Below are positions 1 to 64,000 of a stretch of DNA of 64,000 nt, piece after piece. Source of the DNA: Rebecca billardiae RCC1528 (taxonomy: Eukaryota; Protista; Haptophyta); contig OZ251224.1 of the NCBI GenBank assembly GCA_965240325.2, positions 2,542,001 to 2,606,000 on the forward strand, read 5' to 3'. Numbering within the stretch: the stretch's first letter is position 1; each line of letters opens with the position of its first letter. A model generated the notes under the pieces. It made no database searches, was not told the DNA's origin, and saw nothing but the letters and a program-made list of their open reading frames with translations. The position numbers and the translations under genes were made by a program.

Positions 1-811
1 AGACAACGCGACTATCACGCGCCTCGCTCACAAGCGCATCGTCAGCGTCTTCGGGCCAAGCCGCGTACGCCTGTACGCAGACTCCCTCGGCGTCGTCACG
101 CCTGCGCGGCGCGTGCGGCAGGCGTTGGACCGCGCTGCGTTCAGCCATGCGTCGAATTACATGCGCTTCTACGTGCCGGCCATCTTCGCGCGGCTAGGGC
201 TGCGTCGCTTCCTCTACCTTGACTCGGACACCCTCGTGATTCATGACGTGGGTCCGCTGTACGATGGCGCATTCGCGCACACGCCGCACGCGGTGGCCAG
301 CCCGCAGCAGCACGACGACCACTGCAGGCTCGAGAAGGTCGTCAACATGGACGCCCCGAAGATCGTGGCGGCGCTGCACGACGCGCCGCAGCGGCCGTGC
401 CTCGATGCGGGTGTGCTGCTGGTGGACGTGCATCGCTGGCTGGCGGCGAATCTGACCGCGCAGGTTGAGTACTGGCTGGAGCAGAACACGCGCGAGTCGC
501 TCTGGGCCCTCGGCTCGTTCCCGCCGCTCGTCGTCGTGCTGCGCAACCGCGACTGGGAGCGGCTGCCCCGTGCGCAGGCCTTTGACATGAAGCGACCGCG
601 CGGAGTCGTACGCTTCTGCTGCAACCGCAACGAAAGCACGACTATCGACGTGCCGTGGGACACCGCGGTGGTGCTCCATCCCGTTAAGAAGCTGGTTGGG
701 CGCACGCGACTCGACGAGCGCTTTGGTTGGATGCACCCGGAGGTCGAGCGCGCCATCCTCGACGGCCGATTCCACCGAGTGAAGCGTTTACACCCTTTGA
801 TGCCAGCCTGA
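1..811 (+). CDS. Glycosyltransferase family 8-like protein (5' end outside the window; 3' end supplied by a transposon TIR)
   Basis: Frame is open from position 2. GT8-type motifs: YMRFYVP, FLYLDSD (DxD), LDAGVLLVDxxRW. The stop codon at 809-811 lies inside the left TIR of the 791-2362 element. Confidence 0.75.
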   Translation, partial: DNATITRLAHKRIVSVFGPSRVRLYADSLGVVTPARRVRQALDRAAFSHASNYMRFYVPAIFARLGLRRFLYLDSDTLVIHDVGPLYDGAFAHTPHAVASPQQHDDHCRLEKVVNMDAPKIVAALHDAPQRPCLDAGVLLVDVHRWLAANLTAQVEYWLEQNTRESLWALGSFPPLVVVLRNRDWERLPRAQAFDMKRPRGVVRFCCNRNESTTIDVPWDTAVVLHPVKKLVGRTRLDERFGWMHPEVERAILDGRFHRVKRLHPLMPA

Positions 812-2362
812 CTCCTGAGCATCTGCATGATACTGTACGACATGCAGTTTACTACGTCTGCTAGTTCTACTATTATGGCGCACGCCCCCCCCCCGGCCGA
901 AAGGTCTGAGCGTGAGCGAAAGCCGGGGGGGGGGGGGGGCGGCGCACGTGCTGCTCCGCAAAATCAATAAAGAAGATAATGGCGCGCGTGATGCTGCGCG
1001 GGTGGGGAGTTTGTACTTTCAGCAGGGGGAAAGCTGATGGTAATGAATGACATTCAACCCCCTTGATGACGGGTTGATTGATTGCGTCAATATGTGAGAT
1101 TCTCCCCTGCCCGTATTAATCCGCCTAATCTTTGGATAGTAAGTAATCGAAGAATGCGAACTCAAATAGGAAGAAGGCGTCTGCATCACCTTTCTGATAT
1201 GGTGGGCCGTTCGTGATTCTCCTGCTGATATATACTTTTGGTTTGCTGATTCCAGTTCAACAAGTAAAGAATGATAGAATCTTGGTCCGAGAGTCGTCTC
1301 TTCGTCTTCACGCTCTTTTGAAAAACGGTGTTTTAGATAAGTAGCATCCCTCTCCTCTTAAGAGAACCACACTTCAAAAACAGCGTTTCAACGTGATGTG
1401 GTTAAGCCCCTTGATTCATACACATGAGCAGCGATCGGCTTTGATTCTGCCTCTTGTAGTAAAGTTTTATGGTACGAGTTAATGAACCGTCGTCACTTCT
1501 GGGCTCTCGTCTGCCTATCTGATCTCTGTCCGTTTCTGGACGCTTGTCACTACCAAGTTAGTGTCAATAGTGACATACAGATGCAAGTGCAAAGCTAAAG
1601 AGGTGGGTACGCAATACACACTACGAAATGACTACGTACATCAGATAGTATACGGGGTTCAGGGTGCTTCGCAACTCGTGTCTCGTGAGTGCGCAGTGCT
1701 CACAGAGGCTGAATAAGACTCGAAGAGTCACGAGGGGAGCGGCCACCTTCGCCGGGCCGCTCGCGCCGGGCGCTCCTGCGGCCGTGAGGTCGGGTTGCGG
1801 AGGCGGCGCGGGGCTTGAGCGGTCGCAGAGCCTCCCGGCGCTCCTCGCTGCGCCGCGCGCCCGGGCGCGCCGTCGCAGCTGCGCACGCATGAGCGCGCGC
1901 TCCGGGCCGTGTGGGAGGGGAGACTGACATGACCCCTGCCCTCCTCGCGCCGCGCAACGCCGCCCACGCGCATCGCCGCTCGCACGCGCAGGCCTTCCTT
2001 CCGCGCGCGTCGGCGGCTGGGCTCCGGGTTGGCCTTGATGCCGGGCCATCGCCGAGACTTGACTGAAGCGTGGGAGGGCTCATTCGGTGGACGTAGCGGG
2101 GGGGGCGGAGGCGTCGGAGGCGGTGCGTGCCGGCGAGAACCACGGCGGCGGTCACTGCGCCGCCGCCAAGCTCGGCGGCGGCGGCGCGGCGGCGGCGGAA
2201 GCGTGATCGACGCCGCCGCCACCTCCGGCGTTGGCGGCGTCGACGCCGCCGCCGCTGTCGCCGGGCCGCCCGCCACCGGCACCGCTGCCGCCGTCGCCGC
2301 CGCCGCCGCGGGCGGCGGCGCGGGCGACGGCGCAGCCGGCGTCAGGCTGGCATCAAAGGGTG
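791..2362. mobile_element. Non-autonomous TIR DNA transposon with TA target duplication (Tc1/mariner-like ends)
   Basis: Perfect 22-bp TIRs CACCCTTTGATGCCAGCCTGAC at 791-812 and 2341-2362, flanked by TA at 789-790 and 2363-2364. Interior is partly AT-rich (about 940-1700). No transposase ORF. Confidence 0.75.
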
Positions 2363-2378
2363 TAAACGTCGATTATTC

Positions 2379-3530
2379 TTACAAAACTGTGCCCTGGCGG
2401 GCGGGGGGGTCGGCGGGCCGTGCCAGTGCTGCCGCAATGTTTCCTCTGCGGGTTCGCGTAGTCTTTCCACAGCATTCGCTCGTGGCCGGGTGACGGACAG
2501 TCGGACCAGTGACACCTGTGAAGTTCTCCCACGCGGTGCGGTACGCGTTCGTGCGCATCAGCGAGGCCCACACCCACGAGGGAATGTGCAGCACGCGGGG
2601 CGGGGCGGGTAGCCCGTTGCTCCGCGCGAGCGCGGGTACGCGCTGTATGTGCCGCATCTCGACCGCGATGGCGTAATCGAGCGCCTCGCCACCGACGAAG
2701 CCGCCAGAGTAGATCGTGCGCATGTCCTCCTGCCGCCAGCCGAGAGCGGTCGTCGCGAGGACGCTTGCCGATGTCCGCTCCGGGCATGATGGGCTCGGCG
2801 CAGGTCGCGTTGACATCGTACACGGCCGCCACGCTGAGCACGAGCGCGTTGACGTTCACGCGGTCGTCGCTCTTCGCCTCTTCGACAGGTCTGGCGCCCG
2901 CGTGTTTGGCGGCACAAGGAGCTGTTGGTTGTGCGCGCGCGCGCGCACAGCGACAGCGTGTGCCACTCGCGATCGAGAGTGGGCACGAGCTGCTCACGCG
3001 GGCACACGAATCGCAGCGCATCCGTCACCGGCGTGACGACGTCCGCCTCGTCCCGCAGCGCCTGCGCCATGGACGAGGATGGCGCGGCGATGTTGCATGC
3101 TCGACGATTCATCTCTCTGCGGATGGCATCACGGGCTTGTCTGTGTCGCGCTGCGGCGAGGGTCGCCAACTCGCGAAGACGCGGTTGGTGCCACGGCGAC
3201 AGACCCGGGAGGTGCGTCCGCTGCGCGTCGTACGCCGTTGGCGCTGCGCTTCCGTCGCATTGGTCACCGTCGACGCCATGCAGGCCGGACGTGGGCCCGC
3301 GAGCGACGACTGAGTCCGGTGCGCGGATTGCCGGATTCCGGCGATCGAGTTCAGAAGGCCGCGCCAAATCTTGCGCGTCGCGTGCGATGGCGCTTCCCGC
3401 CCGCGAGACACCTCGTGACGAGGGCCTTTCCGCACCGAGCCCGACGCGCGGCGGTGGATCGCGCGAGGTGGCTGTCGTGCGCAGCGCTTGATGATATGGC
3501 CCGTGCGAGCGCTCGACGTGCAAGTCGGGC
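2379..3530 (-). pseudogene. Possible degenerate transposon-derived fragments (zinc-knuckle-like and Ulp1/C48-like)
   Basis: CTSSARTGHIIKRC near 3480-3525 resembles a decayed CxxCxxxGHxxxxC. DMRTIYSGGFVGGEALDYAIAV...VLHIPSWVWASL (2379..2816 frame) resembles the start of a Ulp1 domain. The pieces are in different frames. Confidence 0.25.
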
Positions 3531-3849
3531 GAGGACCGCCCCAGGTCGCACGATCGTGTCGACGCGCCGAGCGTACCTCCAAACGCGTCGACATGGCCCC
3601 CGTTCGACCTGCACGCGAGACGACGAGGGCAGCAATCGCGAATCGGGCGAAAACCCCCTTCGGGAGTCCCCGCGCGATGTCCGCGCCGGCGTTGGATTTG
3701 GCGCGCGCCGCCCATGCGCTCCGCTTGATCGGAGTCCGCCGCCAACGGTCGTCTGCTTTGCGGCGGCTCTCGACGCGATCGACACCCATCGTGGGTAGGG
3801 CGGCAGCGCACCGTGCGTCTCGACGGGGAAGAAGGAGCCGCACGCACAG

Positions 3850-4644
3850 ATGGATGAAACCAGCGCCTCGGTGAAGCTGCTTCAGCGCAGATCGGCGCGA
3901 GGTGACGCGCGTGCCACGCACATTCTGGCTGGTCGCTTTGCACGCGGAGACGGTGTCGCTCAGAATGTGAGCGAGGCAATGCGCCTGTGGCACATCGCCG
4001 CCGAACGTGGGCTTGCCGACGCTCAGTTCAAGCTTGCCGGCCTTATTTACCAGGGTCAGTGCGGCGCGGGACGCGATCTCATTCAGGCGGCGCGCTGGTA
4101 CCGGCTGGCGGCCGAGCAGGGCTACGCACGGGCGCAGTGCAACCTGGGCTTGTGCTGCGAGAACGGCGAGGGCGTGCCGCAGGATATGGCCGAGGCGGTG
4201 CGCTGGTACCGGCTGGCGGCCGAGCAGGGCCTTGCAGCTGCGCAGTACAACCTGGGCGTGTGCTGCGAGAAGGGTAAGGGCGTGCCGCAGGATATGGCCG
4301 AGGCGGCGCGCTGGTGCCGGCTGGCCGTTGATGGTGATCAGCCACATGCTCATTCCATGCTTGGACTGCTAATGCTGGTAGGCCAGGGCGTGGAGCGCGA
4401 TGTGGTGGAGGGCGTGCGGCTGCTGCGCCGTGGGCACGAGCTCGACAGCACTCTCGACCCCTGTGAAGTGCTCATCGCCGGGTTTGCGGGGGATCGCGAG
4501 GTGATGTCCAAGTGCTGCCTCATGTGTGCCAAGACGGACCGTTGCACCTTGAAGAAGTGCGACCGATGCCACGTGGCGGTGTTCTGCTCGCACGACCGCC
4601 TGCGCCTGGCTTGGAAGGCGCACAAGCCGCACTGCAACGAATAG
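3850..4644 (+). CDS. Sel1-like repeat protein (5 repeats) with C-terminal MYND-type zinc finger, paralogue 1
   Basis: 36-aa repeats AQxxLGxCxxxGxGVPQDxAEAxRWYRLAAEQG. C-terminus CLMC...CDRC...FCSHDR...WKAHKPHC. Confidence 0.9.
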   Translation: MDETSASVKLLQRRSARGDARATHILAGRFARGDGVAQNVSEAMRLWHIAAERGLADAQFKLAGLIYQGQCGAGRDLIQAARWYRLAAEQGYARAQCNLGLCCENGEGVPQDMAEAVRWYRLAAEQGLAAAQYNLGVCCEKGKGVPQDMAEAARWCRLAVDGDQPHAHSMLGLLMLVGQGVERDVVEGVRLLRRGHELDSTLDPCEVLIAGFAGDREVMSKCCLMCAKTDRCTLKKCDRCHVAVFCSHDRLRLAWKAHKPHCNE

Positions 4645-5545
4645 CGTCGGACCTGCTGCGAGGCCTGACGACGATGTATCGTCAGCTTCGTTGTCGTGAT
4701 TTTGACAACTTCAGTCATCAGAGTCATCATGATGGCGCAGATGTCGGAGTATACTGAGGCCCGGCACCGTTCCGCCCGCGTTCGGGCGGCAGCTTGACTG
4801 GTAACGCGACCTGGTCCCGCTCTGACGAACTCGCCGCCGCCGACGGCCCGACGGAAACGGGGAAACCGTCGTCGGATTCGGACTCATCATTGGATCAGAG
4901 TCATCAGATTCAGAGTCGGATCACCGTGGTCGTCATCGTCAGAGCCATGTCAGAGTACTGCTGACGATGCAACCCTACAACCGGTGTGCCCGGCCTCAGA
5001 TGATTGTGCAGCCTGCGGCATGGTGTTTGGCCAAGCGGCGCTGCGGCGACCGTTCAGCCACCGTAGGTTCCAGCGACAGGCGAATTATTAAACATGGGGT
5101 GGCGCATGAAGTTGACTATGGTGCTTGATGCAAGCTAAAGTTATGGCTTGCGCACGTACACCAGTCCCCGCCTCTCCGCTTATGCATATGCTGTCCATGA
5201 ATGGTAAGCCATGCCATTGTCCCACGGCGCGTGACGCGGTCCCCAACGAGGCGCTGTGCGCGCTCGAAGCCGGGGATGGCCAGACAGTACTACTCGCGTG
5301 ACCCAGCGCGAAGGATAGCTGCAGCGCCGATGTGATGGCATGAGCGCGGCCTACCAGCGTCGGCGGCCGATGGGCAGCCGCCATGCTGATCGAAAAAGGC
5401 CGCCCCTGAACCTCATAAGAATTTCCGGGAGCGGCGGCGGGCCGGCGGCGGCGGCGGCTGCCAGGCGGCCGAACCGGGCAAACCATACCAGTGACGACGC
5501 AATGACGAGGCACAGCGCCACAGCGGGGAAGCTCAGCCATCATCA

Positions 5546-7690
5546 ATGGATTCTCGACGGCTCGCCGTGCTCTGGGTCTGCGCGCTCGTCGCGCGGGCGT
5601 ACGGGGCGGCGCGATTGACGCCGCCTGCGCGCACGCGCGCGAGGTGCGGGCCAGTCGCCGCCGCTGCGCGCATTCGCGCGCTGAGCGACGACGCCTCCGA
5701 CGCCGACCCTGCGTCTGCACCGACCGGGCGGGGCTCGGTGATTGTCGTGGACCGCGCGCGCGAATCGTCGCCCGAGGCTGTCGCGCAGCTGCAGCAGTGG
5801 CTCCGCGAGGAGCACGGCGCGCGGATCGCGGACGGCGTCGTCTTCGACGCCTCCCGCGCCGACGGCCGCGGCGCGTACATCCAGGCCGAGCAGTACGCGC
5901 CGGGCGAGCCGCTGATCGAGCTTCCCCTCGGCGCGTGCATCTACGAGCAGACGGTGCTGGCGGACGAGCAGCTGGGCGAGGTGATGGGCGCGCTGCTCGA
6001 GCGGTCGGGCTCGGGGGCGGAGGTCGTGACGGTCGTCGCCTTCCTCCTCCGCGAGCGCGGCCGCGGCCGCGCGTCCAAGTGGTGGCCGTACATTGAGTCG
6101 CTGCCGTGGGCACACGTCGGCAGTGAGCAGGTGTCTCCGCTCTGGTGGAGCGAGCTGGAGCTGCAGCGGCTGCAGGGCTCGCGCGCGCGGACGGAGGCGG
6201 TCGAGCTGCGCCGCCAGCTCAAGCAGATCACCGACATCCTCTTCCCCATCTTCCGCTCCAAGCGCATCCCGATCGTCGCGTCCGCGCGCGGCCAGCCCAA
6301 CACGTTTATTAAGCTCGCCGAGGTGCCGGCGGCGTGGTTCTCGACGGGGCAGCCGCCGCGCGAGTTCTGCGACGCGGTGCGCGAGGCGTTCGCGCTGGTG
6401 CTCTCCCGCCGCGTGAGCATCCCGGGGCTCTCCAGCACCGTCCTCGCGCCGCTCATCGACCGGCTCGGCTACGCGCCCTCGAGCGCGCCCTCGGCTTACG
6501 TCGACTTCAGGCGGCCGGAGGGATACTGCCAGCCGGGCCGCGAGCGAGGGGGCGGCGAGGCCGCGGGCGGGGACGGGGTGCGCCTAGGCAGCGGGGCCGA
6601 CGAGGGCTACATCATCTGCTACCGCGAGCTCGACTACTTCGAGACGGGCCTCGACGAGTGGGTCTTCGAGGAGGGCGACGAGGAGCTGCTCGAGCGCGCG
6701 CGCGACACCGCCTCGCGTATCGCGGGCGGCGCCGACACGGGCGGCATGTCCGATGCCGTTCTCGGCCCGGACGGCGCGGTTGTGCCGGGGCTGAGCGAGG
6801 AGGACGCGGTCGCGCTGGCGAGCGTGGGCGCGTTCGACGACGACCCGCCCGACGCCGAGCCCGAAGGAGTCGACGCCGTCGCCGACGCCGTCGCGAGGGC
6901 AGACGCGGCCGCGGACGTGCTCGCGGCAGCCGGCTTCATCGAGCTCGCGCACTGCTACAACGGCTGCGCGTCCAACGCCGACCTGCTCGTGACGTACGGG
7001 CTCGTGCCGCAGAGCCTGACGGCGGAGACGTGCCGCGCGACGGTGACCATCGCGCTGCGCGGCCCCGATGGCGGCGGGCGCCTCGCCGCCGCCGCGGCGC
7101 AGGTCTCGGCCGTCGCCGCCGCCAACGCCGGGCTCGCGCCGTGGCCACGAGCCGGCGGCGGCAGCGCCGCTGACGCAGACCTGCTGGCTTGGAAGGAGCA
7201 GCTGCTACGCGTACATGGGCTGTCGCCGACCGCGCAGGCGTTCGAGATCGGGCTTCCCGGCGAGCCGTTCCACGTCCCGCCCGACCTGCTCGGCTACCTC
7301 CGCCTCGCCGCGATCGACGACGAGGTGGAGCGGAAGGTCGTCGAGTCGAGCGACGCGCCCTGGCAGCTGCTGTGCGGCGAGCTGTGCATCTTTGACTCGG
7401 TGCCCGTGTCGGAGTCGGTGGACCGGCAGGCGGTGCGGCTGCTGCTGAGCGCGTGCCGCGAGGCGCTCGCGCTCTACCAGCACCCGCGCGACGACGCCCC
7501 GCAGCCCGATGCCCTGTCCGCCGAGTTCGCCCCGATCGAAGAGCGCTCGGAGCGCACGCAGCGCTCGATCGAGCGCGCCGTCGACGCGGCACGCCTCGTG
7601 CAGTCTGAGCAGCTCGTGCTGCGAGCGACCATCGAGATGCTCGAGACGTTTGGCTTCCGCTGGCTCAGCCGGTGCTCGATGACGCAATGA
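5546..7690 (+). CDS. Rubisco-LSMT/SETD3-like SET-domain protein with N-terminal signal/transit peptide
   Basis: GRGAY...GEPLIELP, SKWWPYIESLP, PLWWSELELQRLQGS, AFALVLSR, SNADLLVTYGLV, LLGYLRL (LSMT substrate-binding region). Hydrophobic N-terminus followed by an Ala/Arg-rich segment. Confidence 0.8.
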   Translation: MDSRRLAVLWVCALVARAYGAARLTPPARTRARCGPVAAAARIRALSDDASDADPASAPTGRGSVIVVDRARESSPEAVAQLQQWLREEHGARIADGVVFDASRADGRGAYIQAEQYAPGEPLIELPLGACIYEQTVLADEQLGEVMGALLERSGSGAEVVTVVAFLLRERGRGRASKWWPYIESLPWAHVGSEQVSPLWWSELELQRLQGSRARTEAVELRRQLKQITDILFPIFRSKRIPIVASARGQPNTFIKLAEVPAAWFSTGQPPREFCDAVREAFALVLSRRVSIPGLSSTVLAPLIDRLGYAPSSAPSAYVDFRRPEGYCQPGRERGGGEAAGGDGVRLGSGADEGYIICYRELDYFETGLDEWVFEEGDEELLERARDTASRIAGGADTGGMSDAVLGPDGAVVPGLSEEDAVALASVGAFDDDPPDAEPEGVDAVADAVARADAAADVLAAAGFIELAHCYNGCASNADLLVTYGLVPQSLTAETCRATVTIALRGPDGGGRLAAAAAQVSAVAAANAGLAPWPRAGGGSAADADLLAWKEQLLRVHGLSPTAQAFEIGLPGEPFHVPPDLLGYLRLAAIDDEVERKVVESSDAPWQLLCGELCIFDSVPVSESVDRQAVRLLLSACREALALYQHPRDDAPQPDALSAEFAPIEERSERTQRSIERAVDAARLVQSEQLVLRATIEMLETFGFRWLSRCSMTQ

Positions 7691-7965
7691 TTTCGCGCAG
7701 GCAGCAGAGAGCACTGCTGCCGGGCGTGCATGAGACATCATAGACTAGGGCTCCTTCTAGCCGACGTGTTTACAGCCGCCTACACTGTGTCCGCCCACCG
7801 GATGGTGTTGCCGACGTGCGCGCGCAGCCGCAGGCCGGTAGCAATAGCGGACCCCCAAAAAACCCAATAAAACAGTCCGCGCCGCCGCCGCCGGCCAAAA
7901 AGGCAAAAACCCGCATCGGTTCTTCAGCATGGCGGCGCGGTTTGTGCGAGCGACGACGATGCGGC

Positions 7966-10900
7966 ATGGTGTCGAGAAGGACGGCCGTGCTGGCGCTCCT
8001 GTTTGTGGTCGGCGTCATCGCGGTCTGGGTGAGCGTGCAGCGCGCGACGACGGTGGCACCAGTGCGCATGCTCGCCCCGCGTCTGCCTGCCGATGAGTCT
8101 GCCCAGGCTCTGCGCGGCAGCAATCCCGCGGCAGCGGCGACAGCAACGCCGACCCCTGAGGCTGCCGCCACAGCCGCGCCCACATCGACGGCTGCGCGCG
8201 GCGGCGATGCCGCTCCGCTCTTCGTTGGCGGCGACATTGAGTCCCCGGGCGAGCTCGAGCGCGCCGTGCACGCCCTCTCCGACCCGAGCGGCCTGCTCGC
8301 CTTCACGATCGCGACCGAGAACGCGGTGGCGTGGGCGGCCAACCTCGCCTTTGGCTTGCGCGCGTCCGGCCTCCGGCTGCTCGTGCTGACGGACTCGAGC
8401 GAGCTGTGCGCGGCGCTCGCCACGTACGCGCTCGACTGCGCCTGGACCTCGTACACGCCGCCCATGCCGCCGGACACCGCGCGCGCGTACAGCCTCGAGT
8501 GGGCCAAGCTGCACACGTTCGCTCGGCTGATCGACCTGCGCGCGCGCCCGCTTTTCCTCGACGCGGACGTGACGCCCACGGGCGGGTCGGGCGACGCGCT
8601 GCGACGCTGGCTGCACGCAGTCGCGCCGCCGCGCGGCACGCACGCGCTCTGGGTGAGCTCCGGCCTGGGCGGCGGCGCGGGCCAGTGTGGCACCCTGATT
8701 CTCGGGATGATGCACTGCGCCCGCTGCGCGCCAGGCGGGAGCGCGCGCGCGCTCTTCGCGGCGCTCGAGCGCCGTCGGGACGAGCTGGCGAGCGGCGAGG
8801 CGACGAGCCGCGTGTGGGCGCACACCGACGCCGCCAACATCACCGCGGGCCCGCACGTGCGCCTCACCGATCTGCGCTCGAACGTGCTCGCCGCAGATGT
8901 GGCCACCGAGCTGTGCTGCGGCTCAGCTGAGCCTTTCTACGCGCGGCAGCCGCCGTCGAAGCCGGGGCGCGTGCTCAACGCGTCGGCGCTGCGGCTGTGG
9001 AAGCAGGGCTTGTCGAAGCGCGCCGCCGCGTGCTCGAAGCTCGTGGCCGACGCCGACGGCATCGCGCACGCCGTGCTGCGCGCGCGCGCGGCCGGCCACG
9101 CGCGCCGGGGCCCGGAGCACGGCAGTGGCGACGTCGGCGGCGGCGGCGGCGCGGCGGAGGAGACGCTCGCTATCGTGCCCTTGGCGCTCGTGCGCGCGTT
9201 CCGGCAAGAGCGGCTCATCGTGGCCGAGCCGAGCAGGCCCAACTCCGCGCCGCGCCGCGCCGAGGTGCGCGCGGCCGACGCGGTCGGCGGCGGAGGGCCA
9301 CACGTGCTGCTCGATGCCTGCCGGGGTGGCCTCTTCGCCGAGCCGCCGCCGCTTGTGCACTGGCTGGGCGCGTCGTCGCTAAAGACGCAGTACATGCGCG
9401 CGATGGGCTGGCTCGACGTGCGCGCGGACCTCGTCGCGCACGCCGCGCGCGCGCTGCGCAACGCGCACGGCCGCCTCGAGCCCAGCGCCATCGGCCTCAA
9501 CGTGACCCGCGAGGACGACGATTTTCGAGTCTCCGGATTTAATTCCCTCGCCGGCTCTTTTCTGTCCAAGCACGTGGAGCGCTCGCTGGCGGTGCCGGAG
9601 CCGGCCGCGTGGGCCGTGCCACCGGAGCCCGCGCTGCGCGCGATCGACGCGGCGGTGCAGGAGGTGAAGGCGAAGCGCGCCGAGCGCGCGCACGCGGCGG
9701 CGGCAGCCGTCGCGGGCGCCGAGCTGGCTCCGCCCACGGCTGCGCGCCAGGGCTGGCTGCTCCGGGCACCGGCACGCAGCGGCGCGGCGGGCGGCGGCGG
9801 CGGCGGCGGGCGGCCCGCGGCGGCGCAGCTCATCGTGCTCGGCGGCGCGCCGCTGCGCAGCCGCCTCAGCACACAGCCGGACGTGCCCGCTTTTAGCGCC
9901 GCGTACGCGCACGCGCGCGAGTGGCTCCACGCGGCGGCCGTGCTCTCGGGCAGGCTCGCCGTCGACCTGGCGCCCCCGTGCGCAAGCGCGTGGGCGGGTG
10001 CGCTGCCGGCGACGGGCGCGGAGGCGGCGCTCGGCGGGCTGGACTCGCGCGTGGTGGTGACGGGCGCGCATGGCGTCCAGAATCTGTACGCGCTCGGCGG
10101 CGCAGACATACGAGCAGCCGCCGCCCGCGCACATCCCACCGCCGCCGCACGCCCGCTAGCGGCGGCCGCGCGGGGCGGCGCACGCTCGTCGCTCGACGCG
10201 GCCACGTTCGAGGCCGCGGACCAAGCCGTGTGGCGCGAAATGGGGCGGCGCACGCCGGCGTTTTTGGAGCCCGGGCTCGTGCTCGCGCGTGCCGCCGAGC
10301 TGCCGGCGGCGTGGGCGGCAAACGGCTCGGCCAGGACCGCTGCAGCCCTCGGCGCCCTGCACTCGCGCACGCGAGACTCGAGCGCCGACGTGGGTGCCGG
10401 CAGCCAGTGTACGGCCGGCCACGGCGGCTTTTGCCACGCAGCGCTGTCGCAGGCGGAGCAGAGCTTGGTGCGCGCGTACCCGCCCGAGTGCCGGCTCATC
10501 TGGCACGCGCGCATCGGCGACGCGCAGATGTGGGCCAAGTGCCACGGGGAGCGCGCAAAAGTCAACCCGAAGCAATGCAACGCGCTCGCCGCCCGGCGGC
10601 CCGGCTCCGCGGCGTGCACGGCGGCGCGTGACGCGTGGCCGTTCTGCACGCGAGCGCTGCACGCGTCGTACGCGCCACAGCTGGTGGGCCCAGAGGCGCT
10701 CCGCACCGCGCCCGTCGTGAGGCTGAGCTCGGTGCGCGCCCGGTGCGAAGCCAACACGGCGCCGCCGCAGGCGCTCGGCTGCGGGCGATCGGGACGGGCC
10801 GGTGCGGCGGCGAGGGCGGCAGAGCGCGCCGCGGTCGACATGGCTGCCTTCAAGCGCGCGCTCGCTACGCACGCCGACGCCGCGCTCGTCGTCGTGGACG

Positions 10901-11085
10901 CAGACGACGGCTGCCTGCCGCCTTTCGCCGAGCAAAGCGCGGCGGAGATGCAGCGGCTTGAGGCCGAGCTGCTGGTGGCGGCGCCCATCCCGGCCAACCT
11001 CCGGAGCATCTGCCCCGATGTCAACGCCAGCACGTGCACCGAGCGCGCGCGCGCTCACCTGTGCATGCGCGCTCGCACCGACTGA
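7966..11085 (+). CDS. Type II membrane nucleotide-diphospho-sugar transferase-like protein (GT77-like)
   Basis: N-terminal TM (VLALLFVVGVIAVWV), Ala/Thr/Pro stem, then WAKLHTFARLIDLRARPLFLDADV (DxD). Long uninterrupted ORF with GC3-rich codons. Confidence 0.6.
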   Translation: MVSRRTAVLALLFVVGVIAVWVSVQRATTVAPVRMLAPRLPADESAQALRGSNPAAAATATPTPEAAATAAPTSTAARGGDAAPLFVGGDIESPGELERAVHALSDPSGLLAFTIATENAVAWAANLAFGLRASGLRLLVLTDSSELCAALATYALDCAWTSYTPPMPPDTARAYSLEWAKLHTFARLIDLRARPLFLDADVTPTGGSGDALRRWLHAVAPPRGTHALWVSSGLGGGAGQCGTLILGMMHCARCAPGGSARALFAALERRRDELASGEATSRVWAHTDAANITAGPHVRLTDLRSNVLAADVATELCCGSAEPFYARQPPSKPGRVLNASALRLWKQGLSKRAAACSKLVADADGIAHAVLRARAAGHARRGPEHGSGDVGGGGGAAEETLAIVPLALVRAFRQERLIVAEPSRPNSAPRRAEVRAADAVGGGGPHVLLDACRGGLFAEPPPLVHWLGASSLKTQYMRAMGWLDVRADLVAHAARALRNAHGRLEPSAIGLNVTREDDDFRVSGFNSLAGSFLSKHVERSLAVPEPAAWAVPPEPALRAIDAAVQEVKAKRAERAHAAAAAVAGAELAPPTAARQGWLLRAPARSGAAGGGGGGGRPAAAQLIVLGGAPLRSRLSTQPDVPAFSAAYAHAREWLHAAAVLSGRLAVDLAPPCASAWAGALPATGAEAALGGLDSRVVVTGAHGVQNLYALGGADIRAAAARAHPTAAARPLAAAARGGARSSLDAATFEAADQAVWREMGRRTPAFLEPGLVLARAAELPAAWAANGSARTAAALGALHSRTRDSSADVGAGSQCTAGHGGFCHAALSQAEQSLVRAYPPECRLIWHARIGDAQMWAKCHGERAKVNPKQCNALAARRPGSAACTAARDAWPFCTRALHASYAPQLVGPEALRTAPVVRLSSVRARCEANTAPPQALGCGRSGRAGAAARAAERAAVDMAAFKRALATHADAALVVVDADDGCLPPFAEQSAAEMQRLEAELLVAAPIPANLRSICPDVNASTCTERARAHLCMRARTD

Positions 11086-11336
11086 CATGATTGTTCGCAG
11101 CACCCGACGCCGTGTCGCGGCTCGCGGGGACGAGGGGGAGACGCCCGGAAGAGTGTCCAGCTTGTCTGACAACTGAGCAAAGCCAGTCGCAGAGGCTGCA
11201 AGACTGCGAGTGTACCACCGGTGTCGCGTGGATGTGCCGTGCCGGCCGGGGGAGCCATCGTGATTTCGTCGTGCTGAGGCTTGCACGATCGACGATGGCG
11301 CCAAGGGCGGGGAGAGCGTGATAGAGTAGTCACTTG

Positions 11337-12548
11337 ATGGCGCCGCTCCTGCGTGATGTTCGCCTCGGCCTCTTCGCGTTGGTGGCGGTGACGGGCATGT
11401 GGCTCGTTGTGCACATGCTCGGACCTTCCAGGCGGCACACCGCAGCCAGCCTCGATGCCGCTCCTGTCGCCGCGGAATCGGCGCCGGCGCAGACGCGCAG
11501 CGCAGGCGGCGACCGGGGCGTGCTACGCGCAGCGCCAACGGCAACAGCGGCGGCCCCGGCTGTCGCGACGCACGCCCCTCTCGACACATGCCACACGCAG
11601 CCCAATACAGAGTACGAGGGCCCCGTGGTCATCTGGGGCAGCAACAACCTGAAGCAGAGCGCGGCCGAGTGCTGCGCCTCGTGCCGTGAGCACCGCGCTG
11701 CCGCCGAGACACGAGGCGACAAGCCGTGCACGCTGTGGGTGTGGTGCGGCCGCGAGGGGGGTTGCGATAAGCGCCCATTCGGCGAGTGCTGGGGCAAGAG
11801 CGTTGCCGACATCGGCACCAACCCGCCCAGGGTGCGCAACAAGGGCCCCGCGTGCGCGTGGACCTCGGGCGCAGCCCTGACGGACGCGGAGGCCGTTGCT
11901 CTCGCAGAGGCAGAGGCGGCGGTCTTGGCCGAGCGCGAGCTGCGTAGGACGCGGCCGGGCACGCCGCGCGTCTTCTTCGACATCTCCATCGATGGCAAGC
12001 CCACCGGCCGCATCGAGTTCGCGCTGTACGCGCACGAGGCGCCGCGCGCGGCCGAGAACTTCCGAGCCATGTGCACGGGCGAGCGCGGCGGGAAGGCGAC
12101 TTTCAAAAACATGCGCTTCTACCGCATCATCGACCGGTTCATCGACCAGGCGGGCGTGGACAGCGTGCGCTCGATCTGGAACCAGCCCTTCGACGACGAC
12201 CCGGGCGGCCTCAAGCTGCACCACGAGCGCGAGGGCCTCCTCTCCGTCGCCAACTCCGGACCGGACTCGAACACGGGCCACTTCTCGATCGTCGTGGCGC
12301 CCGCGCCGCACCTGGACGGCGGCTACGTGGTCTTCGGGGAGGTGGTGAGCGGGATGGACGTGGTGATGGCGATCAACAAGCTGACGACGCCGGGGACGGA
12401 CAGGGTCACCGGCAACGCGGTCGTCACCGACGCCGGGTGCCTCCAGAACTGCGCGCCGCGGCCCGAGGTGGGTCCCAAGTGCAAAACGCGGAGCGACAAG
12501 CCCGAGAAGCGCCAAGGGCGCACGGTGGGGAAGCCGTGCCTCGATTGA
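11337..12548 (+). CDS. Membrane-anchored cyclophilin-type PPIase with a PAN/Apple-like Cys-rich domain
   Basis: TM LGLFALVAVTGMWLVV; Apple-like NTEYEG...SAAECCASC...CTLWVWC...ECWGK...WTSG; cyclophilin VFFDISIDGKPTGRIEFALY...AAENFRAMCTGE...FYRIIDRFIDQAG...HLDGGYVVFGEVVSGMDVV. Confidence 0.9.
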   Translation: MAPLLRDVRLGLFALVAVTGMWLVVHMLGPSRRHTAASLDAAPVAAESAPAQTRSAGGDRGVLRAAPTATAAAPAVATHAPLDTCHTQPNTEYEGPVVIWGSNNLKQSAAECCASCREHRAAAETRGDKPCTLWVWCGREGGCDKRPFGECWGKSVADIGTNPPRVRNKGPACAWTSGAALTDAEAVALAEAEAAVLAERELRRTRPGTPRVFFDISIDGKPTGRIEFALYAHEAPRAAENFRAMCTGERGGKATFKNMRFYRIIDRFIDQAGVDSVRSIWNQPFDDDPGGLKLHHEREGLLSVANSGPDSNTGHFSIVVAPAPHLDGGYVVFGEVVSGMDVVMAINKLTTPGTDRVTGNAVVTDAGCLQNCAPRPEVGPKCKTRSDKPEKRQGRTVGKPCLD

Positions 12549-12926
12549 GCACCTGGCACCGCAGACCGGTCGTTGTGCTGCTGTGCGCACGCCGCACGCG
12601 CAGCACGCGACTGTGCCGCGCTCCGTCGGCGGGAGCTAATGACTCACTACTCGAGCAGATGATACCCGGCGGCCTCTCAGGCTAAATGCGGAATGCCACC
12701 GCTGCGTTGATCCGATAGGCCCAGGCGCCGCAGCCGCGCAGGCGCAAGGCGCAACGCCTCCGCTCCTCTTGATCAGGCAACGCCGCACAGCGCCCTAAGT
12801 AGGCTTATTCGGACGTAGATTCGCTTGGGTCCGGTACACTGTATTGCTTTCGGGGTCCGGCTCCTCCGCAGGTACGCAGGGCAGGGGGCTGTCCAACCGC
12901 CAACGGTCTCACATCACCTCGACGAG

Positions 12927-14408
12927 ATGGACGAAAGCAGCGCCGCGGTGAAGCTGCTTCGGCGCAGATCGGCACGGGGTGATGCGCGTGCCACGTACCT
13001 TCTGGCTGATCGCCTCGCACGTGGAGATGGCGTCGCTCAGAACGACCGCGAGGCAGCTCGCATGTACCACATCGCCGCCGAGCGTGGGCTGGCGGATGCT
13101 CAGCTCGCGCTTGGCGATGTTCATTGTCGTGGCAAGCTTGGACTGAGCCAAGACGCCATCCAGGCAGTGCACTGGTATCGGCTGGCGGCCGAGCAGGGCC
13201 AAGCAGATGCGCAGTACCATCTGGGCGCGTGCTGCGCGAAGGGCGAGGGCGTACCGCAGGATATGGCCGAGGCGGCGCGCTGGTACCGGCTGGCGGCCGA
13301 GCAGGGCGACGCAGATGCGCAGTACGTTCTGGGCATGTGCAACACTGAGGGCAAGGGCGTGCCGCAGGATATGGCAGAGGCGGTGCGCTGGTACACGCTA
13401 GCGGCCAAGCAGGGCCACGCGCATGCGCAGTTCAACCTGGGCTGGTGCTGCTCGAAGGGCGAGGGCGTGCAGCAGGATTTGGCTGAGGCGGCGCGCTGGT
13501 ACAGGCTGGCGGCCGTGCAGGGCCACGCGGAAGCGCAGTGCAACCTGGGCTTGTGCTGCCAGGAAGGTGAGGGTGTGCCACGGGCCGTGGCAGAGGCGAC
13601 GCGCTGGTACCTGCTGGCGGCTGAGCAGGGCAACATGAATGCGCAGCACAATCTGGGTGTTTGCTGCAACAAGGGCATCGGCGTACCGCAGGATATGGTG
13701 GAGGCCGCGCGCTGGTACCGGCTGGCGGCCGAGCAGGGCCACGCAGGTGCGCAGAACCATCTGGGCACGTGCTGCGCAAACGGCGAGGGCGTGCCGCAGG
13801 ATGACGCAGAGGCTGTGCGCTGGTACCGGCTGGCGGCCGAGCAGGGCCACGCAGTCGCGCAGCACAACCTAGGCTTGTGCTTCGAGACGGGCATGGGCGT
13901 GCCGCAGGATACGGCCGAGGCGGCGCGCTGGTTTCGGCTGGCGGCCGAGCAGGCCGAGCAGGGCGACGCAGTTGCGCAGTGCAGCCTGGGCTGGTGCTGC
14001 CAGATGGGTAAGGGCGTGCCACAGGATATGGCCGAGGCGGTGCGATGGTACCGGCTGGCCGCTGATGGTGATCATCCACGCGCTCATACCGAGCTTGGAG
14101 TGCTTATGCTGGCAGGCACTGACGTGGAGCGCGACGTGGTGGAGGGCGCGCGGCTGCTGCGCCGTGGGCACGAGCTCGACAGCACTCTCGACCCCTTCGA
14201 ACTGCTCGTCACCGAGTTTGCGGGGGATCGCGACGTGGCGTCCATGTGCTGCCTCGTGTGTGCCAAGACGGACCGTCGCACCTTGAAGAAGTGCGACCGA
14301 TGCCACGTGGCGGTGTTCTGCTCGCAAGACCACCTGCGGCTGGCGTGGAACGTGCACAAGCCGCACTGCAACGAATGGCGCCAGCAGCCACAGGCACCCG
14401 CAGCCTAG
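12927..14408 (+). CDS. Sel1-like repeat protein (11 repeats) with MYND-type zinc finger, paralogue 2
   Basis: Start MDESSAAVKLL matches the other paralogues. Tandem 108-bp repeats. C-terminus CLVC...CDRC...FCSQDH...WNVHKPHC. Confidence 0.9.
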   Translation: MDESSAAVKLLRRRSARGDARATYLLADRLARGDGVAQNDREAARMYHIAAERGLADAQLALGDVHCRGKLGLSQDAIQAVHWYRLAAEQGQADAQYHLGACCAKGEGVPQDMAEAARWYRLAAEQGDADAQYVLGMCNTEGKGVPQDMAEAVRWYTLAAKQGHAHAQFNLGWCCSKGEGVQQDLAEAARWYRLAAVQGHAEAQCNLGLCCQEGEGVPRAVAEATRWYLLAAEQGNMNAQHNLGVCCNKGIGVPQDMVEAARWYRLAAEQGHAGAQNHLGTCCANGEGVPQDDAEAVRWYRLAAEQGHAVAQHNLGLCFETGMGVPQDTAEAARWFRLAAEQAEQGDAVAQCSLGWCCQMGKGVPQDMAEAVRWYRLAADGDHPRAHTELGVLMLAGTDVERDVVEGARLLRRGHELDSTLDPFELLVTEFAGDRDVASMCCLVCAKTDRRTLKKCDRCHVAVFCSQDHLRLAWNVHKPHCNEWRQQPQAPAA

Positions 14409-14542
14409 AGTAGTACAGGCAATCGCGGGCAATATGCCTAAGGACTTAAACGGGAGCTGACCGAGCTGTCACGTTACTAACTACGGTCTAAACTGGGGCT
14501 TGCTATCGGCTGCGGATCTGGCCCTACGGGAACTGATGATGA

Positions 14543-14544
<2 letters not shown>

Positions 14545-14636
<92 letters not shown>
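14545..14636. repeat. (CT)n microsatellite
   Basis: About 46 perfect CT units. Confidence 0.95.
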
Positions 14637-14637
<1 letters not shown>

Positions 14638-15222
14638 GCTAATTATTACTAATTGACGATGATGGCCGCGTAGTCGTGGTTATCGCGACTGCCCTATACG
14701 CATAGCACAGGCTGACATCGTCTAGTCACGACACTATTTAGTCCTGATAGGACCGGGCGGAAGCCTACGTAGTACTAGTAGTTATAGTACTACGTCGTCT
14801 CAGCGGCTGATCGATGAATGACAAGCAGCAGTGGTCCGCCGAGGGCGCAGTGCGGAGAGTGCCCGTGGGACGCGCAGCCGGGGCGCGGCCGGACTGCTAC
14901 TACGAGTAGTATAGTACAGGCCAAGTCCCGTATTCATGGCCCGGGGTCAGCTCAAGCTGCTGGCTGCCGACGCTGCCGTGGCTACTGGCTGCCGGGCCCC
15001 GCCCGGAAGGCCAAGGCCCGCGCGCAAGACCCGCACTGTTACTCGGCCGTCGGACGACCGACCACCCCTCATCGACATCAGCCAGCCCCCTCGGGCAAAT
15101 GGGCAATCGCGCCCTGACGATGCTTCCCGCGGCATCACAATTGGGCAGCAGCCGACGGGTCACGACTTGGCACGACAGCTTGGACGAGCTTGCAGTAGCC
15201 TCAGTCTGACGCAGAGTGCCGC

Positions 15223-16506
15223 TCAGCGGTACCGCGGACCTGCGGTGGCGGCAGCCTTGCTGGCAGAGCCTTGGGTGCGGTCGAGCGTGAACGAGTAGAG
15301 AAAGGCGCCGCTGATGGCGAGGGTCGCGCCGAGCGCGCCCGCCGGCGTCACGGGCGTGTGGAACGCGAGGACGGAGCCCACGATCACGATCACGCGCTTG
15401 AGTGTGTTGGCGACCGCGTACGTGAGCGGCGAGCAGAGCTCGAGCACGCAGAAGGCGAGCTCGTTGGAGAGGTAGTTGACGAAGCCGGTGAGGGCGAGCA
15501 GCGCGACGAGGCCGAAGCCGCCCGTGGCGGCGGCGGTGGCCGCCGCCCCGTCGCTCTCGCGGTTCTCGCGCCACCACGCCAGGATGGGCGCCCCCTCGAT
15601 CGCGAGCGCCGTCGGCACGAGCAGCGCGAACGAGAGGATGCACAGCGAGGCGAACAGGTTGCGCGCGCCGAGCTGCTGGAAGGGCGGGCGCGCCATCAGC
15701 TGCTTCGCGGCGATGGAGTAGAGCGCGAACGCGTTCATCGACACGCCGCACGCGCCGAGCGTGAACCAGCTGAACTCGAGCTCGTGCACGGTCGCCAGAG
15801 CCACGCCGCCGACCACCGGGACGAGAGTGGCGTACACGGCGGGCGCAAACGTCTGCCTCGCAAAGACGGCGAGGCAGAGGCTCGCAAAGAGGGTCTCGGT
15901 CGTCTTCACGACGTTGGTGAACGCGACCGAGCCGTACGCCGGCGCGGCTGTCGCCGCCGTGTGCCCGATCGCGAGCAGCGCCGCCGCGGGCAGCATCTGG
16001 CGCAAGGCGCCTGCGGGCAGGGTCGGCCGCACTCGCAGCGGGCGAGTTCGCCACCGCTTTGCCGCCGCGTCGTACGTCGGCCACGGGCTCCACAGGGCGA
16101 GCACGTACAAGATGCCCGCGCCGAGCTGGATGGCGCCGAAGGTGAAGGGGAACGGCCACAAGCGCAGCGCCGCCTTGTTCGCCACCGAGTAAACGAGGTT
16201 GCACGCGTACCACGCCGCGAGCAGCATGACAATGCGAGCCAAGCGCGCAACGCGCGCAGGCGACGGCGATGCCGAGCACTCCTCCGCGGCGGCGGTGGCT
16301 TTGGCCGCGCTGCCAGGCATGCTGCCAGGTAGACGCGTGTGCGCGTTCGCGAGATCCTTCGGCGCGTCCGCGCTGGCGGCATCGACCGTTCGTGGCGTGC
16401 GCCGCATCATCTTGTTGTTGCCGTCAGCACCGCGGCCCCCACCGAGCAGGGGTGAGCCCACGGATGGGCGGTCCATCACGGTGGTCGTGAGCGCGACAGA
16501 TCGCAT
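15223..16506 (-). CDS. Triose-phosphate translocator / DMT-superfamily sugar-phosphate or nucleotide-sugar transporter
   Basis: WYACNLVYSVANK, GSVAFTNVVKTTE, CSPLTYAVANTLKRVIVI, GAFLYS; about 9-10 hydrophobic helices. Exact start uncertain. Confidence 0.9.
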   Translation of the reverse strand: MRSVALTTTVMDRPSVGSPLLGGGRGADGNNKMMRRTPRTVDAASADAPKDLANAHTRLPGSMPGSAAKATAAAEECSASPSPARVARLARIVMLLAAWYACNLVYSVANKAALRLWPFPFTFGAIQLGAGILYVLALWSPWPTYDAAAKRWRTRPLRVRPTLPAGALRQMLPAAALLAIGHTAATAAPAYGSVAFTNVVKTTETLFASLCLAVFARQTFAPAVYATLVPVVGGVALATVHELEFSWFTLGACGVSMNAFALYSIAAKQLMARPPFQQLGARNLFASLCILSFALLVPTALAIEGAPILAWWRENRESDGAAATAAATGGFGLVALLALTGFVNYLSNELAFCVLELCSPLTYAVANTLKRVIVIVGSVLAFHTPVTPAGALGATLAISGAFLYSFTLDRTQGSASKAAATAGPRYR

Positions 16507-16815
16507 CGTCAGGACGAACAGCGCACCAAGCGGTGCCGACCACCAGCTACGGCGCCCCGTGATGGCGCCTTGGACGACGACGGCCGACGGGGAGCACCGC
16601 TCGTCTCGTCAAGGCCGCCTGGTCGTTCCGCAGAGTGGAATCTTTCGCCTCTCTTGCCGCGGCCGGAGCGGCGAAATGGAGAGAATCTTGGCAAGGATTC
16701 GACGCGGCTAATTTTTTCGTGTACTCGGCCGACGAATCGCGGTGTATGTATCTGGCCGCAATCACGCCGGTTGAGATGAACACTTGAATGAACAGTGGAC
16801 GGCGGCCCAGGGGCG

Positions 16816-17388
16816 ATGGCGGCGCACAGCGAGGGGTCTGACGAGGCCCCACGCGACCCGTTGTATGCGCAGCTCTGGGCCGAGGTCGACGCGGCGGCAA
16901 AGCTCGTGGCGCAGCAGGCGGCGCGCGGGGGAGCAGAATCGGAGGCGCCCTTCCTACCAACACTCTCAGCGCCTCAGATGCCCCTTCCCGCTCCGCCTCA
17001 ACTCTCGGTGCGTGCGGCGGCCGCAGCATCGGGAGCCGAGGCGATTGGCGCTGGCGAGGCTTATTATCAACCTAGATCAAGCGTTGGCATCATGCTGCAG
17101 CAAGCTATCGCTGCGACTTCATCCAATGCTCATCACGCGCCGTCGATTGTGCCTGAGCGCGCGTGGGACGATCCCACACACACGGCGACAGCCAGTGCTG
17201 GATTCCGTGGTCACAGCGCGCAATCTGCGCCGTCAGGCATCCGTGTCCCAGAACGCCAGTGGGCTCAGACCGGCGCACTTCTGGAGGGTCAACCCGCCTT
17301 CTATGATGTGTTCGAGCGCACCGTGGACGCAGCGGTGCGCCACGCGCGAGGCACAACCGCCTCTGGTCCTGGAGGCAGCAGTCGCTGA
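16816..17388 (+). CDS. Hypothetical protein
   Basis: ORF with plausible composition (MAAHSEGSDEAPRDPLYAQLWAEVD...), divergent from the TPT gene. No recognisable motif. Confidence 0.35.
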   Translation: MAAHSEGSDEAPRDPLYAQLWAEVDAAAKLVAQQAARGGAESEAPFLPTLSAPQMPLPAPPQLSVRAAAAASGAEAIGAGEAYYQPRSSVGIMLQQAIAATSSNAHHAPSIVPERAWDDPTHTATASAGFRGHSAQSAPSGIRVPERQWAQTGALLEGQPAFYDVFERTVDAAVRHARGTTASGPGGSSR

Positions 17389-17919
17389 CGGCTCGTTGGG
17401 CCACCATCCGGCAGCTCGTGGCCCGGCCGACCATGGCCACTCACTGTCGCTCCGTGGCCTGCATGCCAGCCACGCTTTTGACGCTGCCCCGGTGCCACGG
17501 GGCCGACCGGTTGCCGGCCGCACGCGGCGCCCAGGCTCACTCACTACTCAGTCCGGCCCGGTCCGGCTCACAGCCCGGCGGGCGCCGCCGGTGGCCCGGA
17601 CGTCGTCTGCGTCACGGGCTCAAGCGTGCGATCGCCCCGGTTATCCGTGTCACTGTCAGCTACTACGCATTGCTCTGGACAAGCGTAAGCGACTAAGTCT
17701 AAGCGCTGCTTTACGTTACTGCCACAAGTACAATGGTACGTGTACAGTAACACCGCTAACCATCGGAGCTCGCAGTGCTCGCACTGCATCGGAGCAACCG
17801 CCCTTGATCGGAGCATGTCCGGTAGAGCCACTGAGGACTAGTGAGGAGTCCGACGACGACGAAACCGAGCGCAGCCATCTCGGTCAGTTGGCGCGATCGA
17901 GCGGGCACGCGGCAGCACG

Positions 17920-19869
17920 ATGTTGTCGGCCGCTGGCGCCGTCCACCTGAAGCGGCGCCCAGCGGCGCGCGTGCTGCTGCTGTGGCTCGCCGAGTTGAGC
18001 CGGCCTGTGCGTGGCCTGGCGTCTGGCGCGCCGTCCCCGCCGCCGCGCGTCGCGACGTCCGCGGTCTCGGCGCTGCCGATGCCGATGCAAGCGCTCGCGG
18101 CAGAGCTTCGCGATGCGCCCGACTCAAAGGCTCGCTCTGTCAAGCTCGTGCAGCTCGGCGCGGGCTCGGCGCGCTGTGGCACATCGCCACCACCCGATTC
18201 GGTGCGTGTGCGCGGCTGCACTGCCGTCGTGCACGTGCGCGCAGCCGTGCGCGACGACAGCACGCTCGAGCTGGGCGGCTCGGCTGACGCGGCGCTGTCG
18301 CGCGGCCTGCTCTCGCTTGTCGTCGACGGGCTGGCGGGCGTGAGCGCATCGGAGGCGCTCAAGCTGCGCGCGCGAGATATTTGCGCCGCTGCCCAGCTCG
18401 AGGGCGCGCTTGCGCCGTCGCGCATCAACGGGCTCGGCTCGATCCTCGACGCGGTGAGCACGCAGGTGTCGACTGCGCTCGCGGCACGCGACGCCGGCGG
18501 CCAGCCAGCGACCGTCGGCGCATCGCCGCCCGAGCCGGCCGTGTCGCTCGCCGCATCGACGGCCGGTCTCCCGCACGCGCCGGTTTCCGCGACCGCGCCG
18601 GCTGCGTCAGGCGCGCCGGCCGCCGAGGCCGCCGCGCCCACCGGAAGACGCGACGCGGTCGAGGCGGCGGCGCGCGGGCAGCACTGGACGGCCGCGCACC
18701 GCGGCGAGAGCGTGGCCCTCCTGTGCTCGGGGGGCGTGGACTCGTCCGTGGCGCTGCACCTGCTGCAGGCCGCCGGGTACGACGTGCACGCCTACTACCT
18801 CCGCGTCTGGCTCGCCGACGAGCTCGCCTCCCTCTCCGACTGCCCATGGGAGGAGGACTGGGCGTTCGCCTCGGCGGTGTGTTCCAAGCTGGACGTGCCG
18901 TTGCAGGCGGTGTCCGTGCAGGAGGAGTACTGGGAGCGCGTGGTGGAGTACCTCGTCGACGAGGCGCGGTCCGGGCGCACGCCGAACCCCGACGTGATGT
19001 GCAACTCGCGCATCAAGTTCGGCGTCTTCCTCGACTCGATCGGCAACTCATACGCGCGCGTCGCCAGCGGGCACTACGCCCGGCTGCTCCGAGCGGACGA
19101 AGTGGTGGGGGGTGCGATTGGCGGGGTGGACGGCGGCGTGGGGCTGAGCGGCGTGGCGGGGCTGCCCGGGTCGGGCGAGGTGCGGCTCAGCCGCGCGGCC
19201 GACCGGCACAAGGACCAGTCCTACTTCCTCTCCTCCCTCTCGCAGGCGCAGCTGTCGAGGCTCGACTTCCCGCTGGGGGGGCTCACCAAGCCCGAGGTGC
19301 GAGGCCTCGCGTCCGAGCTCGGGCTGGCCACGTCCGGCCGGAAGGACTCGCAGGGCGTGTGCTTCCTCGGGCGGCTCCACTTCGACGAGTTCCTCAAGCA
19401 CCACCTCGGCGAGCGCCCGGGCCCGCTCGTCGAGTGGGAGTCCGGCGCGCCGATCGGCCAGCACCGCGGCATCTGGTTCCACACAGTCGGGCAGCGGCGC
19501 GGCATCGTGCCCGGGCTGCGCAACGAGCACGCGGCCCGAGGGCCGTGGTACGTCGTCGGCAAGGACGTGGAGGGCGACGTGGTGTACGTCAGCCGCGAGT
19601 ACGCCCGCGTGACGGAGGAGCGCTCGGCGATGGAGGTGCACGGTCTCTCGTGGACCACCGGTGCACCCCCGCTGCCCGCAGGCGCAGAGGTGCGCCTGGG
19701 CGTGCAGGTGCGACACGGTGGCGGGGCGCAGCCGGCGACGGTGGAGCTCGGTGCCGATGGCCGACACGCGCGCGTGCGCTTCGACGAGCCGGACAAGGGT
19801 CTCGCGCCCGGCCAATTCGCCGCCTTCTACGACGGTGACGTTTGCCTTGGCGCTGGTGCTATCGGCTGA
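17920..19869 (+). CDS. mnmA: SufE-domain / tRNA 2-thiouridylase (MnmA) fusion with organellar targeting peptide
   Basis: SufE: RVRGCTAVVHV...ADAALSRGLLSL...LAPSRINGL. MnmA: SGGVDSSVA, TPNPDVMCN, SGHYAR, KDQSYFL, KDSQGVCF, HTVGQRRG, APGQFAAFY. Confidence 0.92.
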   Translation: MLSAAGAVHLKRRPAARVLLLWLAELSRPVRGLASGAPSPPPRVATSAVSALPMPMQALAAELRDAPDSKARSVKLVQLGAGSARCGTSPPPDSVRVRGCTAVVHVRAAVRDDSTLELGGSADAALSRGLLSLVVDGLAGVSASEALKLRARDICAAAQLEGALAPSRINGLGSILDAVSTQVSTALAARDAGGQPATVGASPPEPAVSLAASTAGLPHAPVSATAPAASGAPAAEAAAPTGRRDAVEAAARGQHWTAAHRGESVALLCSGGVDSSVALHLLQAAGYDVHAYYLRVWLADELASLSDCPWEEDWAFASAVCSKLDVPLQAVSVQEEYWERVVEYLVDEARSGRTPNPDVMCNSRIKFGVFLDSIGNSYARVASGHYARLLRADEVVGGAIGGVDGGVGLSGVAGLPGSGEVRLSRAADRHKDQSYFLSSLSQAQLSRLDFPLGGLTKPEVRGLASELGLATSGRKDSQGVCFLGRLHFDEFLKHHLGERPGPLVEWESGAPIGQHRGIWFHTVGQRRGIVPGLRNEHAARGPWYVVGKDVEGDVVYVSREYARVTEERSAMEVHGLSWTTGAPPLPAGAEVRLGVQVRHGGGAQPATVELGADGRHARVRFDEPDKGLAPGQFAAFYDGDVCLGAGAIG

Positions 19870-20449
19870 CGCCACCCTGACTCCTGAGTCGTCCCGAGGC
19901 CGTGAGGGCTTGAATGGTCGGCAACTGCACCGACGGTGCCGGTGGACTTGTAGTAACGCTCCATCGTGGCGGCGGCTGATCAGCATGGCCGCCTGGCACT
20001 CCCCACGGCCCGGTGCGCGTGCCGCTTGGGCGGCGGGTCAGGGCGCAGGATGGCGGCTGTGGCGGTGGCGGCAGGTTGGGAGTGGTGATCGCTCGTGCGC
20101 GCAACGCGGACGCGCCTTCGCCGCCATTCCTCCGCGCCATTCTCGCCAGCTTGGCCGGCGCGGGTGCCGGCCAGGTGCTCGGCAGTGCCGCTCGGCGGCC
20201 TCCGCGGCCGCGCGCGAGCGAGTGACGGGTGTCGAGGTCCGCCCGGGCGGGGCGAGAGGGTTCATTGGCCCACTCTGCGCCCACCCACGCGGTATGAGCC
20301 GATACGCTGCAACGGTTGGCGCCCGAGGGCCCGCCAAGGGGTCGCGTGCACTCTGGCAAGTGGATGGAACGCGGGGGTGTTTCCCCAAGCGGGCTCGCGT
20401 CGACGGTCGAGCCCGCCGGCGGCCGTTCAGGGCTTTCAGCTTCGGGCTG

Positions 20450-23400
20450 ATGAGAGAGCGGTGCATTGATTCCATGAACAGCCTGATGGCGGCAGAGACG
20501 CAGGTAGCGCGCGAGGCGGTGCCCCTCCTCCGCCGCGCGCTGGCTGGGCTCGAGAAGGCGCTCGGCGAGGAGCACGCGCACACGCTCACCGCCGTGTTCC
20601 AGCTGGCCGTGACGCTGCACAAGCTCGACCGCCACGACGAGGCGGTGCCCCTCTTCCGCCGCGCGCTGGCTGGGTTCGAGAAGGCGCTCGGCGAGGAGCA
20701 CGCGCACACGCTCACCGCCGTGTACCAGCTGGCCGTGACGCTGCACAAGCTCGACCGCCACGACGAGGCGGTGCCCCTCTGCCGCCGCGCGCTGGCTGGG
20801 TTCGAGAAGGCGCTCGGCGAGGAGCACGCGCACACGCTCACCGCCGTGCTCGGGCTGGCCGTGACGCTGGACTCGCTCGGCCACCACGACGAGGCGGTGC
20901 CCCTCCTCCGCCGCGCGCTGGCTGGGTCCGAGAAGGCGCTCGGCGAGGAGCATGTGCTGACGCTCACCGCCGTGTACCAGCTGGCCGTGACGCTGCACAA
21001 GCTCGACCGCCACGACGAGGCGGTGCCCCTCTGCCGCCGCGCGCTGGCTGGGTACGAGAAGGCGCTCGGCGAGGAGCACGCGCAGACGCTCAATGCCGTG
21101 TTCCAGCTGGCCGTGACGCTGGGCAAGCTCGGCCGCCACGACGAGGCGGTGCCCCTCTGCCGCCGCGCGTTGGCTGGGAAAGAGAAGGCGCTCGGCAAGG
21201 AGCACGCGCACACGCTCAATGCCGTGTTCCAGCTGGCCGTGACGCTGGGCAAGCTCGGCCGCCACGACGAGGCGGTGCCCCTCCTCCGCCGCGCGCTGGC
21301 TGGGCTCGAGAAGGCGCTCGGCGAGGAGCACGCGCAGACGCTCACCGCCGTGTACCAGCTGGCCGTGACGCTGAAGAAGCTCGACCGCCCCGACGACGAC
21401 GACGAGGTGAATGCGCTCGAGAGCCGGGTGAGTGGTGTGGCGTTGAAGGTCATGCCGTTGATAAGTGTCTTCCTCCGCTTCAGATACAACGCCATTCTTC
21501 TTTTCTGGACTGTGCTATACGCCAGTTTCTGGATCTTTCCTCCACATGCGTCCATCGTGCGCACTCATTTCGGCATCATCCCCATCATCCGTCTCGTTCT
21601 CCTTTCCGTGCTGCGCCATCTCCTCCTGCCGATGGCACTGGTGCTCGTGCTCATCCTGAGCGCGTTCGGCGATAATGGAGAACGCCGCCGCCTCTGGCGC
21701 GGCTTCGCTGATGCGCGCTCAGCAGAGCCTCGGGAGTGCTCGCCCGCGGCAGCAGCGCACGCCCCAGCGTCTGCACGGCCGCAGTCCTCCGCTGTGCATG
21801 CTCCCGGTGCACCTGCGACTGCCTGTCCCACGCTGCCTGTGCTCGCCTCATCGAGCGTGCGGGGTTCCGCCACCACTGGAGGTCAGCATGCGGCCGCAAG
21901 CATTGCGCCAGGCGCGGCGCGCGTGTTGCACGCGCTCGCGCGCGCGGACCGCAGCGCGGCGTCGGTGCGCGCGGCGCTCGGAGGAGCGCGGCTCTCGCCA
22001 TCCGACCCGATGCGCGTGCTTGCAGAGGGCGTACTCGCGCAGCTCGAGGCCGACGCAGCGGCACGTGCAGCTCAGGAGGCGGCGCGCGCGATGCTGCATG
22101 ATGTGCTCGAATGCGCAGCTGGCGGCGGCGCAGGCGGTGCAGTGCGCGCGCTCGAGCGTGCACTGGGCACAGCGCGACAGGCGGGGCTCGGCGCCCTCCC
22201 TGCGGACACTGCACTGCTCGCACGTGCCGACGCGGCTCTTCGGCGCGCTCTGCTTGTGCAGCGGCTCGAGCAGCCCATGACGAGTGTGGAGTGGCCAACG
22301 CAGCCAGCGAGGCTTGACGGAGGCTCGTCGAACGCGGTCGTGCTCAAGGCGCGGTGGCAAGGCGTCGACGTTGCAGCCAAGCGCTTCAAGAAGGGCGAGC
22401 GCGACAGCGAGCTGCTGCGCGAGGTGCGCGCGCACCATGCGATGCGTCACGAGCACGTGCTCACGCTGTACGGCCTGGTGCACGATGACCCTTACGACTA
22501 CTACCTGCTGCTGGAGTACGCATCGCGCGGTAGCCTGCGGCAGGTGCTCGCAGCAGACCGCGCACTGGGCGAGCTTGAGCGGCACAAGCTGCTCTGCGGT
22601 GTGGTGCTCGGCATGCGTGCGCTGCACCCGGTCATCTTGCACCACGACCTCAAGCCGGAGAACGTGCTCGTCTTCAACCACTACGTCGCCAAGATTGCGG
22701 ACTTTGGGTTGGCAACAGTCGACGGCTCGTCCACCGCGCACGAGCGACGCGGCGCGGGGACGGACGCGTATGCGGCGCCCGAGACTTTCGATGACGCGGG
22801 GTACACGGCTGCATGCGACGTCTACAGCTTCGGAGTCCTCGCGTGGGAGATCGCCACAGGCCGCGTGGCGTGGCAGGACTCGCAGACGGGCCGCCCGCTC
22901 CCACGACGCGTCGTGATGCGCCGCGTCGACCGCGGCGTCAGGCCAGACGAGGTGGAGGTGGCGGCGGACGCAGCGGGCGCCCTCTCGCGCCGAGCGTGGG
23001 CGCAGGAGCCGTCGGAGCGTCCCTCGTTCGAGGCCATCTGGGAAGAGCTCGAGTCGAACCTGCACGCGCGCGCCGAGCTGCGAGCGCTCGATGCCGACAG
23101 CCTGCGAACGCTCATCAAGGCGGTCGGCCCGGACCCCGCCAACCTCGGCGCGTGGTACGAGCCGGTGGGCGGCTCGGTGGACTCCCTCCGAGCACGCCTG
23201 GCCGACGCGTTGCCGGCGGAGCCAGTGCCCTCCCTGGAGGCGGGCGTGCGCTTGGCAGCGGCGAAGAAGCTCGAGCGCGTGCTCACGGATTGCCACGGGC
23301 ACGCGCGCTTTGCGCCGCAGCTCATGGCGCAGTACGGCGCCGACCTGAACGCCCTGTGGTTCTCCGTGCTCCCCGAGTACTGCCCGCAGCCAGCGGCGCC

Positions 23401-24739
23401 AGCCGAGCGCGGCCGCACGCGACTGCTCGTCATTGCTGCGGGCATCGGCCTCAAGGCCGATCCTGGCGGCAACATGGGCGTGCTGCAGGCCGCGGGCTTT
23501 GAGCTCAAGGTGACCGGCTTCGAGCCAGATGTCGACACGGGTCTCGCAGCGGTCGAGGCGGCCATCCGCTCCTTTGAGCCGCACGTGCTCCTCTGCGCAT
23601 CGAAGGGCGGCGCGTACGCGCTCCGGCTATGGCGTCGCGGGCACAGCATTCCGACGGTGATGATCAACGCCCACCCGAGCTTGTCAGCCATCCCTGACAA
23701 AGAGGCGGTACTCGTCCTTGCGCACGGGTCGAATGACAGCCAATTTCCGCGCGCGCGTGCGGATCTCGAGGACGTGATCCGCACCGCCGGTGCGAACCGC
23801 GCGTTCCTCTACTACTCGGGCGACTCTGGGGTGATGCCGGGCGGACACGGCCACACGCGGCGCGGCGACGGGCACGACCGTGCGAGCACGCTGCACGAGC
23901 TGGGGGTGCCGTACAGCCTGCTGCAGTACGACTGCCTGCCGCGGCTGGTGGACGCTGCCGCTGATCCCCAGCGCTGCCCCGAGGCGCACGTCGTGCGCTC
24001 GTGGCGACGCTTCCTGTCCGCCTCGCGGCGGGCAGCCGAAGAGCAGCTCGGCTCGGGCCCGGCGCAGCTGCGCCGCCGTTGGGAGACGGACGGCCGCTCC
24101 GCCCAGCGCACGCGTCGCGTCGCGCCGGGCTCGGCTGAGTACCTCGCCGTGCGCGACATCTTCCTCGCCGAGCCCGAGGCGCCGCGACACTACGGCGGAC
24201 GCGCACGCCCGTCCGCGCACTGGGGCCAGCGTGAGGTGCTCGCAGTGGATCGGATCGAGAACCACGCGCAGCAGGAGGGGGCGCGCGCGCAGCACAGCGG
24301 CATCGCCGACAGCCTCGCCGCGCAAGGCCTGGCCGCGCACCTTGATGCAGCCGACCGAGCGCGTTGGCTCTTCCACGGCAGCCCGCGCACGGAAGACCTC
24401 GAATCGATCACCGATGACCCCGTGAACGGCTTCTCCGCCACGCTCGCAGGTGGGACTGCTGGATCGCTGTGGGGTCCGTACCTCTACTTCGCGCGGGACG
24501 CGCAGTATTGCCTCGACCACGGCTTTTGCTGCACACTGCCGGACGGATCGTACCAGCTGCTGCTCTGCCTGGTGGAGACGGGCATGCCCTGCCTTGGCGA
24601 TGCTGGCATGCGCCTGATGCCAAAGCGGCAGAGCAATCACCGATACACATCCGCGGTGGACAGCCTCTCGTGCCCTGAGCTCTTTTGCGTGGCCGACGGC
24701 AAGGCTGTGTACCCCGCGTACCGCATCACCTTCCGCTGA
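20450..24739 (+). CDS. Multidomain TPR(x7) - hydrophobic segment - Ser/Thr kinase - alpha/beta-hydrolase - PARP/mono-ART protein
   Basis: 42-aa kinesin-light-chain-type TPRs (20513-21394). Hydrophobic stretch about 21450-21670. Kinase VAAK, HHDLKPENVL, DFG, APE, DVYSFG (about 22310-23060). Hydrolase LCASKGG...HGSND...GDGH. PARP LFHGS...YLYFARDAQY...VDSLSCPELF...VYPAYRITF. Start may be 20450 or 20474. Confidence 0.85.
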   Translation: MRERCIDSMNSLMAAETQVAREAVPLLRRALAGLEKALGEEHAHTLTAVFQLAVTLHKLDRHDEAVPLFRRALAGFEKALGEEHAHTLTAVYQLAVTLHKLDRHDEAVPLCRRALAGFEKALGEEHAHTLTAVLGLAVTLDSLGHHDEAVPLLRRALAGSEKALGEEHVLTLTAVYQLAVTLHKLDRHDEAVPLCRRALAGYEKALGEEHAQTLNAVFQLAVTLGKLGRHDEAVPLCRRALAGKEKALGKEHAHTLNAVFQLAVTLGKLGRHDEAVPLLRRALAGLEKALGEEHAQTLTAVYQLAVTLKKLDRPDDDDEVNALESRVSGVALKVMPLISVFLRFRYNAILLFWTVLYASFWIFPPHASIVRTHFGIIPIIRLVLLSVLRHLLLPMALVLVLILSAFGDNGERRRLWRGFADARSAEPRECSPAAAAHAPASARPQSSAVHAPGAPATACPTLPVLASSSVRGSATTGGQHAAASIAPGAARVLHALARADRSAASVRAALGGARLSPSDPMRVLAEGVLAQLEADAAARAAQEAARAMLHDVLECAAGGGAGGAVRALERALGTARQAGLGALPADTALLARADAALRRALLVQRLEQPMTSVEWPTQPARLDGGSSNAVVLKARWQGVDVAAKRFKKGERDSELLREVRAHHAMRHEHVLTLYGLVHDDPYDYYLLLEYASRGSLRQVLAADRALGELERHKLLCGVVLGMRALHPVILHHDLKPENVLVFNHYVAKIADFGLATVDGSSTAHERRGAGTDAYAAPETFDDAGYTAACDVYSFGVLAWEIATGRVAWQDSQTGRPLPRRVVMRRVDRGVRPDEVEVAADAAGALSRRAWAQEPSERPSFEAIWEELESNLHARAELRALDADSLRTLIKAVGPDPANLGAWYEPVGGSVDSLRARLADALPAEPVPSLEAGVRLAAAKKLERVLTDCHGHARFAPQLMAQYGADLNALWFSVLPEYCPQPAAPAERGRTRLLVIAAGIGLKADPGGNMGVLQAAGFELKVTGFEPDVDTGLAAVEAAIRSFEPHVLLCASKGGAYALRLWRRGHSIPTVMINAHPSLSAIPDKEAVLVLAHGSNDSQFPRARADLEDVIRTAGANRAFLYYSGDSGVMPGGHGHTRRGDGHDRASTLHELGVPYSLLQYDCLPRLVDAAADPQRCPEAHVVRSWRRFLSASRRAAEEQLGSGPAQLRRRWETDGRSAQRTRRVAPGSAEYLAVRDIFLAEPEAPRHYGGRARPSAHWGQREVLAVDRIENHAQQEGARAQHSGIADSLAAQGLAAHLDAADRARWLFHGSPRTEDLESITDDPVNGFSATLAGGTAGSLWGPYLYFARDAQYCLDHGFCCTLPDGSYQLLLCLVETGMPCLGDAGMRLMPKRQSNHRYTSAVDSLSCPELFCVADGKAVYPAYRITFR
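20513..21394 (+). repeat. Seven tandem 126-bp TPR-coding units
   Basis: Units begin gaggcggtgcccctc at 20513, 20639, 20765, 20891, 21017, 21143 and 21269. Confidence 0.95.
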
Positions 24740-25298
24740 CGACGGTGACCAAAGCGGATGAAGCCATGCTCAGTATGCGTGATGACGATGACGCGACAAA
24801 GGTGATCATGCGCTGATGATGAGAAGGATGATCAGCCCGGCCATCCGATTATTGCTCCGAGGCGGTGCGCCTGCTTATAATTATGACGATGAGGCTCGTA
24901 AATTATTTTTCGCGCGATATAATAATTATGGCCCGCGGTGCAGGGCGGAGCGCGCAGCGTGGAGCCCGCACCAGTGGGCCCGAACCACGTTTCAAAAAGA
25001 TCTTTGATCAAGAAAAAGGGACGCGGGGGCCGATTTTTAGGGCTGGCGGAGACCGAGTTTCGAATTTTGAGACCCTCTCTACAGGTGCATCACGGAGAAA
25101 AAAACCGCGCCCACAACATTCCCCTAATCAATCGTGGACGGCCGGGCGTGAGAGTTCACTTCTGTGTGAAGTAGGACGGTTACAAGTCCAATACAAGCGT
25201 CAGCTTCTTTGAGGCTATTTTCGCACGTCCTTACGGGATCAGCGAAGTAACCAACCGATATATATTGGCTTCGTCGGGGTCGTATTCACTACTGATTC

Positions 25299-25992
25299 TA
25301 TTGGGTAAACGCGAGCTCCGAGCGTCTCGAGCCCTGCTAAAAGCTCACCGGCACGTCCTCGGGCGCGTCGTCGGTGACGCCCACGAAGCCAATCTCGACC
25401 CTCGCTCCTCTGACGAGCAAAAGTAACCTCCCGCCGAGCTCTTTTCGGCTCCGGCGGGGTGACCCGGCGTTTGCTGGCCCGGCTCGGGGAATCTCAATGA
25501 TTCCGAGCCGCACGCCCCGTGCGTCAACCAATCACAGGTGTTCCCGACGCACCGCCGTAACTGCTGGTCGCACACGGTTTCTGGATCCGTGTGCAGGTTG
25601 AATCCGGACGTCCTCGTCCGTGATGAATTTCTGGATGAAACGGTCGTGTTTGCGTTCTCGAGAACTCCAACACGCTTCCACGATGGCGGCCGGGCCATGC
25701 CCGTGCGACGTCACCGTGCCGCGCTGCGCCGGGCCGTACCGCCCGCGCACGCGCCGCGTCCGTGTCGCTCCGCGTCCGCGCTGCCGCGTCCGCGCTCCGC
25801 GTCCACGTCGATCCGCGCCAGCGCTGCTGCGCTCGCGCTCCTGCCACCGCGCGCGCCGCGCGCGCGCGCCGCCAGAGCCAGCCACTGCTCCGTAGCTGAT
25901 GCCGCCGGCCCGCCTGGTGCGGCGCCGGCCCTGACGTCCCAGCGGCGACGCCATCTGCTGAGATGCGCGCCCCAGGCTGCGTCAGCTCAACA
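25299..25992 (-). repeat. 3' LTR of the copia element
   Basis: Direct repeat of 31950-32643. On the minus strand it reads TGTTGAG...CCCAATA. Confidence 0.95.
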
Positions 25993-26028
25993 CCCCCCCT
26001 CGACAGCCATAGCCGCGAGCTGCGCCGC

Positions 26029-28240
26029 TTACCGCGCGCGCGTCGGGTGTCGCTCCACCATGATGGCGTCGACGTGCCGCTTGAACGTCGCACCGTCCGT
26101 CGCCTTCGTCATGATGTCAGAGTGGTTGAGTGAGGTGTGTACCTTGACCACCTTCACCTTGCCACCCTCCTGCGCGTCACGCACATAGTGATGCTTGATC
26201 TCGATGTGCTTCGAGCGCTTGTGGTGCACAGGATTCTCTACGAGGTCGATAGCCCCTTTGTTGTCCTCTCGCACCTCCGTCGCGGCCCGCGGCGGCTGCC
26301 GCATGGACTCGAGTATGCTCCGCAAGTAGCTCACCTCGCGGCAGCAATCGCTCAGCGCGACGTACTCCGCCTCCGTCGAGCTCAGCGAGACTGTACCTTG
26401 CAGCCCGCTGTGCCACGACACCGGCGCCCCATTGTAGAACACAATGTATCCACCCGTCGACCTGCCCTTGGTCTCCACCGGATTGCTTGCCCAATCGGAG
26501 TCAGCGAAAGCAAGTAGGTCGGGGTGCTCGGAATCTGTCGCAAACTTGAACAAGATTCCCAATCGCGGGCATCCACGTAAGTAGCGCAGCACGCGCTTCG
26601 CACTTACCAGATCCACCGCCCGCGGACATGACATGCGTCGCGTCAGCATGTTCACCGCGTGCGCGATGTCCGGCCGCGCCGTGACCATCGCAAACATAAG
26701 ACATCCCACCATCGCCTGGTAGTTCTCAATCTCCGCGCGCTGCAGCAACGCCTCATCGTCGTCGCTCAGCTGCGTCCGCGCCGCCGGCTCCGGCGTGCGC
26801 GCCGGCGTGCTCGCGTTCAAACCGAACCGCTGAAGCACGCTCTCGACGTACGGCCCCAGGTGCATCAGGATGCCGTCGTCATGAACTTCAAACACGGCGC
26901 CCAGGAACTTATCGAGCCGCTCACTCAGCTTGATCTCGTAGTGCTCCTTCAGGTCAGCCGCCAGCTTCTCCACCGCGCGCGCGTCGCGCGTCAGGTTGAG
27001 AAACAGCAAGTCGTCGACAAAGCCGCCCGCGATGATGAACTCGCCCGGCGCCGACTCCTTGACGTAGATGCACGGCGCACTCGGACACTCCGAGAAGCCG
27101 CGCGCGAGCAGCTGGGTGCGGTGCGTGCGATGCCACGCGCGCCCAGACTGGCGTAGGCCCGGATACGCCTTCAGGCTCCGGCCCACGACTTTGTGCCCCG
27201 GCGGCGCCTGCGTGCTCGGCACGTAGCCCGGCGGGAATGAGAAGAGAGGCCGCTCATCCGGCTTCAACTCCGAGTTGAGGTACGCGTCCTTGACGTCGCC
27301 CTTCGACAGTATGCCCAGCGCCGCAACCGACGCTGCACCCAAGTCGACTCTCGCGCCAGCCTGCTGAGCGGCGATCGCCACGAGTAGTCGCACTTGTTCC
27401 GGCCGGATCGTCGGAGCAAAGACCTCCTGAAAGTCGATCCCCGGCCGCTGTAGGTTCCCCAGTAGCACCGACCGCGCCTTGAAGCGCGTCACCTCGCCCT
27501 CCGGGTTCGACTTCACGTCAAAGACCCACTGGCTCGGCAACACTCGCGTGCCCTCCGGAACCACCACCTCCTCCGAGGTGCCGAGCAACTTGTGACCTTC
27601 CAAGTGCTCGAGCATGGCGCCCTGCCACTGGGGCGCCTCCGCCGACCGCATCGCCTCGCGATAGTTCGTCGGCACCTTCACGTTGATCTTCTGGAACACC
27701 GACGCGGCGCTGACGACGGCAGTAAGCAGCTGCGGCCGCCGGCGCGACGTCCGATCCCTGCGAAGCGGATCGTGTCCCATATCCAGACCGGGCGGCGGCG
27801 CGTCCTCGATCACGCCGTCGTCACCGTCTGCGCCGCGCGGCGGCCCGCCAGCATCTGCTGCGGCCCCGCGCCGTGATTCCGTCGGCGGTATCTGATCCTG
27901 CCGACCCGGCTGCGTCATCGACGCGCCTGCCCCGCCACGCCCGCCCTGCGGCGTCGGCGTCGACGGCTGTGCGCTCGCGCTGCTGCACCCGCGTTGTCCC
28001 GCGTCCACGCTGCTGCGCCCGCGCCCCGACGTTGACGCATCTACGTCGTCGTCGTACCCGACGTCGAACTCTGTCGCGTCGTCATTCCCGGCGTCGGCTG
28101 GCGTCTCGCCGCCGTCGCCGTCCTCGTCCTCACCGTCGGCATCACCGCCGACTGGACGATGTCCGCCGCTTACTGCGGCGCCGTCACCATCACCCACGTA
28201 CGCGCCACCGTCAGGTGCGCCCAGCGACGAGTGCCCCCCC
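26029..28240 (-). CDS. Copia reverse transcriptase / RNase H segment
   Basis: PTNYREAM, WVFDVK...RFKARSV...GIDFQEVFAP, GLRQSGRAW, FVDD, FADSDWA...RSTGGY, SSTEAEYVA, KHIEIKHHYVRD. Confidence 0.93.
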
Positions 28241-29330
28241 CTCGACCAGGTCGGTCTCGTCGATGCGTACGTCACGTGAGTGAACGAGACGTCCGTCGTC
28301 TAAACGACACACGTACCCAAGCACGTAGCGCCATGTACCGCGCCACTGCACGCCGTGCCCACCCCAGAGATAGACACGTCCGGGTAGTGCGCGCTGCTTC
28401 AGCTGCCCCAATGCATTGCGCCGTGCGCCCAGCATCAGCACGCGGCAGCGCGCGCCAAACGCCACGTGATGCTTCCACGTCGGGCGTTTGCCAAAGAACA
28501 GCTCATCCGGCGTGAGCCACTCGATGTCTCCATCGTCACGAATGATACCACGTGACGCCAGTCGATTGCGCGACGCGCATGCGTGCCACGCCGCGTAGTG
28601 CCAATCGACCCGCGAGACTCCACGCGCAACGACCGTGGCGCGCAGTCTCGACTTCAGCGTGCGGATAGCGCGTTCCGCCACGCCATTCGAGCTCGGCGAG
28701 TCGGGCGCCGACGTGACCGTCGACGAGAACCCAAGCTTCGCCAGCTCACCCTCGACGTACGTACTCAGCAACGTCGAGCCACCGTCGGTGTGAATATGGC
28801 GTCGCGCCATAGTACACCCCGACGCCAGGACCCAATGCGACATGTGCATGGCCCCTGTTCCAAGCAACTGCGCGTACCAGCGGAATGCCCGACCAACCTC
28901 GGCGTCATCCAAGCTGCGTAGCGCGTACACTTGCCATCGACGTGAATGCCCATCGATGAATATGATCCCATGAGGATACCCTCCACGTGCGCCATCGGCC
29001 CCAACTGGTAAGTCGATGCGCGCCATAGAGAAGATGTCGACGTGCGTCACCTGCCCAGGGTAGTGCGCCGTCGGCATCGGGTCCGCGAACGACCGCCGCG
29101 TCATGCTCGCCGCCGACTGCTCGTCAAGCGGCTCACGCCGCGCGTTCGCCCCCTCCATCCCCTCGGCCACGCGTCGCGTGCGCTCGAGTAGACGTTGGTC
29201 ATTGGTGCCCGTTCGAACCGACCAAGTGCGTAACCACGCCGGATCAGCGCCTCGCGCCGCCTCCGTAGTAGTAGTGGTATCAGATACCGTAGTGGTTGTG
29301 TTTGTGGCTCGCACCTGCGCGGGTTCCGGG
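28211..29330 (-). CDS. Copia integrase segment (out of frame with gag-PR and RT)
   Basis: DDE core THVDIF...FIDGHSR...HTDGGS...SSNGVAERAIRTL; C-terminal FGARCRV...LGY...SRDVRIDE. Confidence 0.88.
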
Positions 29331-29331
29331 C

Positions 29332-31950
29332 TTAGGCGTTTGGGGGCGGCGCAGCGCCAACGCGCCCCCGCCCCGCGCCCACGCGCCGCACTGGCGCCCT
29401 GCGCCGTGCGCGTGCCTCCGCCGGCGCATCGCCGACGTCCGGCCCCACCTGGCGCCGTACGATCTCGGCGCGCAGCGTGGAATCGCGCGGCAGCTGCACG
29501 ACGCCGCCTCCCAGCGCCGTAAAGTCCGCAGTGTTGCCGCGCTGCGAGTAGTGGAACTCGATGCCTGCGTCCGCGCAGTGCTCGACCGACAGCAGCGGCG
29601 CCGTGACGCGCCGCGACGCCCACGCCTCGATCTCGAGCGTGAGGACCTTGTCGCTGTCGTCGTCCGCCGCAAGCTTGACCACCAGGGTCCCGCGGTGAGT
29701 GACCCGCTCCCGCGCACCGTTCCCCCACTCGATCTGACATGCGCCGTCCACCGGGGTAAGATTCGTCAAATCCTCGGCCATGGCGATGTTCTTCCGTGCG
29801 CCAGTGTCAAACACCAACGCCCGCGTGTTGTCCTCCGGCGGCGCCACGCGTGCCTCGGCCGCCCGCGCCGCGACGATCTCGATGTCCTCGTCGCGCTGCG
29901 CCCTGCCGCCGATAGCCGCGCCAATAGGCGCCAAGCCGAGTCCGGCGCCGGCGCCGCCGCCGTCTCCGGCGTCAGCGTCACCGTCGCCACCAACGGCGCC
30001 GTCGGGCTCGTCACCCTGCTCGGGTGCGAACGCGACCTGCGTGCGGACCGTGCCGCCGCCGTTGCCATTCCCGACCACGGCGCGGGTGCTGCCCCCCGCA
30101 CCGCCGCCGCCACCGCCACCGCCGCTCCGATGTGAGCCACGGCTGCGATCCGACCGCGTCGACGCCGCGTCATCGCCAGCGTTCGAGTCGCGATCAGCCT
30201 GCGTCACCTGCGGGCAGTAACGCTTGATATGCCCCACGGCGCCGCACTTGTAGCAGCGCGGCCCGTGCGCGTCGTCGGAGTCGTCCTGGCCTCCGCGGCC
30301 GGCGCCGCGGCCAGTGCCGCCGCCGCCACCGCCACGAACTCCGCCGCCGCCACCACGGCCAGCCGGCGACGTCGTGTCGCCGCCGCCGCCACCCGCCGAC
30401 GCCGCCGCCGCCTGCGCCAGGCGGAGCCCGTCGATTGGGTGCGCGCGGGTAGCGCCGCCGCCTCCTGGCGTGCGGCCACCCGCCCCTGGGCGCCCAGGGC
30501 CGCCGCGGTCAACCCGCTTGCCCTTGGAGAAGTCCCAGTCCTCGAACTTGCCGTTGAGCTCGTGCACGAGCTCCTGCACGTCGAAGTTCGTCACGGTCCT
30601 GTAGTCCTTCGACTCGTACCGAGTCCGCATCTCGATGCCCGCGCCCACCGACGGAATGAACTCGATGAGCCGCGCAAGCATCTCCGCCGCTGGCGCTGCG
30701 TCACTCAGCTCCTGCAGCAGCACGTGGTTGTGCTGTAGCACCTGGAAGAGCTCGAGGGCGCCGACGCCGTCCTTGCCGCAATCCGGCAGGACCGTCCGGT
30801 GCCAGCGTGCCCGCACCGACATGTACTTCCGCATGTCGTCGGGCTTGCGCATGCGCAGGATCGTCTTCCACAGGTACAGAAACTCGCGCCCCGGCGTAAG
30901 TGCGCCCCGGCGCGCGCGCTCCTCCTGCACCTCCGGCTGCGTCTCCATGAGGCGGTTGATGTGCTGCCACGCAGCCTCCGTCACCCACGACCGCAGCTCG
31001 GTGCGTAAGAAAGCCGTCCCTTTCTCGTACTGCGCCCCGGCGTACTTGGCTGGGTCCGCCTCGTCGCCGTCCGGCGCTGCCTCCAACACGCTCTGTCGGA
31101 GCTTAATGTCCAGCATGGCGTGCTCGCTCGCCTGCCGCTCATGCATCTGATCCTCGGTCTCGCGCTCGCGGCGGTAGAGCTCGCGCGCGCGCGGATCGAG
31201 CGTCACGGCAGCGCCGCCCGCGGGCGCCGCGCCACCGATCCCGCCGGCGCCGCCCGTAGGCGCCGCGCCGACGCCGGCGCCGCCCGCAGGCGTCGCCCCG
31301 TCAGTCCCAGCCGGCGCACCTGCTGCGCCGCCTGTGCCCACACCCGGACCGGGTGTGCCGGCCGCCGGACCCGGAGAAATTCCGGATCCACCGCCCGCCG
31401 CCGGACCTGAACCCGGTCCGGTCGCCGTCGGGCCGCCCGGAGTGGCTAAACCACTCCCTGCGCCCGCCGAGGCAGCCTGCGCGTAGCTTGGCGCCTGCCT
31501 CGCCCCCGCCGCCGCCGCCGCGCGTTCCGCCGCGGCCCGGCGCTCGGCGTGCTCGCGGCGCTCGTGCTCGTGGCGATGGTCAAGCAGCCGCTGCTGCAGC
31601 GCGTAGTTCTCACGCGCCAGGTCCATCCGCTCGGCACTGACCTTGATCATCTTCGCCGCGGATGGGTTAAAGGTCTCCCACGTCGAGTTGTACTCCTCGA
31701 GCGTGTTGATGCGGTGCTCCGCGTTCGGGCCGTGCGTCACGATGATGCCGTTCAGTGCGGACATCGTAGCACCTTGCCCCGCCGGAAGCGCCGCCAGCCT
31801 GCTCGCCGATTGCGCGAGCCAGCGCTGCTGATTGCCCTTGTCGTTGAGCATCCCAACGTCGACCGAGCCGTAGTACCGGCCGCTCGTGCTCATCGGCGCG
31901 ATCGATGAGAAAGCGCCGCGCGTACGATCCCTCCCGATCGCTGCATGCAT
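29332..31950 (-). CDS. Copia gag-protease segment
   Basis: CCHC knuckle CYKCGAVGHIKRYC (about 30215-30255); aspartic protease LVFDTGA (about 29800); PLLSV motif. Confidence 0.88.
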   Translation of the reverse strand: MHAAIGRDRTRGAFSSIAPMSTSGRYYGSVDVGMLNDKGNQQRWLAQSASRLAALPAGQGATMSALNGIIVTHGPNAEHRINTLEEYNSTWETFNPSAAKMIKVSAERMDLARENYALQQRLLDHRHEHERREHAERRAAAERAAAAAGARQAPSYAQAASAGAGSGLATPGGPTATGPGSGPAAGGGSGISPGPAAGTPGPGVGTGGAAGAPAGTDGATPAGGAGVGAAPTGGAGGIGGAAPAGGAAVTLDPRARELYRRERETEDQMHERQASEHAMLDIKLRQSVLEAAPDGDEADPAKYAGAQYEKGTAFLRTELRSWVTEAAWQHINRLMETQPEVQEERARRGALTPGREFLYLWKTILRMRKPDDMRKYMSVRARWHRTVLPDCGKDGVGALELFQVLQHNHVLLQELSDAAPAAEMLARLIEFIPSVGAGIEMRTRYESKDYRTVTNFDVQELVHELNGKFEDWDFSKGKRVDRGGPGRPGAGGRTPGGGGATRAHPIDGLRLAQAAAASAGGGGGDTTSPAGRGGGGGVRGGGGGGTGRGAGRGGQDDSDDAHGPRCYKCGAVGHIKRYCPQVTQADRDSNAGDDAASTRSDRSRGSHRSGGGGGGGGAGGSTRAVVGNGNGGGTVRTQVAFAPEQGDEPDGAVGGDGDADAGDGGGAGAGLGLAPIGAAIGGRAQRDEDIEIVAARAAEARVAPPEDNTRALVFDTGARKNIAMAEDLTNLTPVDGACQIEWGNGARERVTHRGTLVVKLAADDDSDKVLTLEIEAWASRRVTAPLLSVEHCADAGIEFHYSQRGNTADFTALGGGVVQLPRDSTLRAEIVRRQVGPDVGDAPAEARARRRAPVRRVGAGRGRVGAAPPPNA

Positions 31951-32643
31951 ATTGGGTAAACGCGAGCTCCGAGCGTCTCGAGCCCTGCTAAAAGCTCACC
32001 GGCACGTCCTCGGGCGCGTCGTCGGTGACGCCCACGAAGCCAATCTCGACCCTCGCTCCTCTGACGAGCAAAAGTAACCTCCCGCCGAGCTCTTTTCGGC
32101 TCCGGCGGGGTGACCCGGCGTTTGCTGGCCCGGCTCGGGGAATCTCAATGATTCCGAGCCGCACGCCCCGTGCGTCAACCAATCACAGGTGTTCCCGACG
32201 CACCGCCGTAACTGCTGGTCGCACACGGTTTCTGGATCCGTGTGCAGGTTGAATCCGGACGTCCTCGTCCGTGATGAATTTCTGGATGAAACGGTCGTGT
32301 TTGCGTTCTCGAGAACTCCAACACGCTTCCACGATGGCGGCCGGGCCATGCCCGTGCGACGTCACCGTGCCGCGCTGCGCCGGGCCGTACCGCCCGCGCA
32401 CGCGCCGCGTCCGTGTCGCTCCGCGTCCGCGCTGCCGCGTCCGCGCTCCGCGTCCACGTCGATCCGCGCCAGCGCTGCTGCGCTCGCGCTCCTGCCACCG
32501 CGCGCGCCGCGCGCGCGCGCCGCCAGAGCCAGCCACTGCTCCGTAGCTGATGCCGCCGGCCCGCCTGGTGCGGCGCCGGCCCTGACGTCCCAGCGGCGAC
32601 GCCATCTGCTGAGATGCGCGCCCCAGGCTGCGTCAGCTCAACA
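31950..32643 (-). repeat. 5' LTR of the copia element
   Basis: Direct repeat of 25299-25992, offset 6651 bp. Confidence 0.95.
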
Positions 32644-32648
32644 GATTC

Positions 32649-32850
32649 ATATGCTGTATGGTTCACGCAGGCATAAAATCGCTTCGTCGGAGTCGTATCC
32701 ACTACTGGAGAACATCATTTGCACCGCTTCGTTTTCATACATTATGAACCATATATGCTGTATGGTTCACGCAGGCATAAAATCGCTTCGTCGGGGTCGT
32801 ATCCACTACTGGAGAACAACATTTGCACCGCTTCGTTTTCATACATTATA
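32649..32850. repeat. Two tandem units of about 104 bp, AT-rich, inside element copy A
   Basis: atatgctgtatggttcacgcaggcataaaatcgcttcgtcgg...ttttcatacattat occurs twice. A partial unit (gcttcgtcggggtcgtattcactact) lies just left of the copia TSD. Confidence 0.85.
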
Positions 32851-35236
32851 ATATATATATGGTTCATGGACTGCTACGGGGTCGAGCAAAATATCATCGA
32901 TATTCATCAGGCGCACGTGTGCGTATTCATCATCAGCCTTCGGGAATTGGGAGTAGCTATTGGCCTTTTGCCCTCTGGCGAGCCAGTTGTGCGCACTTTA
33001 AGAGCAGGCCTGAGCAGGCTCGAGGCCACTTTTTTGCCGCTCACGTGGACATGATGCCGAGCACGTCTCACGAGGTGCGCGCGGCGAGTGGCGTCTGGAG
33101 CGCGCGGCTGTGGTGGGCCCCGACGGCCGTCGACATCGCGTTCGTGCCCCGCTCACTCTGAACTCCGCGCGCCCCCGCCGCCCTATCGATCGATCATCGA
33201 TGCCTGCGCGCGGAATCGTGCACCGCGCGTGCCGCCCGCGACCGGCCGCGGCAGGCCCGAGCCGCCCTTTCGGGCTCTCGCAAGCACGGGGGCAGCGGCG
33301 CCTGATGGCGGACTGATCGACATCTGAGTCTCCGACTTCACCACGCGCCCCCCTCGTCATGCCTTCCCGGGGTCTCCCACGGAAGACGGACTAACCGAGC
33401 AGGCGACGGTACTGTCTGTACGCTGCCGTGACACACGGCGCCTGGGCAGCGGGCAGTGGTGGCGGGGTCCCGCGGACGTCAGTCTTCCCCTCGCGCCCTG
33501 CTCACCTCGAGTGCGCCGCCACGCGCCTCCGCACGCGTGTCCCATCGATGCGCAGAGCGGCATGCTTGCATGAAAGTTGAAATGGCTGGGTCATCAGCCC
33601 GCGCCGGCAAGTCTGTCTAGCGCTGGACGGACGGACATAGGAGGACGAGCAGCGCGGGCGACGGTGGTGCGCGACGCTCCCAGAGCTGGCCGTGCCTCTG
33701 CGACGCGTGCCGAGCCTGACCGAGGTGTGTCACCCGGTCCACGCGCGGCGCGCGCGAAGGCACCGGTGCTGTGGCTGCTCGGCTCGAATCCGCGGCCTCG
33801 CCTCGCACCGCGGCACCGTGCTCCCTGGCTGTCAGCTCCGCGTGGCCTGGCGTGCACGTAGAGTTGCGCTCATGCGTCGATCACGCCTCGCGCCCGCCTG
33901 TCGGCCGTCGCGCAGGCGCTGGTCGAACCCTACTCGGACCAGTGCAAATCATCTATCCCGTGGCCGCTGCCGGCGCGCGGTGACGGGACAGCGCGGTCAG
34001 CAGCAGGCGCAGCGGCCCGAACGAATCCGCGGCCCCGCACCGTGCTCCCTGGCTGTCTGCTCCGCGTGGCCTGGCGTGCACGTGGAGTCGCGCTCATGCG
34101 TCGATCACGCCTCGTCGCATCCGCCTGTACACAATATCGGCGCCGCGGCGGCGGCTGCGACTGGGCCCGCCCGGCCCCGGGCGCCCCGGCGGCCCGGCGC
34201 GGCCGAGGCGGCGGCGCGCCGCTGGAGTCTACTGCTACAGTTTACTAAGAATAAGAGACGCACACAGCTCAGGCAGGCGAGATTGACGCCCGCCAGCTGT
34301 CACCGCCCATGAAGCCGTCGCCGATGGTAGCGCCGCCGGAAAAAAATCGTTACATCAGTAGTTGTCATACGGGCATGCCAACCGTGCCATTACTGGTCTC
34401 ACTCTCAGCCTCAGGTCTGTCCGAATCGGACAATAGTGAAATTGAATAGAGTTAGACGACTGCGCGACGGAGGGTGCACCGCCACCGCGGGCCCCGAACT
34501 ACGTTCGTTCTACGGAAAAGGACCGCGGAACGCGGTCATAAATAGTGATTGTTCATATATATATATATATATAATGTCCGCCGTATTCTTGCGTCTCGTG
34601 CCGACTACAGTCTACATATGTCGCCCGTGTTTGTATAACTATGGCCGTCCTCGTGAACGGCCGACGCCAAGTGCTGGCCGAAGGTGGGCACGCCTGCGGC
34701 ATAGCTATGCCGAGCAGCGGAGCTGCGTACACGTGTTCGGCCTAAATTAAGCTACTCGACGGCGGTGGAATTTACTACGTGTCCTCATGCCTTGGCGAGC
34801 GGCAGCAGATGCGGTGGGTATGCCCGCTCGCCGTCGATGAAACGCGCCCGCGGCGGTGCGTGAGTGATCCCTGGTCGGTGCACGCGTCGTGCCACCCGCG
34901 TGCGAGCCGCCGCCGCCGGCGACGCAGTCTGACGCGCTTGGCTGGATAGCCATCTCGCCCGCCCGCGCCTGGCGGCAGTGCCGCAGCGCGGCCCGGGGCC
35001 CGGAGATGATCTCCGGGGCCGAGAAAACCCGGATGGACTGTTTGTCCGGGAGCAGCCCTTTGAGGCGATGGTCCGGTAACTAGAGGGTGATGGAGCTGAT
35101 GAGCGGCGCTGACGCGACCGGTGTTCTTGTCGTTCTCTGCTTACTACTATGTATTGTATTACTACTAGACAATATCTTAGCTAGGACATCATCAGTTATG
35201 AATTATTGTCGTATACATGTATATATAGATACCAAT

Positions 35237-36881
35237 GACCGCGTTCCGCGGTCCTTTTCCGTAGAACGAACGTAGTTCAGGGCCCGCGGTGGCGGTGCAC
35301 CCTCCATCGCAGTCGTCTATTGACAGACCCGGAGTTGCATGCCCGTACAACTAGACTCCAGCGGCGCGCCGCCGCCCGCCGCGCCCGGGGCGCGGGCCCA
35401 TCGGCGCACTTCGCAGCCGCCGGCGCGGCGCCGATTGTGTACAGGCGGATGCGACGAGGCGTGATCGACGCATGAGCGCGACTCCACGTGCACGCCAGGC
35501 CACGCGAAGCTGACAGCCAGGGAGCACGGTGCGGGGCCGCGGATTCGTTCGGGCCGCTGCTGCTGACTGACCGCTGTCCCGCCGCGGGTCACCGCGCGGC
35601 CGGCAGCGCCAGGATAGTTAGGTGATTTGCACTGGTCCGAGTAGGGTTCGACCAGCGCCTGCGCGACGGCCGACAGGCGGGCGCGAGGCGTGATCGACGC
35701 ATGAGCGCAACTCGACGTGCACGCCAGGCCACGCGGAGCTGACAGCCCGAGGGAGCACGGTGCCGAGGTCGGAGGTGCGACTGGGCACCAGTCACGGATC
35801 GTTCGCGCACGCCGCGCGTGCACGGGCTGACACACCTCGATCAGGCTCGGCACGCGTTGCAGAGGCACAGCCAGCTCTGGGGACGTCACGCACCACCGTC
35901 GCCCGCGCAGCTCGTCCTCCTCGTAGAGTACCGTTCAGTTCCGAGGCGTAGCCCTCGCTCAGAGTCGACCGTCGACGATGGACTCGGATCGTCGGCGCTC
36001 CCCGGAAAGGCATGGCAAGGGCGGCGCGTGGTGAAGTCGAAGACTCAGAGATCGATCAGTCCGGCATCAGGCGCCGCTGCCCCCGAGCTTGCGAGAGCCC
36101 GAATACAGGGCGGCTGCCGCGGCGCGGCCGGGGCGCCTAGCTAGGCGCCGACCGGCGCGCGGCCGCGCGCAGGCATCGACACGGGGCGGCGGGGGCGCGC
36201 GGAGTGAGCGGGGGCACGAACGCGATGTCGACGGCAGTCGGGACCCGCCGCAGCCGCGCGCTCCAGGCGCAACTCGCCGCGCGCACCTGCCCATCGCCGT
36301 CCTCACCCGTCGGTCGCTCGTCAGCTCGCCTCATCCTCTCGCGGTCTCGCCGCAGCCGTGGCGTAGAAAACGCGGGCCCGCGCGCCCTGGCTCCCGCTCC
36401 GGTGTCAGATAGTATTGAGATTCGCCGAGGTTGGCCCATCGGCTACTGACCCTTGCCTCGTCGGCTCCTGATACAGACACGGCGCGATTGAATAGTTGAT
36501 TCAACTGATTCAAGGGACGTACATGGTCACATCGGTTCGCGGCAATCTCTATCTAGATACGTCATCGCTCCTTGGACCTTGCTGCAATCTCATTGGCCGG
36601 AAAAATCGCTTGTAACGGTTCGTTACGTTAGGGATCCTAAAGGGCGTGAAGTTTTTTGGACGGGCGTCACTCCACGCTTTACTATGAACTTGCCGTGGGC
36701 GCGACCTTTTTCGGCCGTGATGCATGTTAGAGAGGGTCTCAAAATTCGAAACTCGGTCTCCTCCAGCCATGAAAATCGTCCCCCGTCCCTTTTTTCTTGA
36801 TCAAAGATCTTTTTGAAACGTTGTTCGGGCCCGCTGGTGCGGGCTCCACGCTGCGCGCTCCGCCCTGCACCGCGTCAGGCC
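35237..36881 (-). mobile_element. Non-autonomous element copy B, tail-to-tail with copy A
   Basis: Hairpin at 35237-35253, subterminal IR at 35281-35291, 5' end near 36881 (with a TCA insertion). Body is the diverged reverse complement of about 33050-34540 and 24930-25250. Confidence 0.65.
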
Positions 36882-36923
36882 ATAACCCCGCATGTACACA
36901 GGCACACTTACGTACGTACGCGT

Positions 36924-37001
36924 ACACACACACACACTACACACACACACACACACATCATGACATCACACATAATTCATTTCATAAACACACACACTAC
37001 A

Positions 37002-37050
<49 letters not shown>

Positions 37051-37359
37051 GAGAGAGAGAGAGACGGACTGGAGAGAGAGACGAGAGCAGAGTTGCGTAA
37101 TCTCGGCGGCGGAAGTTCGCGACTTATTAATAATAAGTCGTCCGGTCGCGTATTAATACTACTACTACTTTAACAGCAATTACGACAATTTATAATACAG
37201 GCTCGGGCTCCATCGCGGACCGCATCGTGTCGTAGACGTGTTATAGCTAGCTAATAAGCTATAGCTACCGAAAGCCAGCAGAGCTCTAGCATCAGCAGCG
37301 CAGCGCCAGTGCCCAGTCTCATAATCTCACTCATCGTCATCGCTGCTTAGCTTATTTAT
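36924..37359. repeat. Unit 1 of an about 460-bp tandem repeat containing (CA)n and (GA)n tracts
   Basis: Near-identical to 39732-40186 and 40187-40681. Confidence 0.9.
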
Positions 37360-39731
37360 GACCGCGTTCCGCGGTCCTTCCGTAGAACCAACGCAGTTAG
37401 GGGCCCGCGGTGCACCCTCCGTCGGCTGCTCGGCTGCTCAATGTCGTATGAAGATTTATAATGGGCCAGGCCCAGTGGCAGTGGCAGTCTGCGAGAGACG
37501 CGTCGCAAGTTGGCAGTCCAGCTTGCCCGCCGCGTGCGCCGCGGCCGCGATCTCGTCGCCGTCCATGTCCTCGAACAGCTTGGCGGCGTTGGCGATGCGT
37601 CGGGACTTGGCGCGCTCGTCCGATTTGTTCATCGCACCCGCCGCCGCGGCGCCGCCCTCGTCCCGCTGCTTGCGCTTCTCGAGGCGGTTGGAGAGTTGCC
37701 GCGCATCGACCGCGAGCGCGCCGCGTGCGCGCATGCGCCGCCGCCCCGGTGCGCTCCGCTGCCAGCGCCTTGCGTACCTTACGGCGCCGAAAACGGATCC
37801 GGCGCTCAGCGTTGCGCAGCGCGCGTGTGTCCTGGTCGCACGCCTCGCACACGAGCAGCAGCGCCAGCGCCATCTGCGCGTCCTCGTCGACCTCGGCCGA
37901 GTGCAGCGTCACGGGCGCGCCGCCCGCGCGTGCCGCCATCTCCTCGCGCTGCAGCTGCTCTGCGATGGCGCGGTCGCTGCGCAGCTGCTCGGCCAGCGGG
38001 TCGGGCGCGGCGGAGCGCTGCTCGCGCAGGCGGAGCGCGGCGGCGGACGTACTCCTCCAGCGCGGCCTACTCGTCGTTCAGCGGCGCGCCGGGCCGGCAG
38101 CGCGCCCATGATCGCCGACCGTCCGACCGAGAGCCGCGCGCGGCCATGTGTGCGCGCAGCTCCGCCGTCTCCTCCTACGAGAGCATGCCTGCGCGGCGGC
38201 GGCGGCGGCGCGGCCGGGATAGCGCATGCGCGAGGTGCGTCAACAGTCAGCGCCGTACGGCTGGTCGGCGCGCCACGTGCCCGTCGCGCGCGCACGCGCT
38301 GTCGCGCGCGCGCGCGCCGCGCACAGAGCAGCGACGCCGGCAGCTGCAGGTTGTGAGGGGCCGCCACGCTCATCGTCGCGACGCGGAAGACGATCTTGAG
38401 CACGTGGGAGAACGGGCCCGACGCGTCCTTGCGCTGCACGAAGATCAGCTTCATCGGTGGCACCACCGCCGCCATCAGCTGGCCCCTCGTGCACCAGCTT
38501 GGCCAGGCGCGGCGAGCGACCACCTCCAGCGGCCAGGCGGAGTTGACCGCCTTGGCGACAGGGTCCACGCGCCACACCGTCTTGGTGCGCGAGTCCCACG
38601 CGCCCGGAAGCAACGCCTGCGTGGTCTGCGCGTCGGGCAGGTCGAGAAGATGCGCCTCACCATGATCAGGCTCAGCGCCTCGATCACCACCTGCTTCGCC
38701 GTGTCGATCATCTTGGACTTGGCACGCCTTGCTCGCACACGGTCGCGTGTCTTGCCCACCACCTTGGTTAGCACGTGGCAGCGGCGGTCCTGGATGCGCT
38801 GATGCACCTGGCCCGAGAGCAGCGGGTTGTTGCAGCTCGGGCAGAACGCCCGCACGGCCATCTGCGGCGCCAGCACCTGCTCCTTCGCGTCGCGCAGTGT
38901 CGCAGTCGTCACGCGGCCTGCGGTCCGCGCGTGCACGCGGTAGAGTTTCGCCCGGTGTCGTTTCAGAACGGCCCGATGTCGTGCGTCCCCAAGCGCATCA
39001 ACGCGTTCCGCATGCCGAGCCGGTTCGCGTGCGCGTCCAGCAGGAATACAAGGCACTCCCTTGGACAGGCTCCGCAGTTGACGACCTCTTTCACCTCGGC
39101 ACGTGCCTGTTGTAGCTCTCTGATCAAGAACTAGTGCCTTGCGTGCCGGGTACGGGGTAGCTCTCTGATCAGTAGGTTACGACGCGGTGGATTCATTCTC
39201 CTGATGGCTCATTGATGAATACCATTTGTCGTCACGAAGCGGTGGATTCGTTCTCCTGATGGCTCCTTGATGAATACCATTTGTCAGATGGCGACGATCA
39301 GGTAACGAGTGGTAAAGAGTCCGGTCACACGCGACCCGCTTCCTCTGCAATCCCAGCTTTCGGCATACGCGGGTACGATACATTATGGCCCGCGGTGAAG
39401 ATAAATACGATGAGAGTCGTTGCGGCGGCGGCCGGCGAGGCCATATTTATTTTACTATGGTCACACATGAACGAGAGTCTACCCACAATTACCCTGCCCG
39501 GCACACTTGGGCGTGGGTTTCGTTGATTCCTCTGAATACAAAAGAGCCGGGCGCGACCTTTTTCGACGAGGATGCACCTGTAAGGGAGTCTCAAAATTTG
39601 AAACTCGGTCTCCTCCAGCCCTGAAAATCGTCCCCCGTCCCTTTTTTCTTTGATCAAAGATCTTTTTGAAACGTGGTTCGGGCCCGCTGGTGCGGGCTCC
39701 ACGCTGCGCGCTCCGCCCTGCACCGCGGGCC
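37360..39731 (-). mobile_element. Non-autonomous element copy C carrying decayed coding cargo, inserted at a tandem-repeat junction
   Basis: Hairpin at 37360-37376, subterminal IR at 37402-37412, terminal CACCGCGGGCC ending at 39731. The empty site ttatttATgaacgtc is preserved at 40181-40195. Confidence 0.75.
37456..39115 (-). pseudogene. Frameshifted coding remnant of unknown family inside element copy C
   Basis: GC3-rich pieces in successive frames (NCGAC, AFCPSCNNP, AWDSRTKTVWRVDP, VCEACDQD) broken by a stop and frameshifts. Confidence 0.4.
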
Positions 39732-39830
39732 ATGAACGTCGTCATCATCATCACACACACACACTACACACACACACACACACACATCATGACATCACAC
39801 ATAATTCATTTCATAAACACACACACTACA

Positions 39831-39879
<49 letters not shown>

Positions 39880-40283
39880 GAGAGAGAGAGAGACGGACTG
39901 GAGAGAGAGACGAGAGCAGAGTTGCGTAATCTCGGCGGCGGAAGTTCGCGACTTATTAATAATAAGTCGTCCGGTCGCGTATTAATACTACTACTACTTT
40001 AACAGCAATTACGACAATTTATAATACAGGCTCGGGCTCCATCGCGGACCGCATCGTGTCGTAGACGTGTTATAGCTAGCTAATAAGCTATAGCTACCGA
40101 AAGCCAGCAGAGCTCTAGCATCAGCAGCGCAGCGCCAGTGCCCAGTCTCATAATCTCACTCATCGTCATCGCTGCTTAGCTTATTTATGAACGTCGTCAT
40201 CATCATCACACACACACACTACACACACACACACACACATCATGACATCACACATAATTCATTTCATAAACACACACACTACA

Positions 40284-40366
<83 letters not shown>

Positions 40367-40698
40367 GAGAGAGAGAGAGACGGACTGGAGAGAGAGACGA
40401 GAGCAGAGTTGCGTAATCTCGGCGGCGGAAGTTCGCGACTTATTAATAATAAGTCGTCCGGTCGCGTATTAATACTACTACTACTTTAACAGCAATTACG
40501 ACAATTTATAATACAGGCTCGGGCTCCATCGCGGACCGCATCGTGTCGTAGACGTGTTATAGCTATAGCTAATAAGCTATAGCTACCGAAAGCCAGCAGA
40601 GCTCTAGCATCAGCAGCGCAGCGCCAGTGCCCAGTCTCAATAAGTTTCTCACTGGCATCGTCATCGCTGCTTAGCTTATTTATGAACGTCGTCATCAT
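39732..40698. repeat. Units 2 and 3 (plus a partial unit) of the about 460-bp tandem repeat
   Basis: Units begin atgaacgtcgtcatcat at 39732, 40187 and 40682 and differ mainly in (CA)n length. Confidence 0.92.
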
Positions 40699-40807
40699 GT
40701 GTCACCGACAAGGCGTGGCTGACGACGAGTGACGGTATAGTGAATCGGAGATCGCCACTGATCGGATCGCCATGACGATCGTCATCAGTCAGCGTGGCCC
40801 CGCATCC

Positions 40808-42549
40808 TCACGGGCCGCCCCGGACCCACGGGAAGACAGCGATGCGGATGTTTGTGCTGCCAAAGGGCACCAGCCTGAGCGTCTCGACGGGCCCGCACGC
40901 CCGCGCAGCGCCAGAGCGGTCATGCGCATCGCCAGTGCGGCCACCCTGGTCCTCGACGCGCGCGCTCGGTGCGCGTGCGCCTGCCGCCGCGCCAGCCGAG
41001 CCCGAGCCGTTGCGCCCAGGCTGCGCGCCGCGCGGCTGGCCGCACTCGACGGGTGAGGGCGGCGGCGTGTCTGTCACGTTCGAGCCGCGCCAGAAGCCCC
41101 AGCCGTGCACGCGGCGCGCGCGCACGACGATCGTCGACGGGTGCTCCTCCCTCGAGAAGGGCAGCGTCGCGCGCCAGCCGCCGCTCCGCGCGGCGCTGAA
41201 CTCTGGCGGCGCGCCCAGGTCGAGCGCATAGTTCCACGCGCTGCCGGGCGCGGCCGCAATCTCGAGATCGACGGCGCGCGGCCGCGGCGGCGACCGGTCG
41301 TCGAAGCGACGGACGACGCGGACGAGCTGCGCCGGCCGCAGCGCGTACACGAGCGCGCCGCGCGTGAGCGCGACGGCGTCGCTCGCGGCGCGCGCCCACT
41401 TGGCCGGTGGCAGCGGCGGCTCGCCGGGGTCGGCGCGCGCCGCCCACTCCACCGACGCACGAAGCCCGACTCCGCACTCAAGCCGCAGCTGCAAGTTGCG
41501 CTCGCGGTTGTCGAAGCGGAGCTGCAGCGAGAGCGGCCGCGCGTTGGGCACGCGCAGCCCCGCCACGTCCACCGCCACCGGCGGCGAGTACCCCTCGAAC
41601 TCGTCGAACGAGTACTCGCCGAGCGGCGGCGACGTGTAGAGGTGGGCGAGAAGGGAGCCATTGAGAGCGTCGACCAGCGCGGCCTGTAGCGTGCTCGGCT
41701 GCCGCGGCCGCTCGTGCGGCGCCGGCGTGTACCCCGCGGCGTACCGGTACGCGAAGCGCACGCGCGTGATCGGGTGCCCGTCGCCGACGATCTGCGCGCT
41801 CAGCGTCGCGCTCGAGCGCGCGTGCTTGTTCCCGGAGCGGATGTCGAACGCGCAGCCGCGCGCGCGCGAGCGTTCGAGTGACGCGCCGCCAGCCACGCGC
41901 ACCTCCGCCTCCTGCGGCGCTGGGATCTGCGCGCCCGCCGGGTCGAACCAGACGGCGGGCCCGGCGGGCTCAGCGTGCTCGCCCCAGCCGCGCTCGATGC
42001 GCACCTCGGGCCGAAGCGCGACGAGCACGGTCGTCGCCGAGCCCGCCGTCGACGCTGGCACCTTGACGGCCGCGATCGAGCCGTTGCGCGCGGCGCGGCC
42101 GTCAACCGTCGCGCGCGTCGCCCAGCTGGGGATGCGCACCTCGAGCAGCATCGCGCAGCGCGCGCGCACGACGATGCGCACCGCGTCGTCGAACGGGTAG
42201 CTCCCTTGCACGTCGACCGAGCCGCCGCACTTGGCGCCCGACGGCTCCCGCCCGCCGCGCGTGCCGCTGATCGGGAGCTTGGCGCGCGCGGGCACGAGCG
42301 AGCTCACGAGAACGCCCGCGCCGTCCGCTCGCGCGAGGATGGTGGCCTGGGCGAAGCGTGGCCAGCCCTGCACAAAGTTGGTCAGGCAGCACGGGAAGTG
42401 CGAGACGCCGTAAAAGTTCGCGCCAAGGTCCTCCCCCGCTGGGTCCGTCACGTTGGCGCCGCCGCTGCGGGCATCGCCGCCGCCACCGCCGTCGTCTCGG
42501 CCACCGCCGCCGCCGCCGCCGCCATCACCGCCGCTGTCGCCCTCGCGCC

Positions 42550-42588
<39 letters not shown>

Positions 42589-43945
42589 TCTCCTCTCCGC
42601 GCAGCTCGTCGTGGTGCATGGCGTGCGCGGCGCCAGCGCAGCCCGCGGCGGCACAGCCCGGCGCGCTCTTGCCCGCGAACACCGAGTTGGCCTGCTGCAC
42701 GTACACGTGCGCCCACATGTCCGCCGTGAGCGCGGCCGGCAGCGCGTTGAACGCTAGCCTCTCGACTCGGTCCATGAGCGCCGACGGCGCGGCCGGCCCG
42801 AACGTGCGGTGCGCGTGTGAGAGGGAGGCCATCGCCTCGACGATCGCGCAGGTCTCGGTGCCCCGGTTGGGCGCGCGGCCGCAGAACACCTCGTCCGCGC
42901 AGAAGAGCGACTGCACCTGCCCCTGGTACTCGTCGAGCCGCGAGAGCACGAGCGCGAGCGCGCCGGGCCCGCCATCGTCCGAGCGCAACCGCCACTGCAC
43001 CGCGGGCCAGCGGAGCGCGCCCTCCGCATTGTTCACACCGTGGTCGTGCACGTTCCACCCGTGGACGGCGCCGTCCGGGAAGCGCAGCCCCGCCGACTGC
43101 GCGGGGCGCACGTGCGCGTAGTACGCGCCCCAGTCCATCCCGAGCGACGCGAGGCGCACGGCCGCGTCAAGTAGCTGCGCGCGCGCCTCGGCCGCGCGCA
43201 GCGGCGCGGGCAGTGCGCTGTCGTCGTCGAGGTAGTGGTCGAGGGCGTACTCGATGAGCTCGACGATGCTGGGCCAGCGCGTCGCCGCCCACTTGATCAG
43301 CGGGTCCGTGCGCAGCAGCCTCGCCGTCGCCAGCAGGTGCGCCACCACCGCGCGCGCCACCTCCGCGGACGCGGACGCGTGCGCCTCTCCCAACGCAATC
43401 AGCGCGCGCAGCATGTTCACCGGGTCCCAGAGGCCGTGGCCGTTGACGTCGCCGGGCTCGTTGACGAAGGGGCCGACCCAGCCGCTCGTGTGGTTCGCGT
43501 GCGCGAGCACGTACGCCAGCGCCGCGTCCACTTGCTCGTCGAGCCCCGAGCTGAGCCGCGACTCGGCGCCGGCGGCGCGCACGAGCTCAACAAGAGGCGC
43601 GAGGCCGTTCAGAACGTACGGCAGCCATTGGACGGTGCCGTGCCACTCGGCGCCGTCGCCGCCGAGCCACTTGGAGTGGTTGACCGTGCGCGCGCCCGGG
43701 AAGTCGGACGTGAGCAGCGAGCCGGCGAGGCCGTTCGCCTGCACGATCAGCTGCTCGAGCACCCAGCCCTGCGGCGCGAGCGCGCCGAGCGGGAGCAGCT
43801 CGTACGCCGGCGGGCGGAGGGCGTCGGGCGCGGGCTTGATGGCGCCCGTCGGCCGCGCGGATGGGTCGCACGCGAGCGGCGTTGGCCAGGGAGGCGTCGA
43901 TGCGGCGGCTGCGCCGAGCACGAGCGTCGTCGCGGCCACAATCAT
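40808..43945 (-). CDS. Secreted glycoside hydrolase, GH127/GH146 (beta-L-arabinofuranosidase-like)
   Basis: Signal peptide MIVAATTLVLGAAAA; LPLGALAPQGW, HGVN, GTETCAIVE, ERLAFNALPA, YVQQAN, PCCLTN...GWPRF, YPFDD, RIPSWA, RGALVYAL, LVPFG. Confidence 0.88.
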
Positions 43946-44192
43946 CGCGGGCCCCCTGTCGGCCGCGGTGGACGGGGGGAGGTGGACGGGCGTGAGAATC
44001 TCAAATCCGGACTGCTGCAGGACAGTGGTGAGCAGCAGGACTGGCGAGCGGTGGTCCAAGACCGCCATCGATAATGTGGGGAAGGAAACGACCTTCCACT
44101 TTTCTTGCTTGGTCATCTCAAGATCTCGCTCACGTCCAGGGGGAGGAGCCGCGTGCGGCCGGCGACCGGGCCTTGAACGTGCCAGCGAGCGG

Positions 44193-46258
44193 ATGTACCG
44201 GTGGCCAGGCGCCGTGGCCATCGCGCTCGTGGCGACAAGTGTCACACTGGCTGAGGAATATGCCACCGACATGGAGCCGCAGGGACTCGAATCTGTCTTG
44301 TGCGCCGCGTGCGCGTCGGCCACGGCGCGTTGGGCGCCGCGCGCTCACCCGCCGCGCTGACGCGACACCTGGCCTCACGACTGCGTCTGCGTGCGCGCAC
44401 AGTGCGGAGAACGTGGCGCTCACGGGCAGCCTGCCGACAGAGATTGGCACCCTCTTGCCCGCAAAAGTCATGTACGGTTGCGTGTCTGCCTCACGCCTGC
44501 AATCGGCGCCCTGGCGAGGATCAGCTGATGCGCTCGTGCGGCCGCCTGCGCGCCGTGGCGTGTTCGCGGCACGTGCGCAGCGATATCAACCAGAACGAGT
44601 TCACGGGCACGTTGCCCACGGAGATTGGCTCGCTCAAGCTCAACGCCCTGTACGCGCACCCGCACCTCAGCCGTGCCCGCGCCCTCGCGCTAGGAGTACT
44701 GATGTTCCCCGCCCGCGAGTGCGCTCCGCTGCGCGCCAGGCTCGCAAACAGAAATTGGCTCACAAGCGTCCTGCCGACCGAGCTGGCCACGCTGACGACG
44801 CTCACGGCCCTGTACGTGCCGGCGTGCGCATGCTCCGCGCTCGCAGCTCATCATGCGCCGCGCCCGACCCTCCCTACCACGCCTCGCGCTTGCACAGCAA
44901 CCTGGGGTGGAACCACTTCTCGGGCGGCATGCCATCCTGTCTTGGTCGGCTGACCGCGCTGCAGTCACTGTGCGCGCAAGCCTGAACCCACCGGTCACGC
45001 TGGTCTGCACCCGTACTGCTATGCAGCGTCCGCGACTCACGCGCGCGCGGCTGCCCGGGCACAAACCACTGTCCTGTTGTCACCGCGCACGCAGGGAGAT
45101 CGCGCACAATGCGCTCAACGGCACGCTCCCTACAGAGATTGGCTTCTTGACGGCGCTGGTGATCCTGTGCGTGCCATGCCTGCCGCGCCGCGCGACGGTC
45201 CAGCACCTGCCCCTGGTGGCGCGGGCTGGGCGCACACAACGCTCTTGGCTCTTCACACGCCTGCCATCGCCACCGGCCCGCCTCGCTTAATCTGGCTGCC
45301 ACACCCGCGCGCGGCGCGCACCCACGGCCGCAGGGACGTCGCGGAGAACCGCCTGCGTGGCGAGCTTCCTACGGAGATCGGTATGCTCAGCTGCCTTACA
45401 AGCGCCGACTGGTTGGCCGCGCGCCTTTCACACATCCCAACCGAGCTGGGCCGACTGCAGCAGCTGAGAGGTCTGGGGTTTGACTACGTGGGGCACGGCA
45501 CGATCCCGACGGAGCTCGGCAGGATGGCGGCGCTGAGCAGCCTGCTCTTGGCGGGCGACGTCAACCTGAGCGGCGCGGTGCCGACGGAGCTAGCGCGGCT
45601 CAGCCTTGAGCACCTTCAGCTGAGCGACGCGGCCGCGCTCTGCGGTGGGTTCACGCTCGAGATTCGCGGCAGGCACAGGGTCAGGCAAGCGTTCGAGCCG
45701 TGCCCAGCGCCCCCGCCCTCGCCGCCCGCGCCGCCGCTGCCCGTGGCTGCACCTCTCGCGCTGCGCGACGACGGCTGGGGATCGACGAGCTGGGCGACGG
45801 TTTTCTTCCTGGCATGTGCCGGCTGCGCGCTCGGCGTGAGTGCAGTCTACATTGTGCAGCGCTTGAGGGACTCGCAGGTCGCGCCGGCGCACATCGGCTT
45901 GCTGCGGCCGCGCGTCCTGGTGCACAAGCTCTCGGCGCACGCGCGGCGCGTCGGCGTGCAGCATGCGGGGGCTGTCGTCTCGCACCAGCGGGGGTACAAC
46001 CCGAGCGATGAGTTTCAGGTCCTGACGGGCGGCGCGCCGGGCGGCGCGCCGTGCGAGTCGTCAACAAGCGCAGAATGGCACGAGCACGGGTGCCCGCCTG
46101 GCGCTCGCGCTGCCGGGCCGGGGGAGCGGGATCGGGCCTTCTGGGGTCGCGAGCTCGGAGAGCGCGCGCCTGCAGCAGCGTGGCAGCCCCCGGGCGGGCT
46201 CTACCATCCGGAGGTGGTGGATCGCTATGCTGATGGCAGGCGTGCTGGAATGACGTGA
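44193..46258 (+). CDS. LRR receptor-like protein (signal peptide, plant-type LRRs, Pro-rich stalk, one TM, cytosolic tail), 7 exons
   Basis: Exons 44193-44299, 44403-44471, 44581-44649, 44740-44811, 44898-44969, 45095-45166 and 45334-46258, with GT..AG boundaries. Repeated NxLxGxLPTEIGxL. TM WATVFFLACAGCALGVSAVYIV. Confidence 0.85.
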
Positions 46259-46265
46259 CTGTGAC

Positions 46266-46266
<1 letters not shown>

Positions 46267-46310
<44 letters not shown>
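46267..46310. repeat. (AG)n microsatellite
   Basis: About 22 AG units. Confidence 0.95.
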
Positions 46311-46313
<3 letters not shown>

Positions 46314-46502
46314 AAGTGAGTCTCTCTCTCTCACACATCACACACGACATATATACGACACACTTAACATCGCTGCTGGTCGTCATGATCGTGACGGGCG
46401 TCCAGCGCTCTCCGGTTGTCCCCCCCAATGCAGGCCAATGCTCCGTTACTCGCGTCTACGGTCCGGTCAGTCTCATCACTGTAGCAGTATAGTTGTCGAT
46501 AG

Positions 46503-48251
46503 TCACACGCGCTGCCGCTTGGACGAGCGCTCGTCGACCAAATCAACGGCCAGCCGCTCCATCAGCTCGAACGCCTCCGCCGGGTCGTCGCGCTTGAAAG
46601 CTGCCCAGCGCTCCTGCTTCACGATCTCCTTGATCTGCTCCTTCGCCAGCGCGCGCACGCCCTCCGCCAGCCGTGCGCACCCGCCCGCCGCCTTGGCGTG
46701 CCGCAGTAGGTCGAGGCAGTTGTCCACGTCCAGAGCAGCCAGCAGCGCGTCCTCGCACCGGCGCACCACGCCCACCAGCACGTCGCCCCCAGCGTGCTCG
46801 GCAGGCACGTCCGAGCCCACATCCGGCTGCATCGGCGGCTGCAGCTTGCTCGCCAGGCGCAGCAGCTCGAGCAGCACCGACGACTCGGCCGGCAGCGGGG
46901 CCTCCCCAGCCGAGTGCAGCTGGCGCAGCAGCGCCTCGTGCGCCGCCGAGGAGAAGTCCGGGTCGGCTGCGACCTCGCGCTGGAGGCCCTCCGCCAGCCC
47001 GCTGCCCAGCTGAGCCTTGTGGTAGTTCGAGTGACAGGCGAGGAGCAGCCGGCTCGCGCCCAGCTCGGTGCCGTCTGCGCACCGCAGCACCACGTCGTGC
47101 TGCCGTGCTGGCGCGCCCACCGCGTCGCCCTGCGCGCACACCCGCGCACGCAGCCTCGCATGGACACTGCGCGACTCAGCCTCGCTGTCGGCGAGCCTCG
47201 CGAGCGTCTCCCCAACTGAGGCCAGCGCACTGCGTCGCACGTCCACGCTGCCGTGGTGCAGCAGGGCATCGATAACACTCTGCGCGTCACTCCAGGTATC
47301 GCTGCCCGTGGCCACCTCTGAGCTGTGCACCACGCGCAGCAGCGCTCCGACCAGGCCAGGCGTGCGCGCGACGGCTGCAGCACGCGCATCACTCTCGGGC
47401 CCAGTGAGGACGAGGTGCAACGTAGAAAGAGCATTTGGCCCTGCGTCCTCCTCGCCTACAGGCTGGCCGTCCGACATGCCTAGCAGGAGCGGCACGATGC
47501 GCTCACATATGCCCCCGGCCACCAACGTCGCGCGGCTTTGCAGACTTTCGGTTGCGAAGCAGTGTATGGCAAGAGCTGCGTTGCTCTGCACGTATTTGTT
47601 GGCTGACCCAAGCAGCGCCACGAGCGGCTGGATGGCGCCAGCTTCCAGTGCCTGTCCGCGCAGAGTGTCGTCGAACGTGGCAATGGAGCCCATGGCCACT
47701 GCGGCTGCGTGTTGCACATTCTCGTTTGCAGAACGCAGCAGCGACACGAGCCCTGGGGCAGGACCCGCCTCAGCGAGCTGCTCCGTGTCTATGTGTTCAT
47801 TCTCCGCAATGCGCCAAATCACTTTTGTTGCCTGGACTTGCACGCACGCGTCAGCAGAGCCCAGCAGCGATACCAGCGGCGGGATGAAGCCACTGTCCGA
47901 GAGCGCGCTGTACACCTTGTGTTCGTGGCTCTCCCACGGCATGAGGTCAGAGATGGCCACAAGGGCGCCCAGCTGCACCTCGGCGGAGCGCTCAGGCGCG
48001 AGGAGCTGCACCAGCGCCGGCAGAGCCTGCGATTGGATGATCGCCTCCGCATCCACGTGCACTAAACCCCCCGCATCGATGTATACTTGATCGCAGAACG
48101 GGGCGAGCGCCACGACCATCGCCTCATTGTCCCGGCCTTGGAGCGCGGCAACGAGCCTCTCAAGCGCCTCGGCGCTGAGCCGGACGTCAGTCAGCTTTGA
48201 CGCCCGCGCGTTCGCGTCGGCGAGCAGCGCCGACGCAGCGCCCGGATGCAT
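46503..48251 (-). CDS. Armadillo-repeat + BTB/POZ protein (ARIA/ABAP1-like architecture)
   Basis: ARM repeats (GFIPPLVSLLGS...VQVQA, GAIQPLVALLGS...VQSNAALAI). BTB DVVLRCADGTELGASRLLLACHSNY...CEDAL...LDVDNCLDLL. C-terminal basic SSKRQRV. Confidence 0.85.
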   Translation of the reverse strand: MHPGAASALLADANARASKLTDVRLSAEALERLVAALQGRDNEAMVVALAPFCDQVYIDAGGLVHVDAEAIIQSQALPALVQLLAPERSAEVQLGALVAISDLMPWESHEHKVYSALSDSGFIPPLVSLLGSADACVQVQATKVIWRIAENEHIDTEQLAEAGPAPGLVSLLRSANENVQHAAAVAMGSIATFDDTLRGQALEAGAIQPLVALLGSANKYVQSNAALAIHCFATESLQSRATLVAGGICERIVPLLLGMSDGQPVGEEDAGPNALSTLHLVLTGPESDARAAAVARTPGLVGALLRVVHSSEVATGSDTWSDAQSVIDALLHHGSVDVRRSALASVGETLARLADSEAESRSVHARLRARVCAQGDAVGAPARQHDVVLRCADGTELGASRLLLACHSNYHKAQLGSGLAEGLQREVAADPDFSSAAHEALLRQLHSAGEAPLPAESSVLLELLRLASKLQPPMQPDVGSDVPAEHAGGDVLVGVVRRCEDALLAALDVDNCLDLLRHAKAAGGCARLAEGVRALAKEQIKEIVKQERWAAFKRDDPAEAFELMERLAVDLVDERSSKRQRV

Positions 48252-48781
48252 CGGGGCGCGAAAAGGGTGCGGTTGAGGCTGTGCCAGGGGCAGGGAACGG
48301 CGGTGGCCCCGATGCGCGTCGGGGAGGAGCGTGCAGCGATTCTCGCTCGCGCTCGTCGCAAGGCCAAACGCGCCGCCGCCAACGACGACGGTTGGTCGCT
48401 CCCGTCTCGGGCTCCATATCAATAATCCGGTTATTCGGATTCCGGTGCTCGGCTCTGCAGCGGTCAACGGACCCTGTAATCCTTATCAGTGACTCTACTA
48501 CTAGACAGGCACACTCGGAACGGTGACACTGTCAACGTGTCACAGATCTCTGTAGATCTACAATCCTCATCCACGTGCGCACCTGCTTGCGTGCGCTGCA
48601 CAGACAGGCTGGTACGGCAGTGCCCTCGGTCCCCGCTCGGCGAGTCTGGGACTCCGAACGTACTTACGGGCGCGGTCGGAGCCAAGCTGCGCGCTTCGGG
48701 GCCAGTTAGGGCACGGCCTCTCGTCGGGGAGGCTCTGCCCGAAGACGCCCAGCATGCGCCGCCGTGCGGGGAGCGGCGCTC

Positions 48782-54057
<5,276 letters not shown>

Positions 54058-54133
54058 AATCTGCGCGCAGCCTCAGAGTGCGTCGGCGGCGGCGCCCGGC
54101 CGTGGCAGCAGTATAGTGAGTACTATTATGTGT

Positions 54134-54136
<3 letters not shown>

Positions 54137-54167
<31 letters not shown>
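54137..54167. repeat. (AT)n microsatellite
   Basis: About 15 AT units. Confidence 0.9.
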
Positions 54168-54172
<5 letters not shown>

Positions 54173-54549
54173 TATACCGATTACCGTACTCTGCTACGCG
54201 AGGCAACAGCGGCTTCTAAGCCTAACCGCCAGGCTGCCTATGACACCAATCACCATTGCTGTACATGAATGAATAGAAGGAGACCAGCTGTCCAAGGTAA
54301 CATTCTGAGACGCTCCAAGTCTGAGATACCGCCCTTGTCTGAGCAGATGACATCAAGAGACAGAGTGACTGGCAACTAGTCAGTGATCGAGTCGCTGTCG
54401 GGCAGTCGGCTGTCCGGATGAGTCCGGTCGCCCGGCGGGTCCCGCTGCTCCAACTGTCGTCTTCGCGCGGCGGCGGGGCAACTCTCCGCCAGGTCGAGGG
54501 CGGCAGCGCACCGTGCGCCTCGACGGGGAAGAAGGAGCCGCGCGCACAG

Positions 54550-56349
54550 ATGGACGAAACCAGCGCCGCGGTAAAGCTGCTTCGGCGCAGGTCGGCGCGA
54601 GGTGACGCGCGTGCCACGTACCTTCTGGCTGATCGCTTTGCACACGGAGACGGCGTCACTCAGAATCGGAGCGAGGCGATGCGCCTGTGGCACATCGCCG
54701 CGGAACGTGGGCTTGCCGACGCTCAGTTCAGGCTTGGCGCTCTTCATTACCATGGCGAGTGCGGACCGACCCGCGATCTGATTAAGGTGGTGCACTGGTA
54801 TCGGCTGGCGGCGGAGCAGGGCCACGCAGGTGCGCAGCACAGTATGGGCTTGTGCTGCCGTGATGGCGCGGGCCTGCCGCAGGACCAGGCCGAGGCGGCG
54901 CGCTGGTACCGGCTGGCGGCGGAGCAGGGCCACGCACGGGCGCAGTTCACCCTAGGCAGGTGCTGCGAGACGGGCGAGGGCGTGCAGCAGGATATGGCAG
55001 GGGCGGTGCGCTGGTACCGGCTGGCGGCCGAGCAGGGCCACGCAGATGCGCAGTACAACCTGGGTGTGTGCTGCGAGAAGGGCACGGGCGTGCCGCAGGA
55101 TATGGCCGAGGCGGTGCGCTGGTACCGGCTGGCGGCGGAGCAGGGCCACGCACGGGCGCAGTTCACCCTAGGCAGGTGCTGCGAGAAGGGCGAGGGCGTG
55201 CCGCAGGATATGGCAGAGGCGGTGCGCTGGTACCGGCTGGCTGCCGAGCAGGGCGACGCAGCCGCTCAGTTCTACCTGGGTGAGTGTTATCGTGAGGGCG
55301 AGGGCGTGCAGCAGGATTGGGCCGAGGTGGTGCGCTGGTTCCGGCTGGCGGCAGAGCAGGGGCTCGCGATAGCGCAGCACAACCTGGGCGTGTGCTACCA
55401 GGAGGGCGATGGAGTGCCGCAGGATTGGGCCGAGGCGGCGCGCTGGTACCGGCTGGCAGCCGAGCAGGGCGACGCAGATGCGCAGACCAACCTGGGCATG
55501 TGCTGCGAGAAGGGCGAGGGCGTGCCGCAGGACTGGGCGGAGGCTGCACGCTGGTATCGGCTGGCGGCCGAGCAGGGCCACGCACATGCGCAGAGCAACC
55601 TGGGCTGGTGCTACGACGTGGGCGAGGGCGTGCCGCAGGATATGGCCAAGGCGGTGCGCTGGTACCGGCTGGCGGCTGAGCAGGGCGATGCAAGAGCGCA
55701 GCACAATCTGGGCTTGTGCTATAACGAGGAGAGCGAGGGCGTGCCGCAGGACCGGGCGTCAGCGGCGCACTGGTTCCAGCGGGCGGCCGAGCAGGGCCAC
55801 GCCGGCGCGCAGGTCAACCTGGGCATATGCTGCCAGAATGGCGCGGGCGTGCCGCAGGATATGGCCGAGGCGGTGCGCTGGTACCGGCTGGCGGCCGAGC
55901 AGGGCCAGGCACGGGCGCAGAGCAACCTGGGCAGATGCTGCCATTATGGCCAGGGCGTGCCGCAGGACTGGGCGGAAGCGGCGCGCTGGTACAGGCTGGC
56001 CGCTGAAGGTGATGAGCCACTCGCTACGTCCCAGCTTGGACGGCTGATGCTTGCGGGCAAGGGCGTGGAGCGCGATGTGGTGGAGGGCGCGCGGCTGCTG
56101 CGCCGAGCACACGAGCTCGACAGCACTCTCGACCCCTGTGAAGTGCTCGTCGCCGAGTTTGCGGGGGATCGTGACGTGGTGTCCATGTGCTGCCTCGTGT
56201 GCGCCAAGACGGACCGTCGAGCCTTGAAGAAGTGCGACCGATGCCACGTGGCGGTGTTCTGCTCGCACGAGCACCTGCGGCTGGCGTGGAAGGCGCACAA
56301 GCCGCACTGCATACATACATCGCTAATATTGCGCCGGGCAGCCTGCTAG
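54550..56349 (+). CDS. Sel1-like repeat protein (14 repeats) with MYND-type zinc finger, paralogue 3
   Basis: Start MDETSAAVKLL; tandem 108-bp repeats; C-terminus CLVC...CDRC...FCSHEH...WKAHKPHC. Confidence 0.9.
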   Translation: MDETSAAVKLLRRRSARGDARATYLLADRFAHGDGVTQNRSEAMRLWHIAAERGLADAQFRLGALHYHGECGPTRDLIKVVHWYRLAAEQGHAGAQHSMGLCCRDGAGLPQDQAEAARWYRLAAEQGHARAQFTLGRCCETGEGVQQDMAGAVRWYRLAAEQGHADAQYNLGVCCEKGTGVPQDMAEAVRWYRLAAEQGHARAQFTLGRCCEKGEGVPQDMAEAVRWYRLAAEQGDAAAQFYLGECYREGEGVQQDWAEVVRWFRLAAEQGLAIAQHNLGVCYQEGDGVPQDWAEAARWYRLAAEQGDADAQTNLGMCCEKGEGVPQDWAEAARWYRLAAEQGHAHAQSNLGWCYDVGEGVPQDMAKAVRWYRLAAEQGDARAQHNLGLCYNEESEGVPQDRASAAHWFQRAAEQGHAGAQVNLGICCQNGAGVPQDMAEAVRWYRLAAEQGQARAQSNLGRCCHYGQGVPQDWAEAARWYRLAAEGDEPLATSQLGRLMLAGKGVERDVVEGARLLRRAHELDSTLDPCEVLVAEFAGDRDVVSMCCLVCAKTDRRALKKCDRCHVAVFCSHEHLRLAWKAHKPHCIHTSLILRRAAC

Positions 56350-57486
56350 CTAGCCGACCGCGGACCGATATATCATCACGCGTCGTCATCATATCACATC
56401 GTACTTCGTAGTCACGCCGCCGAGGCGCAGGCGTGATGATGATCTGACTGCTGCTTGGATGATGCCGCCTGCCGGTTAAGTGCCATGGCACACTAGGTAT
56501 ACTCATCGTCAGAACTCGCGTATAGCTTAATTAAGCTCGGAGACACGGCTAGGCCGCCATACTGTAGAGTGTAGCTCAGGCACGGTCATGAGTCAGTCAG
56601 CTGGCGCGGCGCGGGCGGGGCGCCCACCATTCGTCCCGCATTGGCCGCCAGCGCCGGTGGCCAGTGGCAGTGGGCGCCTTGATTGATCGGGCGGCCGCGG
56701 AGTCCCGGAGGACGCGATGCTGCTAGCTAGGCGCCAGCGCACGACGGTGTCGATAATATATATCTCCTGAAAGTGCTGCTGCAGCCCCTCAGGCTGCTGC
56801 TGCTGTCGTCATTTAATTATATTGCGCAGGCGGGCTGACAGTGTGAGTGTCTATACAGTGAAGCCTAGTGAGTGAGTGACAGCGTTACGAGCGGGCCGAG
56901 CGGCCCTCCGCGGCCTCCGCCTGACACCGCGCCGCCAATATGCTCATGACTTACGGGAATGGTGCCCGGCCGGGCGGCCGGGCTCCGGCGCCTCCGCCCC
57001 GTGTTGCCGACCGGCCCCGGACCCGGCGCGGCGGGCGCGGGCGGCATGTGAATGAGACTCATCATCGGACGAGCGCCAGACTCATCAGTCTGATTTTAAC
57101 CGCGCCGGGCAATGCCGGCCGGCCGGGGCCATGCCGGCCATGCCATGCCGCATTATTACAGTATGCATGCACGTCTGCCCGGCACCGGTCTGCCCGCACG
57201 ACGACGAGCTCCGAGTCGGATTCGTGCACCCGGAGCCACAGTGACTCTGTCCGGCCCATCGGCTGGACGGGCATCCACGCACACGGCGCACCCCGCCATG
57301 CACGATGCTCTATCGGAACTCCCACGGGTGCATACGCCGAGCGAGTCGTGCCCGGAGGCTGCCTCGCTGCCCGAGATATGATGATGATGTGCATCGCCGC
57401 CGCCAGACGCGCGCGCCGTCTCGTCCGCGAGGCGGGCCTGCGCGGCGGCGGGGGGCGGTGCGTGCGGCGGCGAGCGAGCGAGCGGC

Positions 57487-59184
57487 TCAGTCGTCCTCCT
57501 CGCGATCGCCGCCCTCGGCCTCGTCGTCGTCGTCGTCGTCGTCGTCGTCCAGCCCGCCCTCGCCCACGTCGTAGAGCCGGAGCAGCGGCTTGTTCGGGTC
57601 CTTCAGCAGCAGGTAGGTGCCCTCGTCAAGCTTCATGCACATGTCGAGCACGGCCTTGAGGATGGCCCACGCGTTGGGCACGTTGAGGTTGACCTGCGTG
57701 GCGAACTCCTTCGGCTTGTACGTCTGCGTGCCGAGCACCACGTGCCGCTCCGCCTGGCGCGCGTGCACGCGTGAGATGTACCCGAGCTTGATCAGGTCGG
57801 TGCCAGCGAGCAGCGCGCTGAGCGTCCACTTGGCCAGCTTGTACGAGTTGTTCTTCAGCTCGGTGGCGAGGACGGCGCCGCGCTGCGACTCGAGCTTCTG
57901 GCGCCAGTCGATCGTGTTGAAGACCTTCGGGTCGGTCTCGTTCAGCGCGTGCACCGAGACGAACAGGTCCTCCTCCTGCTTGCCCTTGGCGACCGCCTCG
58001 ACCTGCGTGCGCGCGAGCAGGCTCAGGCTGTCGCCCATCTTCCACGAGCGGTAGCGGTACCCGGTCGGCACGAGGCCCTCGGGGCCGGCGGCGGCGGCGA
58101 AGGGGTTGGCGGCGTGCTCGAACTTGACCGCGCCCTCCGCGCCCGACAGCACCTGCTGCGCGAACACGCGGTTCGTCCGCGTCGCCTCCTGCGACAGGTT
58201 CCACGCCGAGTTGATCGACTCCTTGTCCTCGTCGCCCTGCTCGTGCGCCGTCTCATTGCACGTCACGTAGTCGAACGGCGAGCCGTCGCGCTTGTCGAGG
58301 TAGAGGCGGTCGCCGACGCGGCGCACGACGATGTCCCACGAGTACGACGAGCGCGGCGCCGCCATGATCGCCGCGAGGATCGCGTCCGTCGCGAACACGT
58401 TGAACTTGGCGCCCGGCTCGGCCGCGAGCCGCTGCATGACCGGATCGTCCGACGTCGACGGCGCCCACGTGCCGCGCACCTCGGTGGGCTGCAGCGGCTT
58501 CTCGGACTTGGGCGTGATGCGGTCGTACGCGCGGTCGAAGTGCTCCACCGTGCCGTGGGACACCACGTCGACGGCCTCGGGCACCGTCCACGTCATCTTC
58601 TGCAGGTCCGAGAAGGCGATCTGCTCGAGCACCGCCCACGACGAGCGCACGTCGATCGACGACTCGCGGATCCGCGTCGGCGGGCGATCGGACCAGCGCA
58701 TGCCCTGCTGCGCGGCCTGGCGGGTCTTCGCCCACTTGCCGCGCAGCCCCTGCTGCCGCGCCTTCTGCAGGTTCCGGTTGTTCCCGCCGATCTTCTCGGG
58801 CTCCTTCTGCTCGTTCCACCGCCCGCGACCACCGCCCCACCGCCCGCCGCCGCGGCCGCCGCGGCCGCGGCCGCGGCCGCCGCCCCAGCCCGTGGTGGGC
58901 TTGGCCGTCGCCGTGTCGACGAGGTGGAACGAGTCCTCCGCCGGGTCCTGCTGGTACGCGAAGTTCTCGTTCGCGAACTGCGGCCCCTGGCGCTGCTGGC
59001 GCATCTGCTGCCGGCCCTGGTACGACGACGAGCCTGTCCAGTCAGCCACCTTGCTCAGCTTGTCGCCCTTGTTGAAAGGCGCGTAGGGCTGGTCCGTGAA
59101 CTTCTCAGGGAGCTCGCACGGCCCCCAGCCCGCCGCGTTGTCCACCACGCGCGGGATGCGGAACTTGTACGCGGGCGCCGCCAT
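57487..59184 (-). CDS. EIF3D: Eukaryotic translation initiation factor 3 subunit D
   Basis: DNAAGWGP...YAPFNKGDKL...ADW, SFHLVD, STSDDPV, YSWDIVV, DWRQKLESQRGAVLATELKNN, KLGYISR, YLLLKDPNKP; acidic tail. Confidence 0.96.
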   Translation of the reverse strand: MAAPAYKFRIPRVVDNAAGWGPCELPEKFTDQPYAPFNKGDKLSKVADWTGSSSYQGRQQMRQQRQGPQFANENFAYQQDPAEDSFHLVDTATAKPTTGWGGGRGRGRGGRGGGRWGGGRGRWNEQKEPEKIGGNNRNLQKARQQGLRGKWAKTRQAAQQGMRWSDRPPTRIRESSIDVRSSWAVLEQIAFSDLQKMTWTVPEAVDVVSHGTVEHFDRAYDRITPKSEKPLQPTEVRGTWAPSTSDDPVMQRLAAEPGAKFNVFATDAILAAIMAAPRSSYSWDIVVRRVGDRLYLDKRDGSPFDYVTCNETAHEQGDEDKESINSAWNLSQEATRTNRVFAQQVLSGAEGAVKFEHAANPFAAAAGPEGLVPTGYRYRSWKMGDSLSLLARTQVEAVAKGKQEEDLFVSVHALNETDPKVFNTIDWRQKLESQRGAVLATELKNNSYKLAKWTLSALLAGTDLIKLGYISRVHARQAERHVVLGTQTYKPKEFATQVNLNVPNAWAILKAVLDMCMKLDEGTYLLLKDPNKPLLRLYDVGEGGLDDDDDDDDDEAEGGDREEDD

Positions 59185-59406
59185 CACCGTGGGAGGCCGC
59201 GTGGCACGCGCTCGGAGGTGTCGCGCTGGGGAGCCTCGTGAGTGCGGGCTGTGCGGCGGGACTAATAGTCATTTAGCGCAGTCTGAAATACCCGCGCGCA
59301 TTGAGCTTGCGGGCGCCATCGTTCGGCAGGGCCTTGACCCCTTCGTCGTCCAGCGCCGAGGAGCGCGGGCTCACCGCCGCTGAGTGCGCGTCTGCAGCCG
59401 GGGCAG

Positions 59407-59768
59407 ATGGCGCTCAGCCTGGGTAGCTTACTCCTCGCGACAATCCTCTTTCTCAATGGCCTCGCCGTCCTGAACGAGGAGCGCTTCCTCAAGCGCGTGG
59501 GGTGGGGCTACGAAGAAAACCTCAACGAGCCGCCCACGTTCAAGAAGCAGGTGATCAATCTGCTCTACGCGGTACGCGTGCTTCTAAGAGGTGAGGCCAG
59601 CCGCGCTGCTACCGTATGCGCGCGCCCCGGCCGCGAGGCGAGCGGCCCAGCCCCGCGCCGCGAGCCCACGCGCGGTCCCCATCGTCAACACACCCTGCGC
59701 TGCCGCTGCCAGTCCCCTTGCTCGTGCTGAACATCCTCACAATACTGGTGAAGTTGCTGATGGGATAG
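59407..59768 (+). CDS. YOS1: Yos1 / IER3IP1 small ER-Golgi membrane protein; intron 59591-59712
   Basis: LFLNGLAVLNEERFLKRVGW...KKQVINLLYAVRVLLR|VPLLVLNILTILVKLLMG after removing a GTGAG..CCAG intron. Confidence 0.92.
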
Positions 59769-61074
59769 GTGACACCCTCTTTGACGAGCGGGCGCGCCCA
59801 AAGTCGCTGACCACATCAGGATTTATGGCGGGGCATTGACTTTGACACTCATGCGGGATGACGGCGCCCGGAGCTACTGGCTAGGCCCCGGCCCCGGGCC
59901 CCGCGGCGTGCCGATGTCCGGGGAGCCAGGAGCGCACACCGTCGGGCTGGACTCTTATCTACACCAGCGCCGCTGCCGCGCCCATGCAACGCCGCGTGGT
60001 ACCCTTTGGCGTCGTCGTGTCAACCGCCGTTGCCGCACCAAGAAGTCTCATCCCGGACCATGTTGATGACAGATGATTCGGGGCGATCATGGCCGAGTGG
60101 CCGACGCGACGGGTGTGACAGTGGGTTTGGCAGTCCGCGGCGATTATCGCATTATGACTGCCGACGCCGATCTGGTAATCGTCCCGGACATGATTCGTCA
60201 TGCTACAGAAATCAGCTAACTAATAATAATATATATATATATATGACGAGTAATTAAATGCGGACCCGGTACGTAACGGTACAGGGGCAGTCGAGACTCA
60301 TCGAGTGCCCTGAGGCGCGGTCCGACCGACTCGGGCGAGATCAGTATTCTCAGTTCCGACGGTTCGCCAGAATCTTAATAAGTAAAATCGGGCATAGAAC
60401 AGTATCATACTACCGATTACCAACTTAGTCACGTCAGTATTCTTTCTGTACCGGTAGCTGATGATACTGCACCGGGTACTACCGGTCTGAACTGTCTACT
60501 GCTGCTGATTTCACTAGCTAGTACGTAAGCTATCATCGGATTCAAAGACAGGTGGGCATGACGCCGAGGGCGCAGCTCTCCTGATTCGTCTAGGTCGAAC
60601 GGCGAAGTACTGGTTGGAGTCGGAGGATGTGAGCCGTCGCGCGCGTTGGCCGCGGACCGTGACTCGTGAGGGAGTCGTCGCCGATGCTGATTACATACGG
60701 AGGTGACGCGTCACGTGATCACGCGTCACGTGTAATCACGCCGTGATATCACGCTCACGTGATCACGAACTCCCAGTCCTGCTGTGCGGGAGTTCTCCGA
60801 TATGATCATGACGAGGTCGGGACTCGTCCGGAGCAGTCCGAGCCTGCCAGGCCGGCCAGCGGGAGCGGGCTGATCGAGTGCCAGTGCTACCCGGTGCCCA
60901 CAATATCGGAGCTGATGATCCCGGTCCGGTCCAGCAGTGACAGAGTCAGAACTATTGCGCCGCCAAGGCTCCGTGCGGTGGCGCGCGCGCGCACGGGACA
61001 CGACGACTGCTGCGGTCGGCATATACGGTATATATGTATCGGTCACATAGTAGCCGTCAACGTTATTCATGGAC

Positions 61075-61677
61075 TCAGCCGTGGCGCGTGCGGCTCACGT
61101 GGGCGCGCAGGGTATCGTACGCCAACGTTAGCTGCTTGAAGCGCGCTTCGGACTCAGCACGGCCACGCGCGTCCAAGTGCTGCTGACGATCTGGGTGATG
61201 CTCCATGGCACGTGCTCGGTATGCCTGCTTGAGCTGATCCATTGTCAGCGTCGGCATCAGCCCCGAGCTACCTGGGTGACCTTGCGCACCGAACAAGATC
61301 TCCAGCTCTCGCGCGTGCATCTGCGGCCTGCGCGCTGGGCTGCGAGGCGGTGCATCATCAGCTCGTCGATGCTGTCGTTGCCAATCATATTGCTGGTGCC
61401 CATGTTGGCTTCTATGCGCACGCTCCTGCCCGCCTGCGCCATGCGCACCGTGGGAAGAGGACTGAGATTGACCGCTGTGCGATGAGGACTGGTGCCACTG
61501 CTTCTGGCCAGCTCTTCCCAGGGCGATGTATTCGAGGGCAGACCAAAAGGGCCGACCAGGGCCACCACGGCGTGTGACGTACATCATGGCGATGATCGGC
61601 CCTGCGAGAAGGCCGAAGACACCCACACTCGCCCCCAATGCGAGCGCCCCAGCTGAGCCGTCGTCGCGGTCCGACAT
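61075..61677 (-). CDS. J-domain (DnaJ type C) protein with N-terminal TM
   Basis: LKQAYRARAMEHHPDR...ARFKQLTLAYDTL (HPD motif); TM LALGASVGVFGLLAGPIIAMMYV. Confidence 0.85.
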   Translation of the reverse strand: MSDRDDGSAGALALGASVGVFGLLAGPIIAMMYVTRRGGPGRPFWSALEYIALGRAGQKQWHQSSSHSGQSQSSSHGAHGAGGQERAHRSQHGHQQYDWQRQHRRADDAPPRSPARRPQMHARELEILFGAQGHPGSSGLMPTLTMDQLKQAYRARAMEHHPDRQQHLDARGRAESEARFKQLTLAYDTLRAHVSRTRHG

Positions 61678-62036
61678 CTTGGCCGGGGCGGCCGTCACTC
61701 TCAGAACTCAGAGGTTATTGCTTATTTGAATTCGTTTTCATCGGCGGGCATTCCGCATTCCGGCAATCTGAAATCCGCAGATCAGCTGCAGCCGCAGGAG
61801 GACGAACCGCATTTTTTAGGGCTCCGTCCCCTGCTCGGGGAGGAACCCGGCTCCCTCATCAGCAGCGTCGAGACTCTGAAGTCTCGGACGTCCGTAAACA
61901 TGCGTTAAGCACCGGCCGTCATCACTTCATAATACAGTAGCACTCATCTCGAGATCCCGTGTCGACGTCGACCGTCAATGTCATGAACCCAATCTGCCAA
62001 CGAGCGCAAGTCGTTGCCAACGACCCACCCGCCTCG

Positions 62037-62924
62037 TCACACGAAGTACTCTGGCAGCTTATCATCCGACGTGTCGGCGATATCTTCGCCCTCGCGTGCC
62101 GGCTGCGAGCGCGGGTACAGCCGGTACACGTCCTCGTACTCGCCGATCGCCTCTTTGAAGCTCACGGTGAGCGGGACGAGCTCGAGCTCGAGCGGATCGT
62201 ACACGACCGCGTGCACGCGCGGCGTCACGCACGAAGCGTCGGGGTCGTCGCGCGTCTGCAGGCGCGCGCGCTGGACGACGCCCGTCTTGAAGACGTTGAG
62301 CGTCTGCTCGATCGTGTTGAGCTCGACTAGCCTGCGGTAGCGCTGCTCCTCGTCCTCGATGGCCCTCAGCTGGTCGCGGTGGAGGCGCACGACGTCGCGG
62401 ATGTTGCGCAGCCAGTTCTCGAGCGGCGGGTTGTGGTTGGTCTGCTGCATGGCGGCGCGCACGCCGCCGCACTCGTAATGGCCGCACACGATGATGTCCT
62501 TCACCTTGAGCACGTCCACAGCGTACGCGATCACCGACATCAGGTTCATATCCGTGTTGACGACGAGGGCCGCAATGTTGCGATGGACGAACACCTCGCC
62601 CGGCGCGAGGGCGAGGAGCTGCGAGGCGGGGACGCGCGCGTCGGAGCAGCCGATCCACAAGTACTTGGGCTTGTGCTGCCGTAGCCGCTCGAGCAGCCCT
62701 TCCTCCTTGCGCATCTCCTTGGCCCACGCCTTGTTGCGCAGGAAGACCTCCTCCACGGGGTCAAGGCTCGAAGCGCGCTCAGCGGTCGACGCCGGCTCCG
62801 GCGCCGTAGGCTTTGGAAGCGGGGGATCCAGGTGCCGCAGGATACGCGGGAGCGGCATCGCACCGCCGAGCCGCGAGCAGAGCAGCACGCAGAGCGCGCA
62901 GAGAGGGGCCCAAGCACGTCTCAT
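62037..62924 (-). CDS. Beta-class carbonic anhydrase with N-terminal signal peptide
   Basis: WIGCSDARVP, GEVFVHRNIA, IIVCGHYECGGV (Cys/His/Cys Zn ligands); signal-like MRRAWAPLCALCVLLCSRLGG. Confidence 0.93.
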   Translation of the reverse strand: MRRAWAPLCALCVLLCSRLGGAMPLPRILRHLDPPLPKPTAPEPASTAERASSLDPVEEVFLRNKAWAKEMRKEEGLLERLRQHKPKYLWIGCSDARVPASQLLALAPGEVFVHRNIAALVVNTDMNLMSVIAYAVDVLKVKDIIVCGHYECGGVRAAMQQTNHNPPLENWLRNIRDVVRLHRDQLRAIEDEEQRYRRLVELNTIEQTLNVFKTGVVQRARLQTRDDPDASCVTPRVHAVVYDPLELELVPLTVSFKEAIGEYEDVYRLYPRSQPAREGEDIADTSDDKLPEYFV

Positions 62925-63445
62925 TCCGATGGGCACGGGGAAGCGTCCACGCGCGAGGCGATGAGCCGTCGATGATGAAGCTGATTGCGTCGCCTGTGTC
63001 GTCCGCCCGGCGGCCGTGAGACGAAAGGCTCGAGTCTCGACGCGACTTTCTCGTGCCGGAACGAACCTCACGATGGCGACACTTTTCACAAGCACAGAGC
63101 AAGAAACAGGCGGTGCAAGTCACCGGCACATGACCGAGGCGATCGCGCGCTGACGCGCCGAGGAGCCCGCAAACCTCGCTGCGAATCCGCCGCCCGAGCA
63201 GCGATCGTCCTCTCGGCCGAGTGCGGCTTCAGTGCTTCGCGTGCGCCCGTGGTAGGGCAAGGAGCTGAGCAAGGACGAGCAGGTCATGCGCGCGCGCGCG
63301 TGAGTGGAACTCGCTCGTCGATGCTTCATCGCACGCCGCCACCCTTCGACGCCGGGTGGCTAGGGCAGCGGCGGCGGCGCGCGAGAGTGCATGATTGACC
63401 GCGCGGGGTGCCGGCTGCTCACCACGCGTGCGCGCTCGGGCTGGC

Positions 63446-63567
63446 TGCGGCGCAGTGTGAGGTCGCGCACAAGTGCACACGTGACTGCGCGAATGCGGCG
63501 TGGAAGGCCGAGCACAAGGCCGCGTGCCAGAGCGGCGCTGCGCGCGCGGAGGCGCAGGGCGTGTGAC
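63446..63567 (+). pseudogene. MYND zinc-finger remnant
   Basis: One frame reads QCEVAHKCTRDCANAAWKAEHKAAC. The upstream Cys codon (63446) is out of frame by one base. Confidence 0.4.
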
Positions 63568-63849
63568 CGGACCGTGCGCTCCGTTTGCTCTCAGCTAGCT
63601 GCGTCGTATCGTCCGATCGCTTCTGCCACTGCCTTGGGCCGGTGTGCATGCTCGAGCGAGTTCGGCGGCTCGACGCCTCTCAACCGCGCGGGGTCCGGGT
63701 GGCCCAACGCGCATCCTGAGGCTTTGTCCGGTCTCGGTGCCACGCAAGGCACCAACAGCGCCGCAGCTTTCGGCGGCAGCTCGGCGCGCGCGGCTCAGGC
63801 ACCAGCTGCCAACGCTCCTCGCGAGGGGCGCGGTGCGTGGCGGGCAGGC

Positions 63850-64000
63850 ATGTCGAAGCTCAAGTCTGTGAGCCGTTCCGGCACCGTTGCCTGGTCGACC
63901 TCCGCCGAGCGGCCTGGCCTGCTCGCGGCGGGTACGGTCGCGGGCGCGATCGATGACAGCTTTGAGAGCACTGCGCAGCTCGAGATCTTCAACCTCGAGC
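63850..64000 (+). CDS. SEC31: COPII coat protein Sec31, N-terminus (runs off the window)
   Basis: MSKLKSVSRSGTVAWS...LLAAGTVAGAIDDSFESTAQLEIF matches the conserved Sec31 WD40 start. Confidence 0.88.
   Translation, partial: MSKLKSVSRSGTVAWSTSAERPGLLAAGTVAGAIDDSFESTAQLEIFNLE

Follow-up and report, generated by a model that had tools for sequence, protein, structure and literature searches.

A SufE-MnmA fusion in the haptophyte Rebecca billardiae and a predicted built-in sulfur relay for plastid tRNA thiolation

To decode Lys, Glu and Gln codons accurately, tRNAs need 2-thiouridine at position 34 (s2U34). In E. coli, s2U34 is made by a D-type MnmA, characterized by a PP-loop, a DxxC motif and a second cysteine, and the sulfur travels as a protein-bound persulfide along the chain IscS-TusA-TusBCD-TusE-MnmA, with five separate Tus proteins and the type-I desulfurase IscS (Swift et al.). 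Bacillus subtilis takes a shorter path, in which the SufS-like desulfurase YrvO, encoded beside mnmA, hands sulfur directly to MnmA without Tus proteins or SufE. Plants fuse SufE, at the N terminus, to a client or partner in plastids, as in SUFE1 (SufE-BolA) and SUFE3 (SufE-NadA), and the SufE domain of SUFE3 has been suggested to serve its fused enzyme. A 2021 survey of algal SUF components listed only SUFE1 and SUFE3.

The closest described proteins are found in apicomplexan parasites. TgMnmA of Toxoplasma gondii (TGGT1_309110) contains Pfam SufE and MnmA domains and is localized to the apicoplast (PMC9420914, 2022). PfMnmA of Plasmodium falciparum (PF3D7_1019800) was described with a ‘SufE-like domain’, and a SufS to SufE to MnmA relay was proposed for it (PMC10219651); the architecture in Plasmodium and other apicomplexans, relay hypothesis included, was published in 2023. 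Maintenance of the P. falciparum apicoplast needs SufS and MnmA, but neither the stand-alone SufE nor SufC/SufD. Our literature search found no paper that tests the function of the SufE domain in a SufE-MnmA protein, or that describes the algal proteins.

The window analysed here, a stretch of 64,000 nucleotides from R. billardiae RCC1528 (contig OZ251224.1, positions 2,542,001 to 2,606,000), encodes a compact protein of the same domain order. Its features, in window coordinates, are as follows.

17920..19869, + strand: SufE-MnmA fusion coding sequence, a single open reading frame from ATG to TGA, 649 aa (Pfam and NCBIfam domains, orthologues)
17920..18057, + strand: N-terminal presequence (aa 1-46), a putative bipartite plastid-targeting leader (AF2, hydrophobicity, orthologues)
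18058..18504, + strand: SufE domain (aa 47-195; Pfam, profile against 1MZG, AF2, Foldseek)
18217..18219, + strand: codon of Cys100, equivalent to the persulfide-acceptor Cys51 of E. coli SufE (alignment to C51)
18286..18288, + strand: codon of Asp123, equivalent to D74 of E. coli SufE (alignment to 1MZG)
18421..18423, + strand: codon of Arg168, equivalent to R119 of E. coli SufE (alignment to 1MZG)
18505..18696, + strand: Ala/Pro-rich flexible linker (aa 196-259, 64 aa; composition, AF2)
18697..19866, + strand: MnmA, tRNA 2-thiouridine(34) synthase, three domains (aa 260-649; Pfam, NCBIfam, PDB, AF2)
18727..18744, + strand: PP-loop SGGVDS (aa 270-275), for ATP binding and tRNA adenylation (PDB and family alignments)
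18991..19002, + strand: D-type DxxC motif, D358-V-M-C361 (alignment to solved MnmA)
19093..19179, + strand: Gly-rich insertion in the catalytic domain (aa 392-420; split match, AF2)
19360..19362, + strand: codon of Cys481 in DSQGVCF, equivalent to E. coli C199, the second catalytic cysteine (aligned with KDSTGICF of solved MnmA)

A first-pass annotation, made from the sequence of the window, had read this gene as a complete SufE domain at about 18080-18460 with the cysteine of an RVRGC motif at 18217, an Ala/Pro linker and an intact MnmA carrying SGGVDS and the DxxC and DSQGVC cysteines. All of these elements are present, with the SufE domain extending slightly further on both sides and the RVRGC cysteine being residue 100.

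The fusion in R. billardiae is real. The reading frame runs unbroken across both halves with no stop between them, and the ATG is preceded, 26-27 codons upstream, by in-frame stops. No methionine occurs in the protein from aa 57 to 359, and hence the frame has no ATG there, so that an MnmA that includes the PP-loop could not be made separately from an ATG within this frame. Transcript assemblies from MMETSP that are marked complete (P0016, P0096, P0100 and P0102) carry the fusion, which shows that fused mRNAs exist in relatives. The continuous frame, the absent internal ATG and these fused transcripts lead us to reject an artefact of the gene model. The conservation of the SufE cysteine in every relative aligned at its column, 99 in all, places the fusion far beyond chance. 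The full-length AF2 model consists of two confident domains and a disordered linker (pTM 0.62), a picture that fits a tethered, mobile domain.

The SufE domain is recognized by Pfam PF02657 (InterPro IPR003808) at aa 62-180, with an E-value of 1.8e-16 and 60.5 bits against a gathering score of 27, and the match spans 117 of the 121 profile positions. A profile built from 48 fusion SufE domains matches E. coli SufE (1MZG) over nearly its full length (E 2e-25). The AF2 model of the domain has a pLDDT of 97.8 and adopts the SufE fold, the best Foldseek matches being SufE structures 3g0m (TM 0.82) and 1mzg, followed by CsdE. The NCBIfam equivalog models for stand-alone SufE and CsdE stay below their cut-offs (NF006792, 35 bits against 160; TIGR03391, 19.5 against 136), which marks a diverged SufE-type domain rather than an equivalog of the bacterial stand-alone proteins. 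No close stand-alone SufE was found by word searches with a single sequence or a profile: the SufE domain alone gave no match at E ≤ 1e-3, and the 48-sequence profile retrieved no more than four short proteins, of which at least two are fragments of fusions. An Atlas feature search with the domain ranked a cyanobacterial SufE cluster first, at a score of only 0.88, a lead rather than evidence.

Divergence of the domain leaves its functional residues intact. Among the best 120 relatives, the 99 that align at the Cys100 column all have cysteine there and the other 21 are gapped; Cys100 is invariant in both alignments A1 and A2, and an alignment of 58 fusions shows no variation at the positions that match C51, D74 and R119 of E. 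coli SufE. Cys100 and Arg168 occupy the positions of C51 and R119, the two residues that all SufE-like folds conserve, the latter being needed for SufS/SufE turnover, which R119A abolishes, and for release after persulfide transfer; D74 touches helix α16 of SufS (PMC11408855).

The MnmA half is complete, with Pfam domains tRNA_Me_trans (PF03054, aa 264-484, E 1.3e-64), tRNA_Me_trans_M (PF20259, aa 490-559) and tRNA_Me_trans_C (PF20258, aa 570-648). It passes both NCBIfam MnmA equivalogs (TIGR00420, 341 bits, cut-off 237; NF001138, 327 bits, cut-off 284), matches the solved MnmA chains 9hlv, 2hma and 2der at E-values of about 1e-76, and is confidently predicted throughout by AF2. Within the PP-loop, G271, G272, V273, D274 and S275 are invariant across the 58 fusions and S270 is kept in at least 90%. 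The block GRTPNPDVMCN is identical in the query and the solved MnmA 9hlv/2hma. Its D358 and C361, which we take to be D99 and C102 of E. coli MnmA, are invariant in the same 58-fusion alignment, and C481 is kept in at least 90% of the family. By its sequence, this half is a D-type tRNA 2-thiouridine(34) synthase, predicted to form s2U34. The Gly-rich insertion interrupts the matches to TIGR00420 and to the PDB chains, so that each falls into two stretches, and has low pLDDT at aa 399-407; it is lineage-specific and probably a surface loop.

Between the two halves, the linker contains 23 Ala and 9 Pro in its 64 residues, and aa 200-259 have an AF2 pLDDT below 50. Linker length in orthologues ranges from 1 to 135 aa, with a median of 26, and because some linkers have merely 1-11 aa, the family as a whole cannot depend on a long swinging tether. 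At the N terminus, the disordered leader (pLDDT below 50 over aa 1-43) has a basic KRRPAAR segment, followed by a short hydrophobic core VLLLWLA, with its hydrophobic maximum at aa 14-19, and then by a stretch rich in Ala, Ser, Pro and Arg. A core of the form LL(V/L)(C/W)L recurs in the closest orthologues. Orthologue leaders are clearly signal-peptide-like in stramenopiles and simple and transit-like in red algae, a shift in leader type that appears to run in step with the passage from red algae to red-derived plastid lineages. These features, read by eye, suggest that the fusion protein is probably plastid-targeted.

The fusion is shared by a large family. Of the best 120 database relatives, about 100 show this architecture. 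The named carriers are haptophytes, red algae, diatoms and brown algae, some entries being transcript assemblies; all bear plastids and belong to red algae or to lineages with red-derived plastids. The sole green-algal MnmA recovered is without SufE. In the MnmA tree, the query groups with Pavlovales sp. CCMP2436 in a starred clade of 5 rows, nested in a starred 13-row clade that also contains Prymnesium and Chrysotila. We take the source alga to be, most probably, a pavlovophyte. Two relatives within fusion clades that seem to lack the fusion (P0118 and P0026) are incomplete models, since SufE is present in longer proteins of the same clusters (P0133 and P0131). For a bacterial precursor operon we found no sign in our sample: when the surroundings of mnmA in 80 bacterial loci were scanned with an HMM built from the fusion SufE domains, no SufE reading frame turned up within about 3 kb, and the long upstream reading frame at locus L010 has no additional Pfam domain.

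As in the T. gondii and P. falciparum proteins, the order is leader, SufE or SufE-like domain and D-type MnmA in one nucleus-encoded polypeptide of a red-derived plastid lineage, with the plastid location of the algal protein being predicted. The first-pass annotation had named only SufE-BolA and SufE-NadA as known fusions, and the novelty that this implied does not hold, SufE-MnmA having been published for Toxoplasma in 2022 and for apicomplexans in 2023. It had also named prior characterization of the fusion as grounds for setting its reading aside: the architecture is indeed published, but the function of the SufE domain appears in no paper found. The algal SufE-MnmA thus adds to a fusion already reported in malaria and Toxoplasma parasites. 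Compared by their published descriptions, the apicomplexan proteins are far longer, with an N-extension of 421 aa in PfMnmA and a total of about 1600 aa in TgMnmA, and the SufE part in Plasmodium is so diverged that it was recognized structurally, whereas the algal SufE scores above the Pfam threshold and retains all key residues. In the Atlas feature search, an apicomplexan MnmA cluster scores 0.96, level with a diatom SufE-MnmA cluster, and this score is the sole support for orthology.

Taken together, we regard it as quite likely that the protein is a plastid-targeted D-type MnmA whose tethered SufE domain takes persulfide sulfur from plastid SufS and supplies it to MnmA in place of the Tus relay; we infer the targeting, the identity of SufS as partner, the direction in which sulfur moves and the tRNAs that are modified. 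The leader would carry the nucleus-encoded fusion into the plastid, where the SufE domain would dock on the plastid type-II cysteine desulfurase SufS/NFS2 and receive a persulfide on Cys100, with Asp123 and Arg168 playing the parts in docking and release that D74 and R119 have in the E. coli protein. The flexible Ala/Pro tether would then let the domain swing to the MnmA active site and pass the sulfur to Cys481/Cys361, while the MnmA PP-loop would adenylate U34 of plastid tRNA-Lys, tRNA-Glu and tRNA-Gln for replacement of O2 by sulfur. The built-in SufE would thereby stand in for TusA-TusBCD-TusE.

Similar to the E. coli pathway, this relay would place a protein-bound persulfide carrier between desulfurase and MnmA, but with one covalently attached SufE domain in place of five Tus proteins and with a type-II SufS as the presumed donor. 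It would share with YrvO-MnmA of B. subtilis a short path without Tus proteins, although the algal desulfurase is neither fused nor adjacent and an acceptor domain is interposed. As opposed to the plant fusions, the algal protein carries a tRNA thiolase at its C terminus, where they have BolA or quinolinate synthase, and SUFE3 is essentially confined to the green lineage, whereas SufE-MnmA is found here in the red lineage. That P. falciparum needs SufS and MnmA but not the stand-alone SufE is what a built-in SufE would predict, by analogy. The Tus-free relay that the first-pass annotation had put forward is strengthened by the invariance of the C51, D74 and R119 equivalents and is the best-supported mechanism, while the idea itself is not new.

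An unlikely alternative is that SufE and SufS deliver sulfide to build or repair a labile [4Fe-4S] cluster on the Asp and two Cys of D-type MnmA, comparable to Arabidopsis SufE3 and its fused NadA, in which case the cluster, and not a cysteine persulfide, would insert the sulfur. A 2026 review cites reports of such a labile 2Cys/1Asp cluster, on which activity depends, on E. coli D-type MnmA; the SufE domain of SUFE3 has been proposed to work solely for the [4Fe-4S] cluster of its NadA domain; and D358, C361 and C481 are conserved across the fusions. The need of D-type MnmA for any cluster is, however, disputed in a critical review, and deletion of the Fe-S scaffold proteins SufC/SufD spares the P. 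falciparum apicoplast, whereas deletion of MnmA or SufS does not, which argues that MnmA function there is independent of SufBCD-made clusters. By sequence, cluster supply and the persulfide relay are inseparable.

Less probable still is a role of SufE as a mere recruiter and allosteric activator of SufS, with the persulfide passing from SufS to MnmA directly and skipping Cys100. Swift et al. favour such direct transfer, with YrvO-MnmA as the closest analogy, over the relay; B. subtilis MnmA alone could complement, a bacterial MnmA without a SufE domain having replaced PfMnmA in one of four attempts, and SufE binding is known to enhance SufS activity. Yet a pure docking module would not need its acceptor cysteine, which is kept in all 99 aligned relatives, nor is loss of the R119 equivalent seen in any of the 58 fusions. 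Finally, a mitochondrial or cytosolic protein, or an annotation or assembly artefact hiding two separate proteins, is very improbable: the leader and its hydrophobic core are short and do not form a textbook signal peptide, but the frame is unbroken and offers no internal ATG ahead of the PP-loop, the fusion recurs in about 100 independent genomes and transcriptomes, the apicomplexan SufE-MnmA has been placed in the apicoplast by experiment and the named carriers all bear plastids.

More tentatively, and as a joint proposition that we hold to be slightly more doubtful than secure, SufE-MnmA may be a single, ancient invention of the red plastid lineage, passed from red algae to haptophytes, ochrophytes and apicomplexans and absent in the green lineage, and may constitute a general, overlooked sulfur route to plastid tRNA thiolation, with an MnmA half that is possibly non-cyanobacterial and of a type now found in Peregrinibacteria, Dependentiae and Acidobacteriota.

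Loss of plastid MnmA or SufS destroys the organelle in apicomplexan parasites. The compact algal fusions keep every key SufE residue and should be much easier to handle than the long, diverged parasite proteins, so that they could be used to test the path of sulfur from SufS to MnmA and to distinguish persulfide from Fe-S chemistry. If the fusion arose once in the red lineage and is the general sulfur route to plastid tRNA thiolation there, this would explain why Plasmodium can maintain its apicoplast without the stand-alone SufE, and if the MnmA half is of the Peregrinibacteria, Dependentiae or Acidobacteriota type, the plastid s2U pathway would be a chimera. The distribution, present in the red lineage and absent from the one green alga recovered, fills a gap in the 2021 survey of SUF components and adds a marker for plastid ancestry.

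The SufE–MnmA fusion protein is encoded by a single open reading frame with a G+C content of ~70%, as in most of the window, and with in-frame stops 26–27 codons upstream of its ATG. The two halves are covalently fused, without any intron being required to join them, and carry intact motifs on both sides. The first-pass annotation had described SufE, an Ala/Pro linker and MnmA; this layout and the motif positions are all exact on rechecking, the linker (aa 196–259) holding 23 Ala and 9 Pro in 64 residues.

Features of the fusion gene, in window coordinates or protein residues
17920–19869, + strand: SufE–MnmA open reading frame, ATG to TGA, 649 aa
aa 62–180: SufE domain (Pfam; E 1.8e-16, 60.5 bits, gathering score 27)
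18217–18219, + strand: Cys100 of RVRGC, SufE half
aa 264–484: tRNA_Me_trans domain (Pfam; E 1.3e-64)
18727–18744, + strand: SGGVDS PP-loop, aa 270–275
18991–19002, + strand: D358-V-M-C361
19093–19179: Gly-rich insertion ADEVVGGAIGGVDGGVGLSGVAGLPGSGE, about 29 aa (aa 392–420), in the MnmA catalytic domain
19360–19362, + strand: Cys481 of DSQGVC
aa 490–559: MnmA PRC-barrel (Pfam)
aa 570–648: MnmA C-terminal barrel (Pfam)

The protein exceeds the curated cut-offs of two NCBIfam MnmA equivalog models and weakly matches those for stand-alone SufE (35 bits versus a cut-off of 160) and CsdE (19.5 bits versus 136). No methionine lies between residues 57 and 359, so an MnmA with its PP-loop cannot start at an internal ATG. 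SufE and the MnmA domains occur together in about 100 of the 120 best database relatives, in identical order, and the fusion relatives P0016, P0096, P0100 and P0102 are transcript assemblies marked complete. Two candidate non-fusion relatives inside fusion clades, P0118 and P0026, were rejected as truncated models because longer proteins of their clusters carry SufE.

Two other loci were noted beside the fusion gene. The first is a transporter with a long N-terminal extension:
15223–16506, − strand: 427-aa open reading frame, triose-phosphate/phosphate translocator family (Pfam TPT, E 4e-67)
Downstream, at 19661–24739 (+) and 19859–21564 (−), lies a very long open reading frame in which near-identical TPR-like repeats precede kinase-like and other domains.

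Though diverged, the SufE half is a true SufE-type domain. As a lone query it matches solved SufE chains modestly (E 3e-4); a profile of 48 fusion SufE domains matches E. coli SufE (1MZG) over nearly the full length (E 2e-25) and ranks SufE entries above CsdE entries, except for a weak match to Thermus SufE (1wlo). The AlphaFold2 model of the domain (mean pLDDT 97.8) is closest by Foldseek to Salmonella and E. coli SufE (TM 0.82 and 0.79–0.81), followed by CsdE and then the more distant IscU fold. In the alignments, C100, G120, D123, G129 and R168 line up with E. coli SufE C51, G71, D74, G80 and R119, and exactly these five positions form the invariant SufE-part columns of 58 full-length fusions. 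Across SufE-like folds just two residues, C51 and R119, are conserved universally; D74 contacts helix α16 of SufS, and R119A SufE keeps SufS binding and persulfide acceptance but loses turnover (SufS–SufE complex, 2024, PMC11408855). With the three hallmark residues of a functional SufE (C51, D74 and R119) invariant, the domain retains the features required for docking on a type-II cysteine desulfurase, accepting its sulfur and then coming off it.

Judged by its sequence, the other half comprises an entire D-type MnmA. It matches the solved MnmA structures 9hlv, 2hma and 2der at E about 1e-76, with an identical GRTPNPDVMCN block and a conserved KDSxGxCF motif, and the alignment is interrupted solely by the Gly-rich insertion, which the bacterial structures lack and part of which (aa 399–407) AlphaFold2 models with low confidence. 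In the full-length model both domains are confident, and the leader (aa 1–43) and the linker (aa 200–259) are disordered; the model's pTM of 0.62 means that no fixed inter-domain geometry is predicted. Among orthologues the linker may be as short as 1 residue or as long as 135 (median 26; 67 in the query in this comparison), with about 8–11 in Purpureofilum and Rhodosorus, 34 in Porphyridium and 135 in Ectocarpus. Where the linker is short, the two domains would be expected to keep a fixed geometry to each other. The linker contrast sets orthologues P0033, P0035, P0036, P0037, P0048 and P0049 against P0003 and P0041. Read by eye, the leaders appear as expected for plastid proteins: simple, hydroxylated and basic in red algae, with signal-peptide-like hydrophobic stretches at the start in stramenopiles, and with a common basic stretch ahead of an LL(V/L)(C/W)L core in the query and its closest relatives.

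The named carriers are the haptophytes Pavlovales sp. CCMP2436 and Prymnesium, the red algae Rhodosorus, Porphyridium and Purpureofilum, the brown alga Ectocarpus and the diatoms Thalassiosira and Seminavis. In the Atlas, SufE is present in 97% of the members of a diatom cluster, and an apicomplexan MnmA cluster stands at equal feature score. The sole green-algal MnmA recovered (Dolichomastix tenuilepis, P0105) begins its MnmA at residue 50 and has no SufE, a single sequence and thus thin evidence for absence from the green lineage. A rapid maximum-likelihood tree built on the MnmA half places the query and Pavlovales sp. CCMP2436 in a starred clade of five, nested in a starred 13-row clade with Prymnesium and Chrysotila; Dolichomastix falls outside the fusion proteins altogether. 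On this placement a high-GC pavlovophyte haptophyte is the most probable source of the window.

To sample bacterial relatives of this half, one genome per bacterial species was scanned with patterns as seeds, the sequences being chosen by peptide words taken from the query. Fourteen loci (L001–L014; Babeliales/Dependentiae, Peregrinibacteria, Acidobacteriota and one 2-kb ‘Chondromyces’ contig) stand apart at the top, with 323–393 bits versus about 180–195 bits for cyanobacteria, and identity is 41–50% to those bacterial MAGs versus about 35–38% to cyanobacteria. In the tree, a branch with support of 100 sets the algal MnmA together with this group, at a long distance from six cyanobacteria (L044, L051, L065, L067, L069 and L072), and the green-algal P0105 also groups with Peregrinibacteria, Dependentiae/Babeliales and Acidobacteriota MAGs. 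An algae-plus-cyanobacteria clade, named after the tree was seen, is rejected by the AU test (p 2.6e-9); several rows of the tree are skewed in composition. Within this biased bacterial sampling, the data suggest that plastid MnmA came from a non-cyanobacterial source, or else that these bacteria acquired theirs from eukaryotes.

The SufE–MnmA fusion is already in the literature, and the present protein is a compact, well-preserved addition to a known family. The Toxoplasma protein TGGT1_309110 (TgMnmA) carries one Pfam SufE domain and tRNA_Me_trans domains and localizes to the apicoplast (Yang et al. 2022, PMC9420914). P. falciparum MnmA (PfMnmA) has a ‘SufE-like structural domain’ within a 421-aa N-terminal extension, and the equivalent regions of Babesia, Theileria, Toxoplasma and Eimeria have been compared (Swift et al. 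2023, PMC10219651); a later paper from that group leaves the domain unmentioned. Another Toxoplasma protein, TGGT1_294380, combines PP-loop and aminotransferase class-V domains (PMC9420914). A 2021 inventory of the SUF machinery of 25 algae has SUFE1 and SUFE3 as its sole SufE entries and makes no mention of tRNA, and our full-text literature searches, whose incomplete coverage leaves absence unproven, found no paper on an algal fusion.

Of the possible readings, a tethered persulfide relay has the best support. A plastid SufS would load a persulfide onto Cys100, from which sulfur would pass to the MnmA cysteines C481/C361 and on to adenylated U34 of plastid tRNA-Lys/Glu/Gln, the built-in SufE standing in for the E. 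coli Tus relay; here we infer that the enzyme goes to the plastid, that SufS is its partner, which way the sulfur moves and which tRNAs are its substrates. Such a relay, as the first-pass annotation had suggested, is reasonable, but had already been proposed for apicomplexan proteins of the same architecture. Apicoplast maintenance in P. falciparum requires SufS and MnmA, and stand-alone SufE, SufC and SufD are dispensable (PMC10219651). By analogy, these genetics of another protein with the same architecture support the relay, stand-alone SufE and the SufBCD scaffold being dispensable for an MnmA-dependent phenotype. A rival idea is that the SufE domain feeds an Fe–S cluster on the D-type MnmA site. 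The SufC/SufD result speaks against a need for scaffold-made clusters, not against in-situ assembly; this idea, favoured by analogy with SufE3–NadA and by recent reports on E. coli MnmA, seems to us unlikely. That the domain merely recruits or activates SufS, with direct sulfur transfer, is more doubtful still given its invariant acceptor cysteine, even though the SufE-less B. subtilis MnmA was able to take the place of PfMnmA in one attempt out of four.

At the level of sequence, this analysis adds how widely the fusion is spread among red algae and algae with red-derived plastids, and that its equivalents of C51, D74 and R119 do not vary. The algal fusion offers a tractable system for a relay mechanism that is still hypothetical.
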